Virus record (IMG/VR): IMGVR_UViG_3300029812_000136
Origin: an uncultured virus (IMG/VR IMGVR_UViG_3300029812_000136)
Taxonomy: Duplodnaviria > Heunggongvirae > Uroviricota > Caudoviricetes
DNA length: 64,000 nucleotides
Reading direction: 5' to 3' (one strand)
Below, piece after piece: positions 1-64,000 of the stretch. The notes beneath the pieces were generated by a model. It did no database searches and was not told the origin of the DNA. It saw only the letters and a list, made by a program, of their open reading frames with translations. Within the stretch, counting starts at the first letter, position 1, and every line of letters starts with the position of its first letter. Position numbers and translations under genes: made by a program.

Positions 1-356
1 AATCCCTACTTCTTTATGCAAAGGATAATTTACGAAAATCATAATATGATCGATGAGATTTCCTCTCAACTCAGATACCGCCTGTATCTCAACCAACGGT
101 AAATATTCATAAGACCGGGAGACATTGCTGTTTTCATGGATATTTTTTGTTCCTCCTAAAAAATGGCAATTCAGAAACCATGGTCACAATAAAAACATGA
201 CAAAAAAAGTCTACAAAAAAAAAAAAAAAAAAAAAAAAAAAACAAACTACGGTAAAAAGGACGGAAGCAAAAAAAAGGATTCACGTAATGTAGATGTGGT
301 GAAAATCAAACAAATAAATGTAAACATTTGAATAAGAAAGAATAGGAGGTGAAAGT

Positions 357-2776
357 ATGAAGAGAAAAAGGTTTACTGAACTTTATGGTGCAGCAGAATA
401 TAGGACTTTTGGTGGTAAAGTTTACAAACTTTTAAAATCTGATTTTAATTCAAAGTCAGAAGCTAATAGGTTTGTGCATGCTGGAGATATTATAAACAGA
501 TTAAATTATTATAGAATAATTATGCAACCAGATGGGTGGTATGCTGTTTACATAAGAAAAAAAGACAAAGGCAGATGAAATGACTAAAAATACAGACTTC
601 TTAAAAAAGTTTAAGATAAAGGAAGGAGGAATATATAAAACTCATCCATTACAGGAGTATATTTTGGAGGAATATAAGAACAACAAACAATTATCTATAG
701 TATGGAGAACATGTCCTGTTCAACAAACTAGTATCGGTGAAGATGCAAAGCATATAGGTGAGTTTTGGTACGTTCTTCGTTGGACAGATCAAGATCCAAT
801 CACTGGTTTTACGGTAATCAAAAAAAGTAAGATATTTTATTTTAAAACTCTCAAAGACTTGAAGAGAGCAATCAATAAAGAATTCAAAGATCATGGGTAT
901 GGCATTCATTATAAAGTAAGGTGAAAAATGAGATCTAATATACAAAAAATTATAGAACAAAGAAAAGAAGTCGAACATAAAATGAAGCGTGTTAGTGATT
1001 ATATTGATACAAATACTTTTCAGTACGCTAAAGGAAAGCAAAGAGATGTTGTTGACAGAAAAGTTGATGTTTTGGCTAATAATGTTAAGAGATCTCTTAA
1101 TGATTTGAAAGAAACTATTACTAGGGAGTTGAAAAAGATAGAATCTGAGTATCACAAAGTTGAAATGTTGGAATTTTTAGCTCGCAGTAATCCTCGTTAC
1201 ATGTGGAGATCCTATATAGATGAGTATAAGAAGGAAGGAAAATTATAAAAATGCCAAAGAAAAAGACTAAAAGAAAAGTGCGATTTGTGAATGTTAGTCC
1301 CAAAACTGTTAAATGTTTCAAGTGTGGAAAGATAATATTTAAAACAAATAAAAGTGATCATATTGTGTCTTGTAAAGGATGAGGATAAATAGGAGATATA
1401 ATGGTATTAAAAGACAAATATTTCTTCGTCAAATGTGAAGAAAAGGAAACAGGAATAAAGGGATGTTTCATCTCTAAGAAAAGAGGTGAAATCTTAAAGC
1501 ACAAAAATAGAGAATATTTCATCTTAACACCAAAAAAGAAAAGAAGTCTTGGTGTCAAGGTACTTGTCGGTACAAAATGCAAAGAATTTCTCGATAGATT
1601 TGGTCTTGTCTTAGATGCAAAGACAAAAACTATCAGACCAAAGAAAGTGATTGTTGAGAAAGACAAGGTCATAAAAAGTGGTGTAGGAAAGTTAAATCAT
1701 AAATTTGAAGGAAGAAAAATCCATCTCATAAAACTTGGTGGTGTAAGAAAAATATTTTTATATATGATAAAGATTGAAGAAGGAGGTAGAATGACTACCG
1801 AAAAGAATATGTTTTACAAAACTAAGGTTCAAGCTGAAAGAAGATTTAAGGACATGACAGGAAATTAGGAGGTGATAGATATGAAAAAAGTAATGAATAT
1901 GAGTCTTTCAGAAATAAGTGAATATCTGAACAAAGCAAAAGACAAGACTGATCTGAAAAAAAGAAAGCAAAAACTAAACACACAAATTCTTGGTGAAATA
2001 ACCAAGTGTAGAAGGGAAGAATACAAATTAACAGACAAAAAACAATTTATTGATGAATTTTATCATGGATAAATATATTTAGTAATGTGAATATGACAGA
2101 AAATAGGAGGTGATAAAAGAGAAATGAAAAGTATACCAATGGACAAAAGAAAACACAAGTTCTTTAAGGAACTAGGTTTTACTTTACCTATAAGTGGAAC
2201 ATATTACGGGTGGAAAATAGGAGATATATTTTATGAAGGTGATCCAAGTTCAAAAATAGTTGCTTGGTGGCCACCATATAGAGCATATCTTAAAAATGAG
2301 CATATTGTTTACGTAAGTAAAAAAAGAAAAAATAGGAGGTGAAAAATGTCAAAAGCTAAGAAAAAGAAGTGGAGATGTCATGGTTGTGGTGAAGAGTTTT
2401 ATACAAAAGCAGAATGCCAGAAGCACATAAAGAAGAGACATTGGGATTTCATAAATAGATCTGCTGGTCTTGGAAGTATGTATTTTAGGTGTGAGAAGAT
2501 AGAATGATACACAAAGAAGGTATACAATATAAAATAAAGAACATCTCTTATGAAGACGCAAAGAAGCGAGTCAAGGACAAATTAGGTATGATAAGAACAA
2601 AGGAGGGTATTGGTCTTTTGTGGACAAAATCAACTAAATCAACATATTTTTTGGACAAGTCTGGTACTCGTAGAGCGGTCTATAATCACACAGTTCGTGA
2701 TTTCTGGTGGATTCCACAATTTAGTGAGTTTCCTAAGGTGGAAATTCCAAGATATAGACAAGTAAAGCTTTTCTAA
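357..2776 (+). other. Cluster of small, basic hypothetical ORFs (357-578, 580-924, 928-1248, 1401-1868, 1872-2072, 2124-2342, 2504-2776)
   Basis: Tightly packed co-directional ORFs, several preceded by AGGAGGTGA-type SD sites; no recognisable domains. Confidence 0.6.
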
Positions 2777-2799
2777 GTAGGAGAAACAAAATAAACATA

Positions 2800-3120
2800 G
2801 TGAAAGATACCATTCATAGATGTGTGATGAACAAAACAGAAAAGAAAATTCTAAAACTGATATACTCTCAAGGCAGATATTGGTGGGTACATGATATATC
2901 TGAAAGGGTGGGTGTTAGTGATGTTACTACAAGGAAATATATCAAAAGTCTACGCAAAAATGGTTACATAATTGTCTCCAAAAGTCTCGGAACTTACAAG
3001 GTACAAAGTTTCAAAACTCTACTAAAAACAATAAAATTAAATCCTCCTCTTTTTCGTTCTCCTTATACAGTTGAGCAGTGTGAAAAGAGGATAAGTGAGG
3101 TGAGGAATATAATAAAATGA
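2800..3120 (+). CDS. Winged-helix DNA-binding protein
   Basis: TEKKILKLI...VHDISERVGVSDVTTRKYIKSLRKNGYI is a wHTH pattern. Confidence 0.7.
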   Translation: MKDTIHRCVMNKTEKKILKLIYSQGRYWWVHDISERVGVSDVTTRKYIKSLRKNGYIIVSKSLGTYKVQSFKTLLKTIKLNPPLFRSPYTVEQCEKRISEVRNIIK

Positions 3121-3420
3121 AAATTATAATAATCAAAATGGGTGATCATTTATTCATCGGAGGACTGTATGGTGAAAATATAATATATTATGAGAAAGAT
3201 ATTAAAGGAATATTGAATGCAGCTAAATTATCTTGGTCTGAAATGATTGATTATTTACCTGTAGAGGTAGAATTAACAAGAAAGATTTTGAAGAAATATC
3301 ATTGTTATGTGGAGTCACACTGGATAAAACCAAGTTTAAATCTTTATGGTAAATAATTTTTATGTGAAAAGAGGATGAATGAGTAGAATAGAGGTTTGGT
3401 TACATAGGTGATGTATAAAA

Positions 3421-3816
3421 ATGAAAGTGAATTGGAACACAACAAAAACTGATATTCCAGTTTTTGATGCATCTATATTAGATCCTAAAAACAAAAGAAG
3501 AGGGTATAATTGTAAGCTTAGGTGGATTTCACCAAATACGTTTCTTGAATATCAATATAAAATAATGGAATCAGGATTTTACTCAGGATTCTCTGAAACT
3601 GGAAAAAGTAGGTTTTGGATTGGTGTTGACAAATCTTCTATTGTTTTCATAAAAAAGCAAATTAAGCAAGGGAAGATTTTTTATCCTTTTGTTATTGAGT
3701 TTGATGAGAAAGGTAATTTGTTAGATTTTCAAGAGGGACGTCATAGGATAATTGCTATGAAAGAATTAGGAGTAAAGAGAGTACCTGTATATTTTTGTAA
3801 GGTAAGGAGAATTTAA
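3421..3816 (+). CDS. ParB/Srx-like domain protein
   Basis: P-hydrophobic strand followed by QEGRHRIIAMKELGVKRVPV, the ParB-N G-x-H-R motif. Confidence 0.75.
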   Translation: MKVNWNTTKTDIPVFDASILDPKNKRRGYNCKLRWISPNTFLEYQYKIMESGFYSGFSETGKSRFWIGVDKSSIVFIKKQIKQGKIFYPFVIEFDEKGNLLDFQEGRHRIIAMKELGVKRVPVYFCKVRRI

Positions 3817-4351
3817 TCCAAAAATGATAAATAAAGAAGTCAGAATTGATTGGAAAGATAAGACAGCAAGACCAAAAGTTGAATCGGTTATGTTAGATCC
3901 AAATGCATATTATTTCAAACGAGAATATAATGATGGGTGTATTCTTGCTTTTTATTCTCATGGAAGTTGGGGTGGAGTTTGTGACAGATTTAGAGGATGG
4001 GTTATTATAAAGATAATAGATAAAAGTAATGGTAAAGTTGTTTCTGTTTATGAGTTGGACTCTTTAGAGAGGAAGACATATAGGGAGTGGTTATCTGAAC
4101 AAAAGAAGTTGCACAAAGGATATAAGCAAACTTTCAAGTATAGTGATGGTCAGGATTTGTGGAAGATGAATGAGTGATTTTCTATCAAACAAGTCGAACC
4201 AACAACTCATCAAAAATGCATCTAAACGAGATGACTTCCAGATTACTATGAGTTGTTGCGATATATTGTTTGGTGAGTCTTGTAACCATAAAGTATTTAT
4301 AAAGGAGAAAAACCGAAAGTTTCATATATCTTGAGTTTTTAATGTGAGTTT

Positions 4352-4858
4352 ATGACACAAAAAGATGAGATGTGGGGTAGGGTAGGTTTCAAGATATACG
4401 AATTAGAGGTGATGAGACAGTGTCTTGATTATCTTGAGGGGATTGAGATGGCTCTCAATCGTATAAATCGTACTCTCGTAAGTCTCGATGATATCAAAAA
4501 TATGCAAACAAGGTTGGCTGATGTTTTGATTGAGTGGAATCTGAGAAATCCATCTGCGTTGAACAGAACAAAGAGTCTTATTCTGACAGTCACGGAATGG
4601 ATAGTCCTTCAGAATGGTTTATGTCTTACTATTGGTCTGTCGTTAGACGAGGTTGGTAAAGTTTTAAAGTCGAGAGAGGAGTTTATGAAGGTTGTCAAAC
4701 ATTTACACAGAAGGTTTGAGTTGTTCCCTGTCAGAATTGCTGCTGGACTCAAAGCAAGTGGATACAAACTTAATGAGGGAGAAGTGGAGCGGTTGAAGAG
4801 AGATTATAGAACACATGATTCTGAGATTGCTATAACAATGTTGGTGAAGGAAAGTTGA
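4352..4858 (+). CDS. Hypothetical protein
   Basis: 168-aa ORF downstream of a CCGAAAG-N-CATATAT promoter-like site (about 4313-4329). Confidence 0.55.
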   Translation: MTQKDEMWGRVGFKIYELEVMRQCLDYLEGIEMALNRINRTLVSLDDIKNMQTRLADVLIEWNLRNPSALNRTKSLILTVTEWIVLQNGLCLTIGLSLDEVGKVLKSREEFMKVVKHLHRRFELFPVRIAAGLKASGYKLNEGEVERLKRDYRTHDSEIAITMLVKES

Positions 4859-4887
4859 CAAGGAGTTCAAATCTTTTTATACTATAC

Positions 4888-4926
4888 CTCCGAGAAGACC
4901 ACCCTACTTGTAGGTGAGTAGTTCAC
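4888..4926 (+). mobile_element. Miniature IS200/IS605-end remnant (PATE-like)
   Basis: CTCCGAGAAGAC identical to 49286-49297 (left end of the tnpB element), then a hairpin and TAGTTCAC identical to that element's right end. Confidence 0.6.
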
Positions 4927-5139
4927 TAGGTTTTGTTTCATAACAGAAAGAAGTAAGAAAGAACTCTTAATTATCGTGTTTTATCGTTTTGGACCATGGT
5001 AATGTTGGTTTTAAGTAAATAAATACTTCTAATACTTTATCAAATGGACGTTTGATATATTTTATAAATCAATTTAGTTTTTATAGGATAAAAATAATAT
5101 ATATTAATTAGAAAGGGAGTTTATAATAAAAAATCAAAA

Positions 5140-5757
5140 ATGGGTGAAAAAATAGGTTATGCAAGGACATCCAAGAAAGATGAAAATATTGAGACACAAT
5201 TATTGAAACTGATAGAAAGTGGTATAGAAAGAGAAAAAATATTTTATGATGAAACTGTAAGTGGAATAGTTCCAGCAGAACAAAGAGAAGGATTTGGTAA
5301 ATTATTAGAATATACTAATGAAAATGAAGTATCAGGGATATATGTTTTTGAGTTATCAAGAATAGGACGAAATTTTGTTGAAACATTACAAACAATACGT
5401 AAATTAGAAGAAAGGAATATAATGATAATGTCTGTAAGTCCAAAGGAATCATGGTTATCTGTTACTGATAAAAGTATACGTGATTTAATTATGAGTATTT
5501 TTTCGTGGGTAGCAGAAAGAGAACGAGAAAATTTAGTTGAGAGAACTAAAGCTGGAATTGATAGAGCACGAAAAGAAGGTAAGCAGATTGGTCGTCCTGA
5601 AAGAAATATAGATTGGAAGGTGTTTGATAAGTGGTATAAAAAGGGGATTCCAATTAAGAGTATATCAAAAATCATGGAAATTCCATATCCAACTCTTTAT
5701 GCTAAAGTTAAAGAAAGAAAAAATAATGAAAAACAGAGGAATGATGTGAATGAATAA
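5140..5757 (+). CDS. Serine recombinase (resolvase/invertase family) with C-terminal HTH
   Basis: IGYARTS catalytic Ser motif, DETVSG, VFELSRIGRN, AERERENLVERTKAGIDRARKEGKQIGRP. Confidence 0.92.
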   Translation: MGEKIGYARTSKKDENIETQLLKLIESGIEREKIFYDETVSGIVPAEQREGFGKLLEYTNENEVSGIYVFELSRIGRNFVETLQTIRKLEERNIMIMSVSPKESWLSVTDKSIRDLIMSIFSWVAERERENLVERTKAGIDRARKEGKQIGRPERNIDWKVFDKWYKKGIPIKSISKIMEIPYPTLYAKVKERKNNEKQRNDVNE

Positions 5758-6589
5758 ACAAACAATTATTGATGAAAAAGTAAACTTATGCAAGTGTGGT
5801 TGTGGCCAACTCACCAAACTAGGAAAAGTATATATTTATGGTCATAGTAGAAAAGATCTAACCAAACAAAACAACGAATCAGTTAAAAGTATGTCTGAAA
5901 AACTCTCAGGCAGAACCAAAGAAAACGATGAATCAGTTAGAAGACGAGCAGAAAAAATGTCAGGTCGCACAAAAGAAACTCATGAAGGAGTGAGAAGACA
6001 ATCCCAAAAAATGACAGGCAAAAATAGTCCAAATTACGGTAAGCCACCCTGGAATAAAGGTCTCACAAAATACACTGATCCCAGTATCAAGAAAATTAGT
6101 GATAATCACACAGATATGTCTGGAGAACTCAACCCAAATTACGGGAAAGTCTGCTGGAACAAAGGACTCACAAAGGAAACCAATAAAAGTCTAAAAAGCC
6201 AATCCGAAAAACTCTCAGGCAAAAACAATCCATATTATGGAGTACATCGTTATGGTGAAAATTCTCCTACTTGGCAAGGTGGCAAATCTTTTGAACCTTA
6301 TTGTTTCAAGTTTAATTTTAATTTCAAAGAACGTGTCCGTGAATTCTTCAATCGTAGATGTTACGTTTGTGGCAAAACAGAACAAGAAAATGGTAGGAGA
6401 TTGTGTGTTCATCATGTTGGTTATGATAAAGACGTCTGTTGCAATGACGTAAAACCTTTGTTTGTTTCTTTATGCAAGAATTGTCATTCTAAAACCCATG
6501 GTAACAGACAATACTGGCAACAATATTTCACTAATCGCATCATGACAGAATTCAACGGTAAATGCTTCTACTCAAAACAAGAGATGTAA
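5750..6589 (+). CDS. HNH homing endonuclease with NUMOD3-like repeats
   Basis: CKCGCG N-terminus, repeated WNKGLTKET/GKNNPYYG units, C-terminal CYVC...LCVHH...LCKNCHSKTH. Confidence 0.88.
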   Translation: MNKQTIIDEKVNLCKCGCGQLTKLGKVYIYGHSRKDLTKQNNESVKSMSEKLSGRTKENDESVRRRAEKMSGRTKETHEGVRRQSQKMTGKNSPNYGKPPWNKGLTKYTDPSIKKISDNHTDMSGELNPNYGKVCWNKGLTKETNKSLKSQSEKLSGKNNPYYGVHRYGENSPTWQGGKSFEPYCFKFNFNFKERVREFFNRRCYVCGKTEQENGRRLCVHHVGYDKDVCCNDVKPLFVSLCKNCHSKTHGNRQYWQQYFTNRIMTEFNGKCFYSKQEM

Positions 6590-6618
6590 GGAATCAAAAA
6601 AGAAACAGAAAATGATAA

Positions 6619-8676
<2,058 letters not shown>

Positions 8677-8677
<1 letters not shown>

Positions 8678-9320
8678 AGTTTTTCACTAAAGGTTTGTTT
8701 TTTCAGGTATTACGAAGTTTGTAGGTATTATTATTGTTTTGTTATTTTGGTCGTTGTGGAGGTGTCTTTTCAAATTTCTATATAGAATATATATACTATA
8801 TAATTTATATATAGTTTTTTAGTATTGTTTTTTGGTGTGAAATAAGTTAATGAGAAGATATATATAGATTTATAAACTCTCTCTAAAGGTTTAGACAAGT
8901 TTTGAGTTGTTTTTGAGTAGTAGATTTTGTTTTTCTTTCTCAAGTGAGTTTTTCACTAAAGGAACTAAAGGAACTAAAGGTATGCATTAAACGTATTACT
9001 AATTCTTGATATATAATATAACTTCTATAGAGAATATATATATCTTTCAGTCAGAACTATATATTTCGCACCAAAATATATTAGCTTTTATAAAGCGATG
9101 CTTATTTACCTCTTATTTTCTTCATACACTCTTTTCACGGTCTCAATAACTAAAGTATCCTTATAGCTTCCTTATTTCTCTCACAGCGGCGTCAACCAAA
9201 AAAATTCGTTCTCCTTCACCACTCAAGTACTCAAATATTAATATTACGCAAAAAATATTATCAAGTAATAAATAGGTTTATATACAATAACCAAAAATAC
9301 CCAAAACTACTTATATCAGA
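8677..9320. other. AT-rich non-coding region, candidate replication origin
   Basis: No ORFs; 17-bp direct repeat GAGTTTTTCACTAAAGG (8677-8693, 8946-8962) plus tandem AACTAAAGG x2; (TA)n tracts; local G/T to C/A skew switch. Confidence 0.45.
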
Positions 9321-9325
9321 ACAAA

Positions 9326-9343
9326 CCGAAAGTTACTTATATA
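9326..9343 (+). promoter_or_regulatory. Archaeal BRE-TATA promoter
   Basis: CCGAAAG followed by TTATATA about 25 nt upstream of the first stem-loop of the structured region. Confidence 0.6.
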
Positions 9344-9367
9344 CTCCATATCAATTATCTTATACAT

Positions 9368-9953
9368 GAGGGGGGATGGGGTAAACATCCCTTGAGATAG
9401 AAGCACAAAAAAGGCGTCAGAAAAGTCGAAGTAATGGCCGATCCAGTGTTCCTTGACCAGTGCGATGCCTTGAGTAGAGTGGACATCCACCTGATATGTG
9501 CCTGACGTGAGAAAATACTTTGTAACATATTATATATTCAAAGTAAGCGTCTTTGGTAGTCTCCTGCCAAACTCCAAACACAGGGTCAACGACCAAGTGG
9601 GGAACTGACACGAGTGAGCGTGTTCGTGGAAAAATACAGAATAATGAAGCCATTCAGGCGGATATCCCACAGCATCTCTTCTCAGAGGTGTTGTGGGGAA
9701 ATTTTTGGTGGGAATATGGATATCTTTTTGAGGATCTTCTATTCTCAAAAATGTCAGGTTCGAGTCCTGATCTCACCATCGAGTTCCAGATAGTGCACAT
9801 CTCTCAGCCACGAGAGAGCGTATGGAGCTCAATATAAGCCATCGAATGTGGTCGGTGTCGAGCAATCGGCAAAAGTTCGGTGGCTGATATTAGTCTATAT
9901 AATAGATGTATAATATAGATGTCACCAATCAGGTGTAAATCCTGATGGTGTCT
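9368..9953 (+). ncRNA. Cluster of structured non-coding RNA elements
   Basis: GC-richer than the flanks, no credible ORF, consecutive stems with G-U pairs (9666-9697, 9781-9830, 9838-9884 with a GCAA tetraloop, about 9923-9950). Confidence 0.65.
9707..9778 (+). tRNA. Atypical tRNA-like element (reduced D-arm, 10-bp anticodon-position stem)
   Basis: Acceptor GGTGGGA/TCTCACC plus discriminator A; T-arm TCAGG-TTCGAGT-CCTGA; 7-nt loop TCTTCTA. Confidence 0.6.
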
Positions 9954-9968
9954 GAGGTGAAGAAAAAG

Positions 9969-10091
9969 ATGGGCATAAAAGTAAAAGAAGGTAGGTGCGT
10001 CTTTTGTGGTGCAAAAGTAGACCACGTAAGGGCTTACAATTGCATATGTGAAAAATGTGCAGAAGAAAGACACATCGAGAATAGAATGTAG
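9969..10091 (+). CDS. 40-aa Zn-finger microprotein
   Basis: GAGGTGA SD; CVFC...CEKC; below the ORF-track length cut-off. Confidence 0.6.
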   Translation: MGIKVKEGRCVFCGAKVDHVRAYNCICEKCAEERHIENRM

Positions 10092-10327
10092 GAGAGGTGT
10101 ATAAGAAAAAAATGAAAAATGAAAAAATCGAGGGGTTGGATGTGGAACCGTGGCAAATAGCACGAAATGTCAGAGAAGGGATAAGGACAAAAGCTGATCT
10201 GCGTAGATGTGGTTGCAAGAATTGTATGGAAGCATTAAAAATATTGGAGACCAAATAATACATTTCTTTCCTTTTTTGCAAGGGGTATGAGTCAAATCTC
10301 TGCTCCCAAACATAGGATAAGACAAAA

Positions 10328-11140
10328 ATGAATGAAGGAATAAATAAAGAAGCAAACGAAAAGTTTGCAGTAGAATTTGATGTAGAGAAGACCGACGGAA
10401 CGTGGGCAGAATATGGATTACTTCAAAAGTATCTGCTCCACGAAAACAATGAAATAAATTATAAAGCAATTGTGAAAGACGGGAATTTCATAAATTTCCG
10501 TTCAAGACGAGCGCAAATCATTCCCAACGAATTCATCCGTGAAGAAGTTGCACCAATATTAGAACAACTCGGTTTCAAACCACTCGAGTCCACGGGAAAA
10601 GTCCAATCTGTTCGTATGTTGGACTATTACCTTTCAGATGACAAGGTAACACTAAAGCACGATGAAAAAGAAGAGGAGATTGGCTTCGGGGTTCTTCTGT
10701 CAAATTCAATAGATGGATCGATGTTTACAGGAATGTCAGGGATAACATATCGCTTCATCTGCGGAAATGGAATGATAGGTGGAATGGAGACAATTCAGAG
10801 TATAAACAAATCTGATCTAATGTCAATAGTAGCCAATCCAAATAACAAGGACAAGGTAGCAAGTGATCTCAAGCAATCAGTCTTGATTATTACAGACGCA
10901 CTCAAAAATGTCATCAGAATCTACGAGTCAATGATGAAAGAAGAATTCACAAAAGAAAAATACAATACTCTCGAGCAATTATATCCAGAAAAACTCCTTG
11001 TTGATGTAGATACGTGTATCGGAAAAACAGTTTGGGATGCATACAACGAGCTCACCGAAACACTCTGGCATGATCGTGACAGAAGAAAGATAAACCAATA
11101 CGGAATGATGAGACACATTAATCGTGTCTTCAATATATAA
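10328..11140 (+). CDS. DUF932-like phage/plasmid protein
   Basis: LLSNSIDGS...YRFICGNGMI motif typical of the DUF932 family. Confidence 0.7.
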   Translation: MNEGINKEANEKFAVEFDVEKTDGTWAEYGLLQKYLLHENNEINYKAIVKDGNFINFRSRRAQIIPNEFIREEVAPILEQLGFKPLESTGKVQSVRMLDYYLSDDKVTLKHDEKEEEIGFGVLLSNSIDGSMFTGMSGITYRFICGNGMIGGMETIQSINKSDLMSIVANPNNKDKVASDLKQSVLIITDALKNVIRIYESMMKEEFTKEKYNTLEQLYPEKLLVDVDTCIGKTVWDAYNELTETLWHDRDRRKINQYGMMRHINRVFNI

Positions 11141-12129
11141 CCAGAAAAATGTCAGAAAACGAAAACACATGTGACCATTGCATGAGGCAGCCAGTCTGCC
11201 TCATCTATATTTTCACCAAAAAATTCCTTGAAGAACAATTCACTACATCAGGAAATAGTGGATCAGTCCGAAGAAAACAACCATTCCAACCCGAAAATAT
11301 AGCAAAAATCTGTGAATTCTATGATCCTGCATTGGGGAAATTAATTATTGAAGCATGATGGAAACTGAGAAAGAAGAATTAAAAGCAGCAGAAAAAGTGA
11401 TTTTAGATCCAAAGAATCAATTCTCAGAACAAGTCAAATCATTACACAAAATACAAAAGATTCTCAAAGATTGTGGAATCAATCCTCAAGCAAGAACACC
11501 AGAAATCTTACATGGTAGAATAATTCAAGCAAAAGAAATATTGAATTACCGTGAAGAAAAGAAACAAAAAACCGAAGAATTGAGGAAAAAAGAAAGTAGA
11601 GGACATAATTTTCCTTGGAAAAGGAAAAAAGGTACATAAATAAGGAGAAACAAAAAAAATGAAAACTGAAGAAACAACGTCTGCGTCCGAAGACGTAAAA
11701 ACTGAGGACATAAGATCTCTCGAAGGATATTTGTACATCCAAGAATATTGTGGAGACAGATACTGTCTCGGTAAATTAGAAACACAGGAAACGGCACTTG
11801 ACGTGTCTATAGACTCTTTGTTCGAAGGATTGAAAGGCAAGAGAGTCAAGGTGACAGTAGAGGAGATCATTGATTCCGAAGAGGCAAGTGAATAGGTGGA
11901 TAAAAAATGATCAGGGAATACAAAATAAGTATGGTCATAGTAGATGATACCAAGAAATTCAAGGAAGAAGCTCATGATATGAGTGAGGATTTAGAAGTTA
12001 TACCAGAGGATATTATGTTAGTACACATCAAGAAAGCAGTGAATAGATTCAGTAACTTTGAGTTGTTTGGTGTCTATGTGAAAGATGTGAAACTCGAAAT
12101 GGAATTGGGTGGAGAAAGGTGAATGATAG

Positions 12130-12459
12130 ATGAGGACAGGTTATATAATAAAAACATGGTTTGAGGAGCCTCAAGACATTTTAGAGAGTTTGATAAAAAA
12201 TGAGACAAAGTTTACAACAGATTCAACAAAGGACGAAGCAATATTCTTGGATAAAAGTGGAATAGTGTATAGGTTGCATTGTTCTGTGGGTGATAACTTA
12301 GTGAGTTGCAAGAAGTTAAAGGTATATGCATGGGACGTGTTTGGTGATGAATTCAAAGACTTACAAGAGAAGATGCAGTGGGAAGATGAACTTGGAGATG
12401 CTTTTTATAAAAAGTATCTCGAAGAACTTCTTGTCTTGAAGAAAGAGGTGACAGAATAA
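12130..12459 (+). CDS. Hypothetical protein, paralog of 14033-14329
   Basis: Shared G-x-[VI]-Y-x-[LV]-H-x-S-[VI]-G-D and WED-x-LG motifs. Confidence 0.6.
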   Translation: MRTGYIIKTWFEEPQDILESLIKNETKFTTDSTKDEAIFLDKSGIVYRLHCSVGDNLVSCKKLKVYAWDVFGDEFKDLQEKMQWEDELGDAFYKKYLEELLVLKKEVTE

Positions 12460-14032
12460 AATGCCAATCAGATTTCAAATTCCATTTTCTTTAAATCTTG
12501 AGGATAATCAGATTGATAGAATTGAAAGAGACATAGACAAGAAAATTCAAAAAATCAATAATAATTACTACGACAAAACTGTCTATGAATTAGATACTTA
12601 TTCGATAGAAGTTGTAGTTACACTAAGAGAGAGGTCTAAGTAAGATGTCATCAATATCTGAACTCCATCAAATCTTAGGAGAACTTTCTTTCCCAAGAGA
12701 AGTTCAATCAGAATCTGTGCCAGCAAAGAAAGAAAGAAAGTGTCGCATAAAATTCATCGAAGAAGTTACCAACAAATCAAACAATACAGTCATCTTCGAA
12801 AATGGTTCATTCTTCGTCGAGCTTCTTCCTGCATCAATCCTTGTCAGACCAAAAGTAACCAAGAGATATCTCAAAAAAGTCCGCAAAACTGAGCGTGAAA
12901 TGATAATCGAAAAGTCACCGATACCAATACTCATACCATTCACTTCAGAAAATCCACTAAAATGGTTCAAAGATAATGTGTATTCCATCAAAGGACAAAA
13001 AAGACTAATCTCTGGTGTGTGGAAATATCGAGATGAAATATTTCCAAAGGTGATGTTAGGATGAGTGACATTTATGACATAAAACCAACAAAAGCAGTAT
13101 ATTATTTCATCATAACGAGAAGAAAAGATAGTCACCAATTCATTATGACAAAGGAAGAAAGACCAGATGATTTCTTGGAATTACGAGATACAATAATAAT
13201 AAGAGATGCTGATACAAATCAAGAAGTTGCCAATAATACATGGGAAGAGATTGTTGAAGAGTTGGAAAGTAAATCATATAAGAAGGAGATAGAATAAATG
13301 AAAAATGAAGATATAAATAATTCAATTACACCAAAAAGTGATTCATCTGCGTCAAAAGATGTAAAAACCAATGACATGTTAGAACTCAAAGTCTTCCTCT
13401 GGATCAATGGAAGACGGGTAAAGTTCTCATCATGGCGATTTTTCCCTCATCTCCATTATTGTTTCAGACAAGAAGCAGGAAATGGAAATAATTGGGAAGA
13501 TTGGAGTTACGAAAATTCCATGGACATCTGCAAACGTCTTGTCAAAGAAAGTCGAAAAAATACGTATATCGATGTCCAAGGTTCATTAATTACACACATA
13601 ATAGACAGATCTGTTGATAATCAATTAGACAAACTCTTCTCAGGGAAAAAGGTGAGATTATAAGATGGTTGAAGGAAAACTCAGAATCCTATGGCTCTCA
13701 CGTCATAGTCCAACACCAAGTCAAAAGAAAAAACTCGAGAATAGCCTCGGTAAAATAGAAATAATCCAAGTATCAACAATCGTCAATTCACCATATCATG
13801 TGCGTCAACTAATGCAAGATCATCAATGTGAAGACATAGTGGCAGTTCTCCCCCTACGAATCATGGGACAGCTCTGTTCAATAGGTATCTATCCAATCAA
13901 GCCAATCGAAACACTCAAAGATAATGGTACTACTGAGTGGGACACATTCATGCGGATGACAAATGTAGAGGTCACAATGGAGCCATTAAAAGCAAGAAAA
14001 ATAGGAAATGTATTCTTAGGAAAAAGAGAAAC

Positions 14033-14329
14033 ATGAAATCAGGAACTATATTACATAAATCATTCAAGAAACCAACAAATATATTGGCAATTTTGTTAGA
14101 CAAGAACACAACACCAGAACCAATAGATATACTCAAAACAGTGATTTTCCCATGTAATGGTCGTATATACTCAGTCCATTCCTCTATCGGCGATCTCATC
14201 GAATCACTCAAAATAGAAGTCTCAGTCTGGGAACCAATAGATCTCATTGAACACAAAAATGTACCACAGCTTCTCTGGGAAGATATGTTAGGTGAAGAAT
14301 TCGAAAAATACTTCTTTAGGAGTGATTGA
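14033..14329 (+). CDS. Hypothetical protein, paralog of 12130-12459
   Basis: Same motifs; ATG overlaps the upstream stop (ATGA). Confidence 0.6.
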   Translation: MKSGTILHKSFKKPTNILAILLDKNTTPEPIDILKTVIFPCNGRIYSVHSSIGDLIESLKIEVSVWEPIDLIEHKNVPQLLWEDMLGEEFEKYFFRSD

Positions 14330-15468
14330 AATGCACATAAAAGATAGAATAAGAGAAATTGAAGATATGCTTTGGACTTATCATAACGTTCCATTAGTGA
14401 GTGCATTGAGCAGAAATGAAATGAGATTATTGCAAGAAGAATTGCGGAGTTTGTATAGAAAAAATAAATCTAATACAAAGTTAGTAGGAAATGAGTAAAA
14501 ATGAATAATCAAGAACACGAAAAACTAATGATAACATATGAAAGTCTATCTCTCTTGGAAGCAATCCATCTCTTGAAAACTTGTGATGGATATTTTGATG
14601 CTAGAGGTTGTGTTGTCTTAGAGGGGATATAATTCCCCTCAATATATTCATATTAGGAGGATTAAGAGATGAAAGATAAGGGTGTAAATAAAAAAAGAAA
14701 GAGAACTATAAACAAGACTGTATATTTGATTGCTTACGAAGATGGTGTATGGGATGAGACAGCAAAAATAACAAGAATACAAAAGGATGTAAGTGAATTG
14801 ATTGCATTAGGAAAGAAGAGAATTCAAGTTTTTGCAAGAGGAGAGAGTTTAAGGGTGATATAGATATCAAATAAAGGAGAAAAACCAAAAATGAAAACAA
14901 AAGAAGAAGCTGAAGAAATAATGAAAGAAGTAAAAGATCGTGTTGGTGTACTTAAAAACCTTCTACAATTTGAAGTGTGCCAAGATTGCTATTGCGATGG
15001 AGGAGGGTATTACGTAAGGATTCAGTGAGAAAGAAAGGAGAAAACCAAAAATGAAAAATGAAGAAACATTAAAGAAGGTTTTATCAATTCTGATTGCCTT
15101 CTTCATAGTATTTGGGTCATTCATCTGGTTAGTGGCAGTATCAATGATACCATTATTCGATCAACTATCCAGAGAGTGGATCATGATAGTCGGAATAGCA
15201 TTAGGGTATAGTGCATTCTTCGGGTGGTTTGTAACTATAGCAACTAACGCTCTGAGGAAGGAGTTGAGGTAGTAAAGATGTCAACAATTATAACTCTCTC
15301 AAGTGCAACAGTCTTCATGACTCTTGTACTCCTCGTATACACCGATTATCTCAATCCAATAATCTATCAAATACCAGATCTCGGAACATCTGAGGGTGCA
15401 GTCCTTTTCGCATCAGTGGCAGTCGTCTTAGCTATAGCATCAACAATAATAGACATGGGTGACAAAAA

Positions 15469-15966
15469 ATGAGTAATGAAATAACTGTCTTCCCTTATAC
15501 AATAAAAGAGGGAATAATATCAGAAGTAGGAATAGCAAGAGGTGAGGAAATCATACTAAAAGTTCCTCTACTGAGTGGTGTATCGTCTGTAGGAAAAGAT
15601 CTTAGTGTACTGAGTATGGTTGATTGGTCAAAGATAAAACAGGAATCATCCAACTTCAGAAAAGAACATAAGAATCGTGTGATAAACAAACTCAACAAAA
15701 CACAAAAGAGAATATTAAAATATATATATGTCAACAGGAATATTGATTACTCTCTCAAACGATTATCATCTGAGTTGAAGACGGTTAGTTCTCAGATATC
15801 AAGAGATGTTTCAGTACTCTCTTTAGTAGGAGTCATAGACACAAGAAGAAGTAAGCGTAATATTGTTGCATCCATCTCATCATTCGGTCTCGAAGTTTGT
15901 CTCTCTATATTCGGTGAGCAAAAATATGATGATGGAAGGAACTCATTATTGGAGTCAATAAAATGA
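15469..15966 (+). CDS. MarR/ArsR-like wHTH regulator
   Basis: LNKTQKRILKYI...SLKRLSSELKTVSSQISRDVSVLSLVGVIDTRR. Confidence 0.7.
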   Translation: MSNEITVFPYTIKEGIISEVGIARGEEIILKVPLLSGVSSVGKDLSVLSMVDWSKIKQESSNFRKEHKNRVINKLNKTQKRILKYIYVNRNIDYSLKRLSSELKTVSSQISRDVSVLSLVGVIDTRRSKRNIVASISSFGLEVCLSIFGEQKYDDGRNSLLESIK

Positions 15967-16084
15967 TACCAACAAGTATACGTTGCGTTTGTAAAGTCAA
16001 CAAGGCAACTATAACTCTCATTAAAAATAATCAAGTTCTCTTACTCTGTAATACTTGTTACAACAAAAATCGAGAGAAAACAAA

Positions 16085-16453
16085 ATGAATAAGTGTACTT
16101 CTTGTGATTCGGAAAATATTGAAATAAAGATATTACAAAATGACAACAATCCTCATCACACATACATAAAGGAAATATGCAATTCATGTGAACAATCAAT
16201 CACATATGACCGTATTAAAGTCGCAAAACGAGGTGTCACTACATACACTTCAGCCATAGTCCATGCTTTAAAAACTAAAAAACAAAAGAAAGTAATGATA
16301 TCTGCAACAGGTAGTCGAAAGGAGACACAACTTGCAGTAATCTTACATATACAATCCATAGTAGAACCCATCAACTGGAATCTAAGGAGAACAAAACAGC
16401 AAGGAGTAGAATTGAACGTAATATTATGTTTGAAGAATTTGAATCAGGAATAA
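16085..16453 (+). CDS. Zn-ribbon fused to a divergent Alba-like domain
   Basis: CTSC...CNSC, then IKVAKRGVTTYTSAIVHAL..KKVMISATG resembling the Alba GKKPxxNY..KARG pattern. Confidence 0.45.
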   Translation: MNKCTSCDSENIEIKILQNDNNPHHTYIKEICNSCEQSITYDRIKVAKRGVTTYTSAIVHALKTKKQKKVMISATGSRKETQLAVILHIQSIVEPINWNLRRTKQQGVELNVILCLKNLNQE

Positions 16454-19128
16454 TTGAAGTACCAACCGAAACGTACGAAGAAGAGGAGGAAGAATGTCTT
16501 GAATATTCATCCAATCCTCTCTACGATAATTTCATGATAGAAGGAAAATTCAAAAAGAACAAATTTCTCGGTATAAATCTAATCAAGAAATTATACATAA
16601 ATAATGAAGAAATAACATAGGTGAACAAATAAAAATGGTAAGTAAAGAAACTATAACTCAAACTGAAGAAGACATCAACAACATTCCACGAATAAAAGTA
16701 GAAAGTAGTTTCATAAAGGAAATCATAATCAATAAACAATTGATAGCAAGAGGTGACTTGAAAGGTAACCCACCCATCTATACAGTAAAAATATCAATCA
16801 TGGATGATATTGGTGGAAGACACAAAGTTACGACTATTGAAGGTTTTGTAAAAGACAAATTAGAGGTGAGAATATAAAATGAAAGGAATCAGAACTTCTT
16901 GTATAACAGGAAAAGAGGAGGAAGTCGAACTCGATTATGTCATAGAAGATGGTGGTGTCAGTAAAGTTTTTAGAATCCTCAATGGACCAACAGGTTATGA
17001 AAGCTTTTGTGTAGAGGATGGTAAAAAGTTTGGCATAACAGAAAGGGGTTGGAATGCATGTGTAGGAACTAAAGGTGTGTGGGATAGTTTGTTCATCTCT
17101 CCAGAAGAGATGAGGAAAGTATTTAGAGATGAGGATATAGAATGAAATGTAAAGTTGGAGAAGAAGCGGGTATTGATGAAGATGCTACATACATGTGTCC
17201 GAGATGTGGTAGAGGATATTGTGATATTTGTGCGCAGAATATGGAGTATCAATGTGATTGTTTAGTATCGCATCAAATGGTGAGAATATAGAATGAAAAC
17301 AAATGGCAAATTGATAATATTAGTGTGGTGGATTTTGTTTTTTATTGTGTCAATATCTCTGGCTTATATTTGTTTTTCTTCATATGTATTAGGAGAAAAT
17401 ATATATTATAAATGTCATACTGTTCTCTTGATTTTACTTGTGTGTTTGGTAATTGTTTCTTGGATAGGAATGTTTGTGAAAAGAGCAGAAATGAATGATA
17501 ATTTAAATAAAGAATATTCTTCGTTGTATAATTCATTAGATAGTCTTGAGGAGCATTTAAAAGACTACGAAAAGATAGATAGATCAGAACAACAAACGGA
17601 GAATTTAAGAGATCAACAAAAATGAATAACAATGGAATTCATATTGTTCAATAATTAGAGATGGTTAAGGAGTGAAAATGGGAGTGAAAAATAAAATGAA
17701 TCTTGAAGATGTTAGTTTAGTAATATTGATATTAGCTGTACTTGGTTTTGGTGCTATTTGTGTTTTAGATTTTGGTCTAATACCAATAGGAGAAGAAAAA
17801 CAAATATCAGGATACACTATAGATGTTGACTACATATCAGGTGGAATTGGACAAAATTCAATGACGATCGTCACTTTCGATAAAGGAGAAGTAATCATAT
17901 TTAGAGGTATAGAAGAGATACCAGAAAAACAACATATCTCTATTATTTACAAGGATACACTTTATAAGTCCAAGCAATTCATTTCTTGTGAGGTGATACA
18001 ATAATATGACACCTATAGAAATTGGAATTGTGTATATAATTGTTACCTTTCTTCTATTAATAGTATTGGCTGTATCATTAATGTATACTACTTTTTTTGT
18101 TTCTTGTGAATCGAGAAAATTACATGGTTTTATATGGTTTGTTTATATTTGTGCTATTATTTTGTTTGCTCTTTCTACAAATCAAGTATGTATTCAGGAT
18201 TGGCAAATAACTGATAACAAAATAGTAACAATCACTGATAAATGGACGGAACAAGGTGAATATTTCTTTTCAGATGAATCTAATAATATTTATCAGTTAT
18301 TAGAAAAAAGTACAGGACAAATAAAACGTCAAGAGACATCTGTTTATAGATATGATGAATTGGTTTTAGGAAACAAATATAATATAACAACAAATCAGTT
18401 TTTTACAAATCAAAGATGTCTCTATTCTATAAAAGAAGAGGTGTTATAAAAATGAAAACATTTCATTCAAAGGAAGAAGTAGAAAAAGAATACTTTCCAA
18501 CAGAGTATGCTGAAAAGCAATATATAATAGGATTCATCCCAAAAGGAAAAGAAAATGCAATTTCATACACAATGTTAGAAATAAAGGTAATTTTCTCACC
18601 TCATACTTTAAAAACAAGACACAACTTAAAAGATATTCTCAAGAAACTTTTAGATGATCACGAAATCTTTTCAGAGACAAGACGAGAAGAAATAATGAAG
18701 AATTGTATACTTGATAAAACATATTACTGGAAGTGAAAAACAAAAATGAAACCAAATGAGAAAGATAAATATGAAATATTCCAGAGAAGGATTAAGACAT
18801 ATAACAATGAAAATAACAGGTATACACACTATGTTGATTTGTGTGATGGAACAATAATGGTAATCATTTGGAACAGAAATTATTGGGATTATGAAATTTT
18901 TAATCTTGAGGTGGAGAAACGGAGAGATGGGAATTGAAGAGGAATATAATGATAAAGAATTAGAAAAAAGAATAAAGAAACAATTTAGTGAATTAGTGTC
19001 TAGTGGAGTAGGTTGGAATCCAGAATATTATGCAGATATATGTTCATATTCATTTGAATTAATACCTTGTTATGAGGAGTTAAAAAAGAGAGGTTACAAA
19101 GTTGAACTTAAAGTAAGGAGAGAGTAAC

Positions 19129-20070
19129 TTGTCAATACAAAAAAAGTACATCCCAAAAACATGGGATCAAATAATTGGTCAGGAAGAAATAGTTACACAA
19201 CTCAAAGAATATAAGTCAATCAGCGATATGCCTAATCTTGCTTTCATAGGTCGAGCAGGGATCGGAAAAACTGCATGTGCATATGTGCTTGCGAAGTCAT
19301 TAAACATTCCTATAGTCGAACTAAATGCAAGTGATGATCGTGGAATTGATGTTGTTCGTGGAACAATAAAAACGCTTCTTTTTACAGAAGGTGAACGAAT
19401 CATTCTTATGGACGAAATGGATGCATTAACGGGACCAGCTCAAGATGCACTAAAACGTTCAATGGAACGATCTCTTAATATGACAGGAAACAGATTAATC
19501 TTTACAATCAATCGAAGATGGAAAATCGTCGATCCAATTCTCTCTCGATGTACTATATTCTATTTCAATCCTCTAACAGACGAAAATATCAAAACTCTAT
19601 CTACCAGAATCTTCCGTGAGGAATCAATAAAATTCAATACAAAAGAGGATATAATCAAGTCTCTCGATATCATTTCCAAATCATCTCGAGGTGATGCAAG
19701 GAGAGCAATAAATATCATTGGTAAGATATTAAACACAGAACCAGATGACATCATTTCCATACTCAAACGTGAATCTGTAGAAATTGACTTCGCAGAAGAA
19801 ACATTTAATTATGCAGTCAAAGGTAATTGGGAAAAGTGTCTCAGATCCCTTGAGAACTTATTAGTCCAACAAAACATAGACGGTTCTGTAACTCTCGAGA
19901 TATTTTACAGGGGTTTAGAGAAGCTGGACATCGATCCAGTTCTAAAGTACCCACTCTATGAAAGATTAGCAGATGTTGAAAGGGCTCTCCAAATCCAATG
20001 CAATCCTCTCATCCAATTCTCATCGTTCTTAATGTCTGTAGTTGGTGTGACACATTATAAAGGTGAGTGA
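19129..20070 (+). CDS. rfcS: Replication factor C small subunit
   Basis: KKYIPKTWDQIIGQ, GRAGIGKT, ELNASDDRGIDVVR, DEMD, PILSRC, GDARRAIN. Confidence 0.92.
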   Translation: MSIQKKYIPKTWDQIIGQEEIVTQLKEYKSISDMPNLAFIGRAGIGKTACAYVLAKSLNIPIVELNASDDRGIDVVRGTIKTLLFTEGERIILMDEMDALTGPAQDALKRSMERSLNMTGNRLIFTINRRWKIVDPILSRCTIFYFNPLTDENIKTLSTRIFREESIKFNTKEDIIKSLDIISKSSRGDARRAINIIGKILNTEPDDIISILKRESVEIDFAEETFNYAVKGNWEKCLRSLENLLVQQNIDGSVTLEIFYRGLEKLDIDPVLKYPLYERLADVERALQIQCNPLIQFSSFLMSVVGVTHYKGE

Positions 20071-21333
20071 AAAATGAAAGCAAATAAAGAAACATTTGAA
20101 GAAGTCCAAAAGTTTTGCAAGGAGAATGCAATAGACATAAAAATAGAGAAAGAACAAAAGATACACATAAATGGTTTCCCATATTGGGAAGTCACCAATT
20201 GGGATGAATTCACAAATGCTATAGGAATGTGTCAAGTACCTACGATAGGTAGTGTGTTATATCATAATGATGGTATCAGAGTAGAGATTCGTGATGATTT
20301 TGTATGGAACAATAAAGATTATAGGTTTGATTTTGGTGATGTAAAGGATATATTACATTCGAAGAAAATAAAAGATAGATCATATCCGAAGATATGATAT
20401 CATGAAACAAAATCAATAAAAGATGTCAAATACAGAATAGAAAAAAAGAAGAGACAAATAATGAAAATATCAGAAGCAGAATTAATCGAAAAACTTGCAG
20501 AAATTGAACATAGTCAGTGGACAGTTTGGAGCAAAGCAATAGCAGAGGAATTAGAACGGTTTGGAGGTTTTGATTATATGCCCATCCTTCCTGATAGTAT
20601 TAGTATTTTAGAGGCTGTTGCAGCACGGTTACGTCGTTGGAAGAAGCTTTGGGTGTCTTATAATGATCTATCAGAGGAAATGAAAGAGCATGACAGAGTT
20701 TGGGCAAGAAAAGTAATCAAACTTCTCAAGGAAAATGAGATATTAAAATGAAAAAAGGAGATAAAGTAAAAATATTGAGAAATGGAGATATTCCTTTTGA
20801 CTACCAGAATTGTGAGGGTGTAATTGTTTCAGAGTGGACTGAGGAGGAGAAATACAATGGCAGTGCTAATGATAATTTAAGAAGATTCGACATAATGCTC
20901 TCCAAGCCAATTGACAGAATTGCATGGTTTGATGAAGACGAGTTTGTATTGATGGAGAATAAAAAATGAAACTCGAAGATCAAGTATGTAGCTTAGAATT
21001 GGCAAAGAAGCTGAAAGAGTTAGGTGTGGACCAAGATAGTTACTTCTACTGGTGTAGAATACGAGATCTTGAAACTGACCACATAAGTATTAAAAGTGAA
21101 TCACAGATCCAAACCTTGGAAAACCATTATCAAGTTGATAAAATCACTTCGGCATTCACAGTTGCAGAACTCGGTGAGATGCTACCTTCCTTCATTGATT
21201 CTTGGCATGTAAAAAGAACGTGGGAGTGTAGTGTCAAATTGGATAGAGATGGTGGTATGACATTCTGTGCGAAAACGGAAGCAGATGCAAGAGCAAAGAT
21301 GCTTATTTATCTCTTAAAAAATAAATTATTATT

Positions 21334-22059
21334 ATGATACCAAAAAATCTTCTTCCTCTCTCTCCATGGAATTTCAACACATTCTCTCAATGTCCAGCAA
21401 AATTCTGGTACCAAAAAAACTGGGACATAAAACCATTTCCACAAAAGCCAAATGATCGTATGTTCTTTGGCAATGTCTGTCACAGCATTCAAAGCGATTA
21501 TTACAATCTCCTTCTCAAAGAAAAAGATTTCTCACCAGAAAAAGTTTCTTTTCTCTATCAAAAAGCAGTAAACATGAATAGAAATAATATCGAAGATATA
21601 CAAAAATACAATTATCATCTCTCAGGTTTCGAAAAATTCGAAATCAAACGTCTCCAGTGGTCTGAATACAAACCTATATCAATCGAATCCAAAATAGATA
21701 AAGGATCATTCAGGGGAAAAGTGGATGCTATATTCAAATCAAACAAAGGTGAAACAGTAGTCATAGACTGGAAGACAGGAAATGTATATGGTGAATATTT
21801 TGATTCATATTGTCTCCAAGGATATATCTACAAGTATGTTACAAATGCAGATAAAGTAATGTTCTTTACACCTCTCCGTAGACAAACAATAACAATAACA
21901 GATGAACAACTAAACAAAGGTAGAGACATGATCGTCAATATATTACAGGAAATCGAATCATGTGTCAACAACAGAAATAAAGGTGAATGGTGTAAAGACT
22001 GTGAATATAATCTTGTTTGTAAATTCAGCGAATTAGGAATAAAATTAGATATAATATAA
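21334..22059 (+). CDS. Cas4-like PD-(D/E)xK exonuclease
   Basis: QCPAKFWY, GNVCH, GKVDAI..VIDWKTG, LQGYIY, C-terminal CKDCEYNLVC (4-Cys Fe-S pattern). Confidence 0.85.
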   Translation: MIPKNLLPLSPWNFNTFSQCPAKFWYQKNWDIKPFPQKPNDRMFFGNVCHSIQSDYYNLLLKEKDFSPEKVSFLYQKAVNMNRNNIEDIQKYNYHLSGFEKFEIKRLQWSEYKPISIESKIDKGSFRGKVDAIFKSNKGETVVIDWKTGNVYGEYFDSYCLQGYIYKYVTNADKVMFFTPLRRQTITITDEQLNKGRDMIVNILQEIESCVNNRNKGEWCKDCEYNLVCKFSELGIKLDII

Positions 22060-24800
22060 TGAGAAGTGAGAAGAATGAAAAAAGATAATGATTGTTCTAC
22101 TTGCTATTTTAGAGATAAACAAGATGAGTGTCCAGTACTTTTTGAACTCCAAGGACAATTGTCATCAACTGGTATATTCTACTGTTCGTTTTGGGTAGAA
22201 GAAGTTAGGAGACATAAAAATGAAAAAATACCCAAGAATCAAAACAAATAAAGAAAAGATATTAGTAGTTGTCGAACTCCAATCCATAAATTCTATGTGT
22301 GAACATGAAGAAACAATAGAGTGGTACTCTCTTAAAGAACTAAGACAAATATTAAAAGACCAAAAGAAGGAGGAGTATTAATACAAAATGAAAATTGAGT
22401 TGTTAAATAAAATAAAGTACAATGTAAATATAATAAGGGAGATTTCACTTTATATATGTGTTGGTGTTATAGGATTCACAAGCTATACTTTCTCGTTGTG
22501 TGTTTTACATATTCTATACAACAATGAATTAATGACTGAAAAGAGTGCAGTGTTCTTAAGCAAATATCTCTTCTATTCGTGTAATATTTTCTGTGTACTT
22601 GTAGCAATCATTATTTCTTTAGTTGTTATATCTTTGATTTGTGACATTGTATATTTATCAAAGCAAGGAATAGAATGAACAAAAGGAGACGAAAAGCCAT
22701 GAGTGAAGAAAATGAAGAGGAAAACATATACCTGGATCATTGGAACACTGGAGAATATTGTCCCTTTTGTGGAGCAATAAAAGGCGAACCACATGGGATT
22801 CATTACTTTGTATGAGGAGAGAAAAGAATAAATGCCATCACGAAAAGAGATTGCAGAAAAATTATATATATGGTTAAGGAGAAATAGCGAATTAAAAATT
22901 TCAAAAGAAAAAATAAAGGATTTCATCTCTGGAAAAGAATACGCTTTGGTCTTTTGGGCAGAAGGCAGTCGTTGGAAGTCTTTGATGAGGAATATCCCAT
23001 ATCCTCCTTTTTGCACACTTCCAAAAGGGATGTATTTCATAGTTCACGACTCTGCAGCAGAATATCTCTTTTGCGGAGCTTGCGGGAAATATATTTGTAA
23101 TATCTCGGATGAAAAGAAACACCAGAACTGTAAACATAAAATACTCGACCTTGGGTTGGAGGAGAGCATTAAAGAAGTCTGAGGAAGAGAAATGAAAAGA
23201 ATAAAGAATCCATTTCATCATTTACCTGAATACATAAGGAGGCGATATGGTACTCATATAAGCCATATCAGATACAAAAAAATGTTAAGAGATTATGAGC
23301 AATGGAAAGCGGAAAGGAAAGAAGAGAAATGCAGGATGTAATGGTTAAGAACGTATGAAGGAGGTGATTAGAAAGATGGTTGAAGAAGAAAAGGTGAAAT
23401 ACCGATTAGAACTTTTAGATGTTATATACGCCCTTCAAGATACGATAAAGGAGCAATTACGAGAATTTAACGAGAAAACAGGGTTACAAGTTCAAAGTAT
23501 TCATATTTATAATCAATTCGATGGAGAAATTGGGAGTGTTAAATTAAGCGTTGGAGTGGAAGGAAGATGAGTGAAGAATGCTATGAGGAAAAATCAAAAG
23601 ACATAGAAGAACGAGCTGATGATTGTGAAAAAGATGCTTTAATTTGCAAAATTCTCGAACACTGTGTATGTATGGGGTCCAAAGAAACGAAAACGAAATT
23701 TGAAGTGATGAGACAGATCGCTTGTGAAAAGTTAAGAGAGGGTGCAGAGAGTGAAGAGTAAATATGTCCGAAGAGAAAGATAGAGTACCAGCAACAATCA
23801 TAGTGGGAATTGGAGTTGGATGCGGGTGGACTGTTGTGGGTGTGTTTACACATACTACTCCACTCATAATTATTGGAATAGCGGCATTAATTATAGGTGT
23901 AATTGCAGCAATAGATACGCAAATAAAGTGTGAGGAAAAACATGAAAGTGGAAATAAAAGCCGAAATCGCTGAGAAAATAGATGAAATCGCAAGTATATG
24001 CGAAGATATATTCTATCTGATTCCCTTGGAAGATGAGGGGGGAAGAAAAACACGCGCCTATTTTGATACTCTGGCAGATGATATAAGGGATACGATATAC
24101 CGAGAAATGGGTGTTGAGGTGGGAGAAGATGAGGACAAAGATTATGAGGAGGAAGCACCGAGCTTGTCCGATGATACATTGGCAGAAGAACGTATGGCGA
24201 GGGTGATGTAAAGAAAGTATGGAGGAGGTGAAGAGGAAAGATGAATGAAGAAATAAAGAAAGAATTTCGAGATGCTATAAGATCGTATGAGAATGCTCGG
24301 CATGAAGCTGAAACTAATCCGTTAGGTCGTGGTGTAAGATCAGTACGAGCCTCTGGTGAAGGACTTGTTTTATTCTATGAAGGGAGAATTTCTGGATTGA
24401 GTGTCGCACTTCTGAAACTCGGCATATCGAATGAAGACATTGATAAGATACAACGTGAAGTAACCGATGAGGCAATAGAGGAATTAAGAAAGTCTGAGGA
24501 GCGTGAAGAGAAAAGATGAGGAGAGACCAAGGATGGATTAAGATGGTTGGATGGCATAGGTATCATTATTTTGTTGATGGTGAGAGCCTATGCAAGCAAC
24601 ATAGTGTTAGTGTGCTTGAAAACGGGGATCACATGATTGGACATGATCGGTGCAAGGCTTGTGAGAGAAAGTTGCTTGCGTTTGGGATAAAATAGAATGA
24701 AAATAGAAAGATCTATTGAAGAAATCAGTAAAGGAATTGAAGAGTTAGAAGATGTAATAAAATCAACTTCAGACTTTGAATTGAATGAAGATATAATAAA

Positions 24801-26107
24801 GAAAAACAATAAATCTTTATAAGTATGTAAGTATATTTAATAATAAAACCCAAAAAATGAAAGTCACAAGAACTGAGCAAATATGGCTAAAGGAAGACAG
24901 AACAATCGCTGAACTCTGTCACATCTCCAAGAACCTTTACAACGAAGCCAACTACATCATCCGCCAAGAGCTATTCAAGACGGGCAAGTGGATACGAGAC
25001 TTGAATAGACAATTAAAAGAAAGTGAAAACTATAGAGTCTTATCTGCACAAACTGCACAACAAGTACTACGAATTGTAGATAAAAATTGGAAGGGTTTCT
25101 TTGAGGCAACAAAAGAATGGAAAATACATCCAGAAAAGTTTTTTTCACGACCGCAAATACCTCATTACAAGAAAAAAGACGGTGAATTTCTGTTAGTATT
25201 TACGAATCAACAATCAAAACTAAAAGACGGATGGTTAATTATTCTACCAAAACTCTTAGGACTAAAAATAAAGACAAGAATTGAGAGTGGACTAAAACAA
25301 GTCCGAATAATTCCCAAGGGTGTAGGCTATGTACTTGAAATAGTATATGAGAAAGTTATAAAGGTTATAGAGCGAAACAAAGACAGAATAGTAGGAATTG
25401 ATATTGGAGTTCGCAATCTCATAACCATGGTAAACAACATCGGTGTGCAGCCGATTATTGTTAAGGGTGGAGTTGTGAAGAGTATCAATCAGTTCTATAA
25501 CAAAGAGAAAGCGAGAGTACAAAGCGTATATGACTTCCAGGGGATAAAGACAGGGAATAAGATGAGGAAGCTGTCGGTGAAACGTGAACGAAAACTAAAC
25601 GACTTCTTCCATAATGTCAGCAGTTTCGTAGTAAATTGGTGCGTAGAGCATGAGATAGGAACAATAGTGATAGGACACAATGACAACTGGAAGCAAAAAG
25701 TGGACATAGGTAGAAGAAATAACCAGACATTTGTGCAGATACCTTTCGATAAGCTAATCCGTCAGATAACTTACAAAGCAGAAGAGAAAGGGATAGAAGT
25801 AAGAAAGCAGGAAGAGAGTCACACAAGCAAGTGCTCTTTTTTGGATGGTGAATCGGTAGAGTATCACAAAGAATACATGGGTAGACGAAAGAGTAGAGGG
25901 ATATTCAAAACGGCGAATGGTTTAATAATAAACGCAGATGTAAATGCAGCTTACAACATAATCAAAAAAGCAGTCCTGAAAGCATTTGATAAATATGCGG
26001 ACAGGATAGAGGATGTAGCCTTACATCCATTACGTTATAATATAACGGATAAAGGAGGTAATAATAAATCTAATAGTATATTTTATTAGGTTTATTGTTT
26101 TTCATAA
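24801..26107 (+). mobile_element. tnpB-only insertion element (IS200/IS605 or IS607 related)
   Basis: Contains tnpB; 3' hairpin at about 26060-26099; ends inferred from restoring the interrupted ORF. Confidence 0.55.
24857..26089 (+). CDS. tnpB: TnpB RNA-guided nuclease
   Basis: KNLYNEANY, RuvC-I GIDIG, EESHTSKCS, INADVNAAYNI; the RuvC-II region reads IVIGHN. Confidence 0.92.
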   Translation: MKVTRTEQIWLKEDRTIAELCHISKNLYNEANYIIRQELFKTGKWIRDLNRQLKESENYRVLSAQTAQQVLRIVDKNWKGFFEATKEWKIHPEKFFSRPQIPHYKKKDGEFLLVFTNQQSKLKDGWLIILPKLLGLKIKTRIESGLKQVRIIPKGVGYVLEIVYEKVIKVIERNKDRIVGIDIGVRNLITMVNNIGVQPIIVKGGVVKSINQFYNKEKARVQSVYDFQGIKTGNKMRKLSVKRERKLNDFFHNVSSFVVNWCVEHEIGTIVIGHNDNWKQKVDIGRRNNQTFVQIPFDKLIRQITYKAEEKGIEVRKQEESHTSKCSFLDGESVEYHKEYMGRRKSRGIFKTANGLIINADVNAAYNIIKKAVLKAFDKYADRIEDVALHPLRYNITDKGGNNKSNSIFY

Positions 26108-26259
26108 GGTAAAAGAAGTAAGACAAGTTCTGAAGAGATACCCATTGTCTCAACAACCTTTGAATTATGAATATATATTGAAATTGCGAAGAAGGACATT
26201 TTCTTTTGTCATTCTTAAATATTATACATTTGGAATGTCAGACAATTGAAGAAGTATAG

Positions 26260-26994
26260 ATGGAAAAACTAAAAGGACTTGATTATAAGTACAAAATAGT
26301 CAAAGATTGGCTCCAAAATTGGGAATATGAGACAAAAAAATCACTCATTCTCCATGGAACTCCAGGTATAGGCAAAACTTTCTTAGCTCAAACATTAGCA
26401 GATGAACTAAAATATAATCTAATCGAATTCAATACATCAGATCAGCGAAATAAAGCATTCATGAATAAACTCAAATCAATCGTTCAACAACAAACATTCT
26501 TTCCATCTATCATCCTCTTAGACGAGGTGGATGGAGTGGAAAATCTAAAAGAACTTGCCAAAGTTTTATCAATAACTCAAAAACCAATCATTCTTACAGC
26601 AAATGACCTAACCAAGCTCTCTTCAATACGAAAACTCTGTAAGGAAGTATATATTCCAAAGCCAACTCTATCAAATTCAGGTGGAAAAATAAAAGACTAT
26701 CGTCAATCATCTCTCATAAGGAAAGGTTCACAAGGTTATGATCCACATCTCAACCAAAAAAATTATCTTTTAAGATGTATCAAAGAAGGTAAATATCCAA
26801 ATATAACTATAAATGAAGCAATTCTTCTTCTTGATTCATCACCACAGGAATATGGTTTTGGTGCATATCAACTCATCAAGGGATTAGCATGTTTTGATCG
26901 AACTAAACGGGTCGAATGTCTTTCAGGACTCAAACCTACAATAAATGAAATAACAGAAGTGTGGTTTTCTAAGTTACGTTATAGGAGAAAGTAA
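26260..26994 (+). CDS. rfcL: RFC large subunit-like AAA+ ATPase, short
   Basis: GTPGIGKT, IEFNTSDQR, LLDEVDG, PIILTAND. Confidence 0.75.
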   Translation: MEKLKGLDYKYKIVKDWLQNWEYETKKSLILHGTPGIGKTFLAQTLADELKYNLIEFNTSDQRNKAFMNKLKSIVQQQTFFPSIILLDEVDGVENLKELAKVLSITQKPIILTANDLTKLSSIRKLCKEVYIPKPTLSNSGGKIKDYRQSSLIRKGSQGYDPHLNQKNYLLRCIKEGKYPNITINEAILLLDSSPQEYGFGAYQLIKGLACFDRTKRVECLSGLKPTINEITEVWFSKLRYRRK

Positions 26995-27591
26995 AATAAT
27001 GAATAATGATAAAATAAAAGAAGATGTTGGCTTGTTTGTTATAGTTCTTCTAATGACATGTATTGTAGTTATTACTGGTCTTGATATTCATGAACGTTGC
27101 CAAGTAATGGACAACATAGAAAACACGATCAATGTACCAGATGAATACACAATTAAAATTGATTGGTTTAGTATTGATAAAAAAGAAAATGATTGGTATA
27201 GATGTTATGTTAGATTTGAAAAGACAAGTTACATTTGTTCTGAAGATGAAAAGATTAATGAACCGTGGAAATGTGAAGATATTACATACGAAAAACAACA
27301 TGCATGGATTTGGTACAATACCAAGACAATGGTGTTATATCATGAATCAGGATCTATTAATGTTACATGAATAAAGTAGAGATACTTAGAATGAAATGGA
27401 TAGAAAATCAAGCTGAACGAAAAAGAGTCTTAGAAAATGCAAGAAGAATATTGAGAGGGAAAACACCTCTCCGATACAAAGTAATCAAAGAAGAACCTTT
27501 TGTTATCAAAGATATGGAAACAAATACAATCTATCAAATTAATCAAGGAATTTTAGCATCAGCATGACAAATTGTATAGAGTACAAAATGG

Positions 27592-28944
27592 ATGAATCTC
27601 ATAGAAGAATTCGTAAAAGTTACATCTACAATAACAGATGCACCAGAAATTTTCCTCGAAGCATCAGCATATTACTTAATCTCAACAGTTTGTGGGTTCA
27701 AGGTATCGTGTGAGCTTACTCCATCACGTGGCGGAACACCACCAAACGAGTGGTTCATTATATCAGGACAACCAGCCATTACAAGACGTTCAACGATCAT
27801 TTCAATTGTTTCAAAATTATTTACAAATGTATACAAAAACGTTCTGAGAGGTGGATCTTTAGACTTTGTAATGAGTGAAGATGACGAATCAACTAAATCA
27901 CTAAGCGAGACAGTCGCTGATCTCATCATCGAAACTGCAACACCAGAGGGTTTAATGGATCATATCACTACAAACAAATATCCTATGACAATGATTTCAC
28001 CAGAGTATGGTGGAGTCATAAATCAAGTACGTACACGAGATTATATGTCTGGATATTTAACGCTAATGTCAAAGTTATATTATGGTGAACCTCACTCTAT
28101 GAAACTCTCTAAAAGAGGAAAACAAAAAATTGAGCGAAGAGAAATACCAAGAGGAGTTTATATGACAGCTTTACTTGGTATGCAAGAACCGTCTTTATAT
28201 TTTGATTCAATGTTTCTCAAGCAAGGATTTCTTAGACGAATACTGATAGTACATTCAAATCCAGAAGAAAAAGTCAGATTCAATCCATATCTCAATCTTG
28301 GTAGAGAATTTCAGTTTTCAGCTCTTGATACTTTCGAAGAAAACTTGACAAAGCATGCTTTGTCATTTCATCATGGCAGTCCGATAGCTACAGATTCAAA
28401 TTCTAATATAAATAACAAAATCAATGACTTCCAAACAAAAATAGAAAAAGAATTTATCAAGGAGCAAACAATGGCAAATCTCTATAAGCAAAGTATGGGT
28501 GAGCATTTACTCAAACTCACAACAATTCATGCTATGGCATGTAGAGAACCTGTCTATAGAGAGAGGGGTTGGTGGTTAGATCTCAAAGAAAGTGACTATG
28601 ATAGTGCTATAACATTCCTCAAAAAAATACTCAAACGATCTGAATCAGTCGTCAGTTCAATCAGTACTTCATTTATAGAACGTAGTTTCTTATCGTCATC
28701 TGGAATTCTCGAAATGGTAATGAGTAAAATCAGTGATAAAGGATCATCTGGTATATCTTCTGAAGCACTAATGATTCAAACAGGACAATTACATGATGCT
28801 CTTCTGAAAATGGTCATAACTCTCAGTAAGAGCAAGCGTGTCGTTGCAAATATAAAAAATGGTACCGTATATCTCTATGCAAAAAGATATGAACTCGAAG
28901 TAGAAAATACTATATCAACGGATGCAATATTAATGAGTTGGTGA
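27592..28944 (+). CDS. DUF3987/YfjI-like P-loop protein, possible helicase
   Basis: TDAPEIF...PNEWFIISGQPAITRRST, ATPEGL, GFLRRIL; degenerate Walker A. Confidence 0.6.
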   Translation: MNLIEEFVKVTSTITDAPEIFLEASAYYLISTVCGFKVSCELTPSRGGTPPNEWFIISGQPAITRRSTIISIVSKLFTNVYKNVLRGGSLDFVMSEDDESTKSLSETVADLIIETATPEGLMDHITTNKYPMTMISPEYGGVINQVRTRDYMSGYLTLMSKLYYGEPHSMKLSKRGKQKIERREIPRGVYMTALLGMQEPSLYFDSMFLKQGFLRRILIVHSNPEEKVRFNPYLNLGREFQFSALDTFEENLTKHALSFHHGSPIATDSNSNINNKINDFQTKIEKEFIKEQTMANLYKQSMGEHLLKLTTIHAMACREPVYRERGWWLDLKESDYDSAITFLKKILKRSESVVSSISTSFIERSFLSSSGILEMVMSKISDKGSSGISSEALMIQTGQLHDALLKMVITLSKSKRVVANIKNGTVYLYAKRYELEVENTISTDAILMSW

Positions 28945-31322
28945 TGAGATCAAGTCTGTTTAAAGAGGCGTGGAGGTGATTAAGATGGAAGTAAAGGACA
29001 TAGTGAGACTTGAAAGAGCTATTAAATTTCAGCTAAACAAACATTTCGGATGGGGTGCGGTGAGGTGGTATAATTATCTAAATGAACAAGAAAAAGAGTA
29101 TATCAGAGCTCTTTTGAAAGAATGGAGTGAGGAGGATAAAGGATAAAATGGGGAATTTTGATGCAGCATGTTGGCATGGTTGTAAGTGGTTACGAGTGTA
29201 TGATGGTTCAGAACCTTGTGCCGACTGCAATCTAAGTAATGATTTCAAGCATTACGAACAAAAGAACATCTGAGCAAAAGTATGTGGAGGATAAAATGCG
29301 AAAAATAGGTTGTGGTACGAAAGAAGGTAAAGATGTGGTGTTATGTTCAGATTGCACTCGAAGAACAAATTTAGAAGGATGTATAGCAACGATATTGGAA
29401 GATGAGTTATGTTTTGTATTTGTTGATTGTGAATTAACTAAGGAAATGATAAGAAAGTATGGAGGAGGTGAAGAATGAAATGAAAAACGATAAGATAAAT
29501 GCTATATTAGAGCTTTTTGAATCGGCTATAATAGCTGAAGAATTTAGCCATCCTGGATTGAAAGGTTTGCTGACAAAAGATGAACGAGTTGAAATCCTGA
29601 CATACAAAAAGTACAAATCGAAGCTGGAATCTTTGCTAAAGGACAATCTTTATGAACTTCGTGTTACAGGAACAAAAGATGGGAGAAATAAATTCAACGA
29701 AAAGCAAGTCAAAGAATCTACAATAACCGGAATAACTGAGGAACAAGTTAAAGCAATAGAGATTACATTAAATCGTGGACGCGGTTTCGCTTATACTGTG
29801 AATGCACTAAAAATGTCTGGAAGAAAAAATGGCGGCAATTGACAAATTAGGATTGATAGAATTTAAGCAGGAAGCGAGAAAAGGATTGAAATTTACTGGT
29901 GGGGATCACGCACGGCGATTGGACGATATTGAAGTAAAGATCGATTATTTAGCGCGGTGGTTATCAGAAATGGACGACATAATAAGCACACATAGGGTGC
30001 CAGGCGTAATAAAGAAGGGTGGAGGCGAGAAAGGATAAAATGTTTGGAAGCTGGATAAGTGCATTGAAAAGACATAAAGGCGGAAGCTGGCTAAGAAAGC
30101 TTGAACGAGGTGAAGAGAGAAAATGAAGACTAAATATCTGACTGAGAGGGATGTGGATTATTTGATTCGTTCTATTCGAGTATTCATCAAAGAAACTTCC
30201 GAACGTTTTAATATAAGTGAAGATGATGCAATCTACAAGATCGAGCGGGAGCTGCGGCTTAAGAAAAGATGGGAATGATGAGTAAAGAAATATGTGAAAT
30301 ATGTGGAAATGTGATAGATACTGAGAAAGAAGCATACGTACCAAGGCAAGTAGTAGATAGATTTGGTCAACTGTTAGAGCCAGTCGAATACTATTGTGAA
30401 AAGTGTTATGATTTTGAGAGGGGGGAAATAAAGAAAGTCTGAACGAGGTGAAAGATGAAAATAGAAAGCGAGTTGGAAGGGCAGGGGATTAGAACCTTCC
30501 AGATAACCGATGTATTCGTAAAGTTTTTAAAAAAGGTAGGACCTCAGCCCTCTAGTGATTTAGAAGAAGAGATATATGAAAAACTTGTAAAGTCAAATCC
30601 GCCAAATATGAGCAGTCTAGAACTTAGACGAATTGATGTGAGCCCAGAAGATTTGCCAAGTGGATCGGTGTTTGAATATTACTGGAGTGTGGAAACATCG
30701 CATGACGAGCTTACAGAGGTCTTCGAAACGATTGCTAAAATAGAGATGCAATATAAAAGCGTGATCGGAAGACTGATAGAAAGAAGCTTAGAAGGAAATG
30801 CAATAGATATAGATAAGAAAGTCTGGAGAAGAAGATGAGTGAAGAAAAAGAGGAAGAAGTAAAAGTCCCCAAGTTGGGAGGGATAATAGCATCGTTACGA
30901 CTTAGAAGATTGAAGGAAAAGCAGATGAAGAAGACGAGCGAATATAAATATCGAAATAAACGGACTGGCACAGAATATATGAATCTTGGTCATGCACTTG
31001 ACGAGGCAGAAGATCAAAATGATATAGTAATAATCAGTGATACAAAATAAGGGTATGAAAGATAAAGGATAAAATGAACAAAAAGAAAATAGATCATCAT
31101 AAATTCTCTATTGAACTAAACAAATGGAGAAAGCGTAATGAAAGGAGAAAAACCAAAAAATGAGTGAACGAAGTATTAATGAAATAAAGGATGAAATAGA
31201 GAGAGTGAGAGAATTACTTAAAACAGATAAAGGAGAGCATTCTGTGTATGGAAAAGGAAAATTGAGTGGTTTATATTTTGCTTTAGGTAAAAAATTAAAT
31301 TTTGATAGTGAGGAAATAGAAG

Positions 31323-32231
31323 ATGAGTGAGCAAGATCTCGAAAAAATAAAAGAACAAATCAATAATAATATTGATAAAATAGTGAAACTCCGTGGAGTG
31401 AACAGAGAAGACTTAATATCCGAATTAAAAGAAATAATGGGTATGGAAAGTCTCGACGAATATCCACAAGAAGTGAAGTTGGCATATGCATCAAGGATCC
31501 TAACAATTAGGTACTTGACAAAAGAGACAACCAAATCGTACACAAAAATAATACCATTTGGTGTGACAGGAAAGCGAAAAACAAGAGCTGGAGTATGGAG
31601 AGCATCAATATACGCAATCGTAAAGGATGGTAGTTCTGACAAACCAGAGCGAAAAGAAATAGTCTGTACGGGTGCTGAGTCAGACATCCCAGAAAAAGTA
31701 GAATTATTCAAACTCTACAATAATATCAGATTAGAAGACAAATTTTACTTTCTCTCAGCAACACCAAGTACACGTTTTGATAATCCACAGGATGTTGAAG
31801 GAGATCCATTGGACTTCCTTCAGAATGTATGCAAATTCCCAAAACTCAACTCTCTACGTGATGTTCTAACAAATCTATCTACTCTTGTAGATGGTTATGT
31901 AGATAATATGGATATGCGTATTATAGAAGCAATTACTGTGCGAGGTTCCAAAGGTCTTAGAAAAGATGGATCGTATTTTGCTGTCTATGATATCAAAGAT
32001 GAAAGTTTGGGTCTCGAAGAAGAAGTAGTAAAAATAGATGGAAAGGACGTTATTGTACCGTCAAAAATTTCTGCGTGGGTACCACCCAGATTCTTGAAGT
32101 ATGATACAGAAAGTATTCTAACGTTTTTAGGTACAATAACACTAAATGTGGAGACAAAAATACCAACAATCAATGCTGTCACTGTCTTACCATCAGGAAT
32201 AGTACGAGAACTAAAAGAGAGTGAGGACTAA
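31323..32231 (+). CDS. Putative OB-fold ssDNA-binding protein
   Basis: Beta-rich pattern (GLRKDGSYFAVYDIKDES...LTFLGTI); lies upstream of the ATPase, primase and polB genes. Confidence 0.5.
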   Translation: MSEQDLEKIKEQINNNIDKIVKLRGVNREDLISELKEIMGMESLDEYPQEVKLAYASRILTIRYLTKETTKSYTKIIPFGVTGKRKTRAGVWRASIYAIVKDGSSDKPERKEIVCTGAESDIPEKVELFKLYNNIRLEDKFYFLSATPSTRFDNPQDVEGDPLDFLQNVCKFPKLNSLRDVLTNLSTLVDGYVDNMDMRIIEAITVRGSKGLRKDGSYFAVYDIKDESLGLEEEVVKIDGKDVIVPSKISAWVPPRFLKYDTESILTFLGTITLNVETKIPTINAVTVLPSGIVRELKESED

Positions 32232-33499
32232 TGGGAGAAGAAAATATTGATGCTTTGGATGATCTTATCAAAGGAACTGCAGGCAAACCAACTCCTGAAA
32301 AGACACAAGAAGAACAAGTAAAGGAAGAGATTGTCAAAGAACCAGAAAGCATTGATATTGAAGATATGCTTGTTGGTGAAAAAAAGAAATCAGAAGAAGT
32401 TACAAAAGAACCAGAAAAAAGTCCGTCAGAAGATAAAAGTGCAGATTTAGATGTTTTAACAGGGAAAAAGTTAGAAGAAGAGAAAGAAATTAAGGAAGAA
32501 AAGGAGTTTGAGAAAGACACTGAAAAGGTGATTGCAGATGGTAACAAAAAAGTAGAAGAAAAAGAAGACAAAAAACCCACTGATCTTGATGATATCTTTG
32601 GTCTTGGTGGTTCTACTGAAGAACTATCTGCTGAAAAGGTTGAAGACAAAGAAGAAAAGTCAAAATCAGTGATAGATATTTTTGGTGAGAAGGAAGAAGA
32701 GAAGTTTGTTGTAGAAGAAGAACCACCAGAGCCTAAGATGGTTTTTACAGTAGCTGGTGAGAAAGATTCTGGTAAAACATTTATAGCACTTGATTTCATA
32801 AATTACAATAATGAAGACAATACATTAGCAGCGATTGCTTTTGATAATAAAACAGCACGAGTACGTGATAATGATTATAATGCCGATTCTCGAATTCACG
32901 TCTTCAATGGAAACAAGTACTTTACTTATGCTAAAAAAGAAGATCTAACGAATGCCGCAAGATTGTCTATATTATACTTGGAGAAAGTCTTAGACAAAAT
33001 AGAAGAAATAAGTCCAGATATAATTCTGATTGACAACTTTGAAAAGTTTACTCGTATAGCTGAGTTTGCAGCAAGATACTCTCAAAGGCTCGGTCCATTT
33101 GATTCACCACCAAGAGAATCAGGTGTTGGGTTCAAAATATGGGATGAAAGGAATTTTTATGTCACAAATTTATTCAATCGTTGTTTCAGTATTGCAAAAA
33201 AGGTTGTTGTGTATGCAATATATATGCGAGATATTGATATAATGCGTGATGGAGTCCTTCTTGAACGAAAAAAAGAACCAAAATGGGCATCGGATGTAAA
33301 ATATGAAACAGACGTCACTCTGATCTTAGAAAAGGAAAATGGACGTGAATATTCGGTAGAAATTGTAGCAAGTAAAGATGACAAAAATCTCCCAAATGGA
33401 TTAAAACTTGATGTCACAGATAAAGGGTTCTGGAAAGCTCTCAAAGAACATATGGAAGGTGGAACAAAGGAAAAAGTTGAAGTGGAATTAGATTTATAA
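32231..33499 (+). CDS. Sak4/AAA_24-like RecA-fold ATPase with a long acidic N-terminus
   Basis: Walker A GEKDSGKT, Walker B IILID; about 170-aa E/K-rich low-complexity N-terminus. Confidence 0.7.
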   Translation: MGEENIDALDDLIKGTAGKPTPEKTQEEQVKEEIVKEPESIDIEDMLVGEKKKSEEVTKEPEKSPSEDKSADLDVLTGKKLEEEKEIKEEKEFEKDTEKVIADGNKKVEEKEDKKPTDLDDIFGLGGSTEELSAEKVEDKEEKSKSVIDIFGEKEEEKFVVEEEPPEPKMVFTVAGEKDSGKTFIALDFINYNNEDNTLAAIAFDNKTARVRDNDYNADSRIHVFNGNKYFTYAKKEDLTNAARLSILYLEKVLDKIEEISPDIILIDNFEKFTRIAEFAARYSQRLGPFDSPPRESGVGFKIWDERNFYVTNLFNRCFSIAKKVVVYAIYMRDIDIMRDGVLLERKKEPKWASDVKYETDVTLILEKENGREYSVEIVASKDDKNLPNGLKLDVTDKGFWKALKEHMEGGTKEKVEVELDL

Positions 33500-33542
33500 G
33501 GATGTAATATCAATATATCAATATAATCAGAGGTGAAGATGC

Positions 33543-34523
33543 TTGATCTTAGATACTCTATACGGAATCTTCCCAAGGGATGTCTCAGTCCCTGATGGTA
33601 ATGGAAATCTTCCACGTAAAACAATCTACACAAGACATTCTTTTTACAATCACATTGAAACACTTAATGCGTGTGGTCATCATTGTTACACATCAGTCTA
33701 TGATACTAGGGATGACATAACCATTGACAAAGTCGTCTTCGACATAGATTCATCAAATCTCAACAAAAGTCTCAAGGAAGCAAAAATTCTTCATCAAAGA
33801 CTCTCTGAATTTCCACATCTCATAGTATTCAGTGGTACCAAAGGTTTTCACATCTACTGCTTCTTCAAGCCAAAAATATTGTCACGAGAGATGGGATCAT
33901 ATTTTATCCAAACATTTCAAGAAAAATATCAAAGTGGTCTTAAGACGGTAGATCCTCACTTAATCGGCAATGTCTCAGCGATGATTCGAGTTCCTAATAC
34001 AATCAATAAAGGTCGTTACTGCACATATATCTCCTCAAAAAGATTTCAGTCAATGTCCATAGATGACATTCTCGAAGAAAGCAAGGGACAACATCGAGGT
34101 CGAATTGATTTCACACTCTCTTATAAATCAATCACAGATCTCATCGATGGAAATGATCCAATTATAAAAGAACCAAGTAATTTCTTCTTTACAGACAAAG
34201 TCTCTGATATACCAAATCTTGAAATTCTCCATCATTTAATCCGTCCATGTATAATGAAAGAGATGCTCAAGCCAGATCGAGGTCAAGAACGTGGACCAAG
34301 GCATGTAACAAGACTCAATTTTGTCTCTGAAATGTTACATCTCAACTTCTCAAAGGAGCAAATATTTGAAACAATAAAACTCTTCAACATGGGTGATTTC
34401 AACGAAGAAAAAACGTGGTATCAGATATCAAAAATATGTGACAATAGGACAAAACCTTACGGATGCATCAAGCTAAGAGAAAGTATAAGTTGTTCAAAGT
34501 GTGGATGGAGATATTGGTGGTGA
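33543..34523 (+). CDS. priS: Archaeo-eukaryotic primase, PriS fused to a PriL-CTD/PriX-like domain
   Basis: VFDID, FSGTKGFHIY, MIRVPNTIN; C-terminal RPC...H..R...DFNEEKTWYQI..PYGC. Confidence 0.88.
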   Translation: MILDTLYGIFPRDVSVPDGNGNLPRKTIYTRHSFYNHIETLNACGHHCYTSVYDTRDDITIDKVVFDIDSSNLNKSLKEAKILHQRLSEFPHLIVFSGTKGFHIYCFFKPKILSREMGSYFIQTFQEKYQSGLKTVDPHLIGNVSAMIRVPNTINKGRYCTYISSKRFQSMSIDDILEESKGQHRGRIDFTLSYKSITDLIDGNDPIIKEPSNFFFTDKVSDIPNLEILHHLIRPCIMKEMLKPDRGQERGPRHVTRLNFVSEMLHLNFSKEQIFETIKLFNMGDFNEEKTWYQISKICDNRTKPYGCIKLRESISCSKCGWRYWW

Positions 34524-34872
34524 AAAATGAGTAAATTATACCATATACTTAAAAAAGAGTATAGTGATATCAAAACAGCTTTAGATACTTTGTCTGGTAT
34601 TAATGAAAAAGATTTAGATTACAATTTAGAAAGATTAAAAGAACTGGAAATTTGTATGGAGAGGATAAAGACTGCTGAAGGAGAATAAAAGATGCACATA
34701 AAGAAGTGATAAGGTGGATAAGATGATAAAAATCTTTTTATATATTTGATGATTTCTGTATGTGTTATTTTAGATATTTTATTCTCATCCAACTAAATTG
34801 GATGTGTAAGGTAAGGTTAGGTGTAGTACTGTACTGTACTGTATAGAAGGAAGTAGGGAGAGAGAGAGAGAT

Positions 34873-37176
34873 ATGAGAGGTTTGTTAGTTAATGGATATA
34901 GACAAGGATCTGTAGTATGTTTATGGGTACGAGGTGAAGACAATAAAAAACATCTTCTCAAAATTAATGACTTCTCTCCCTACTTCTATATTTCAGCCAG
35001 ATATGGTGAATGTAAAGGTCTCTATGGAGAATCAATAACAAAAAAATTCGTAGATGATCCAAGCGATGTCCCAAATGAGCGATTAAAATATACATGTTCG
35101 TTTGAGGCAGACATCCCGTACGTTCTTCGATTTCTCATAGATAAAGATATTACCAAAGGTCTCGAATTTCCTGATGGTAAAACAACTCTCTCCCAAAATG
35201 AGATATCTCCGTGTCAAGTCACTATCGAACCACTCATAATGTACTTTGATATCGAACTCTTACCATCAGACAAAGGATTCCCAGATGTAAAAGATGCTAA
35301 ACATCCAGTTGTCGCTTTTACATTCAAAACAAACAAAGATCCAAAATATTTCACATACATCTATTCTTCCCAAATAAAAGAAGAAAAAATCATAAAGAAA
35401 AATGAAAATTGGATAGTTATTTACGTAACAAGTGAAAAAGATCTCCTCATAAAGTTTGCTCAAGTAATTGATCTCATAAAGCCAGATATCCTCTCAGGAT
35501 ATAACATTCTCAATTTCGATCTTCCATACCTCAAGAATCGTTTCTATCGTCTCGGACTCAACTGGGTAAATGACAAAATATTTGATACCTTCGACATATA
35601 TATTGGTTATAAACACATCTACAGTCAGCCATCTTACCAATTAAAACGAGTTGCAGTCATCGAAGGAATAGAACAAGAGTATCGTGGTTCATTCTCAGAC
35701 ATCGCTGAATCGTATCACAATAATCTTGACAAATTCATAAAATATAATAGAGATGATGTCTATGATGCAGTAGAATTAGACAAGAAACATTCACTAATTC
35801 CCTTCTTCCTCCAGCTCAAATATTCTTCAGGTATTTCAAGTCTCGAAGCAATGTTAAGTCAGTCTCATGAAAAGAAACCAAAAGGAATTTCATATTCAAA
35901 ATTACTCGATACAAAACTCCTTCATATAGCTAAACAAAAGGGGATTTGTCTACCAACTAAAGCACCACTAAATGGTAATGAGATGCAAACATTTACAGGT
36001 GCATATGTATATGTAGCAAGTAAAGGTCTTTATAAAGATGTTGCTGTCTTTGATTACAACAGATTCTATCCATCGATAATCCTTTCATTCTGTCTTTCAC
36101 CAGAGAATGTTGTCTCCATTAAAGACGATGCAGATATAACAATCAATAATGATGAGCCATCAAAACATCTTTATCTCAAAAATAATGAGGGAATTGTTCA
36201 AGCACTAATCAAGGCAATGTTTGCTGAAAGGGACTTAGTAGAAAAAGAACTCAAAAAATTAAAGCCTGGAACACTTGAATATAAATCCTTATCTCTACGC
36301 AAACAAGCAGTAAAAGATCTGACAAATGCAATATATGGTCAATTAGGTTATGTCAAATCACGAGTCTTTAATCTCGAATTGGCGAAGGCAGTAACACAAT
36401 TAGGTAGGGAAGGAACAAAATTTGTCATAAAGATAGCAGAAGAATATGGATATATAGTACTAATTTCAGATACAGATTCAATCTCAATACAGTTACCATT
36501 CGAAAAAGCAGAGGATTTCAGTAATAAACTTAATATAGAAATAAAGAAGTACTTCGAAGAAAAATACAATATCAATGTTGATATAAGTCTCAAATTCGAA
36601 AAATATTACAAGAATCTCTTACTAACAGGTGTGAAAAAAAGATACGCATACAGATGTTCATTTGAGGGAAAAGAATGTGATTATATTAGTTCTCGAGGTT
36701 TCGAAAATATACGCACTGACCAAAGTGACTTTACTCGCACTCTTCTAACAGAACTTTTCGAGTTAGTTCTATATGAAAAGCCAAAGAAAGAAATAAAAGA
36801 TTTTATCAACAAAAAGCTTGAAGACTTCTCTAAGAGACCATTATCCGAAATAGCAATATCGAGAGGTATTAACAAGAGACTCGATTCTTACAAATCAAAA
36901 GGACCACATGTTCGAGGAGCTATCTACTCAAATACGTATCTCGGTACTAATTTCAGGTATGGTGACAAAGTAAAAGTACTTTGGGTAAAAGGAATAGTTG
37001 GTTTCAAACAACCAACAAACGTCATATGTTTTGATGATGAAACCAAATTACCAGAAAAAATAATTGTAGATTGGGAACACATGAAACGTGTTTGTATAAT
37101 TGATAAAGTAAAGTCAATTCTTGAAGCAGTTGGTATAAATTTGGAATCAACAACAATACAAGGGTCATTATATTAA
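34873..37176 (+). CDS. polB: Family B DNA polymerase (RNA-primed type)
   Basis: ExoI FDIE, ExoII GYNILNFDLPYL, region A DYNRFYPSII, region B KDLTNAIYG, region C SDTDS, KKRY; PIP-like tail QGSLY. Confidence 0.96.
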   Translation: MRGLLVNGYRQGSVVCLWVRGEDNKKHLLKINDFSPYFYISARYGECKGLYGESITKKFVDDPSDVPNERLKYTCSFEADIPYVLRFLIDKDITKGLEFPDGKTTLSQNEISPCQVTIEPLIMYFDIELLPSDKGFPDVKDAKHPVVAFTFKTNKDPKYFTYIYSSQIKEEKIIKKNENWIVIYVTSEKDLLIKFAQVIDLIKPDILSGYNILNFDLPYLKNRFYRLGLNWVNDKIFDTFDIYIGYKHIYSQPSYQLKRVAVIEGIEQEYRGSFSDIAESYHNNLDKFIKYNRDDVYDAVELDKKHSLIPFFLQLKYSSGISSLEAMLSQSHEKKPKGISYSKLLDTKLLHIAKQKGICLPTKAPLNGNEMQTFTGAYVYVASKGLYKDVAVFDYNRFYPSIILSFCLSPENVVSIKDDADITINNDEPSKHLYLKNNEGIVQALIKAMFAERDLVEKELKKLKPGTLEYKSLSLRKQAVKDLTNAIYGQLGYVKSRVFNLELAKAVTQLGREGTKFVIKIAEEYGYIVLISDTDSISIQLPFEKAEDFSNKLNIEIKKYFEEKYNINVDISLKFEKYYKNLLLTGVKKRYAYRCSFEGKECDYISSRGFENIRTDQSDFTRTLLTELFELVLYEKPKKEIKDFINKKLEDFSKRPLSEIAISRGINKRLDSYKSKGPHVRGAIYSNTYLGTNFRYGDKVKVLWVKGIVGFKQPTNVICFDDETKLPEKIIVDWEHMKRVCIIDKVKSILEAVGINLESTTIQGSLY

Positions 37177-37489
37177 AAAGGAGGTATAATTAAGTTATGA
37201 TTAAAATATGTATAATTGGAACACTTTCTGTTTTAGTACCTGTTATATCATATCTTTATGTTAGGTATTTATACAAAAAAATATGTTGAACTATTCAATA
37301 GTAGTAGTCATAAAGGAGGAAGTAAAACATGAGTAGTGTATTTATGAGAGTATTAAATAAGAAAGCATTAGAGACAAACAATTGGGGAGCACTCATCGAA
37401 GAGATAGATGATGAATTGTATGAATTGAGAAGAGAAATAAAGGAATTGTATGAAATGGGAAGAGAAATAGAGGAGATAAAGAAGAATAA

Positions 37490-38266
37490 ATGATAGAATT
37501 TGAACTAGAAACAAAGAAGTTTCAAGATTTAGTGAATATAGTATCTATCAATGGAATAATCGAGTATCCAGTACTACAATTCTTCGAGGACAAATTAAAG
37601 TCACTAAACACAGATATTTCAGGTGTTGTCTTTATATATAGTTCTTTCATAAAAGACTGGTTCGCCAAATACACAATTGAATCAATCGAAGTAAATGACA
37701 AAGACAATATTGTGTGTTTTGACTCAAAAAGACTATTAAAGGCAATCAAGTTATTGTCTGGTGAAACAGTAAAAGTAAAAATACAAAAGGATAAGGACAG
37801 TATAAATATATCCACAAGCAAGAACAATTTGAATGTACCTATAATGTCGGACACAATTGGAATAACAAAAGTACCAAGGTTCATTGAAGAGAAAGAAGAT
37901 ACTATCGAATTCAAAGATATAGATTTCATGTTATCTGAAAAGATACCAATTATACCTAGTCAAAAGATTGAAAGTCTTGGTGAAGAAGAATCAGTCTTCA
38001 TAATAAAAGATGGTAATCTTTCCATTTTCCAAAAGACAAATGATGGTTACAAGTTTTCTGACGAAATAAAGAGTGATGTGAATTCAGTGGATTTTGCTGT
38101 TTCAACAACAACATCATACTTAGTACCAGTCTTCAAGTCATTGATAAGTGATGAAGTTGAGATTAACTTAGGAAAAAATCTACCAGTGATACTTTTAGAC
38201 AAAACCAAAGATTACAATATAGTCATTGCACTCGCTCCAAGAATAAAGGTTGATGAAAATGAGTGA
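37490..38266 (+). CDS. pcn: PCNA sliding clamp
   Basis: 258 aa, clamp-like pattern, C-terminal LGKNLPVIL...IALAPRI; next to polB. Confidence 0.8.
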   Translation: MIEFELETKKFQDLVNIVSINGIIEYPVLQFFEDKLKSLNTDISGVVFIYSSFIKDWFAKYTIESIEVNDKDNIVCFDSKRLLKAIKLLSGETVKVKIQKDKDSINISTSKNNLNVPIMSDTIGITKVPRFIEEKEDTIEFKDIDFMLSEKIPIIPSQKIESLGEEESVFIIKDGNLSIFQKTNDGYKFSDEIKSDVNSVDFAVSTTTSYLVPVFKSLISDEVEINLGKNLPVILLDKTKDYNIVIALAPRIKVDENE

Positions 38267-38666
38267 ATATTTAAAGTCTAATATATTGGAAGAAATAGCA
38301 CAACAAGTAATCAATGAATATCCACTCGATAGCAAGATCAAGGAAGCAAAGATTGTCTATCTTTTCTCAACAAGAAAAAAGTCAAATTTTGCTGGTAAAA
38401 TACAAAAGCCAGGAGGTACATGGAAGTATCTTTCTGATTATGATTTTGTTGTCATAATACATCAAGAAAGTTGGAATAATTTCGCTCAAGACCAAAAGAA
38501 AGCACTTTTATACCATGAACTTAGTCATGTATTTCACAAAGAAAAAGACAACAAAATAATATGGAAACTTCGAGTTCATGATGTAGAAGAATTCATAAAC
38601 GTTGTTGAACATTTTGGATATTGGAGTCCAATGTTAAAAGAGCTGAAAAAGACAAATGAAAGATAA
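38259..38666 (+). CDS. Phage-type putative metallopeptidase
   Basis: DFVVII...ALLYHELSH...HDVEEF..VVEHFG. Confidence 0.8.
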   Translation: MSEYLKSNILEEIAQQVINEYPLDSKIKEAKIVYLFSTRKKSNFAGKIQKPGGTWKYLSDYDFVVIIHQESWNNFAQDQKKALLYHELSHVFHKEKDNKIIWKLRVHDVEEFINVVEHFGYWSPMLKELKKTNER

Positions 38667-39695
38667 AGAATATGAACCAGATAAAGATAATCTACTCTAC
38701 TTATACAGTAATGCACTTATTTCTCTGTGGATATTAATATTATGTTGTATAGGTGCATTGTATATTGGATTCTATTTCCATAGTCTTACTCTAAAAGTCA
38801 CGTCAGGTACAATATTGTGTCTGTTCGTAATTTGGGGTGTGTCAATATTTCAAAAGAGAAAAAGAGTATTCAATGATCTATATGGAAAATACTACGATGA
38901 ACTTGATGAGGAGGAAAATGAAGAAGAATGACTGAACAAAAACCATTTCTTGTACCATATACAGATGGTAATGTTTGGGTAGACATAAACACAGGAATCG
39001 AATACATGGAAACAAAAAGAATAAAATGGGAAGATGCGGAACATGGTCTTTGTGAAAAATATGGCAAACCAGTCCTTAAGAACCTTGGATATCCAAAAAA
39101 GGTTTTTATTGCAACAAAGAAACCAAAATCTTTTCAATATGATAGATCAAAATATGCTTCTTTCATGGATGCAGACAAACACAAAAAATATTGGGAATTT
39201 ATACCATACGAACTTGAAACAATAATCAAATGTATGGATAAAGGATTGAGTGAAAGACAAATATCTATGGTGGTAGGAGCACCGAAAGATGCTGTTACAA
39301 ATATATTATATAAAATAAGGGGTGATATAAAAAAACATGAGCGGATTAGGAGTAGTAAAGTATCGGGCAGGAGAACAAATAAAGAAAGTAGAGATAAACG
39401 GAAAGGAACAAGAGATAAAGATGGACGTGGGCGAAAAGATAGTTGCAGTAATTCTTCCTTCAGAGGGGAAAATATTAGCTGATGATCTCTCTAATATTAT
39501 AGGATTCAAAGATGAAAGTAGGACAGTTGTTGATTTTGTGAGAGAGAAAAAAGTGAGTCATCATTATATCGGGAAAAAGTATGTTGTTGACCTAAAAAGT
39601 TTCTGGGAAAAGACGGAGGTTAAGTAAATAACCTCTTCTCCTATTTTTGTTCATTTTCAGGAGAATTCTAACAACTTCTAAGGAGGTAGGATAAG

Positions 39696-40355
39696 TTGAT
39701 AGTTATAGATCATAGGGAGCCTGCAAATTTAGAAAGTTGGTTCAGAGACCAAAATATAAATATAGAACTACAACGCAAAACACTCGAAATAGCAGATTAT
39801 CTCATCATAATAAAAGACAAAGTTGTTCCTGTGGAAAGGAAACAGGCAAGTGACTATATAGATTCTTTATTTACTAAGCATCTAAACAATCAATTATATT
39901 TCATGTCGTACCATTACAAGGAATCCTTTCTTGTTATCACAGGTGATTTCACAGAAATTCTTCTTGATGGTAGAATAAAGAGAAAGCAACTCATAGCATC
40001 ACGCATCTCTGTCGTCACTAAATATGCTAAAGATGGAGCACAAGGTCGAATCAATATAATTCCACTTGAATCGGACTGGGATCTCCCAGAGTGTCTCTAC
40101 CTTCTCCATAAAGCTGTTGAAGAAAGTGACTATACAAGAAATTTCCATCTCCAAGGAAAGAAAGATGATGACAACTGGTTAATTTCAATGTATGCTGGTC
40201 TCCCAGGAGTCGGAACAGAAAAAGCTAAAAGTCTCAGAATCAATTTCCCATCTCTATTATCAATCGTCAGTGCTTCAATTGATCAACTGAAGGAGTCTGA
40301 GGGTATAGGTGAGAAGTTAGCTGAGAGGATATATAATAAAATAAGGGACAAATAA
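39696..40355 (+). CDS. ERCC4/XPF-family nuclease with HhH motifs
   Basis: IDHRE, ADY, VERKQASD, LPGVGTEKA and GIGEKLA. Confidence 0.9.
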   Translation: MIVIDHREPANLESWFRDQNINIELQRKTLEIADYLIIIKDKVVPVERKQASDYIDSLFTKHLNNQLYFMSYHYKESFLVITGDFTEILLDGRIKRKQLIASRISVVTKYAKDGAQGRINIIPLESDWDLPECLYLLHKAVEESDYTRNFHLQGKKDDDNWLISMYAGLPGVGTEKAKSLRINFPSLLSIVSASIDQLKESEGIGEKLAERIYNKIRDK

Positions 40356-40927
40356 AATGATGCTATGTGTAAAATGTAAATATTTCAGGTTGTTGGAAGT
40401 TCCTAATAGAAAATATCTCTTTCTTCCTTATTGTTTAGCGAGTGGAATGAGAGAAAAGATAACAAAAGATGTATCTGAATGTGAATATTTTGAGGAGGAT
40501 GAATAGTAAAATGGAGTTAGAAAAGTGTTTTGAATGTGGTAGTGAAGATGTACAATCGAAAAGTATAGGTAGATATTATATGTATCATTGCAATTTATGT
40601 AATGATTTTGGAATGTTTATCTATTCTAAAGAACATGGAATAGAGAAAATCATCACATTCTCATATTTGTATGTGGTGTAAAAAAGAAAGAGCGGTAGTA
40701 AAGAGATCATGCGATCATACGGAAGGAAAGCAGGTAGGATTAGTTTGTGTGAAGTGTGGAGCAGATTACCATTAAAATGTGAGGAAAAGGGAAAGAAAAA
40801 TGAATAGAATATCAGAATGTATATTTGTAAGTATAATTTTGTTATTAATAGCTTTGTTTCTTATGATTCTTGTTTATCCATTGACTTCTGATTTAGTTTA
40901 TGTATGTAATAACAAGAATTTAGAGTC

Positions 40928-41357
40928 AAAAATAATAACAGTAGAAAATAAGTTTATTGTGAGAACAGGAATTTTAGGTTCTAAAGATTCATATCACTTT
41001 CTTGATGAAAATGGTACTGATTATGGAATTTGGGGTGATCATCGTGCTGCAAGATATACAAAACTAAAACTAAATCAATCGTATTATGTAGATGTAAATA
41101 TAAAAAATGGAAATATTTCATATAAAGAAGTGTTCATTAAAGGAGAATAATAAGATGAGAATAGACGAAATTATTATGTTAGTTGGAATATGTTTTTTAA
41201 TTTGTGGAGTAATACCATTAATGTATATTATGTTTCTTATATTGGATATACAATCGTTTATAGCCATATGGATGATATCTATAGGAATTACATTAGTAAT
41301 TTTTTCAATTGATTATATGAGGAAAAATAATAACAGTAGAAAATAAGTTTATTGTGA
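40928..41357 (+). repeat. 35-bp perfect direct repeat pair (40928-40962, 41323-41357)
   Basis: AAAAATAATAACAGTAGAAAATAAGTTTATTGTGA occurs twice. Confidence 0.85.
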
Positions 41358-41453
41358 ATAGAGTATCAATAAATATATTCATATATAATTTACTCTTCTA
41401 CAATCAATAATAGAGGTAGTGAGAAACTACTATAAGTGTCTAAATGTTAAGAG

Positions 41454-42056
41454 GTGAATATAATAAAAATGACAATATTAAATAGATTTCCTTGTAAATA
41501 TTATTGTGGTAGATGGTTTTCTAATTTTGCAAGTAAGAAAGAACATGAAATGAACTGGTGCCCAAATCGAAACGAAATAAATTTCTATCTCAAAGATGAT
41601 GAATATGGATGGCTAAGTAATTTTTGGAGATGTAATCAAACTGTTGATGGTTTGATATATCCAACAAATGAACATTATTATCAATCTCAAAAAGCAGCAG
41701 AAGTGAGTGAAGAAATGTGGATAATTAATGCACCTTTACCATACTTAGCAATGTGTGCAGGACGATCTCTTCGTGAGGGAAAAGAACTACGTGAAGGTTG
41801 GAATGTGGTGATCTATAAATCATTTGAGGAGGGAGGTGATGTTAATATTGAAAAAACACTCAAAGTCAAAGTAATGCTAAAAGGTCTTCGTGCAAAATTC
41901 AAAAATCCAGAATTACGCAAAAAACTTCTTGCAACAGGAGATGTATCAATTCACGAAGACTCCCCTACTGACATATTCTGGGGAAAGAAAGGAAACGATA
42001 TACTTGGTAGATTATTGATGCAAGTCAGAGATGAAATACGAAATGAGAATATATGA
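41454..42056 (+). CDS. NADAR (YbiA-like) family protein with an N-terminal Zn finger
   Basis: YGWLSNFW, YPTNEHYYQSQK, AKFKNPELRKKLLATG, EDSPTDIFWG..GNDILGRLLMQVR. Confidence 0.9.
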   Translation: MNIIKMTILNRFPCKYYCGRWFSNFASKKEHEMNWCPNRNEINFYLKDDEYGWLSNFWRCNQTVDGLIYPTNEHYYQSQKAAEVSEEMWIINAPLPYLAMCAGRSLREGKELREGWNVVIYKSFEEGGDVNIEKTLKVKVMLKGLRAKFKNPELRKKLLATGDVSIHEDSPTDIFWGKKGNDILGRLLMQVRDEIRNENI

Positions 42057-42315
42057 ATATGAAATAGGAGGTAGTATTTGATGTTGCAATTCTTTGTGTT
42101 TTGGTTACTAATGAGTATAGGAGTTTTTGGTTCATTGTACATTGTCATGTCTCTCAGTAATTTTTTTGAATCTTGTATAAGTGAAAAAGATAGAAGGGAA
42201 AATCAACAATTCATAAATAATTTATGTATATTTGGAATTATTATTTGGTCTACTCTTCCTTCAATTATTGTTTTTGTAGTTTCAAAAGTAGCAGAGATAT
42301 AGAAGAGATAATATT

Positions 42316-43035
42316 ATGATCGATCTTACAGTAATCCTTCCCGTCTACAACGAAATCGAACACCTCAAATCCAATCTACCAAAAATAATATCATCAGTCC
42401 AATCCATAACTCCCAATTATGAAATAATAATAGCAGAGGATGGCAGTACGGATGGTACATCTGAATTAGCTATCAGTTTGGAGCAAAGAAAACCTCGTGT
42501 TTATCATCTTCATTTCGATGAACGACAAGGTAGGGGTAAGGCTCTGTCAAATGCAATAACACTCTCCGAAGGCAAAATAATTGTCTACATGGATATTGAT
42601 CTATCTACAGATCTATCTTCATTACCTCTCCTTATCAGTTCAATCAATTCGGGTTATGATATTGCAATTGGATCACGATATCATTCAGGAAGTGTGACCA
42701 AGAGATCTATAAAGAGACTAGTATTAAGCAAATTATATAACACTTTAGTTCATAAATTATTATGCTCCAATGTTTTATATCCAAAAATATCTGATTATCA
42801 ATGTGGATTCAAAGCATTCAATCGTGAATCCATTCTTCCTCTCTTAGACCAAATAGAAGACAAACATTGGTTCTGGGATACAGAATTACTCGTAAGGTCA
42901 CAAAAGAATTGGTATGAAATAAAGGAAGTTCCAGTCATCTGGTCTGAAAAAGGAAACACAAAGGTACGATCATTTCATGACAGTCTTGTCATGTTCACAA
43001 AAGTAATGAAATTAAGGAAAGCATTGAGGAAATAA
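42316..43035 (+). CDS. GT2 glycosyltransferase (dolichol-phosphate glycosyltransferase-like)
   Basis: VILPVYNE, EDGSTDGT, GRGKA, MDIDLS, GSRY, DYQCGFKAF, WFWDTELL. Confidence 0.92.
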   Translation: MIDLTVILPVYNEIEHLKSNLPKIISSVQSITPNYEIIIAEDGSTDGTSELAISLEQRKPRVYHLHFDERQGRGKALSNAITLSEGKIIVYMDIDLSTDLSSLPLLISSINSGYDIAIGSRYHSGSVTKRSIKRLVLSKLYNTLVHKLLCSNVLYPKISDYQCGFKAFNRESILPLLDQIEDKHWFWDTELLVRSQKNWYEIKEVPVIWSEKGNTKVRSFHDSLVMFTKVMKLRKALRK

Positions 43036-43082
43036 TGCTTCTATTAGTCAAAAATAGAAGGAATAATCAAAAAATATAGGAG

Positions 43083-44009
43083 GTGAAAAACATGAAAAAG
43101 AAAATTACAAAATATACTATAGCGTTACTTTCTGTCTTAGTCGTAATGTCTCTGGTAGGTGCAGTAACAGCAGCGTCTATCGATCTTGTTCATAAGAATC
43201 CAACTGATTGGAGTGAAATACCACCTGCTGCTACTTTGACTTATAGTATGCCATGTGGAGGAGATGATAAAATGACATATACGTTTGTCGCTGATGGATC
43301 AGAGGGATTGTTATATGATACAGGCTATAGTCTAGTCTTCTACTCTCACGATGGAACAGCTACTTGGAATCCAGATACTGTATGGGGTAAACAAGTCACA
43401 ACTCTAATAAAAAATGGAATTACTGATAGTTCTGGTGCACTAACTCTCTCTGGAGATTTTACTTTCAGAGGTAAAGGACAAGGTCTCGAGTATATAGATG
43501 ATGACAAAGACTATGATGGATCAGTATTAGGAGCAAAAGTGTGGCTTGTACCTTCATCGGATTATAGTGAATCAGAAAGTGAATTAACCAATTGGAATCC
43601 AACACAATTCCTCTTTGAAACAGAGCTTGTAACGTGTACAGATATTGATACAAAACAAACAGTCAAAGTAAGAGTTTCACAATCAATATCAGGTTTTAGT
43701 GTGGATCCAACAACATATGATTATGGAGAAATTCCCAGAGGACAGTATTCTACTACAAATCCTGATGGACCAATAAAACTCAAAAATACAGGTACTACAA
43801 ATCTACAGATATCAACAACAGCAACAGGAATTTTCGAAAATATAGAATATAGTCTTGGTCCTGAATGGATTAACGTGAATACCTTCAGTACAGAAGTTGA
43901 TGCAGGAGAACAAGAGGTCATCAGTACACGAATTTGCATACCATTAGATGCAGAATATGGAGATCACAAAGATACTGTAACGTTTGAGTATATAGCGATA
44001 TCTCCATAG
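43083..44009 (+). CDS. Secreted beta-rich surface protein
   Basis: Signal peptide; acidic, Thr/Ser-rich; Ig-like C-terminal domain (DYGEI..LKNTGTTNL). Confidence 0.65.
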   Translation: MKNMKKKITKYTIALLSVLVVMSLVGAVTAASIDLVHKNPTDWSEIPPAATLTYSMPCGGDDKMTYTFVADGSEGLLYDTGYSLVFYSHDGTATWNPDTVWGKQVTTLIKNGITDSSGALTLSGDFTFRGKGQGLEYIDDDKDYDGSVLGAKVWLVPSSDYSESESELTNWNPTQFLFETELVTCTDIDTKQTVKVRVSQSISGFSVDPTTYDYGEIPRGQYSTTNPDGPIKLKNTGTTNLQISTTATGIFENIEYSLGPEWINVNTFSTEVDAGEQEVISTRICIPLDAEYGDHKDTVTFEYIAISP

Positions 44010-44093
44010 AGTAGTGTTTGTCTATCATAAATATTTCAAAATGAGAGAGAGTTTTTTCTCTCTATATTTTTTATCAAAGGAGGAAATTAAAAA

Positions 44094-45005
44094 ATGAATA
44101 AAAAGATAATAATAGTTTTGTTACTTTCACTATTTTTAGTCACATCTGCACAAGCAATGACAAATTATCCATCTACTCTCTCTCTTTCTGGCGAAACAGG
44201 CGAATTGCTCACTGGTACCATACACTTCTCTGATGTACCAACCATCCAACTGGAAGGATATGAAAAATGGACTACTGACGGAAAAACTCTGAACAGGTCT
44301 CTCAATTCAAGTGATTTTAATATTGAATTATCATACCCAAAAGTTGTTGATGTCCAAAATGGTTCTGCTTCTATAAATGTAACAGCAAGAGCCAATAAAT
44401 CAGGTAATTATACTGGAGCCATCTTTTATCGAACAAGTGGTAAGATGGGAATTGCAGCAGGTACATGGATAAAAATCAATGTTGTGGATAATTCATCTGG
44501 ATCTAGTGAAGAATCGTTCAGTTTTTGGCAATCTATCTGTAATGCTTTAAAATCATTTTTTGATTGGATTAGAGGAATGTTTACAACAGCAAGTGGTACA
44601 ATCACAAATACGAGTATTAATGTAAGTGTCAATGTAACATCAACACAAGAACCACCTTCTGGAGGTGGTGGAGGAGGAGGTGGTTCATCTAAGGATTCTG
44701 ATAGTGATGGATATTCTGATGCACATGAATTGATTTTAGGTTCAGATCCGAACGATCCGTGTGATCCCAATCCAAAGTCTACTGCTTGTTTATTATTAAG
44801 ACCTACACCAATACTAATTATGATATTACCAAATCAAACTTTTATAGATAATCAAACAATAACACCAATTCCTTCTTTTGTTACATATTCACCACAAGTT
44901 CCAGAAGAATATCCAACTAAAGAAATAAATTATAGATTTTGGTTATTAGTTATTTTGTGTATCATAATAGTAGGTATCGTTATTATTGTTGTTTTAAATA
45001 GATAG
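44094..45005 (+). CDS. Membrane-anchored surface glycoprotein
   Basis: Signal peptide, N-x-S/T sequons, poly-Gly linker, DSDSDGYSDAHE Ca-binding-like repeat, C-terminal TM helix. Confidence 0.7.
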   Translation: MNKKIIIVLLLSLFLVTSAQAMTNYPSTLSLSGETGELLTGTIHFSDVPTIQLEGYEKWTTDGKTLNRSLNSSDFNIELSYPKVVDVQNGSASINVTARANKSGNYTGAIFYRTSGKMGIAAGTWIKINVVDNSSGSSEESFSFWQSICNALKSFFDWIRGMFTTASGTITNTSINVSVNVTSTQEPPSGGGGGGGGSSKDSDSDGYSDAHELILGSDPNDPCDPNPKSTACLLLRPTPILIMILPNQTFIDNQTITPIPSFVTYSPQVPEEYPTKEINYRFWLLVILCIIIVGIVIIVVLNR

Positions 45006-45229
45006 AAGAAGTGTTACTAAAATGGAACATTAATCATGAATAAAAAAGGAGAGTTAAAACAAACAATAAAGGAGTTATTAGATGAGAAACGTATCTATCC
45101 AAGTATAGCATCTCTAACTCGAGATAGTGGAGCGAGTTGTTCTTGTACTGTAGGTAGTTGTCTAGTTGAATTAGAAAAGGAAGGATATCTGAAAATGGAA
45201 AAACTATCAAATAGAGTTGTGATTATAAA

Positions 45230-46003
45230 ATGTCACAAATAAGTATCTTCTCATTTGGATTAGACAAGCCAGATTTCGATTATCTCTCTCGAACTGAATC
45301 TTTTGTTGCAAGAAACAAACACAACATTCCTTTTCAAGGTGAAATATCAGCGCAAATAATATCATATAATGATCTTCTCTTCTCACCAATACCTCAATTA
45401 AAGTGTATACAATGCGGATTCTACGGCAGAACATATTGGTGCAATCCTAAGTTACCAAGATACTATTCATGGAAAGACAAATTCAGTAAATACAATTTCT
45501 TCTTACTCATAAAAGGGAAGATAAATGTTGAGGATCGTTATAAGCAAGAATTAGAAGATTATAATATTGGTGAATGGAGAGCACGTTTTTATTCTGGAAA
45601 TGAGGGGACGAACATTTTAATGAAACGTGTTAAGGATCGTAGGATGGAAACAAGTAATTATTTGTCTTCTTTTATGAAAATAAGGTTTTTAGGAGAAGGT
45701 GGTGGTTGCAAAAAAGCTGTCTTACCTGAAACAAGAATAAGGACAATTTTAGATGAAAAGAAAGCTTTAGATGTTAGTATAGGAGATGTATTATATGGAT
45801 ATGATATACAACAAAATAATTTTACAGAAAATAGAGTAATAAACAAAATAAAAACAAAATCTAGTTACAAGATAAAAATAACAACTGAGAGTAATAAAGT
45901 ATTAGTGTTGACACCAGAACATCCTGTTTTCATAAACAACAAGTGGAAAAGAGCAGATGCTGTTTTTGTTGGTGATGAGTTATTAGTTTTATCAAATGAA
46001 TAA
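45230..46003 (+). CDS. DUF2284-like Cys-rich protein, N-extein plus split-intein N-half
   Basis: CIQCGFYGRTYWCNP, GGGCKK, then Hint block A AVLPETRI (45716), block B LTPEHPVF, W.RA..V..GD. Confidence 0.85.
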   Translation: MSQISIFSFGLDKPDFDYLSRTESFVARNKHNIPFQGEISAQIISYNDLLFSPIPQLKCIQCGFYGRTYWCNPKLPRYYSWKDKFSKYNFFLLIKGKINVEDRYKQELEDYNIGEWRARFYSGNEGTNILMKRVKDRRMETSNYLSSFMKIRFLGEGGGCKKAVLPETRIRTILDEKKALDVSIGDVLYGYDIQQNNFTENRVINKIKTKSSYKIKITTESNKVLVLTPEHPVFINNKWKRADAVFVGDELLVLSNE

Positions 46004-46934
46004 AATAGAATCAATCCAATCATCTCTTTTTGATGTTGAGAATAGTGAAACAGATGAGTTTATTATGTGTAAGATTTGTAGAAGAGTGTTTATTGGTTCA
46101 TTACTTGTTCATTTACATAAATATCATAAAATAACGTCTGAAGAGTATATGCATATATTTCCAGGTTCAAGATTGTATACTAAAAAATTTTTATTACATC
46201 AAAAATATGCATTTGATTGTTTAATGAAGAAGGATCCTGATCATCAGAAAAAGGCATTTGCAAAACTTCTTGAGAAGAATCCAAATCATCAATGTGAAGT
46301 AGGTAAGATTGGTGGGCACAACTCTCAAGAAACACTAAAGAGAGAAAATAAAGGATTTTATGGAATGAGTTTTGAATTTCATCAAGAGATAGGAAGAAAG
46401 AATGGTATTGCTTCTCAAAAAATCCATAAAGAAAAAGGTACTGGTTTTTATGATGTAGAAGTAAAAAGGAAGGGAGGAAAAGCAACATATAAAAAGTATG
46501 GTGTAGAGTATTATAGGGAACTTGGTAAAAAGGCTCATCAAACAAATTTGAAGCGAGGTTTTAGTGTAGGAAAAGTTAGAGTTCAACAAATGATTAATGA
46601 AACACCTTACAAATATGAAGGAAAGAAGTTCCTCTCAAAAGAAGAACTAAAGTGTTATAAAATCATAAGACAAATATTTAAATCAGAAGAAATAATAGTA
46701 AATGGTTTTATAGGAAATAAAAGTGTTGATTTTCATATTCTTCTTATTTCATTATTTATAGAATATCATCCTTATACATTGTCTCAAGGTTTGAGTACTT
46801 CGTTAGAGACAAAAGAAGAATATTATCAACGTCGCCGTAAATTACTTGATGATAGTGAATATAAAGAGCATAAATTAATTGTTTTCTCTAATCTAAAGGA
46901 GGTAAAAGAGTGGATACAATCTTTGAAAAAATAA
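45996..46934 (+). CDS. Free-standing homing endonuclease (Zn finger plus Vsr/DUF559-like domain)
   Basis: CKIC..HLHKYH, basic GG repeats, SKEE..VDF..IEYHP. Confidence 0.7.
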   Translation: MNKIESIQSSLFDVENSETDEFIMCKICRRVFIGSLLVHLHKYHKITSEEYMHIFPGSRLYTKKFLLHQKYAFDCLMKKDPDHQKKAFAKLLEKNPNHQCEVGKIGGHNSQETLKRENKGFYGMSFEFHQEIGRKNGIASQKIHKEKGTGFYDVEVKRKGGKATYKKYGVEYYRELGKKAHQTNLKRGFSVGKVRVQQMINETPYKYEGKKFLSKEELKCYKIIRQIFKSEEIIVNGFIGNKSVDFHILLISLFIEYHPYTLSQGLSTSLETKEEYYQRRRKLLDDSEYKEHKLIVFSNLKEVKEWIQSLKK

Positions 46935-47680
46935 AGAAAATAGAAATAATAAAGGAAGATACAGACTGTTTTGATATAGAAGTTTCAGGAACACACAACT
47001 TTTTTGCTGATGATGTATTAGTTCATAATTGTAAGATTTGTAATATTAATAATAAAGAACCTTGTAAGCATCCTGATGAATCATTCTGTTCACCAGAAGG
47101 ATGTGGTATAGATCTCTATAACATGCTCCCAGAAATGGAAATACCACCAGTCAAAAATTTTCATGTCATTTCTATGGTTTATGGTTCACTAAATTTCGAT
47201 TTCAACTCTCAAATTCTTTCTCCTCGTAAACAAAATCATTTTCCTTTAACAAATATCTCTAACCTCAAAAAAACTTTCTCTGTTAAGGATATTTGGGATC
47301 CTGATTACGCAAATTCTCGATGTAATAACTGTAAATTGTATTCACCACTCCTCTGTGATAGATCTCGTTATCAAGAACAAGATCTCTACAATCACATCAA
47401 AGATTGGCATCTCTATTCCATCAATCTCAAACACAAAGTCAACACAGTCAAAGCAATAAAAGAACTCCATAATCATCAACTTCAACTTCATCGTCAAGGT
47501 TATTGGGAAAGTTTTGTCCTTCTCCCTGGTAGATGTCCTGCATGTCAGGTTTGTAATATTGATGTTCATAAAAATGGTGGATACAAGGTGGTTCAAAATA
47601 GAGCCATTCCTCTATGTCTAAGTTATTTCAATCTCAAACCAGATGATATTGGTGAGAATGTGGGTTATATTTTGGTATAA
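46910..47680 (+). CDS. Split-intein C-half plus DUF2284-like C-extein
   Basis: Own SD (AGGAGGT) and GTG start; FDIEVSGTHNFFADDVLVHN|C; CKHP..SPEGCGIDLY. Confidence 0.88.
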   Translation: MDTIFEKIKKIEIIKEDTDCFDIEVSGTHNFFADDVLVHNCKICNINNKEPCKHPDESFCSPEGCGIDLYNMLPEMEIPPVKNFHVISMVYGSLNFDFNSQILSPRKQNHFPLTNISNLKKTFSVKDIWDPDYANSRCNNCKLYSPLLCDRSRYQEQDLYNHIKDWHLYSINLKHKVNTVKAIKELHNHQLQLHRQGYWESFVLLPGRCPACQVCNIDVHKNGGYKVVQNRAIPLCLSYFNLKPDDIGENVGYILV

Positions 47681-47724
47681 GTATTTATACATGAAATATA
47701 TAAATAATTATATGGTGATTAAGA

Positions 47725-49126
47725 ATGAAAAGTATAGAAGAAGAAAGAAGAAGGTTAGATGAAGCATTAAGAGAGACAAATTTTAGTTCAAAAACTAAGG
47801 GTCTATGGGCATACTACAGGAAAGGAGATGAAATACTAAATACACCTATTTCAGAGAATACTACATTAACTTATTTAGGTCGAGCAAAAAAGTGGCATGT
47901 ACCCAAAAACATGCAAAAGGCATTTGCAGTTTACACTTTAAATCAAGTAAGAAATGGTGCTATTACACCATATTATGGAACAACCAGAAAAACAACATTA
48001 TTAAGATGGAAAAAAGCTGTAGATATTGTAGATAAAATTAGAAAAAATATTAGGAGATGATAGAAAATGGGAGTAATTTTGGCTAGTAAAGAACACATGA
48101 AATTGCATGATGTTGATTATACAAGAAGTGAAAAGGAATTGTTAAAGTCAGCTTTGTATTGGTCTAAGAGTAAATCTCCAAATAGGTTATTACTTTGGAA
48201 ACGAAAAGAAGTTATTTGTGCAAGGAAACTTGTTAATAAAGGACTATTAAAAGAGTTGAAACCACATAGTGATGGTATACATGTTAGATTTAACATAACA
48301 AGTAAAGGTAAAAGTGTACTAAAAGCATATATATAAGGTAATATTAATAATTAGGTAATAAAAATGCCAAAAAAAGTTTGTCAGTGGTCAGTGGTTAGTT
48401 ATCATAGTCATATAGGTGCAAAAAAGACACAATTTGTTGGTGAACTTTATTGGGGACTTTATTATTGTCCAAAAGTAAAAAATGTAGTGGAAGCAGAAAT
48501 TGAGAAATGGAGAATTAAAAACAAATTTGAAATATATCATAGAAACTCAGGTGAAAAAGTAATAAAAGTAGTGTATAAAGATCTCCATGGTAAAGAAGCA
48601 TTGAAAAAGTTTAAGACACAAGAAAAAGCATTGAAAGAACTAATAAAAGAAAATATAAGAAAGATGGGTTATAAACCATTATTGTTTGTAGATTACTAAT
48701 TAAAATGATGCAGAATGTAATATAGATGAGCGAAAGAAAATACAATCAAAAAATATGGAAAAAATAAAAGTAGAAGGTTTTTGGGCTGGAGCATCACATA
48801 GTATGTATAGTGTAGGGAAAGCACCTTTTCCAGATAGCTTAAATATTAAAGCAAGTAGTTATTCAGAAGCAGAAAAGATATTGCGTAATTATATAAAGGA
48901 TAAGAAAACTCCTTTTTCATGTTGGGTTTTGGAAAAAAAAGTTTCATTTGATCTGGATGGACATGTTTATTGTAAAATTTCTGAAATAAGGGCATATAGA
49001 TATATAGAAAAAACTAGAGAATTAAGAGAGTCTAAAAGTAAAAGAAAAGTGATAGATATGAGTAAGTTTATAAATTCATTTAAACCATATGTTAAACAAT
49101 ATGGAAAGTATATACGCACTAAGTAA
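47725..49126 (+). other. Four small basic hypothetical ORFs
   Basis: 47725-48060, 48067-48336 (wHTH-like), 48364-48699 and 48755-49126, behind a TATA-like site at about 47684. Confidence 0.55.
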
Positions 49127-49138
49127 TTTTAACTTATA

Positions 49139-49177
49139 ACCCAAGAAGTCCCATTCCGAAAGTGATGGGTAGTTCAC
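49139..49177 (+). mobile_element. Second miniature IS605-end remnant
   Basis: AGAAGTCCCAT..ATGGG hairpin followed by TAGTTCAC. Confidence 0.55.
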
Positions 49178-49279
49178 AACTAAACATGTTAGAAGTGAAT
49201 GGTATAAAAAATATAGTGTGAATATTTTTAAAGAAATGGGATTTTGAATTAACACAAGGTAATTTTAGGAGTGAATTAT

Positions 49280-50633
49280 AAGAAACTCCGAGAAGACTTC
49301 CTGCATTAGATAGGGGATGAATTGGCTCCCGATTTAGTAATGGTGATGTGGTAGGGTGTATCGAGAGCAGATAACTCTCTTCTACCACACCACCAATAAA
49401 ACAATTTATATACTAAACATAAATAAATTATTGGTGTATCGAGATGCAAAGAACATATCGCTATCGGATATATCCCTCGGCGGAACAGGAAGAAGAGTTA
49501 AGCTATTGGTTAGATACATGCCGTTGGCTCTACAACCAATCGTTGAACGAAAGAAGAGTTGCTTACGACTATGCCAAGGCACGATTGAACTACTATGATC
49601 AGGCAAATGCGTTAAAGATGATGAAGAAAGATAATAAGTGGTTACAGAAGGTACATTCGCAGGTGCTTCAGGATGTGCTTAAACGATTAGATAAGGCATT
49701 CCAGAACTTTTTTCGACGAGTGAAAGCATGTGAGAAGCTAGGATATCCTCGTTTCAAAGGAAGAAGCAGATACGACTCTTTTACATTTCCACAAAGCGGC
49801 TATAAGATAGAAAACGGCAAGTTAGTTCTATCGAAAATAGGTGCTATCAAGTTGAAGCAGCACCGGGAGATGCCGGAAGGAGCTAAAATCAAGACATGCA
49901 CAATAAAATGGGATGTGGATCAGTGGTATGTGACTTTTGTCGTAGAGTTGTCGGATGCCGGAAGAGAGAAGAAAGAGATTGCGACCTCAGTAGGGGTTGA
50001 CGTTGGATTGAATGAGATAGCAACACTTAGTAGCGGTGAAAAGATAGCAAACCCACGATGGTTCAGAACAACTGAGAAGAAGTTAGCGAAGGAACAAAGA
50101 AAACTATCGAGGAAGAAGAAAGGCTCTGCGAATAGGAAGAAGCAGAAGATAGAAGTGGCTAAAGTATATAGAACGATACGAAATCAACGGAAAGACTTCC
50201 ATCATAAACTCAGCCGAGAACTTGTGGAACGGTACGATTTGATAGTATTCGAGGATTTGAAGGTTAGGAATATGTTAAAGAATTACTATTTAGCGAAATC
50301 AATATCAGATGCCGGTTGGAACGTGCTGGTTAATTTCACGAGCTACAAAGCGGAAGATGCTGGTGGATTTGTGGAACAAGTCATTCCAAACGGTACTTCG
50401 CAATTGTGCAGTGGTTGTGGAGCGGAAGTAAAGAAATCGTTAGCGGTGAGGACGCATAAATGTTCAGAGTGTGGTCTGGTGATGGATAGGGATGAGAATG
50501 CTGCATTGAATATCCTCAGAAGGGGATTAGAGAAGATAGGGCAGGAACTGTCCAAATCAATAACGCCTGTGGAGATGTTCGTTGGAATGTCACCGAAGCA
50601 GGAAGCTACTCAACTTGTTGGGTGTTAGTTCAC
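49280..50633 (+). mobile_element. IS605-group (IS1341-type) tnpB-only element
   Basis: Left-end hairpin (about 49298-49317), higher-GC tnpB, right-end hairpin ending TAGTTCAC; follows TTAT. Confidence 0.8.
49444..50628 (+). CDS. tnpB: TnpB RNA-guided nuclease
   Basis: YRYRIYP HTH_OrfB start, GVDVG, VFEDL, TSQLCSGCG..CSECG..DRDENAALNI. Confidence 0.95.
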   Translation: MQRTYRYRIYPSAEQEEELSYWLDTCRWLYNQSLNERRVAYDYAKARLNYYDQANALKMMKKDNKWLQKVHSQVLQDVLKRLDKAFQNFFRRVKACEKLGYPRFKGRSRYDSFTFPQSGYKIENGKLVLSKIGAIKLKQHREMPEGAKIKTCTIKWDVDQWYVTFVVELSDAGREKKEIATSVGVDVGLNEIATLSSGEKIANPRWFRTTEKKLAKEQRKLSRKKKGSANRKKQKIEVAKVYRTIRNQRKDFHHKLSRELVERYDLIVFEDLKVRNMLKNYYLAKSISDAGWNVLVNFTSYKAEDAGGFVEQVIPNGTSQLCSGCGAEVKKSLAVRTHKCSECGLVMDRDENAALNILRRGLEKIGQELSKSITPVEMFVGMSPKQEATQLVGC

Positions 50634-50634
50634 A

Positions 50635-51759
50635 ATGAAGATAGCTTTAAATCTATTCTGGATTGAGCAGGTAGGTGGTATTCTCACTTATCACAAGAAC
50701 CTAAAGAGTGGATTACGACATTTTGGTCATAATGTGGATGATTATTTTATATCATTGAACAAGAAAAAATTACAAAAGAAATATAATTCGAGAGGATATA
50801 TTTATACTGATTTCACCGATATTCTTGGTTTTGAACAGGATTCATGGATCAATAATTATAAGGATATTATGGATGAATATGACATTGTTATATTTACGTT
50901 ACCATGCCCAACACTTAGAAGTGGTGCAAGTAATAAATGGATTGAGTGCTATAATATATCATCAAAGATAATTTCTGTGTTTCATGATCCTTACTTGAAT
51001 AGTAGGTATCCTTGGATAAGGAGTGTCTATGATAACATATCAAAATTTGTGTGCGTTCAGGAAAAGAGTTATATAACAGTGAGAAATTCTTTTGGGTTAA
51101 ATCCTCCAAATGGTATTGTAGAATTAATAAGACATCCAATGGACTTATCTGACATGGGAACATATAAAGAAGAAAAAGATGATCTTATAATGACAGCACA
51201 ACAATTTAAGTCATGGAAAAGAGTTCATCTCTTCATTAGAGCAATACCAGATATTAGAAAGCAGTTTCCAAATCTTCAAATAGAAGTCTATGGTGGTGGA
51301 ATAGAAATGTCTAAGATGTCAGGTAAAAAGAGATCAGAAAAATACAAAGACGAAAAAGGTTGGTTTTGGGACAATGCAGTAAATGCTGGTATGCAATATA
51401 AAGGATTTGTTTCTGATGAAGAACTTATAGAAGCATATAAAAGATCAAGAATATTTATAGATCTTTCATTAGGTGAAAGTGGATATAAAACACATTATCC
51501 AAATATAAATTACAGTGGATTAGAAGCCATGAAATATGGTTGCATTATAATTGCAGCAAATGTTTTACCACCAAAGTTATTTACACCAAATAAAAACTAT
51601 TTAGCAGTAAACGAACAGAATATAAATGAATCAATATTGAATCAGATCAATAATATTGTGTCAAATAATTATGAAGAGATGATAAGGAAGAATCATGAGA
51701 TTTTAAAGAAATCATTTGACAAACAAAGTGTTGCTAGAAATATAATAGAAGGAGTATAA
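50635..51759 (+). CDS. GT-B fold (GT4-like) glycosyltransferase
   Basis: GGILTY, FHD, KSWKRVHLFI, YSGLEAMKYGCIII. Confidence 0.85.
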   Translation: MKIALNLFWIEQVGGILTYHKNLKSGLRHFGHNVDDYFISLNKKKLQKKYNSRGYIYTDFTDILGFEQDSWINNYKDIMDEYDIVIFTLPCPTLRSGASNKWIECYNISSKIISVFHDPYLNSRYPWIRSVYDNISKFVCVQEKSYITVRNSFGLNPPNGIVELIRHPMDLSDMGTYKEEKDDLIMTAQQFKSWKRVHLFIRAIPDIRKQFPNLQIEVYGGGIEMSKMSGKKRSEKYKDEKGWFWDNAVNAGMQYKGFVSDEELIEAYKRSRIFIDLSLGESGYKTHYPNINYSGLEAMKYGCIIIAANVLPPKLFTPNKNYLAVNEQNINESILNQINNIVSNNYEEMIRKNHEILKKSFDKQSVARNIIEGV

Positions 51760-51760
51760 G

Positions 51761-52693
51761 ATGAATTATATCGATCCATGGAGTATCCAAATAGAATTTT
51801 CTAAGGGGTGTACAAGATTATGTAAATGGTGTGGTCTCTCATCTATAAGAACAAAACCAAAACAAGATTTATGTTTTATGTCTTTAGATCTTGCAACTGA
51901 TATAGCAAAACAACTTGGTGCTTGGTTTGATAGAAAGAGAGTAGAATTCGCTTTACGTGGTGAACCAACACTAAATCCAAATTGCACAGAGATTGTTTCG
52001 ATATTTCGCAAGTATTTCTCTAAAGCACAACTAATGCTAACAACGAATGGGGACATTATACGAAAAAATTTTGATATGATCAATAACTTATTTAATGCAG
52101 GTCTAAATATTTTACTAGTTGATGTATATGACAATACATTTGAACAGTGGAAAGAAAAATTATCTATTCTTGAATATGATTTTTATGATTTCTTCAAAGA
52201 TAAATCAAAAGTCTATACATACAAGGGTTATAAAAATAAAGAAATAATAATAATGGATAATATCTCAACAACAAGTGGACGATGTTCTATAAGAGTATTG
52301 AACAATCAGGGTGGAAGTGTAAATTGTCCAGAGTTAGGTATTACACCTTTAAGATATCCACTCTTAAGAAGATGCTCAAATCCATTCAGAGAATTAGTAG
52401 TTTTCAATGATGGTTCTGTACCAATCTGTTGTATGGGTGGATATAAAAATGAATTCATAGTGGGTAAAACACCTGAACAATCCTTAAAAGAAATATGGAA
52501 TTCAGATTTGTACAATGCTGTAAGAGTCTTTTTATTTCATAAACAGCGAGTCTTTGAACCGTGTTCTAGTTGTGATTACAAAGGTTATAAACTTGGTTTG
52601 TTAAAACAGCCAGATAATATGTCTATAAAGGATGCAAATGAAATATTAGAGACAAAAACTCGTCTAAGAAAAATTAGTTTGGATAAGTTTTAG
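51761..52693 (+). CDS. Radical SAM protein with a SPASM/twitch domain
   Basis: CTRLCKWC, RGEPTLNP, TTNG, CSNPF..DGSVPICC..CSSC. Confidence 0.9.
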   Translation: MNYIDPWSIQIEFSKGCTRLCKWCGLSSIRTKPKQDLCFMSLDLATDIAKQLGAWFDRKRVEFALRGEPTLNPNCTEIVSIFRKYFSKAQLMLTTNGDIIRKNFDMINNLFNAGLNILLVDVYDNTFEQWKEKLSILEYDFYDFFKDKSKVYTYKGYKNKEIIIMDNISTTSGRCSIRVLNNQGGSVNCPELGITPLRYPLLRRCSNPFRELVVFNDGSVPICCMGGYKNEFIVGKTPEQSLKEIWNSDLYNAVRVFLFHKQRVFEPCSSCDYKGYKLGLLKQPDNMSIKDANEILETKTRLRKISLDKF

Positions 52694-52717
52694 ATTCCCA
52701 TAATTTTTCCCATAAAA

Positions 52718-52990
52718 ATGACAACTTATGAAGAGCATTCCAAAAAGATAGGAAAACTCGTTGACCAAAAGAACAAAGCATATGGTGACTCATTCAGAAA
52801 GTCTGGACAAATCCTCAGAATCTTATATCCAAATGGTATCCAACCAGACCAATACGATGATATACTTGCCATTGCCCGTATAATTGACAAAATGTTCCGT
52901 ATTGCAACAGATCGTGATGCGTTGGATGAGAATCCATATGAGGATATTGTGGGTTACGCAATTTTGAGGTGTGTTCATTTAGAAGAATAA
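52718..52990 (+). CDS. DUF1599-like nucleotide-modification-associated domain protein
   Basis: KNKAYGDSF..RIIDKMFRI..EDIVGYAIL. Confidence 0.75.
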   Translation: MTTYEEHSKKIGKLVDQKNKAYGDSFRKSGQILRILYPNGIQPDQYDDILAIARIIDKMFRIATDRDALDENPYEDIVGYAILRCVHLEE

Positions 52991-53994
52991 ATATTCCTTT
53001 TTATCTTATCAAAATATAATATAATTGAGGTGAAAAATATGAAAAAGCAAGAAAAGAGATATGATGTTATAAGACAATATTATGATTCTTTTGGTCCGAC
53101 AAGAGCTAAATATTTAGGTTCATATTTAGGTACACCAAGAGAAGCAATAATAAATGCAATAAAAGATAATTATAGTAGAAAAACTTATGGTCTTTTTATA
53201 GCAGGAGGAGAGAAATATTATGTTGATATGAGAGACGAACCTATATACATAAAAAAGGTACAAGGATATTGGGAAGGTATGATGGATCGTCTATTAGAAC
53301 AAAAAAGATCTGCACATAAGTAATTGTCCATAAAGAAGATCAAAAAATTATTATTAAGTAGATGGTACAGAGAAGTGATAATGGATCCTATGGGTTGTTT
53401 TTCCATAATAAGTTAGACAAAATTGGTAATTTAGTATAGGATATTTGTAAGGTTCATTGAGAAGATTTATTAAGTAAGTGTATATAAGTTCAGGTATGAT
53501 TTTTTGTTGACTTTTTGTTTGTTATATATAATTATGATCAGAAAATGTCAAAGATACATGTGTCTTCACATGCATTTATTTAAAGAAGATAATTATTACA
53601 TATCATGGGGACAACATGTTCGGAAGGATGGGAAAATAATTGGTGTGGGATATTTTACGTTTGTAAAACAAAAGAAAGGAGATTGGAAGAGTATAATAAA
53701 GAAGAGGAGGAGATAAAATGCCAATAATGGAATTTGGAACTTTAGGGTCTTTTAAGGATTGGATAAGTAACTTTGCGAAATCAGATAGATATATGTTTTG
53801 TGTAACAAGCGAGAATGAGATAATAGCACAACCACTGAAGACAAGTAGACCAATCATCTATGGATATATGAAAATTACAGATGAGAAGGAATTGGGTGGT
53901 TTAATTAAAAAGCTAAGAGAAAATGGGTATAGTGTAGTACAATTAAAGTCATTTTCATGGGATACGGATAGACAGCCTGGACAAAAAAGAGTGT

Positions 53995-55104
53995 TTGAAT
54001 AATATGGAAATTAACAGAAACTTTTCTGAAATAAGTATTGAGACTACATGGAGTTGCGGTTTGAAATGCCAAATGTGTAGTAGTAATGCATTACATCCAA
54101 GAGAGATAGACACACAAAATGAACTAACAGAAACAGAAATAAAGAAGATTCTTTATGAAGGAAAGAAACATTTTAATCCTAAATATTTTTCTGTTTCAGG
54201 TGGTGAACCGTTACTTAAACCTTGTAATTGGGAAATATTAAAATATGCAAAGGATTTGGGTTATGAAATATTGTTTTACACTACAGGAATGGTACTCGAA
54301 TCTGAGGATAGTGATGAATTAAAGCCAATAGGTGAGAATGAACTACGAAAATTTAAGGAACTAAATACGGAATTAATCTTTGATGTTCAGTCATGTGATG
54401 AGAAGACTCAAGACAAGATAATGGGTGTAGATGGGGTATATGAAAAGGAGATTTCAATAATCAAAAAAGCAATTGATATGAGAATTCCAGTTCAAACACA
54501 TTTTGTTCCACAGATTGATAATTATAAAGATATTGTTGATACTGTTCAATTTTTAAATGATCTTGGTGTTAGTAAAATCAGTTTTCTTCGCCTAGTGGAG
54601 CAGGGAAGGTGCAAAGAGAATCACATTGAACTCAGTAAAAAGAAGTTTGAGGAAATGCAATATGTCTTTTATAGATTGTTGCATGATGAAAAGTTGGATA
54701 TACAGGTGCGTTTGGGTCATCCAATCAATTTTCAAGCGTTAATTGACAAAACAGCACCATTTCTTCCTTGCCGTGGAGCAAAGGACGCTCCATTAATTCA
54801 ACCTTTTGGTCAGGTTGCTACATGTCCAGGATTCAAAGATTTACCAAAAGCAGGAAATATACGTGATAATAGTTTAGTAGATATATGGAACACAAGCAAT
54901 CTTTACAGGATTTTACAGGATTTTATTCATAATGGTGGATGGAAAGAAGTGGTGGGTAAGTGTTCTACGTGTCCGTTTTTGTCACAATGTAAAACCAAAT
55001 GTGTGGCACAAAGATTAATACATAATATACCAAAAGACTCTAAAATACCATTGGAGGAACAGTTGCGTATTGGTCCAGATCCATTATGCTGGTTTATGGA
55101 TTAA
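53995..55104 (+). CDS. Radical SAM/SPASM protein
   Basis: CGLKCQMC, SGGEPLL, C-terminal CSTC..C..KC and PDPLCW. Confidence 0.9.
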   Translation: MNNMEINRNFSEISIETTWSCGLKCQMCSSNALHPREIDTQNELTETEIKKILYEGKKHFNPKYFSVSGGEPLLKPCNWEILKYAKDLGYEILFYTTGMVLESEDSDELKPIGENELRKFKELNTELIFDVQSCDEKTQDKIMGVDGVYEKEISIIKKAIDMRIPVQTHFVPQIDNYKDIVDTVQFLNDLGVSKISFLRLVEQGRCKENHIELSKKKFEEMQYVFYRLLHDEKLDIQVRLGHPINFQALIDKTAPFLPCRGAKDAPLIQPFGQVATCPGFKDLPKAGNIRDNSLVDIWNTSNLYRILQDFIHNGGWKEVVGKCSTCPFLSQCKTKCVAQRLIHNIPKDSKIPLEEQLRIGPDPLCWFMD

Positions 55105-55105
55105 G

Positions 55106-56161
55106 ATGGAGACTTGTGCGATTTGTAATGGTAAATTTAAATCTATAAATGGTCTTGGAATTCATATAAGATTGGGACATAAGATATCAACAAAAGAATA
55201 TTATGATAAGTATTTATATAAAGTAAATGAAGAGATATGTCCCATTTGTGGTGGAAAAAATAAATTTATAGGTTTGAGAATTGGTTACAGTAAATATTGT
55301 TGTCGATCATGTGCCAACACAGTTGCTGGTAAGATATGTATTGAGAAACATCCTGAAATAGTACAAAATCTAGTTTTAAACATTGGGTATGCTCATAAAA
55401 TGCATACGGAAAAGAAGAGAGAAAGGTTTCATAAAGAAAGACCAAAATCTTTTGATATTGATGTTTTAGTAAATAGTATAAAGAAGGTTAGACGTCATGG
55501 TTTTGAGTTAATTTCTGATGTTTGGGATATGGAGGAGAGTATTATAGAAAATGCATGGAAAGAACACATAAGAAGAGTAAGAGCAAAGGCAGGAAGGATA
55601 TATCATAAAAAACATCCAAAAAATGAAAATAGTATTATTTCTTGTTTATTTAGAGATGGTAAAAGAGATGAATTAACAGAAATTTGTAGGAAAGGAACTA
55701 TTGGGTTTATAAAGAAATATGGAAATAAAAAATATATAGAGATGTCAAGGGCTGTAAAAAGAGAGTCTAGAAAAAAAGCAGGTCATAATTCATTTTTGTT
55801 AAGGAATAAAAAGTATTCTTTTGAGGGAGAAAGTTTTCTTTCGAAGGAAGAGATTAAATGTTTTAGTTTTTTGAGAGGTCTTGGTTTAACAAAAGAAGAA
55901 ATAAATCATGAATATCAAGTTGATTCGTATTTTATTGATTTCTTTCCTTTAAGAAAATTCTTTTGGGAATATCATCCTTTAGGAGTTTTTGGTAGTAATG
56001 AAACTCTCGACCAATACTACTCCCGTCGTCGTAAAGTCCTCGATGACAATGGATATAAGGACTACAAATTAATTGTAACAACTTCTCTAAAGGAGTTACC
56101 AATAATAGAAGAAGAAATAAGGAGCATAAAGCAAAATGGAAATAATAGCAAAAGAATTTGA
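55106..56161 (+). CDS. Homing endonuclease, paralog of 45996-46934
   Basis: CAIC..HIRLGH finger; FLSKEE.KC..IDF..EYHP..YYSRRRKVLDD..YK..KLIV shared with the paralog. Confidence 0.7.
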   Translation: METCAICNGKFKSINGLGIHIRLGHKISTKEYYDKYLYKVNEEICPICGGKNKFIGLRIGYSKYCCRSCANTVAGKICIEKHPEIVQNLVLNIGYAHKMHTEKKRERFHKERPKSFDIDVLVNSIKKVRRHGFELISDVWDMEESIIENAWKEHIRRVRAKAGRIYHKKHPKNENSIISCLFRDGKRDELTEICRKGTIGFIKKYGNKKYIEMSRAVKRESRKKAGHNSFLLRNKKYSFEGESFLSKEEIKCFSFLRGLGLTKEEINHEYQVDSYFIDFFPLRKFFWEYHPLGVFGSNETLDQYYSRRRKVLDDNGYKDYKLIVTTSLKELPIIEEEIRSIKQNGNNSKRI

Positions 56162-56746
56162 TTTAGATAAAGCACAAAAACTAGGCATCTCAATAGGTGA
56201 AGAGTTAGCCAAAAAAGTACCAGAGGAACAACGACCAGACATCGTGAATGCATTGCTTACGCACATAGTATGTTATTCAGAAATTGGTGTAGAATCTATC
56301 GAAGAAATAGGAAATCAATTCAAAAGGATTTCAAGAGATATGTTTTTTTCGTTCATGAACGATCGAATTGAATATCTCGAAGATCAATTACGGAAGCTGT
56401 TAGAAAAATGACTAAAATAATACCAAATGATTATAATAGAGACAATATAGTGGAACTTGGTGAGAGCATAGCAAGGGAGATAAACAGAAAAGTGTCAGAT
56501 GAAGACAGAGTTACAGTCATAAATCTTCTCACATTCAATCTTGTCCTCTTCTCAGACATAAGCATAAGAGACATGGAGTATATTGGTGAAGATATCAAAC
56601 AGATGGCAAGATATTCACATATCGAAATGTTAGAGGAAGAAATAGAAAAACTCAGAAAGGAACTCAAACATCCAATGACAGAGGAAGAGTACGAAAAGGC
56701 TCAAAAAAGTATCATACAAACGCAAGAAGGAAATAAAGCAGCATGA
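56136..56746 (+). other. Tandem paralogous helical ORFs (56136-56411, 56408-56746)
   Basis: LG.SI..E...KV..E.R...[VI]N.L....V..S.I shared pattern. Confidence 0.6.
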
Positions 56747-57357
56747 TTTCAAATTTTTATCGAGTATGTGGTGAAACAATACAAGAAGTTTTCCACGCAT
56801 CTCTCTTTCTCCTTCTTCATAATGGTAAACAAGTCAACATTTCCAAAGATAAAGAAGGAAAACGCAGTGGTGGTCAAACACTCGAACTCCAAAATCTCTT
56901 CATAGAAATACCAGAACCAGATCCTCTCGAAGAAATAAATCTCAAATCATCAAAAGTAACAGAAAAATTCCATGATGGAATGTTACTTTGTAGTACAAAG
57001 GATGTACAATCAAGACGAATAATACAAGAAAAATCAAGAATAATTGAAAAACTAAGCGAGAAAAAAGACACAAGAAGAGCAGTCATAACAGTCTGGGAAA
57101 ATACGGATCTTTTTGCGTCTTATGCACCATGTATAACATCAATGCAATTCTTAGTTAGAGACAATTCATTACACCAAACAGCCTTCTTTAGAAGTCATGA
57201 CATATGGAATGCTTTCCCTTGGAACACGAAGGGAAATATAACATTTCAAGCAGATATTGCAGAAAAGTTAGATCTTGGTGTTGGTTCTTATATTGAATTA
57301 GCAACTTCTGCACATATTTATGAAGTAGACAAAAACAAGGTGAATAAGTTTATATAG
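56743..57357 (+). CDS. thyA: Thymidylate synthase-family protein
   Basis: ELQNL, TRRAVI, catalytic PC, QF..R, RSHD..AFPWN, SAHIYE. Confidence 0.85.
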   Translation: MISNFYRVCGETIQEVFHASLFLLLHNGKQVNISKDKEGKRSGGQTLELQNLFIEIPEPDPLEEINLKSSKVTEKFHDGMLLCSTKDVQSRRIIQEKSRIIEKLSEKKDTRRAVITVWENTDLFASYAPCITSMQFLVRDNSLHQTAFFRSHDIWNAFPWNTKGNITFQADIAEKLDLGVGSYIELATSAHIYEVDKNKVNKFI

Positions 57358-57917
57358 ATGAATAATAATGAATGAATTAGAGGATAAGAAAATGGCAAAA
57401 GAAAAAATAGATTTAGGTAATGTGCCGAGGAAATTAGGTGTCTTGAAGAGTGGGAGAACAGATGAAGTTGAAATATGTGTAAAAGAAATTTCATATATCC
57501 TTGAAAGTAAGAAACGATCAGATTTATTGAAGTCAAGATATCCTCAGTTCTTTAATAGACTAGACAGTGGTTATAAAGTTGCAAAAGCTTTTAATGATAA
57601 TATTGTAATTATATCAAAACGTAAAGATTTATCTCATCTTATACTACCTATAACAAAAATAAAGAGTTTCATAGAAAATAAATATCCAGGATGGGATTCT
57701 TATCCATATACTTCAGGACTTCATAGAGAAGTTGCATATGAGAAAGATGTTGAAAAAGAATTTTTGAGATTAGCACGAAAGAAAGGACTTAAAAAAGTAT
57801 ATAAAGTTAGTAGGATTCTTAGTCATAGTGGTGGTTTAGTTAGAATATATTTTAGAGATTAAAATAGTCTTTTGTGGGTGATTTTTGGTAATGAATCTAT
57901 AATTAACATATGTTAGT

Positions 57918-58184
57918 GTGTGTCATCACATCAAAAAGATGAACAAAATTAGACAAAAAGTGAGAAATAGTTCTTACAAAAGAATAAAGAAAGACACTGA
58001 AAAAGAAACATTTGATGCAATAAAATGTTTAGGTACACCAACAACTATTCCGAATATTTCAAAATTCCTTCTAAAGAGTGTTGAAGCAACAAGGAAAAGG
58101 GTGAACAGATTAGTAGAGTTAGGAATAGTGTATAAGGTAGACATAAATGGAAATAGAAGAAACTTTTTAATATATATCAAATGA
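57918..58184 (+). CDS. wHTH DNA-binding protein
   Basis: TIPNISKFLLKSVEATRKRVNRLVELGIV. Confidence 0.65.
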   Translation: MCHHIKKMNKIRQKVRNSSYKRIKKDTEKETFDAIKCLGTPTTIPNISKFLLKSVEATRKRVNRLVELGIVYKVDINGNRRNFLIYIK

Positions 58185-58974
58185 AGTGATCAAAAATGTG
58201 GATAGAGAAATATAAAGAAAGAATTCTTAGTGGCGAATTAACACTCGAAGATGTCAGAAAGATACGAGAAAAAGAAGTTGGTAAGAAGATCAAGGTAAAG
58301 ACGGTGAATAGATTGTGGAATAAGTTGGGATATACATTATCTTTAGAAAAGATACAAAAAGAAGAACCTAAAGATGTTGTTACTGTCTGTAGTGATTGTT
58401 TAGATTACATGGGATATTGTAACACACAAAAACAAACTTTCAAGGGATGGTTAAATAATCTTGATAGAGGGTTTTGTCCTTTTAAGAGGATGTGAAAGAG
58501 TTTATATAGTATAAATTCTTACTTATATGTGGTAATAAAAATGACAAATAAGACATATGTTGTATATAAAGAAGTTCATGAAAGTGGTGGAGGTCATGGT
58601 AAGAGAAAAATTGGAAAAGTTTCAGCAAAAAGTCCAAGTAGTGCATTAATGAAAGTTATTGATGAATATTATACGTTTCCATATAGTGCAATTGGTGTGG
58701 TCTTTTTTGTTGATAAAAAGAGCTATACAGTTGTTTTGTTAAATGATAAACTAAAAGTAGAATTAAATTGGGCTTTTGTCATGCGTGGAACAAAACAAGA
58801 AGTTGATAAGAGAGCAAGAGAGTTGACAAGACTTGGATATAAAGTGAGAAAAACAAAAGATGGATTTGGTTGGAATTTGAAAGCGAAGGGATATATGAAT
58901 GAGAGTATGAGAAGTTAAGATTATAAAAATAGTACGTGTGTGTTTGAAAGTTAATATAAGGAATACAAGATAAT

Positions 58975-59307
58975 TTGACCAGAAAAGGTTATTTTGCTGA
59001 ATACTTAGCCAAACAAAAACTCATTGAAGAATATGGTGACTCAAACATAATCAAAATTGCTATATCGCAACAAGGAGCAGATCTTCTTTGTTTGAGAGGT
59101 AGGGAGATAGTCAAACTCGTTGAAGTCAAATCCACTAAAGGAAAGAAGTGGTATCCTGTTAGACCAAAAGATATTATTCAATTTAATAAAATAATTGATT
59201 TTGCATCAGAAAAGGAAATTGTTGTTGAATTCTGGATAAAAACAGGTGGTTCAACAGAGTTTGAAATTTTGAGTGAAACAGAGTTTAAGGAGAGGTATAG
59301 TTTATGA
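58975..59307 (+). CDS. hjc: Hjc-like Holliday junction resolvase
   Basis: RKGYFAE, GADLL, LVEVKST. Confidence 0.8.
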   Translation: MTRKGYFAEYLAKQKLIEEYGDSNIIKIAISQQGADLLCLRGREIVKLVEVKSTKGKKWYPVRPKDIIQFNKIIDFASEKEIVVEFWIKTGGSTEFEILSETEFKERYSL

Positions 59308-59537
59308 TAATAAAATCATGGAAATGGAGATATAGATTATTTAATGAATTACCAAAAGTATGTCCATATTGTAATGGTGAAGTTATAGAGAGAGGTTTTG
59401 AAGGTGTTAATTGGAGAGTTGAATGTAGAAGTTGTGAAAGAGTGTTAATAGAGTGATAAAAAAGTATATGAATATTAGTTGAAAAATAGAAATTTTCACC
59501 AAATATAGTAGTTTTTGATGCAAATATTGTGTTTTCA

Positions 59538-59592
59538 CCGCAAACCTATTTATATACATATATAAATATATATAAATTGTAAGAGGAGGTGA
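59538..59592 (+). promoter_or_regulatory. BRE-TATA promoter and SD of the intron-containing gene
   Basis: CCGCAAA 59538-59544, TTTATATA 59549-59556, GGAGGTGA 59585-59592. Confidence 0.7.
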
Positions 59593-59597
59593 AAACA

Positions 59598-60046
59598 ATG
59601 GACATAAGAAAATTTCTCAAAGACACCAAAGCTCAGATGGGAATGAGTCTGACTGATGTAGGTTTGGCTATAGGTATACTTGCCGTGATAGGTTTCGTCA
59701 TACTCTACAGCACCAAGAGGAGTTAGTCCAAGTAAATGTATAATGATAAAAAACAACTTACTCAGGTGTGGAGCAATATGTAACGAAGTCTATAGCATCG
59801 CAGCCATCTCGTCAGGTAGCATCTTCTATACAGGTGTTCAAAAGGTCACCAAATGGAGAAGAGGTTTAGAAAGTTTATTTTTTAAAATAAAGAATATAGC
59901 ATCTCTTAAATTGGTTTTAAACGCTCCTCCAGGTGCAAATCGTGAATACCGGTTACGGGATGTTGCTGATCGCTGTCCTCGCCATGCTGACAGGTTTTAT
60001 AATTTATTACCTCAGAGGTGCAACGGGTGGAGGCGGAACCATATAG
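59598..60046 (+). CDS. Three-exon pilin-like or spindle-virus major-capsid-like protein, join(59598..59708, 59776..59852, 59938..60046), 98 aa
   Basis: Spliced product MDIRKFLKDTKAQMGMSLTDVGLAIGILAVIGFVILY-ICNEVYSIAAISSGSIFYTGVQKVTK-IVNTGYGMLLIAVLAMLTGFIIYYLRGATGGGGTI; class III signal peptide (KA/QM) and two hydrophobic helices. Confidence 0.85.
59709..59775 (+). other. BHB intron 1 (67 nt)
   Basis: Exon helix CATA/TATG, central helix CTCT/GGAG, bulges ACA and CAA, intron helix GCACC/GGTGT. Confidence 0.82.
59853..59937 (+). other. BHB intron 2 (85 nt)
   Basis: Exon helix GGT/ATC, central helix CACC/GGTG, bulges AAA and CAA, intron helix TGGAG/CTCCA extended by GTTTAGAA/TTTTAAAC. Confidence 0.85.
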
Positions 60047-60067
60047 GGAACGAAGACCTGAGAGGGA

Positions 60068-60096
60068 AGGGACGAAGTGTCCCTCTTTTTTCTTTT
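60068..60096 (+). terminator. Hairpin plus T-tract terminator
   Basis: AGGGAC-GAAGT-GTCCCT followed by TTTTTTCTTTT just after the spliced gene. Confidence 0.7.
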
Positions 60097-60107
60097 CCTA
60101 TAGAGAC

Positions 60108-60575
60108 ATGAGTAAAACGACCATATCCGTTGTGGTTTTGATCACACTTTTGGTGCTTTCGTTATCAGTCATTTCGGTGAATGCATTATTTCCAAATCCA
60201 ATCAATGCTACTGGAAATCTAAGCTATGTAAAAGCTGTTAATTTTACATACGTCGCAAATCAGTCTGTAGGAGGGAATGCAGTTAAGACAGTCGCTTTCA
60301 ATGTATCAATCAAAACTTTAGGCATTTGGCAGAATCGAACATTGGCAGACAATTATACATACATTCATACAAGTAATCCAAACCCATCAACTTTCAATAT
60401 TGAAGTCTGGGCATGGAATGCAACAGGGAGTGGTAATTTGTCTAATAGCTCAGTAAATATGTCAGCTACAACTTTACAAGCAAAACGATCAGCACCATCA
60501 ATGACACCAATATCAATAGTCGTAGCACTGGCTTTGTGGTCAATAATCCTTGCAAAAGTGAAGAGGAGAAAATAA
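60108..60575 (+). CDS. Secreted N-glycoprotein with a VPXXXP-CTERM-like anchor
   Basis: Signal peptide from ATG 60108; about 11 N-x-S/T sequons; APSMTP, then a TM helix and KVKRRK. Confidence 0.75.
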   Translation: MSKTTISVVVLITLLVLSLSVISVNALFPNPINATGNLSYVKAVNFTYVANQSVGGNAVKTVAFNVSIKTLGIWQNRTLADNYTYIHTSNPNPSTFNIEVWAWNATGSGNLSNSSVNMSATTLQAKRSAPSMTPISIVVALALWSIILAKVKRRK

Positions 60576-60693
60576 TTTTTTACTTTTTCTCCTTTTTTTA
60601 TTTTTCTATTTTAAATATTTTAATCAATAATAGTGAAACTTTCACATAAAAAGTCATCAAAAACTCAAAAGTTTCTGACAAATAGTATCATAA

Positions 60694-61293
60694 ATGAAAA
60701 AACTCCTCCTCTCCATCTTCTTCATAATAACATTCATCAAACTCTCTCTCTCAATTACTCTCCTCTCACCCACAATCGTATTCGACGAGTCTATCTACTC
60801 AATCGCTATCCGATCAATCTGGGAAAATCACACTTATTTCACAGGACGATTTCTCAACTATCCTCAGTACCCACCTCTCTATCCTCTTCTCCTCAGTCCA
60901 GTCGCAACATATATCTATTCAGAGTCTTTTTTCCGTTACGCCATAGCAATTAATTGTATAATCACTTCATCAACAATCTTCCCATCATATTACCTCACAA
61001 AAGAATATCTCTCAGACCGTGAAAGTCATCTCGTAGCATTCCTCGTCGGAATAATGCCATCAACATTTATTTATTCTTTTATCATGATGGCAGATTGTCT
61101 CTTTTTACCTCTCTTCCTCACATCTGTCTATTTCATGAAAAAGACGCTCGATGAGGACAATTTCAAAAATAATTTCCTCTCAGGTGTGTTCATCTCTCTC
61201 ACATTCCTCACAAAAGTAATTGCAGTAATTCTTGTGTTAGTATATATTATAATAAAGCTGTGGCATTTTGTAGATAAGAAAATTGAGGATTAG
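60694..61293 (+). CDS. GT-C (PMT/ArnT-like) glycosyltransferase, N-terminal half
   Basis: TM1 followed by FDESIY, YPPLYPLLL, multiple TM helices, LTK. Confidence 0.75.
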   Translation: MKKLLLSIFFIITFIKLSLSITLLSPTIVFDESIYSIAIRSIWENHTYFTGRFLNYPQYPPLYPLLLSPVATYIYSESFFRYAIAINCIITSSTIFPSYYLTKEYLSDRESHLVAFLVGIMPSTFIYSFIMMADCLFLPLFLTSVYFMKKTLDEDNFKNNFLSGVFISLTFLTKVIAVILVLVYIIIKLWHFVDKKIED

Positions 61294-62231
61294 GATGAGA
61301 ATGGTAGAAAATATTTATATTGGAAAAATCTTTTTTATTAATACAATAGTAAATCCATTGATGGTTGTATATCTTTTATTTATGTTGCAATATGCTAAAG
61401 TGCCTGGGTTATATGTGTGTCTTGGATACTTTATAGGTTGTTCAGTATTCCAGTTAATTGATTATTTTACTAAGTTGTCGAAGATAAAGGTGAAATAAAA
61501 ATGAGTCGGTGGTTTAAACTATTGAAAGGTGAACATTTACACTGTTCTGATTGTGGTGACCATCTCAAAAAAGATGATGATGTTTTTGTAGAGATAGATC
61601 CACACATTGTCATTTTCAGGTGTACAAAGTGTGAGGAAAACAAAGAAGGAGAAAGATAAATGAAAAGTTATATAGAATTAAAGAAAGATTTTATAAAGAA
61701 AGTAGAAAAGTTACAAGCAAATTGTAAGCATGAAGATGTCAGTGATTGGGTTGAGGAGTGGTGGGCTATTAATCACCCTACTGGTTGGAAATTAAGAGTA
61801 TGTATGTTTTGTAATAAGAAAATATCACGAAAAACATTATGTGTAACATGTAGTAAGGAACTCGTAGAAGGTGTAGATGTCATCAAAGAAGTTGGAAGCT
61901 CTTGGTATTGTAAGGAATGTGCACCTGTAGCAGAAGCTGAATTAAAAAGAAAAATGGAGAAGTTCGATAAAATAAGAGATATATTACCTGAAATTTGGAC
62001 ACGTAAGTAAGGATGATAATAAGGATGAATTATAACAAAACAATAGGAGGTGATTCTAATGAAAAATAAGCAAAATTCATTGTTCCCAATAATTGTCTTT
62101 CTTTCAGGAATGACAATAGCAGGCATTGCAGTAATGATTCCTGTTAATTCACCAGCTTTGTCGGCAATTATTGGATTGGGTATTGCTCAGGCTCTTTTGT
62201 CTGCTTTTACAATTTCAAAAATAAAAAGAGA

Positions 62232-63191
62232 ATGAACAAAATACTAAGACAATATTCAGGTTTGTTAGTTATCTTTCTTGTGGTCGGTCTTTATTTCTTA
62301 GCCAATGCATTCCACTATTCAGCAACAGAATCATCAATAACAGGATATGGTGAAATCATAACAAGGGAATACAATCAATTGATCTTTCTCAAAATATCTC
62401 TCGTTCAATTCATGGCTCAATTGCTCTATCTAGTCCTTGCATGTGCGGGAATTGCGTTTATAGCAGCTATGGGAGCAGGGCACAGATTTCGTCTATTCGG
62501 TCTCATAATCTTCACAACAATCATCTGCTTTGCATATCTTCAAATTACAGCATGGTTCATTCATGGTCGTTATCTCGATCCATTAATTCCGTTGATTTTG
62601 ATAGCAGCGTTCTCATTCAATCCCAAAGACAAGAAGGAAGGACTACTTCTAGGTTTAGGTATTGCATTAATATCTCAGGTAGCGTTCTTCTCTTTCTGGA
62701 TAGACACAATAAATTGCTTCTCAAACATATATCTAATGATACCAATTGATGTTCTGTTCCCAATACTTGTGATCTGTTTTTTCGCATCATTTCTGTTCCT
62801 TCTTCAAGTGAAGGACAAAAGAAAGATAACTACGGTTTTATTTATAGTTTTGTGTCTCACATTCACAGCAAGTAATATAGCAAATTTCCAATACACCAAA
62901 ACAACATCGGATAATGCATACGAATATTGTACTATAGGTCAGTACATAAATCACAATCAACTGACAAATGTAGTCTTTGATGAGGATATATATCAAAACA
63001 GATCATTTTGGGGATCTCATTGCTTGATCAACTATTACTACGGAAAATACGTTCCGATGGGAAATATCACTGAAGGAAAATATTTCATAACCTCAAAAGA
63101 TCTCTCATACCAAATCTTAGCATCAGATGCTCAATTCTGTGATCTCGAAGTCAACAGGACAGAATCATTGAAGTTGTATAAAACTATTTAA
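62232..63191 (+). CDS. Polytopic membrane protein, probable C-terminal half of the GT-C enzyme
   Basis: HGRYLDPLIP (RYxxP motif), many TM helices, soluble C-terminal domain. Confidence 0.65.
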   Translation: MNKILRQYSGLLVIFLVVGLYFLANAFHYSATESSITGYGEIITREYNQLIFLKISLVQFMAQLLYLVLACAGIAFIAAMGAGHRFRLFGLIIFTTIICFAYLQITAWFIHGRYLDPLIPLILIAAFSFNPKDKKEGLLLGLGIALISQVAFFSFWIDTINCFSNIYLMIPIDVLFPILVICFFASFLFLLQVKDKRKITTVLFIVLCLTFTASNIANFQYTKTTSDNAYEYCTIGQYINHNQLTNVVFDEDIYQNRSFWGSHCLINYYYGKYVPMGNITEGKYFITSKDLSYQILASDAQFCDLEVNRTESLKLYKTI

Positions 63192-64000
63192 TATAATAAA
63201 ATATATTTTATTTAAAATGGTGCATAAAAAGAATAATAATGGAGGCATAAAACACGACAAAAGAATCTAAAAAGTGTTCTGTTGAGTGGCAGGAGTTCAG
63301 AAAAGGAATTTTGAAGATGCACCCATCACCAAACAAACTGCTTTATAAGGATATTGCTACAGGAAAAGTAGTTAAATACATATATCATCATTCCTGGGCA
63401 AGGGAAGGATGGGAACGGAGTAAACTCGTAAAATCTGATCATGATATTATAAAAAAGGCGGACAAGATGTATTTGGGTAGTAAGTGAAAATATGTTGAGA
63501 AAAAAGCGATTGTTGAATAATTACAAAAGAGCAGCAGAGAAAATCTAATAGTAATATTGTGAATTAAAAGGTGTATGAATAATGAAATTCTTCAAAATAC
63601 GAATAGGAAATAGACAAAATCTCCTCGAATACTTATCCTTAGCCAAAAAGCGAGGTATCAAATTCAGATGGAATCAAATCCATCAAAGATACGAAGCACG
63701 AAAACGTATCTATGGCAACAAAAGTATTGATATCCGTATCAAAAATTATTCAGGGTATTGGCGATTACATATGCATGTGGATATAATAGTCTGTGATGTA
63801 GTCCAGCAAGTGCACAAAATCTGGAAGAACAAAACTGAGACCAACAAAATTGGTCAAAAATACCTTGAATTCAAAAATTTTAAGCATTATGAATAAATGT
63901 TGTGCATCCTGCAAATTGGTCTTGTCTATCACCTCTTTCTCGATAATAGACATCTATTCACCCAAGCAGAAAGATGTATAACTAAAGGACTTAAAAAGAT

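Follow-up and report, generated by a model that had tools for sequence, protein, structure and literature searches.

How a single protein could be produced from coding pieces that lie in three different reading frames is the question raised by the locus at 59598..60046 of the DNA examined here, a stretch of 64,000 nucleotides referred to below as the window. In the initial annotation, the three pieces were described as bracketed by a promoter, a Shine-Dalgarno (SD) sequence and a terminator, and as interrupted by two introns of the tRNA type, each marked by a motif of the bulge-helix-bulge (BHB) kind. When the sequence was checked, the pieces and the signals around them were found exactly where they had been placed. 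According to the best-supported interpretation, which is drawn from the nucleotide sequence, the locus would be a variant of the cbf5-type archaeal mRNA intron.

Layout of the gene and its two candidate introns

All the features described in this section are on the + strand. The gene is preceded by an intergenic spacer of 141 nt (59457-59597, 22% GC) that contains the motif TTTATATA at 59549-59556. From our reading of the sequence, this motif is a putative TATA box, standing at the beginning of an AT-rich promoter-like stretch (59549..59577). A full 8-nt SD sequence, GGAGGTGA (59585..59592), is found 5 nt ahead of the ATG start codon (59598-59600); the complete 8-mer precedes 4 of the 96 putative genes of the window, compared with 0.2% of random positions. 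At the other end of the locus, a terminator-like hairpin (60068-60084, the whole element covering 60068..60096) is followed by runs of T6 and T4. It is the sole terminator-like site between 59300 and 60300, a region in which shuffled sequences give a mean of 0.6.

Exon 1 (59598..59708) comprises 37 codons and provides the N-terminus and a first hydrophobic segment. Read alone, its frame closes at TAG 59724-59726, 42 codons from the ATG, as the initial annotation had indicated. Exon 2 (59776..59852) is 77 nt long, that is 25 codons plus 2 nt, and exon 3 (59938..60046) consists of 1 nt, 35 codons and the stop codon TAG (60044-46), which lies 21 nt upstream of the terminator stem. As judged from hydropathy, exon 3 encodes a second hydrophobic segment, and its tail is rich in Gly. 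No stop codon interrupts the exon-2 frame between about 59690 and TGA 60109-11, and the first ATG of this frame, at 59743, gives a 122-aa ORF (59743-60111), the end of which overlaps the start of the next gene (60108) as ATGA. The third frame is open from 59921 to TAG 60044-46. The ORFs callable at this locus thus have 42, 122 and 37 aa. Neither the ATG of the 122-aa ORF nor the GTG ahead of exon 3 is preceded by an SD sequence, a signal that is in any case absent from 40 of the 96 putative genes.

When codon usage was scored as log-odds, the result was decisive for exon 1 only, with +14.3 in the claimed frame against -55 and -12.7 in the two others; the score was flat in exons 2 and 3, and intron 2, when read in the exon-2 frame, obtained a coding-like value (+15.2). 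The proportion of C at third codon positions in the claimed frame was 0.24 in exon 1, 0.44 in exon 2 and 0.31 in exon 3, and for each exon it was lower in both other frames (0.20 and 0.12 in the case of exon 3). In the exon-2 frame, the corresponding values were 0.14 for intron 1 and 0.04 for intron 2, the median of the 71 ORFs of at least 100 aa in the window being 0.117. From exon 1 through intron 1, exon 2 and intron 2 to exon 3, the GC content was 41, 37, 43, 31 and 49%, so that intron 1 (37%) is poorer in GC than the exons on either side (41-43%). In addition, the hydrophobic segment of exon 3 shows a weak likeness to that of exon 1 (BLASTP E 0.49; the score was reached by 121 of 5000 shuffles).

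Both BHB motifs described in the initial annotation were recovered at their coordinates, with the same helices and bulges, from the sequence and from the MFE fold. The first of them, BHB1 (59694..59787), is a strict hBHBh' motif. Its helix H pairs CTCT (59703-06) with GGAG (59770-73) over 4 bp and is flanked by two bulges of 3 nt each, ACA (59707-09) and CAA (59774-76). Helix h' joins GCACC (59710-14) to GGTGT (59765-69) over 5 bp, and helix h is formed by TTCGT-CATA (59694-59702) and TATG-(TA)-ACGAA (59777-59787), with 4+5 bp across a 2-nt bulge. This motif is reproduced exactly in the RNAfold MFE structure of 59560-60100 (541 nt). In the ensemble prediction, the pair probabilities of all its helices were between 0.47 and 0.92 (0.82-0.84 for H, 0.78-0.92 for h and 0.47-0.75 for h'), and BHB1 is thus predicted to dominate the ensemble. 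The candidate intron 1 that it delimits (59709..59775) is 67 nt long and carries the stop codon TAG 59724-26 of the exon-1 frame; its removal would create the junction CTCTAC|ATATGT.

The second motif, BHB2 (59844..59941), has a firm H and h' and a weak outer helix h. Helix H pairs CACC (59847-50) with GGTG (59932-35) over 4 bp, the two 3-nt bulges are AAA (59851-53) and CAA (59936-38), and h' joins TGGAG (59854-58) to CTCCA (59927-31) over 5 bp. Helix h, made up of GGT (59844-46) and ATC (59939-41), has only 3 bp, one of which is a G-U pair. The same RNAfold MFE structure contains H, the first bulge and h'. In the predicted ensemble, H and h' reach pair probabilities of 0.97-0.99 and h only 0.14, a rival pair between G59845 and C59936 having a probability of 0.33. 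Because of these pair probabilities, BHB1 is classed as strict hBHBh' and BHB2 as close to the relaxed HBh' form. Some types of EndA may not cut the relaxed form. The candidate intron 2 (59853..59937) has 85 nt and 31% GC, and the predicted junction is CACCAA|AATCGT. A T6 run within it (59878-59883) could end archaeal transcription early.

In order to derive the spliced product, the cut was placed after the second base of each 3-nt bulge, a rule that follows from the canonical 37/38 position of tRNA introns. As proposed in the initial annotation, this removes 59709-59775 and 59853-59937, both lengths (67 and 85 nt) being 1 mod 3, and the double excision merges frames 0, 1 and 2 into one ORF of 98 codons running from the SD sequence and ATG to the stop codon. 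The joined 98-residue product has hydrophobic stretches at about residues 16-48 and 64-89, as judged from hydropathy. In both motifs, the elements are arranged in the order h-H-bulge-h'...h'-H-bulge-h, which matches the archaeal splicing motif, described in the available text of PMC7714728 as a 4-bp helix between two 3-nt bulges. The anatomy of the locus therefore fits, in silico, two tRNA-type (BHB) introns, whose excision by the cut rule is predicted to restore one ORF. The possibility that 59709-59937 is one single intron was rejected, since an Arg-rich frame results from its removal and no pairing is formed between the two half-motifs. The window gave 0 matches in Rfam and tRNA scans.

Since the gene is cut into three frames by two BHB inserts, the message is probably repaired by the host tRNA-splicing enzymes. 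In the mechanism that we propose, one transcript, starting at the AT-rich promoter region (~59550-59580) and ending at the T-rich terminator (~60085-60096), would code for a 98-residue protein with two hydrophobic segments, split by the two BHB introns. The host EndA would recognise each 4-bp helix with its two 3-nt bulges and cut after the second bulge base, after which exon 2 would be joined by the host RtcB to exon 1 on one side and to exon 3 on the other. The introns of 67 and 85 nt would be released, probably as circles; a timing switch, the interruption of CRISPR targets and a supply of small circular RNAs are the uses that the initial annotation put forward as possible. The full protein would arise only from the doubly spliced mRNA, and the unspliced mRNA would give a 42-residue peptide. 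Cleavage and ligation, the membership of exon 3 in the protein and the action of host enzymes are what we infer here, and we rate the splicing out of both introns as slightly better than an even chance.

A homologue colinear with exons 1 and 2

The frame of exon 2 could be assessed by comparison with a related protein. When exon 1 alone (37 aa) was used as query in a HMMER search of 1.84 billion representative proteins, one match was obtained at or below 1e-3, P0001 (E 7.6e-4), an 88-aa metagenomic ORF (ENA) that forms a singleton cluster and is carried by a contig of 2827 bp. P0001 shares its start Met with exon 1, and 24 of 35 residues are identical (pairwise E 3e-13). Residues 53-69 of P0001 match exon 2 in the claimed frame, with 11 of 17 residues identical and 15 of 17 similar (pairwise E 6e-7); exon 2 was outside the query that had retrieved this protein. 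P0001 thus matches both exons, which makes the exon-2 frame a coding one and places it in one protein with exon 1. In the window, the two exons are separated by a stop codon, 67 nt and a change of frame. In the MAFFT alignment, the last residue of exon 1 falls on Y52 of P0001 and the first residue of exon 2 on I53, the predicted junction ILY|ICNE corresponding to the contiguous IIYIVNE. The similarity halts at the boundaries of exon 2 and does not extend along the 122-aa ORF. Colinearity of homologues with the spliced product, which the initial annotation had named as a check, thus holds for exons 1 and 2; for exon 3, no homologue was found.

P0001 contains a 14-residue in-frame insert, ESLKLPLKAIWRCG, between GFV and IIY, at a position 3 codons (9 nt) upstream of the intron 1 site of the window. 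The end of this insert, RCG, is the same as the 3' end of intron 1 read in the exon-2 frame (LLRCGA), and a P.K.I pattern is also common to both. Because of this insert, P0001 is unable to fix the exact junction: when 426 alternative in-frame splice pairs were compared with P0001, the BHB junction came out about 34th, a few score units below the best, and models retaining 'RCGA' scored slightly higher. Since its charged residues break the hydrophobic segment, the insert may be a related intron, in frame and free of stop codons, through which the gene caller has read; the alternative reading is a translated linker. The P0001 ORF stops 8 codons past the position that matches the end of exon 2 and is complete without a second hydrophobic segment. 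This early stop is consistent with a second interruption at that place, but does not prove it.

For the second junction, the argument rests on frame, hydropathy and codon bias. Exon 3 and this junction received no comparative support, a protein search with a 41-aa exon-3 stretch having found no homologue. Other searches did not extend the family: exon 1 had no match among longer proteins, P0001 as query retrieved only itself in the protein search, three neighbouring proteins had no relatives in viral contigs, and neither P0001 nor the P0001/exon-1 alignment had a true match there. The sole locus from the metagenome scan (L001) was a false positive inside a 595-aa bacterial ORF. In the genome scan, L002 was rejected after translation, and L003, which had the same 26-residue pattern match as L001, was also counted as a false positive. 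Degenerate DNA patterns for two conserved peptides gave 0 matches for one and 2 for the other (L004 and L005), both unrelated to the gene.

Chance occurrence of BHB motifs and rival explanations

In order to estimate how often such motifs arise by chance, both strands of the window were scanned for a 4-bp H flanked by 3-nt bulges, with neither h nor h' shorter than 3 bp and with inserts no longer than about 200 nt, and the candidate cores were scored by nearest-neighbour energies. The + strand contained 1102 BHB-shaped candidates, among which BHB1 ranked 4th (-10.0 kcal/mol) and BHB2 5th (-9.9), after the motifs at 4193/4259 (-17.3), 63909/63966 (-14.9) and 19915/19942 (-13.8). The strongest of the 987 candidates on the - strand (-8.9 kcal/mol) was weaker than both. 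In 14 dinucleotide shuffles, 18 candidates reached -9.9 kcal/mol or below (2, 1, 2, 1, 0, 1, 1, 0, 1, 2, 3, 0, 1 and 3 per shuffle, mean 1.29 per strand), and 4 in all reached -13 kcal/mol or below. One motif this strong is accordingly nothing unusual, since the shuffles give about 1.3 per strand, and the five found on the + strand against zero on the - strand are a mild excess (Poisson P ~0.01, by our own arithmetic). Nor is the joining of frames by BHB candidates rare: of the 69 candidates on the + strand and the 64 on the - strand at or below -3 kcal/mol, 4 and 6, respectively, connected open frames with minimum lengths of 30 and 25 codons. By our estimate, the improbable part is the conjunction of two top-five motifs lying 144 nt apart, both restoring the frame, with one SD sequence and ATG and one terminator; from these rates, and not from a simulation, the chance of this conjunction would be below 1e-3 per window.

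Of the three stronger motifs, the one at -13.8 kcal/mol lies in an RFC-like gene, where it would delimit an in-frame insert of 27 nt (19921-19947). It is almost certainly not an intron, because its 9 codons align without gaps to two archaeal RFC small subunits of solved structure (1iqp, 2chq). The two others are located in non-coding DNA, at 4185-4273 and 63901-63980, just after stop codons. For a three-frame region with intein and DUF2284 sequences, no long BHB intron was found, the best energy being 0.0.

These rates bear directly on the possibility that no splicing takes place, the locus being either a decayed, frameshifted copy of the gene or the site of a +1 ribosomal frameshift near AGT-TAG (59721-59726), with BHB-like folds that are coincidental. 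Motifs this strong do arise by chance, and the one in the RFC-like gene is almost certainly not an intron. Exons 1 and 2 could also be linked by one +1 shift, given that the exon-2 frame opens at about 59690. The linker translated in that frame would share P.K.I and RCG with the P0001 insert. An SD-like AGGAG is also present directly before TAG 59724-59726, an arrangement that resembles the RF2 frameshift site. However, a slippery sequence is absent at both sites, and exon 3 would require a second, independent shift at exactly the second BHB. The probability that a BHB of -9.9 kcal/mol or below brackets a given break and restores the frame was estimated at about 7e-4 per site, and this is the case twice here. 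Furthermore, the full SD sequence, the start codon, the terminator and an exon-specific codon bias have been kept, unlike in a decaying gene. We consider an unspliced message unlikely. It is a little less probable still that intron 1 alone is real, BHB2 being a chance or otherwise functional hairpin and exon 3 not being joined; the product would then end in or after exon 2, or transcripts would end at the T6 run of intron 2 (59878-59883). Homologue support that covers just exons 1 and 2, the complete P0001 ORF devoid of a second hydrophobic segment, the T6 run itself and the low probability of the BHB2 helix h (0.14) are all in line with this explanation. It is opposed by the H and h' of BHB2, whose probabilities are at least 0.97, and by the outcome of the BHB2 cuts, which give exactly the frame with a clean hydrophobic segment and a stop codon 21 nt before the terminator. 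The third-position C of 0.31 in this frame and the weak likeness of exon 3 to the exon 1 hydrophobic segment (121/5000 shuffles) point in the same direction, and unless intron 2 is removed the exon-2 frame reads through the terminator to 60111.

The lowest probability was assigned to a set of independent small ORFs (42 aa, 122 aa at 59743-60111, and 37 aa), the BHBs then acting as RNA-processing or circular-RNA cassettes that do not affect coding. Strong BHBs do occur in the non-coding DNA at 4185-4273 and 63901-63980, the end of the 122-aa ORF and the next start (60108) share an ATGA, and the absence of an SD sequence is shared by 40 of the 96 putative genes. Yet P0001 holds exons 1 and 2 in a single ORF and resembles the 122-aa ORF only within the exon-2 boundaries. 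Moreover, the hairpin of the terminator lies within the 122-aa ORF, the C-terminal half of which is rich in Arg, as expected if a hydrophobic gene is read out of frame. This explanation is accordingly very unlikely in our view, and the removal of both BHB introns is the reading retained in what follows.

The predicted protein, its element and known systems

The claim of the initial annotation that the gene codes for a major structural protein found no support, as no Pfam, PHROGs or NCBIfam family corresponds to the exon pieces or to P0001. Used as separate queries, these sequences gave only noise in the three collections at E <= 10 and nothing usable in phage and plasmid collections and the ESM Atlas. 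A tblastn search of 50,697 phage and archaeal-virus records gave no match for P0001 and only two matches at E=3 for exon 3. With the separate exon pieces and P0001, no likeness to the capsid-protein families of spindle-shaped archaeal viruses was found. The 98-aa product does fit the major capsid protein of these viruses in size (~70-100 residues) and in its two hydrophobic segments, a likeness that is common to many small membrane proteins and hence unspecific. The product of the next gene (60108-60575) has a signal-like N-terminus, contains many N-x-S/T sequons and is anchored at its C-terminus, features compatible with a membrane or envelope module. Because of the expression signals and of this sequon-rich, C-terminally anchored neighbour with its signal peptide, we would guess, doubtfully, that the 98-aa product is a small membrane protein made in abundance, which may be part of the virion or envelope.

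The viral nature of the DNA, taken for granted in the initial annotation, is likewise unproven. In a family scan of the window that covered 134 ORFs of at least 50 aa in Pfam and 31 larger ones in PHROGs, no capsid, portal or terminase family was matched, and for this reason we use no stronger term than archaeal virus-like mobile element. The ORFs of the window showed no EndA or RtcB family. The DNA has 33% GC, and essentially all its genes are on the + strand. Replication and repair are represented by a DNA polymerase of family B, a clamp loader resembling RFC, a sliding-clamp-like protein, an AEP primase, a DUF3987 protein with a weak PHROGs DNA-primase match and two nucleases, one Cas4-like and the other ERCC4. 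To metabolism and modification belong a fragment of a thymidylate synthase, two radical-SAM/SPASM proteins and several glycosyltransferases, and to mobile and other functions a phage metallopeptidase, two genes for TnpB, a serine recombinase and a protein like Rpo1C (RNA polymerase A''). The best solved matches of Rpo1C and RFC are entries from Thermococcales and Archaeoglobus, and one TnpB has its best plasmid match in Methanomethylovorans (50% identity). As indications of the host, these matches are weak.

Taken as a whole, the locus may belong to an archaeal virus-like element in which the small membrane (possibly virion) protein with the strongest expression signals is made only once two frame-shifting BHB introns have been taken out by the tRNA-splicing machinery of the host, with introns mobile within the gene and a wider use of EndA; for this complete picture, our confidence is just short of an even chance. 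The mobility of the introns within the gene is suggested by the P0001 insert, which is 9 nt away from the intron 1 site and ends like intron 1. A wider use of EndA by the element, for example for circular RNAs, is suggested by the two further strong BHB cassettes located just after stop codons in the window.

If this picture is true, it would provide the first multi-intron BHB mRNA and the first one on a mobile element. Archaeal viruses or plasmids could then depend on host RNA-repair enzymes for expression, and BHB introns may spread and move in the genes of mobile elements, which bears on intron gain. It would also follow that archaeal gene finders miss real genes, since none of the callable ORFs of 42, 122 and 37 aa would be the true product. 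The locus would finally offer a compact natural substrate of ~500 nt for studying the specificity of EndA on mRNA.

The closest known case is that of cbf5, for which a BHB intron in the pre-mRNA of Crenarchaeota was reportedly described by Watanabe in 2002. In the portion of Yokobori 2009 (PMC2738675) available to us, cbf5 pre-mRNA is spliced in Crenarchaeota, its intron has been gained and lost, and the presence and boundaries of the intron differ between lineages. As in our reading of the present gene, a coding message is broken there by a tRNA-type intron that the host EndA and a ligase must remove. Unlike the present gene, cbf5 is a cellular housekeeping locus, whereas here a virus-like mobile element carries the gene for a small membrane protein that belongs to no known family and has two candidate introns, each frame-shifting and predicted from sequence. 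According to the accessible text of Schwarz 2020 (PMC7714728), EndA also processes a BHB in the 5' UTR of the Haloferax volcanii HVO_1309 mRNA, and, apart from this case, only the cbf5 mRNA intron had been reported at that time. Experimentally, BHB introns in protein-coding messages are thus known, as far as this text goes, for essentially one cellular gene (cbf5), together with one 5'-UTR case. HVO_1309 resembles the present locus, as we read it, in that the EndA substrate is an mRNA, beyond tRNA and rRNA, in this instance in a euryarchaeon, and differs from it in that, in the same text of PMC7714728, its BHB sits in an untranslated leader and joins no coding exons.

The initial annotation had also stated that no viral example was described. 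Indeed, in the openly accessible full-text literature that was searched, no protein-coding gene of a virus or plasmid was found described with a BHB intron. The statement has nevertheless to be qualified, since Peng et al. are cited in the passages of PMC2738675 at hand as the source of 12-bp introns, putative and unproven, in the protein genes of an archaeal virus. In these passages, short inserts in viral coding genes are likewise proposed as introns whose splicing is undemonstrated, but they have 12 bp, are in frame and are mentioned there without a BHB. The inserts of the present gene have 67 and 85 nt and a full BHB geometry, and the predicted protein would require their removal.

Several introns in one short transcript are, on the other hand, known from archaeal pre-tRNAs, Marck and Grosjean, who are cited in PMC7714728, having reportedly described in 2003 multi-intron pre-tRNAs with BHB introns at non-canonical positions. 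The present locus would resemble these molecules in carrying several independent BHB introns subject to the same cut rule, and would differ from them in that the substrate is an mRNA whose exons carry codons and not tRNA structure.

Possible alternative products at the proposed split gene

The gene at 59598-60046 (plus strand) is proposed to be split by two bulge-helix-bulge (BHB) introns. A 122-aa ORF (59743-60111) in the frame of exon 2 stays open across intron 2 (59853-59937), exon 3 and the terminator, and its last bases overlap the start codon of the following gene (60108) in an ATGA. Most likely this ORF is an artefact of reading off frame, but a different product could arise from it in case intron 1 (59709-59775) alone is excised. 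In archaeal transcription, oligo-T can terminate. As a T6 run (59878-59883) adjoining an AT hairpin lies within intron 2, transcripts may in part end at this run, before exon 3 is reached.

A 110-aa ORF (17672-18004) carries the N-terminal hydrophobic segment LEDVSLVILILAVLGF. When this segment was compared with the hydrophobic segment of exon 1 by local tblastn, 12 of 18 residues were identical (E 0.02). Judged by this resemblance in sequence, the two segments may be membrane anchors that are distant paralogues.

BHB motifs elsewhere in the window

The motif scan ranked a BHB at 4185-4273 highest by energy in the window (-17.3 kcal/mol; outer helices h and h' of 8 bp each). It starts 8 nt 3' of the stop of ORF 3824-4177, the next gene beginning at 4352, and removal of its excisable part (4199-4264, 66 nt) joined no sizeable ORFs. 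This motif may serve as a cassette for RNA processing or for making circular RNA. The BHB of rank 2 (63901-63980, -14.9 kcal/mol; excisable part 63915-63971, 57 nt) lies a few bases 3' of the stop of ORF 63582-63896, and thus has the same placement, just past a stop codon.

Within the RFC-like gene, a BHB-shaped fold was found at 19911-19954 (-13.8 kcal/mol), the excision of which would remove 27 nt in frame. Since these 9 codons align without gaps to solved archaeal RFC small subunits, an intron at this place is unlikely. This fold is a warning against calling introns by motif alone.

Interrupted and mobile-element genes

The DUF2284 gene (45230-47677) contains an intein, the N-part of which ends ORF 45230-46000 while the C-part opens ORF 46910-47677, in the identical frame. 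Between the two halves, a 312-aa ORF (45996-46931) occupies a different frame. This arrangement resembles a split intein, or a "fractured gene", into which a free-standing gene has been inserted; a scan there for a BHB intron accounting for the split found none.

Two TnpB (IS200/IS605 OrfB) genes were identified, at 24857-26089 and 49444-50628. The first has a weak BHB-shaped candidate (26013/26196, -6.0 kcal/mol) across its 3' end. The closest plasmid match of the second, from a Methanomethylovorans hollandica plasmid (50% identity), is a weak hint of a methanogen host.

In a mobile-element-like stretch (5140-8677), a gene (6619-7557) whose product resembles Rpo1C (RNA polymerase A'') follows two ORFs, one for a serine recombinase (5140-5757) and one that is HNH/NUMOD3 endonuclease-like (5750-6589). 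The Rpo1C-like product matches solved archaeal Rpo1C chains (E 6e-59), the top one being presumably a Pyrococcus entry, and with 313 aa it is shorter than cellular A'' (about 390 aa).
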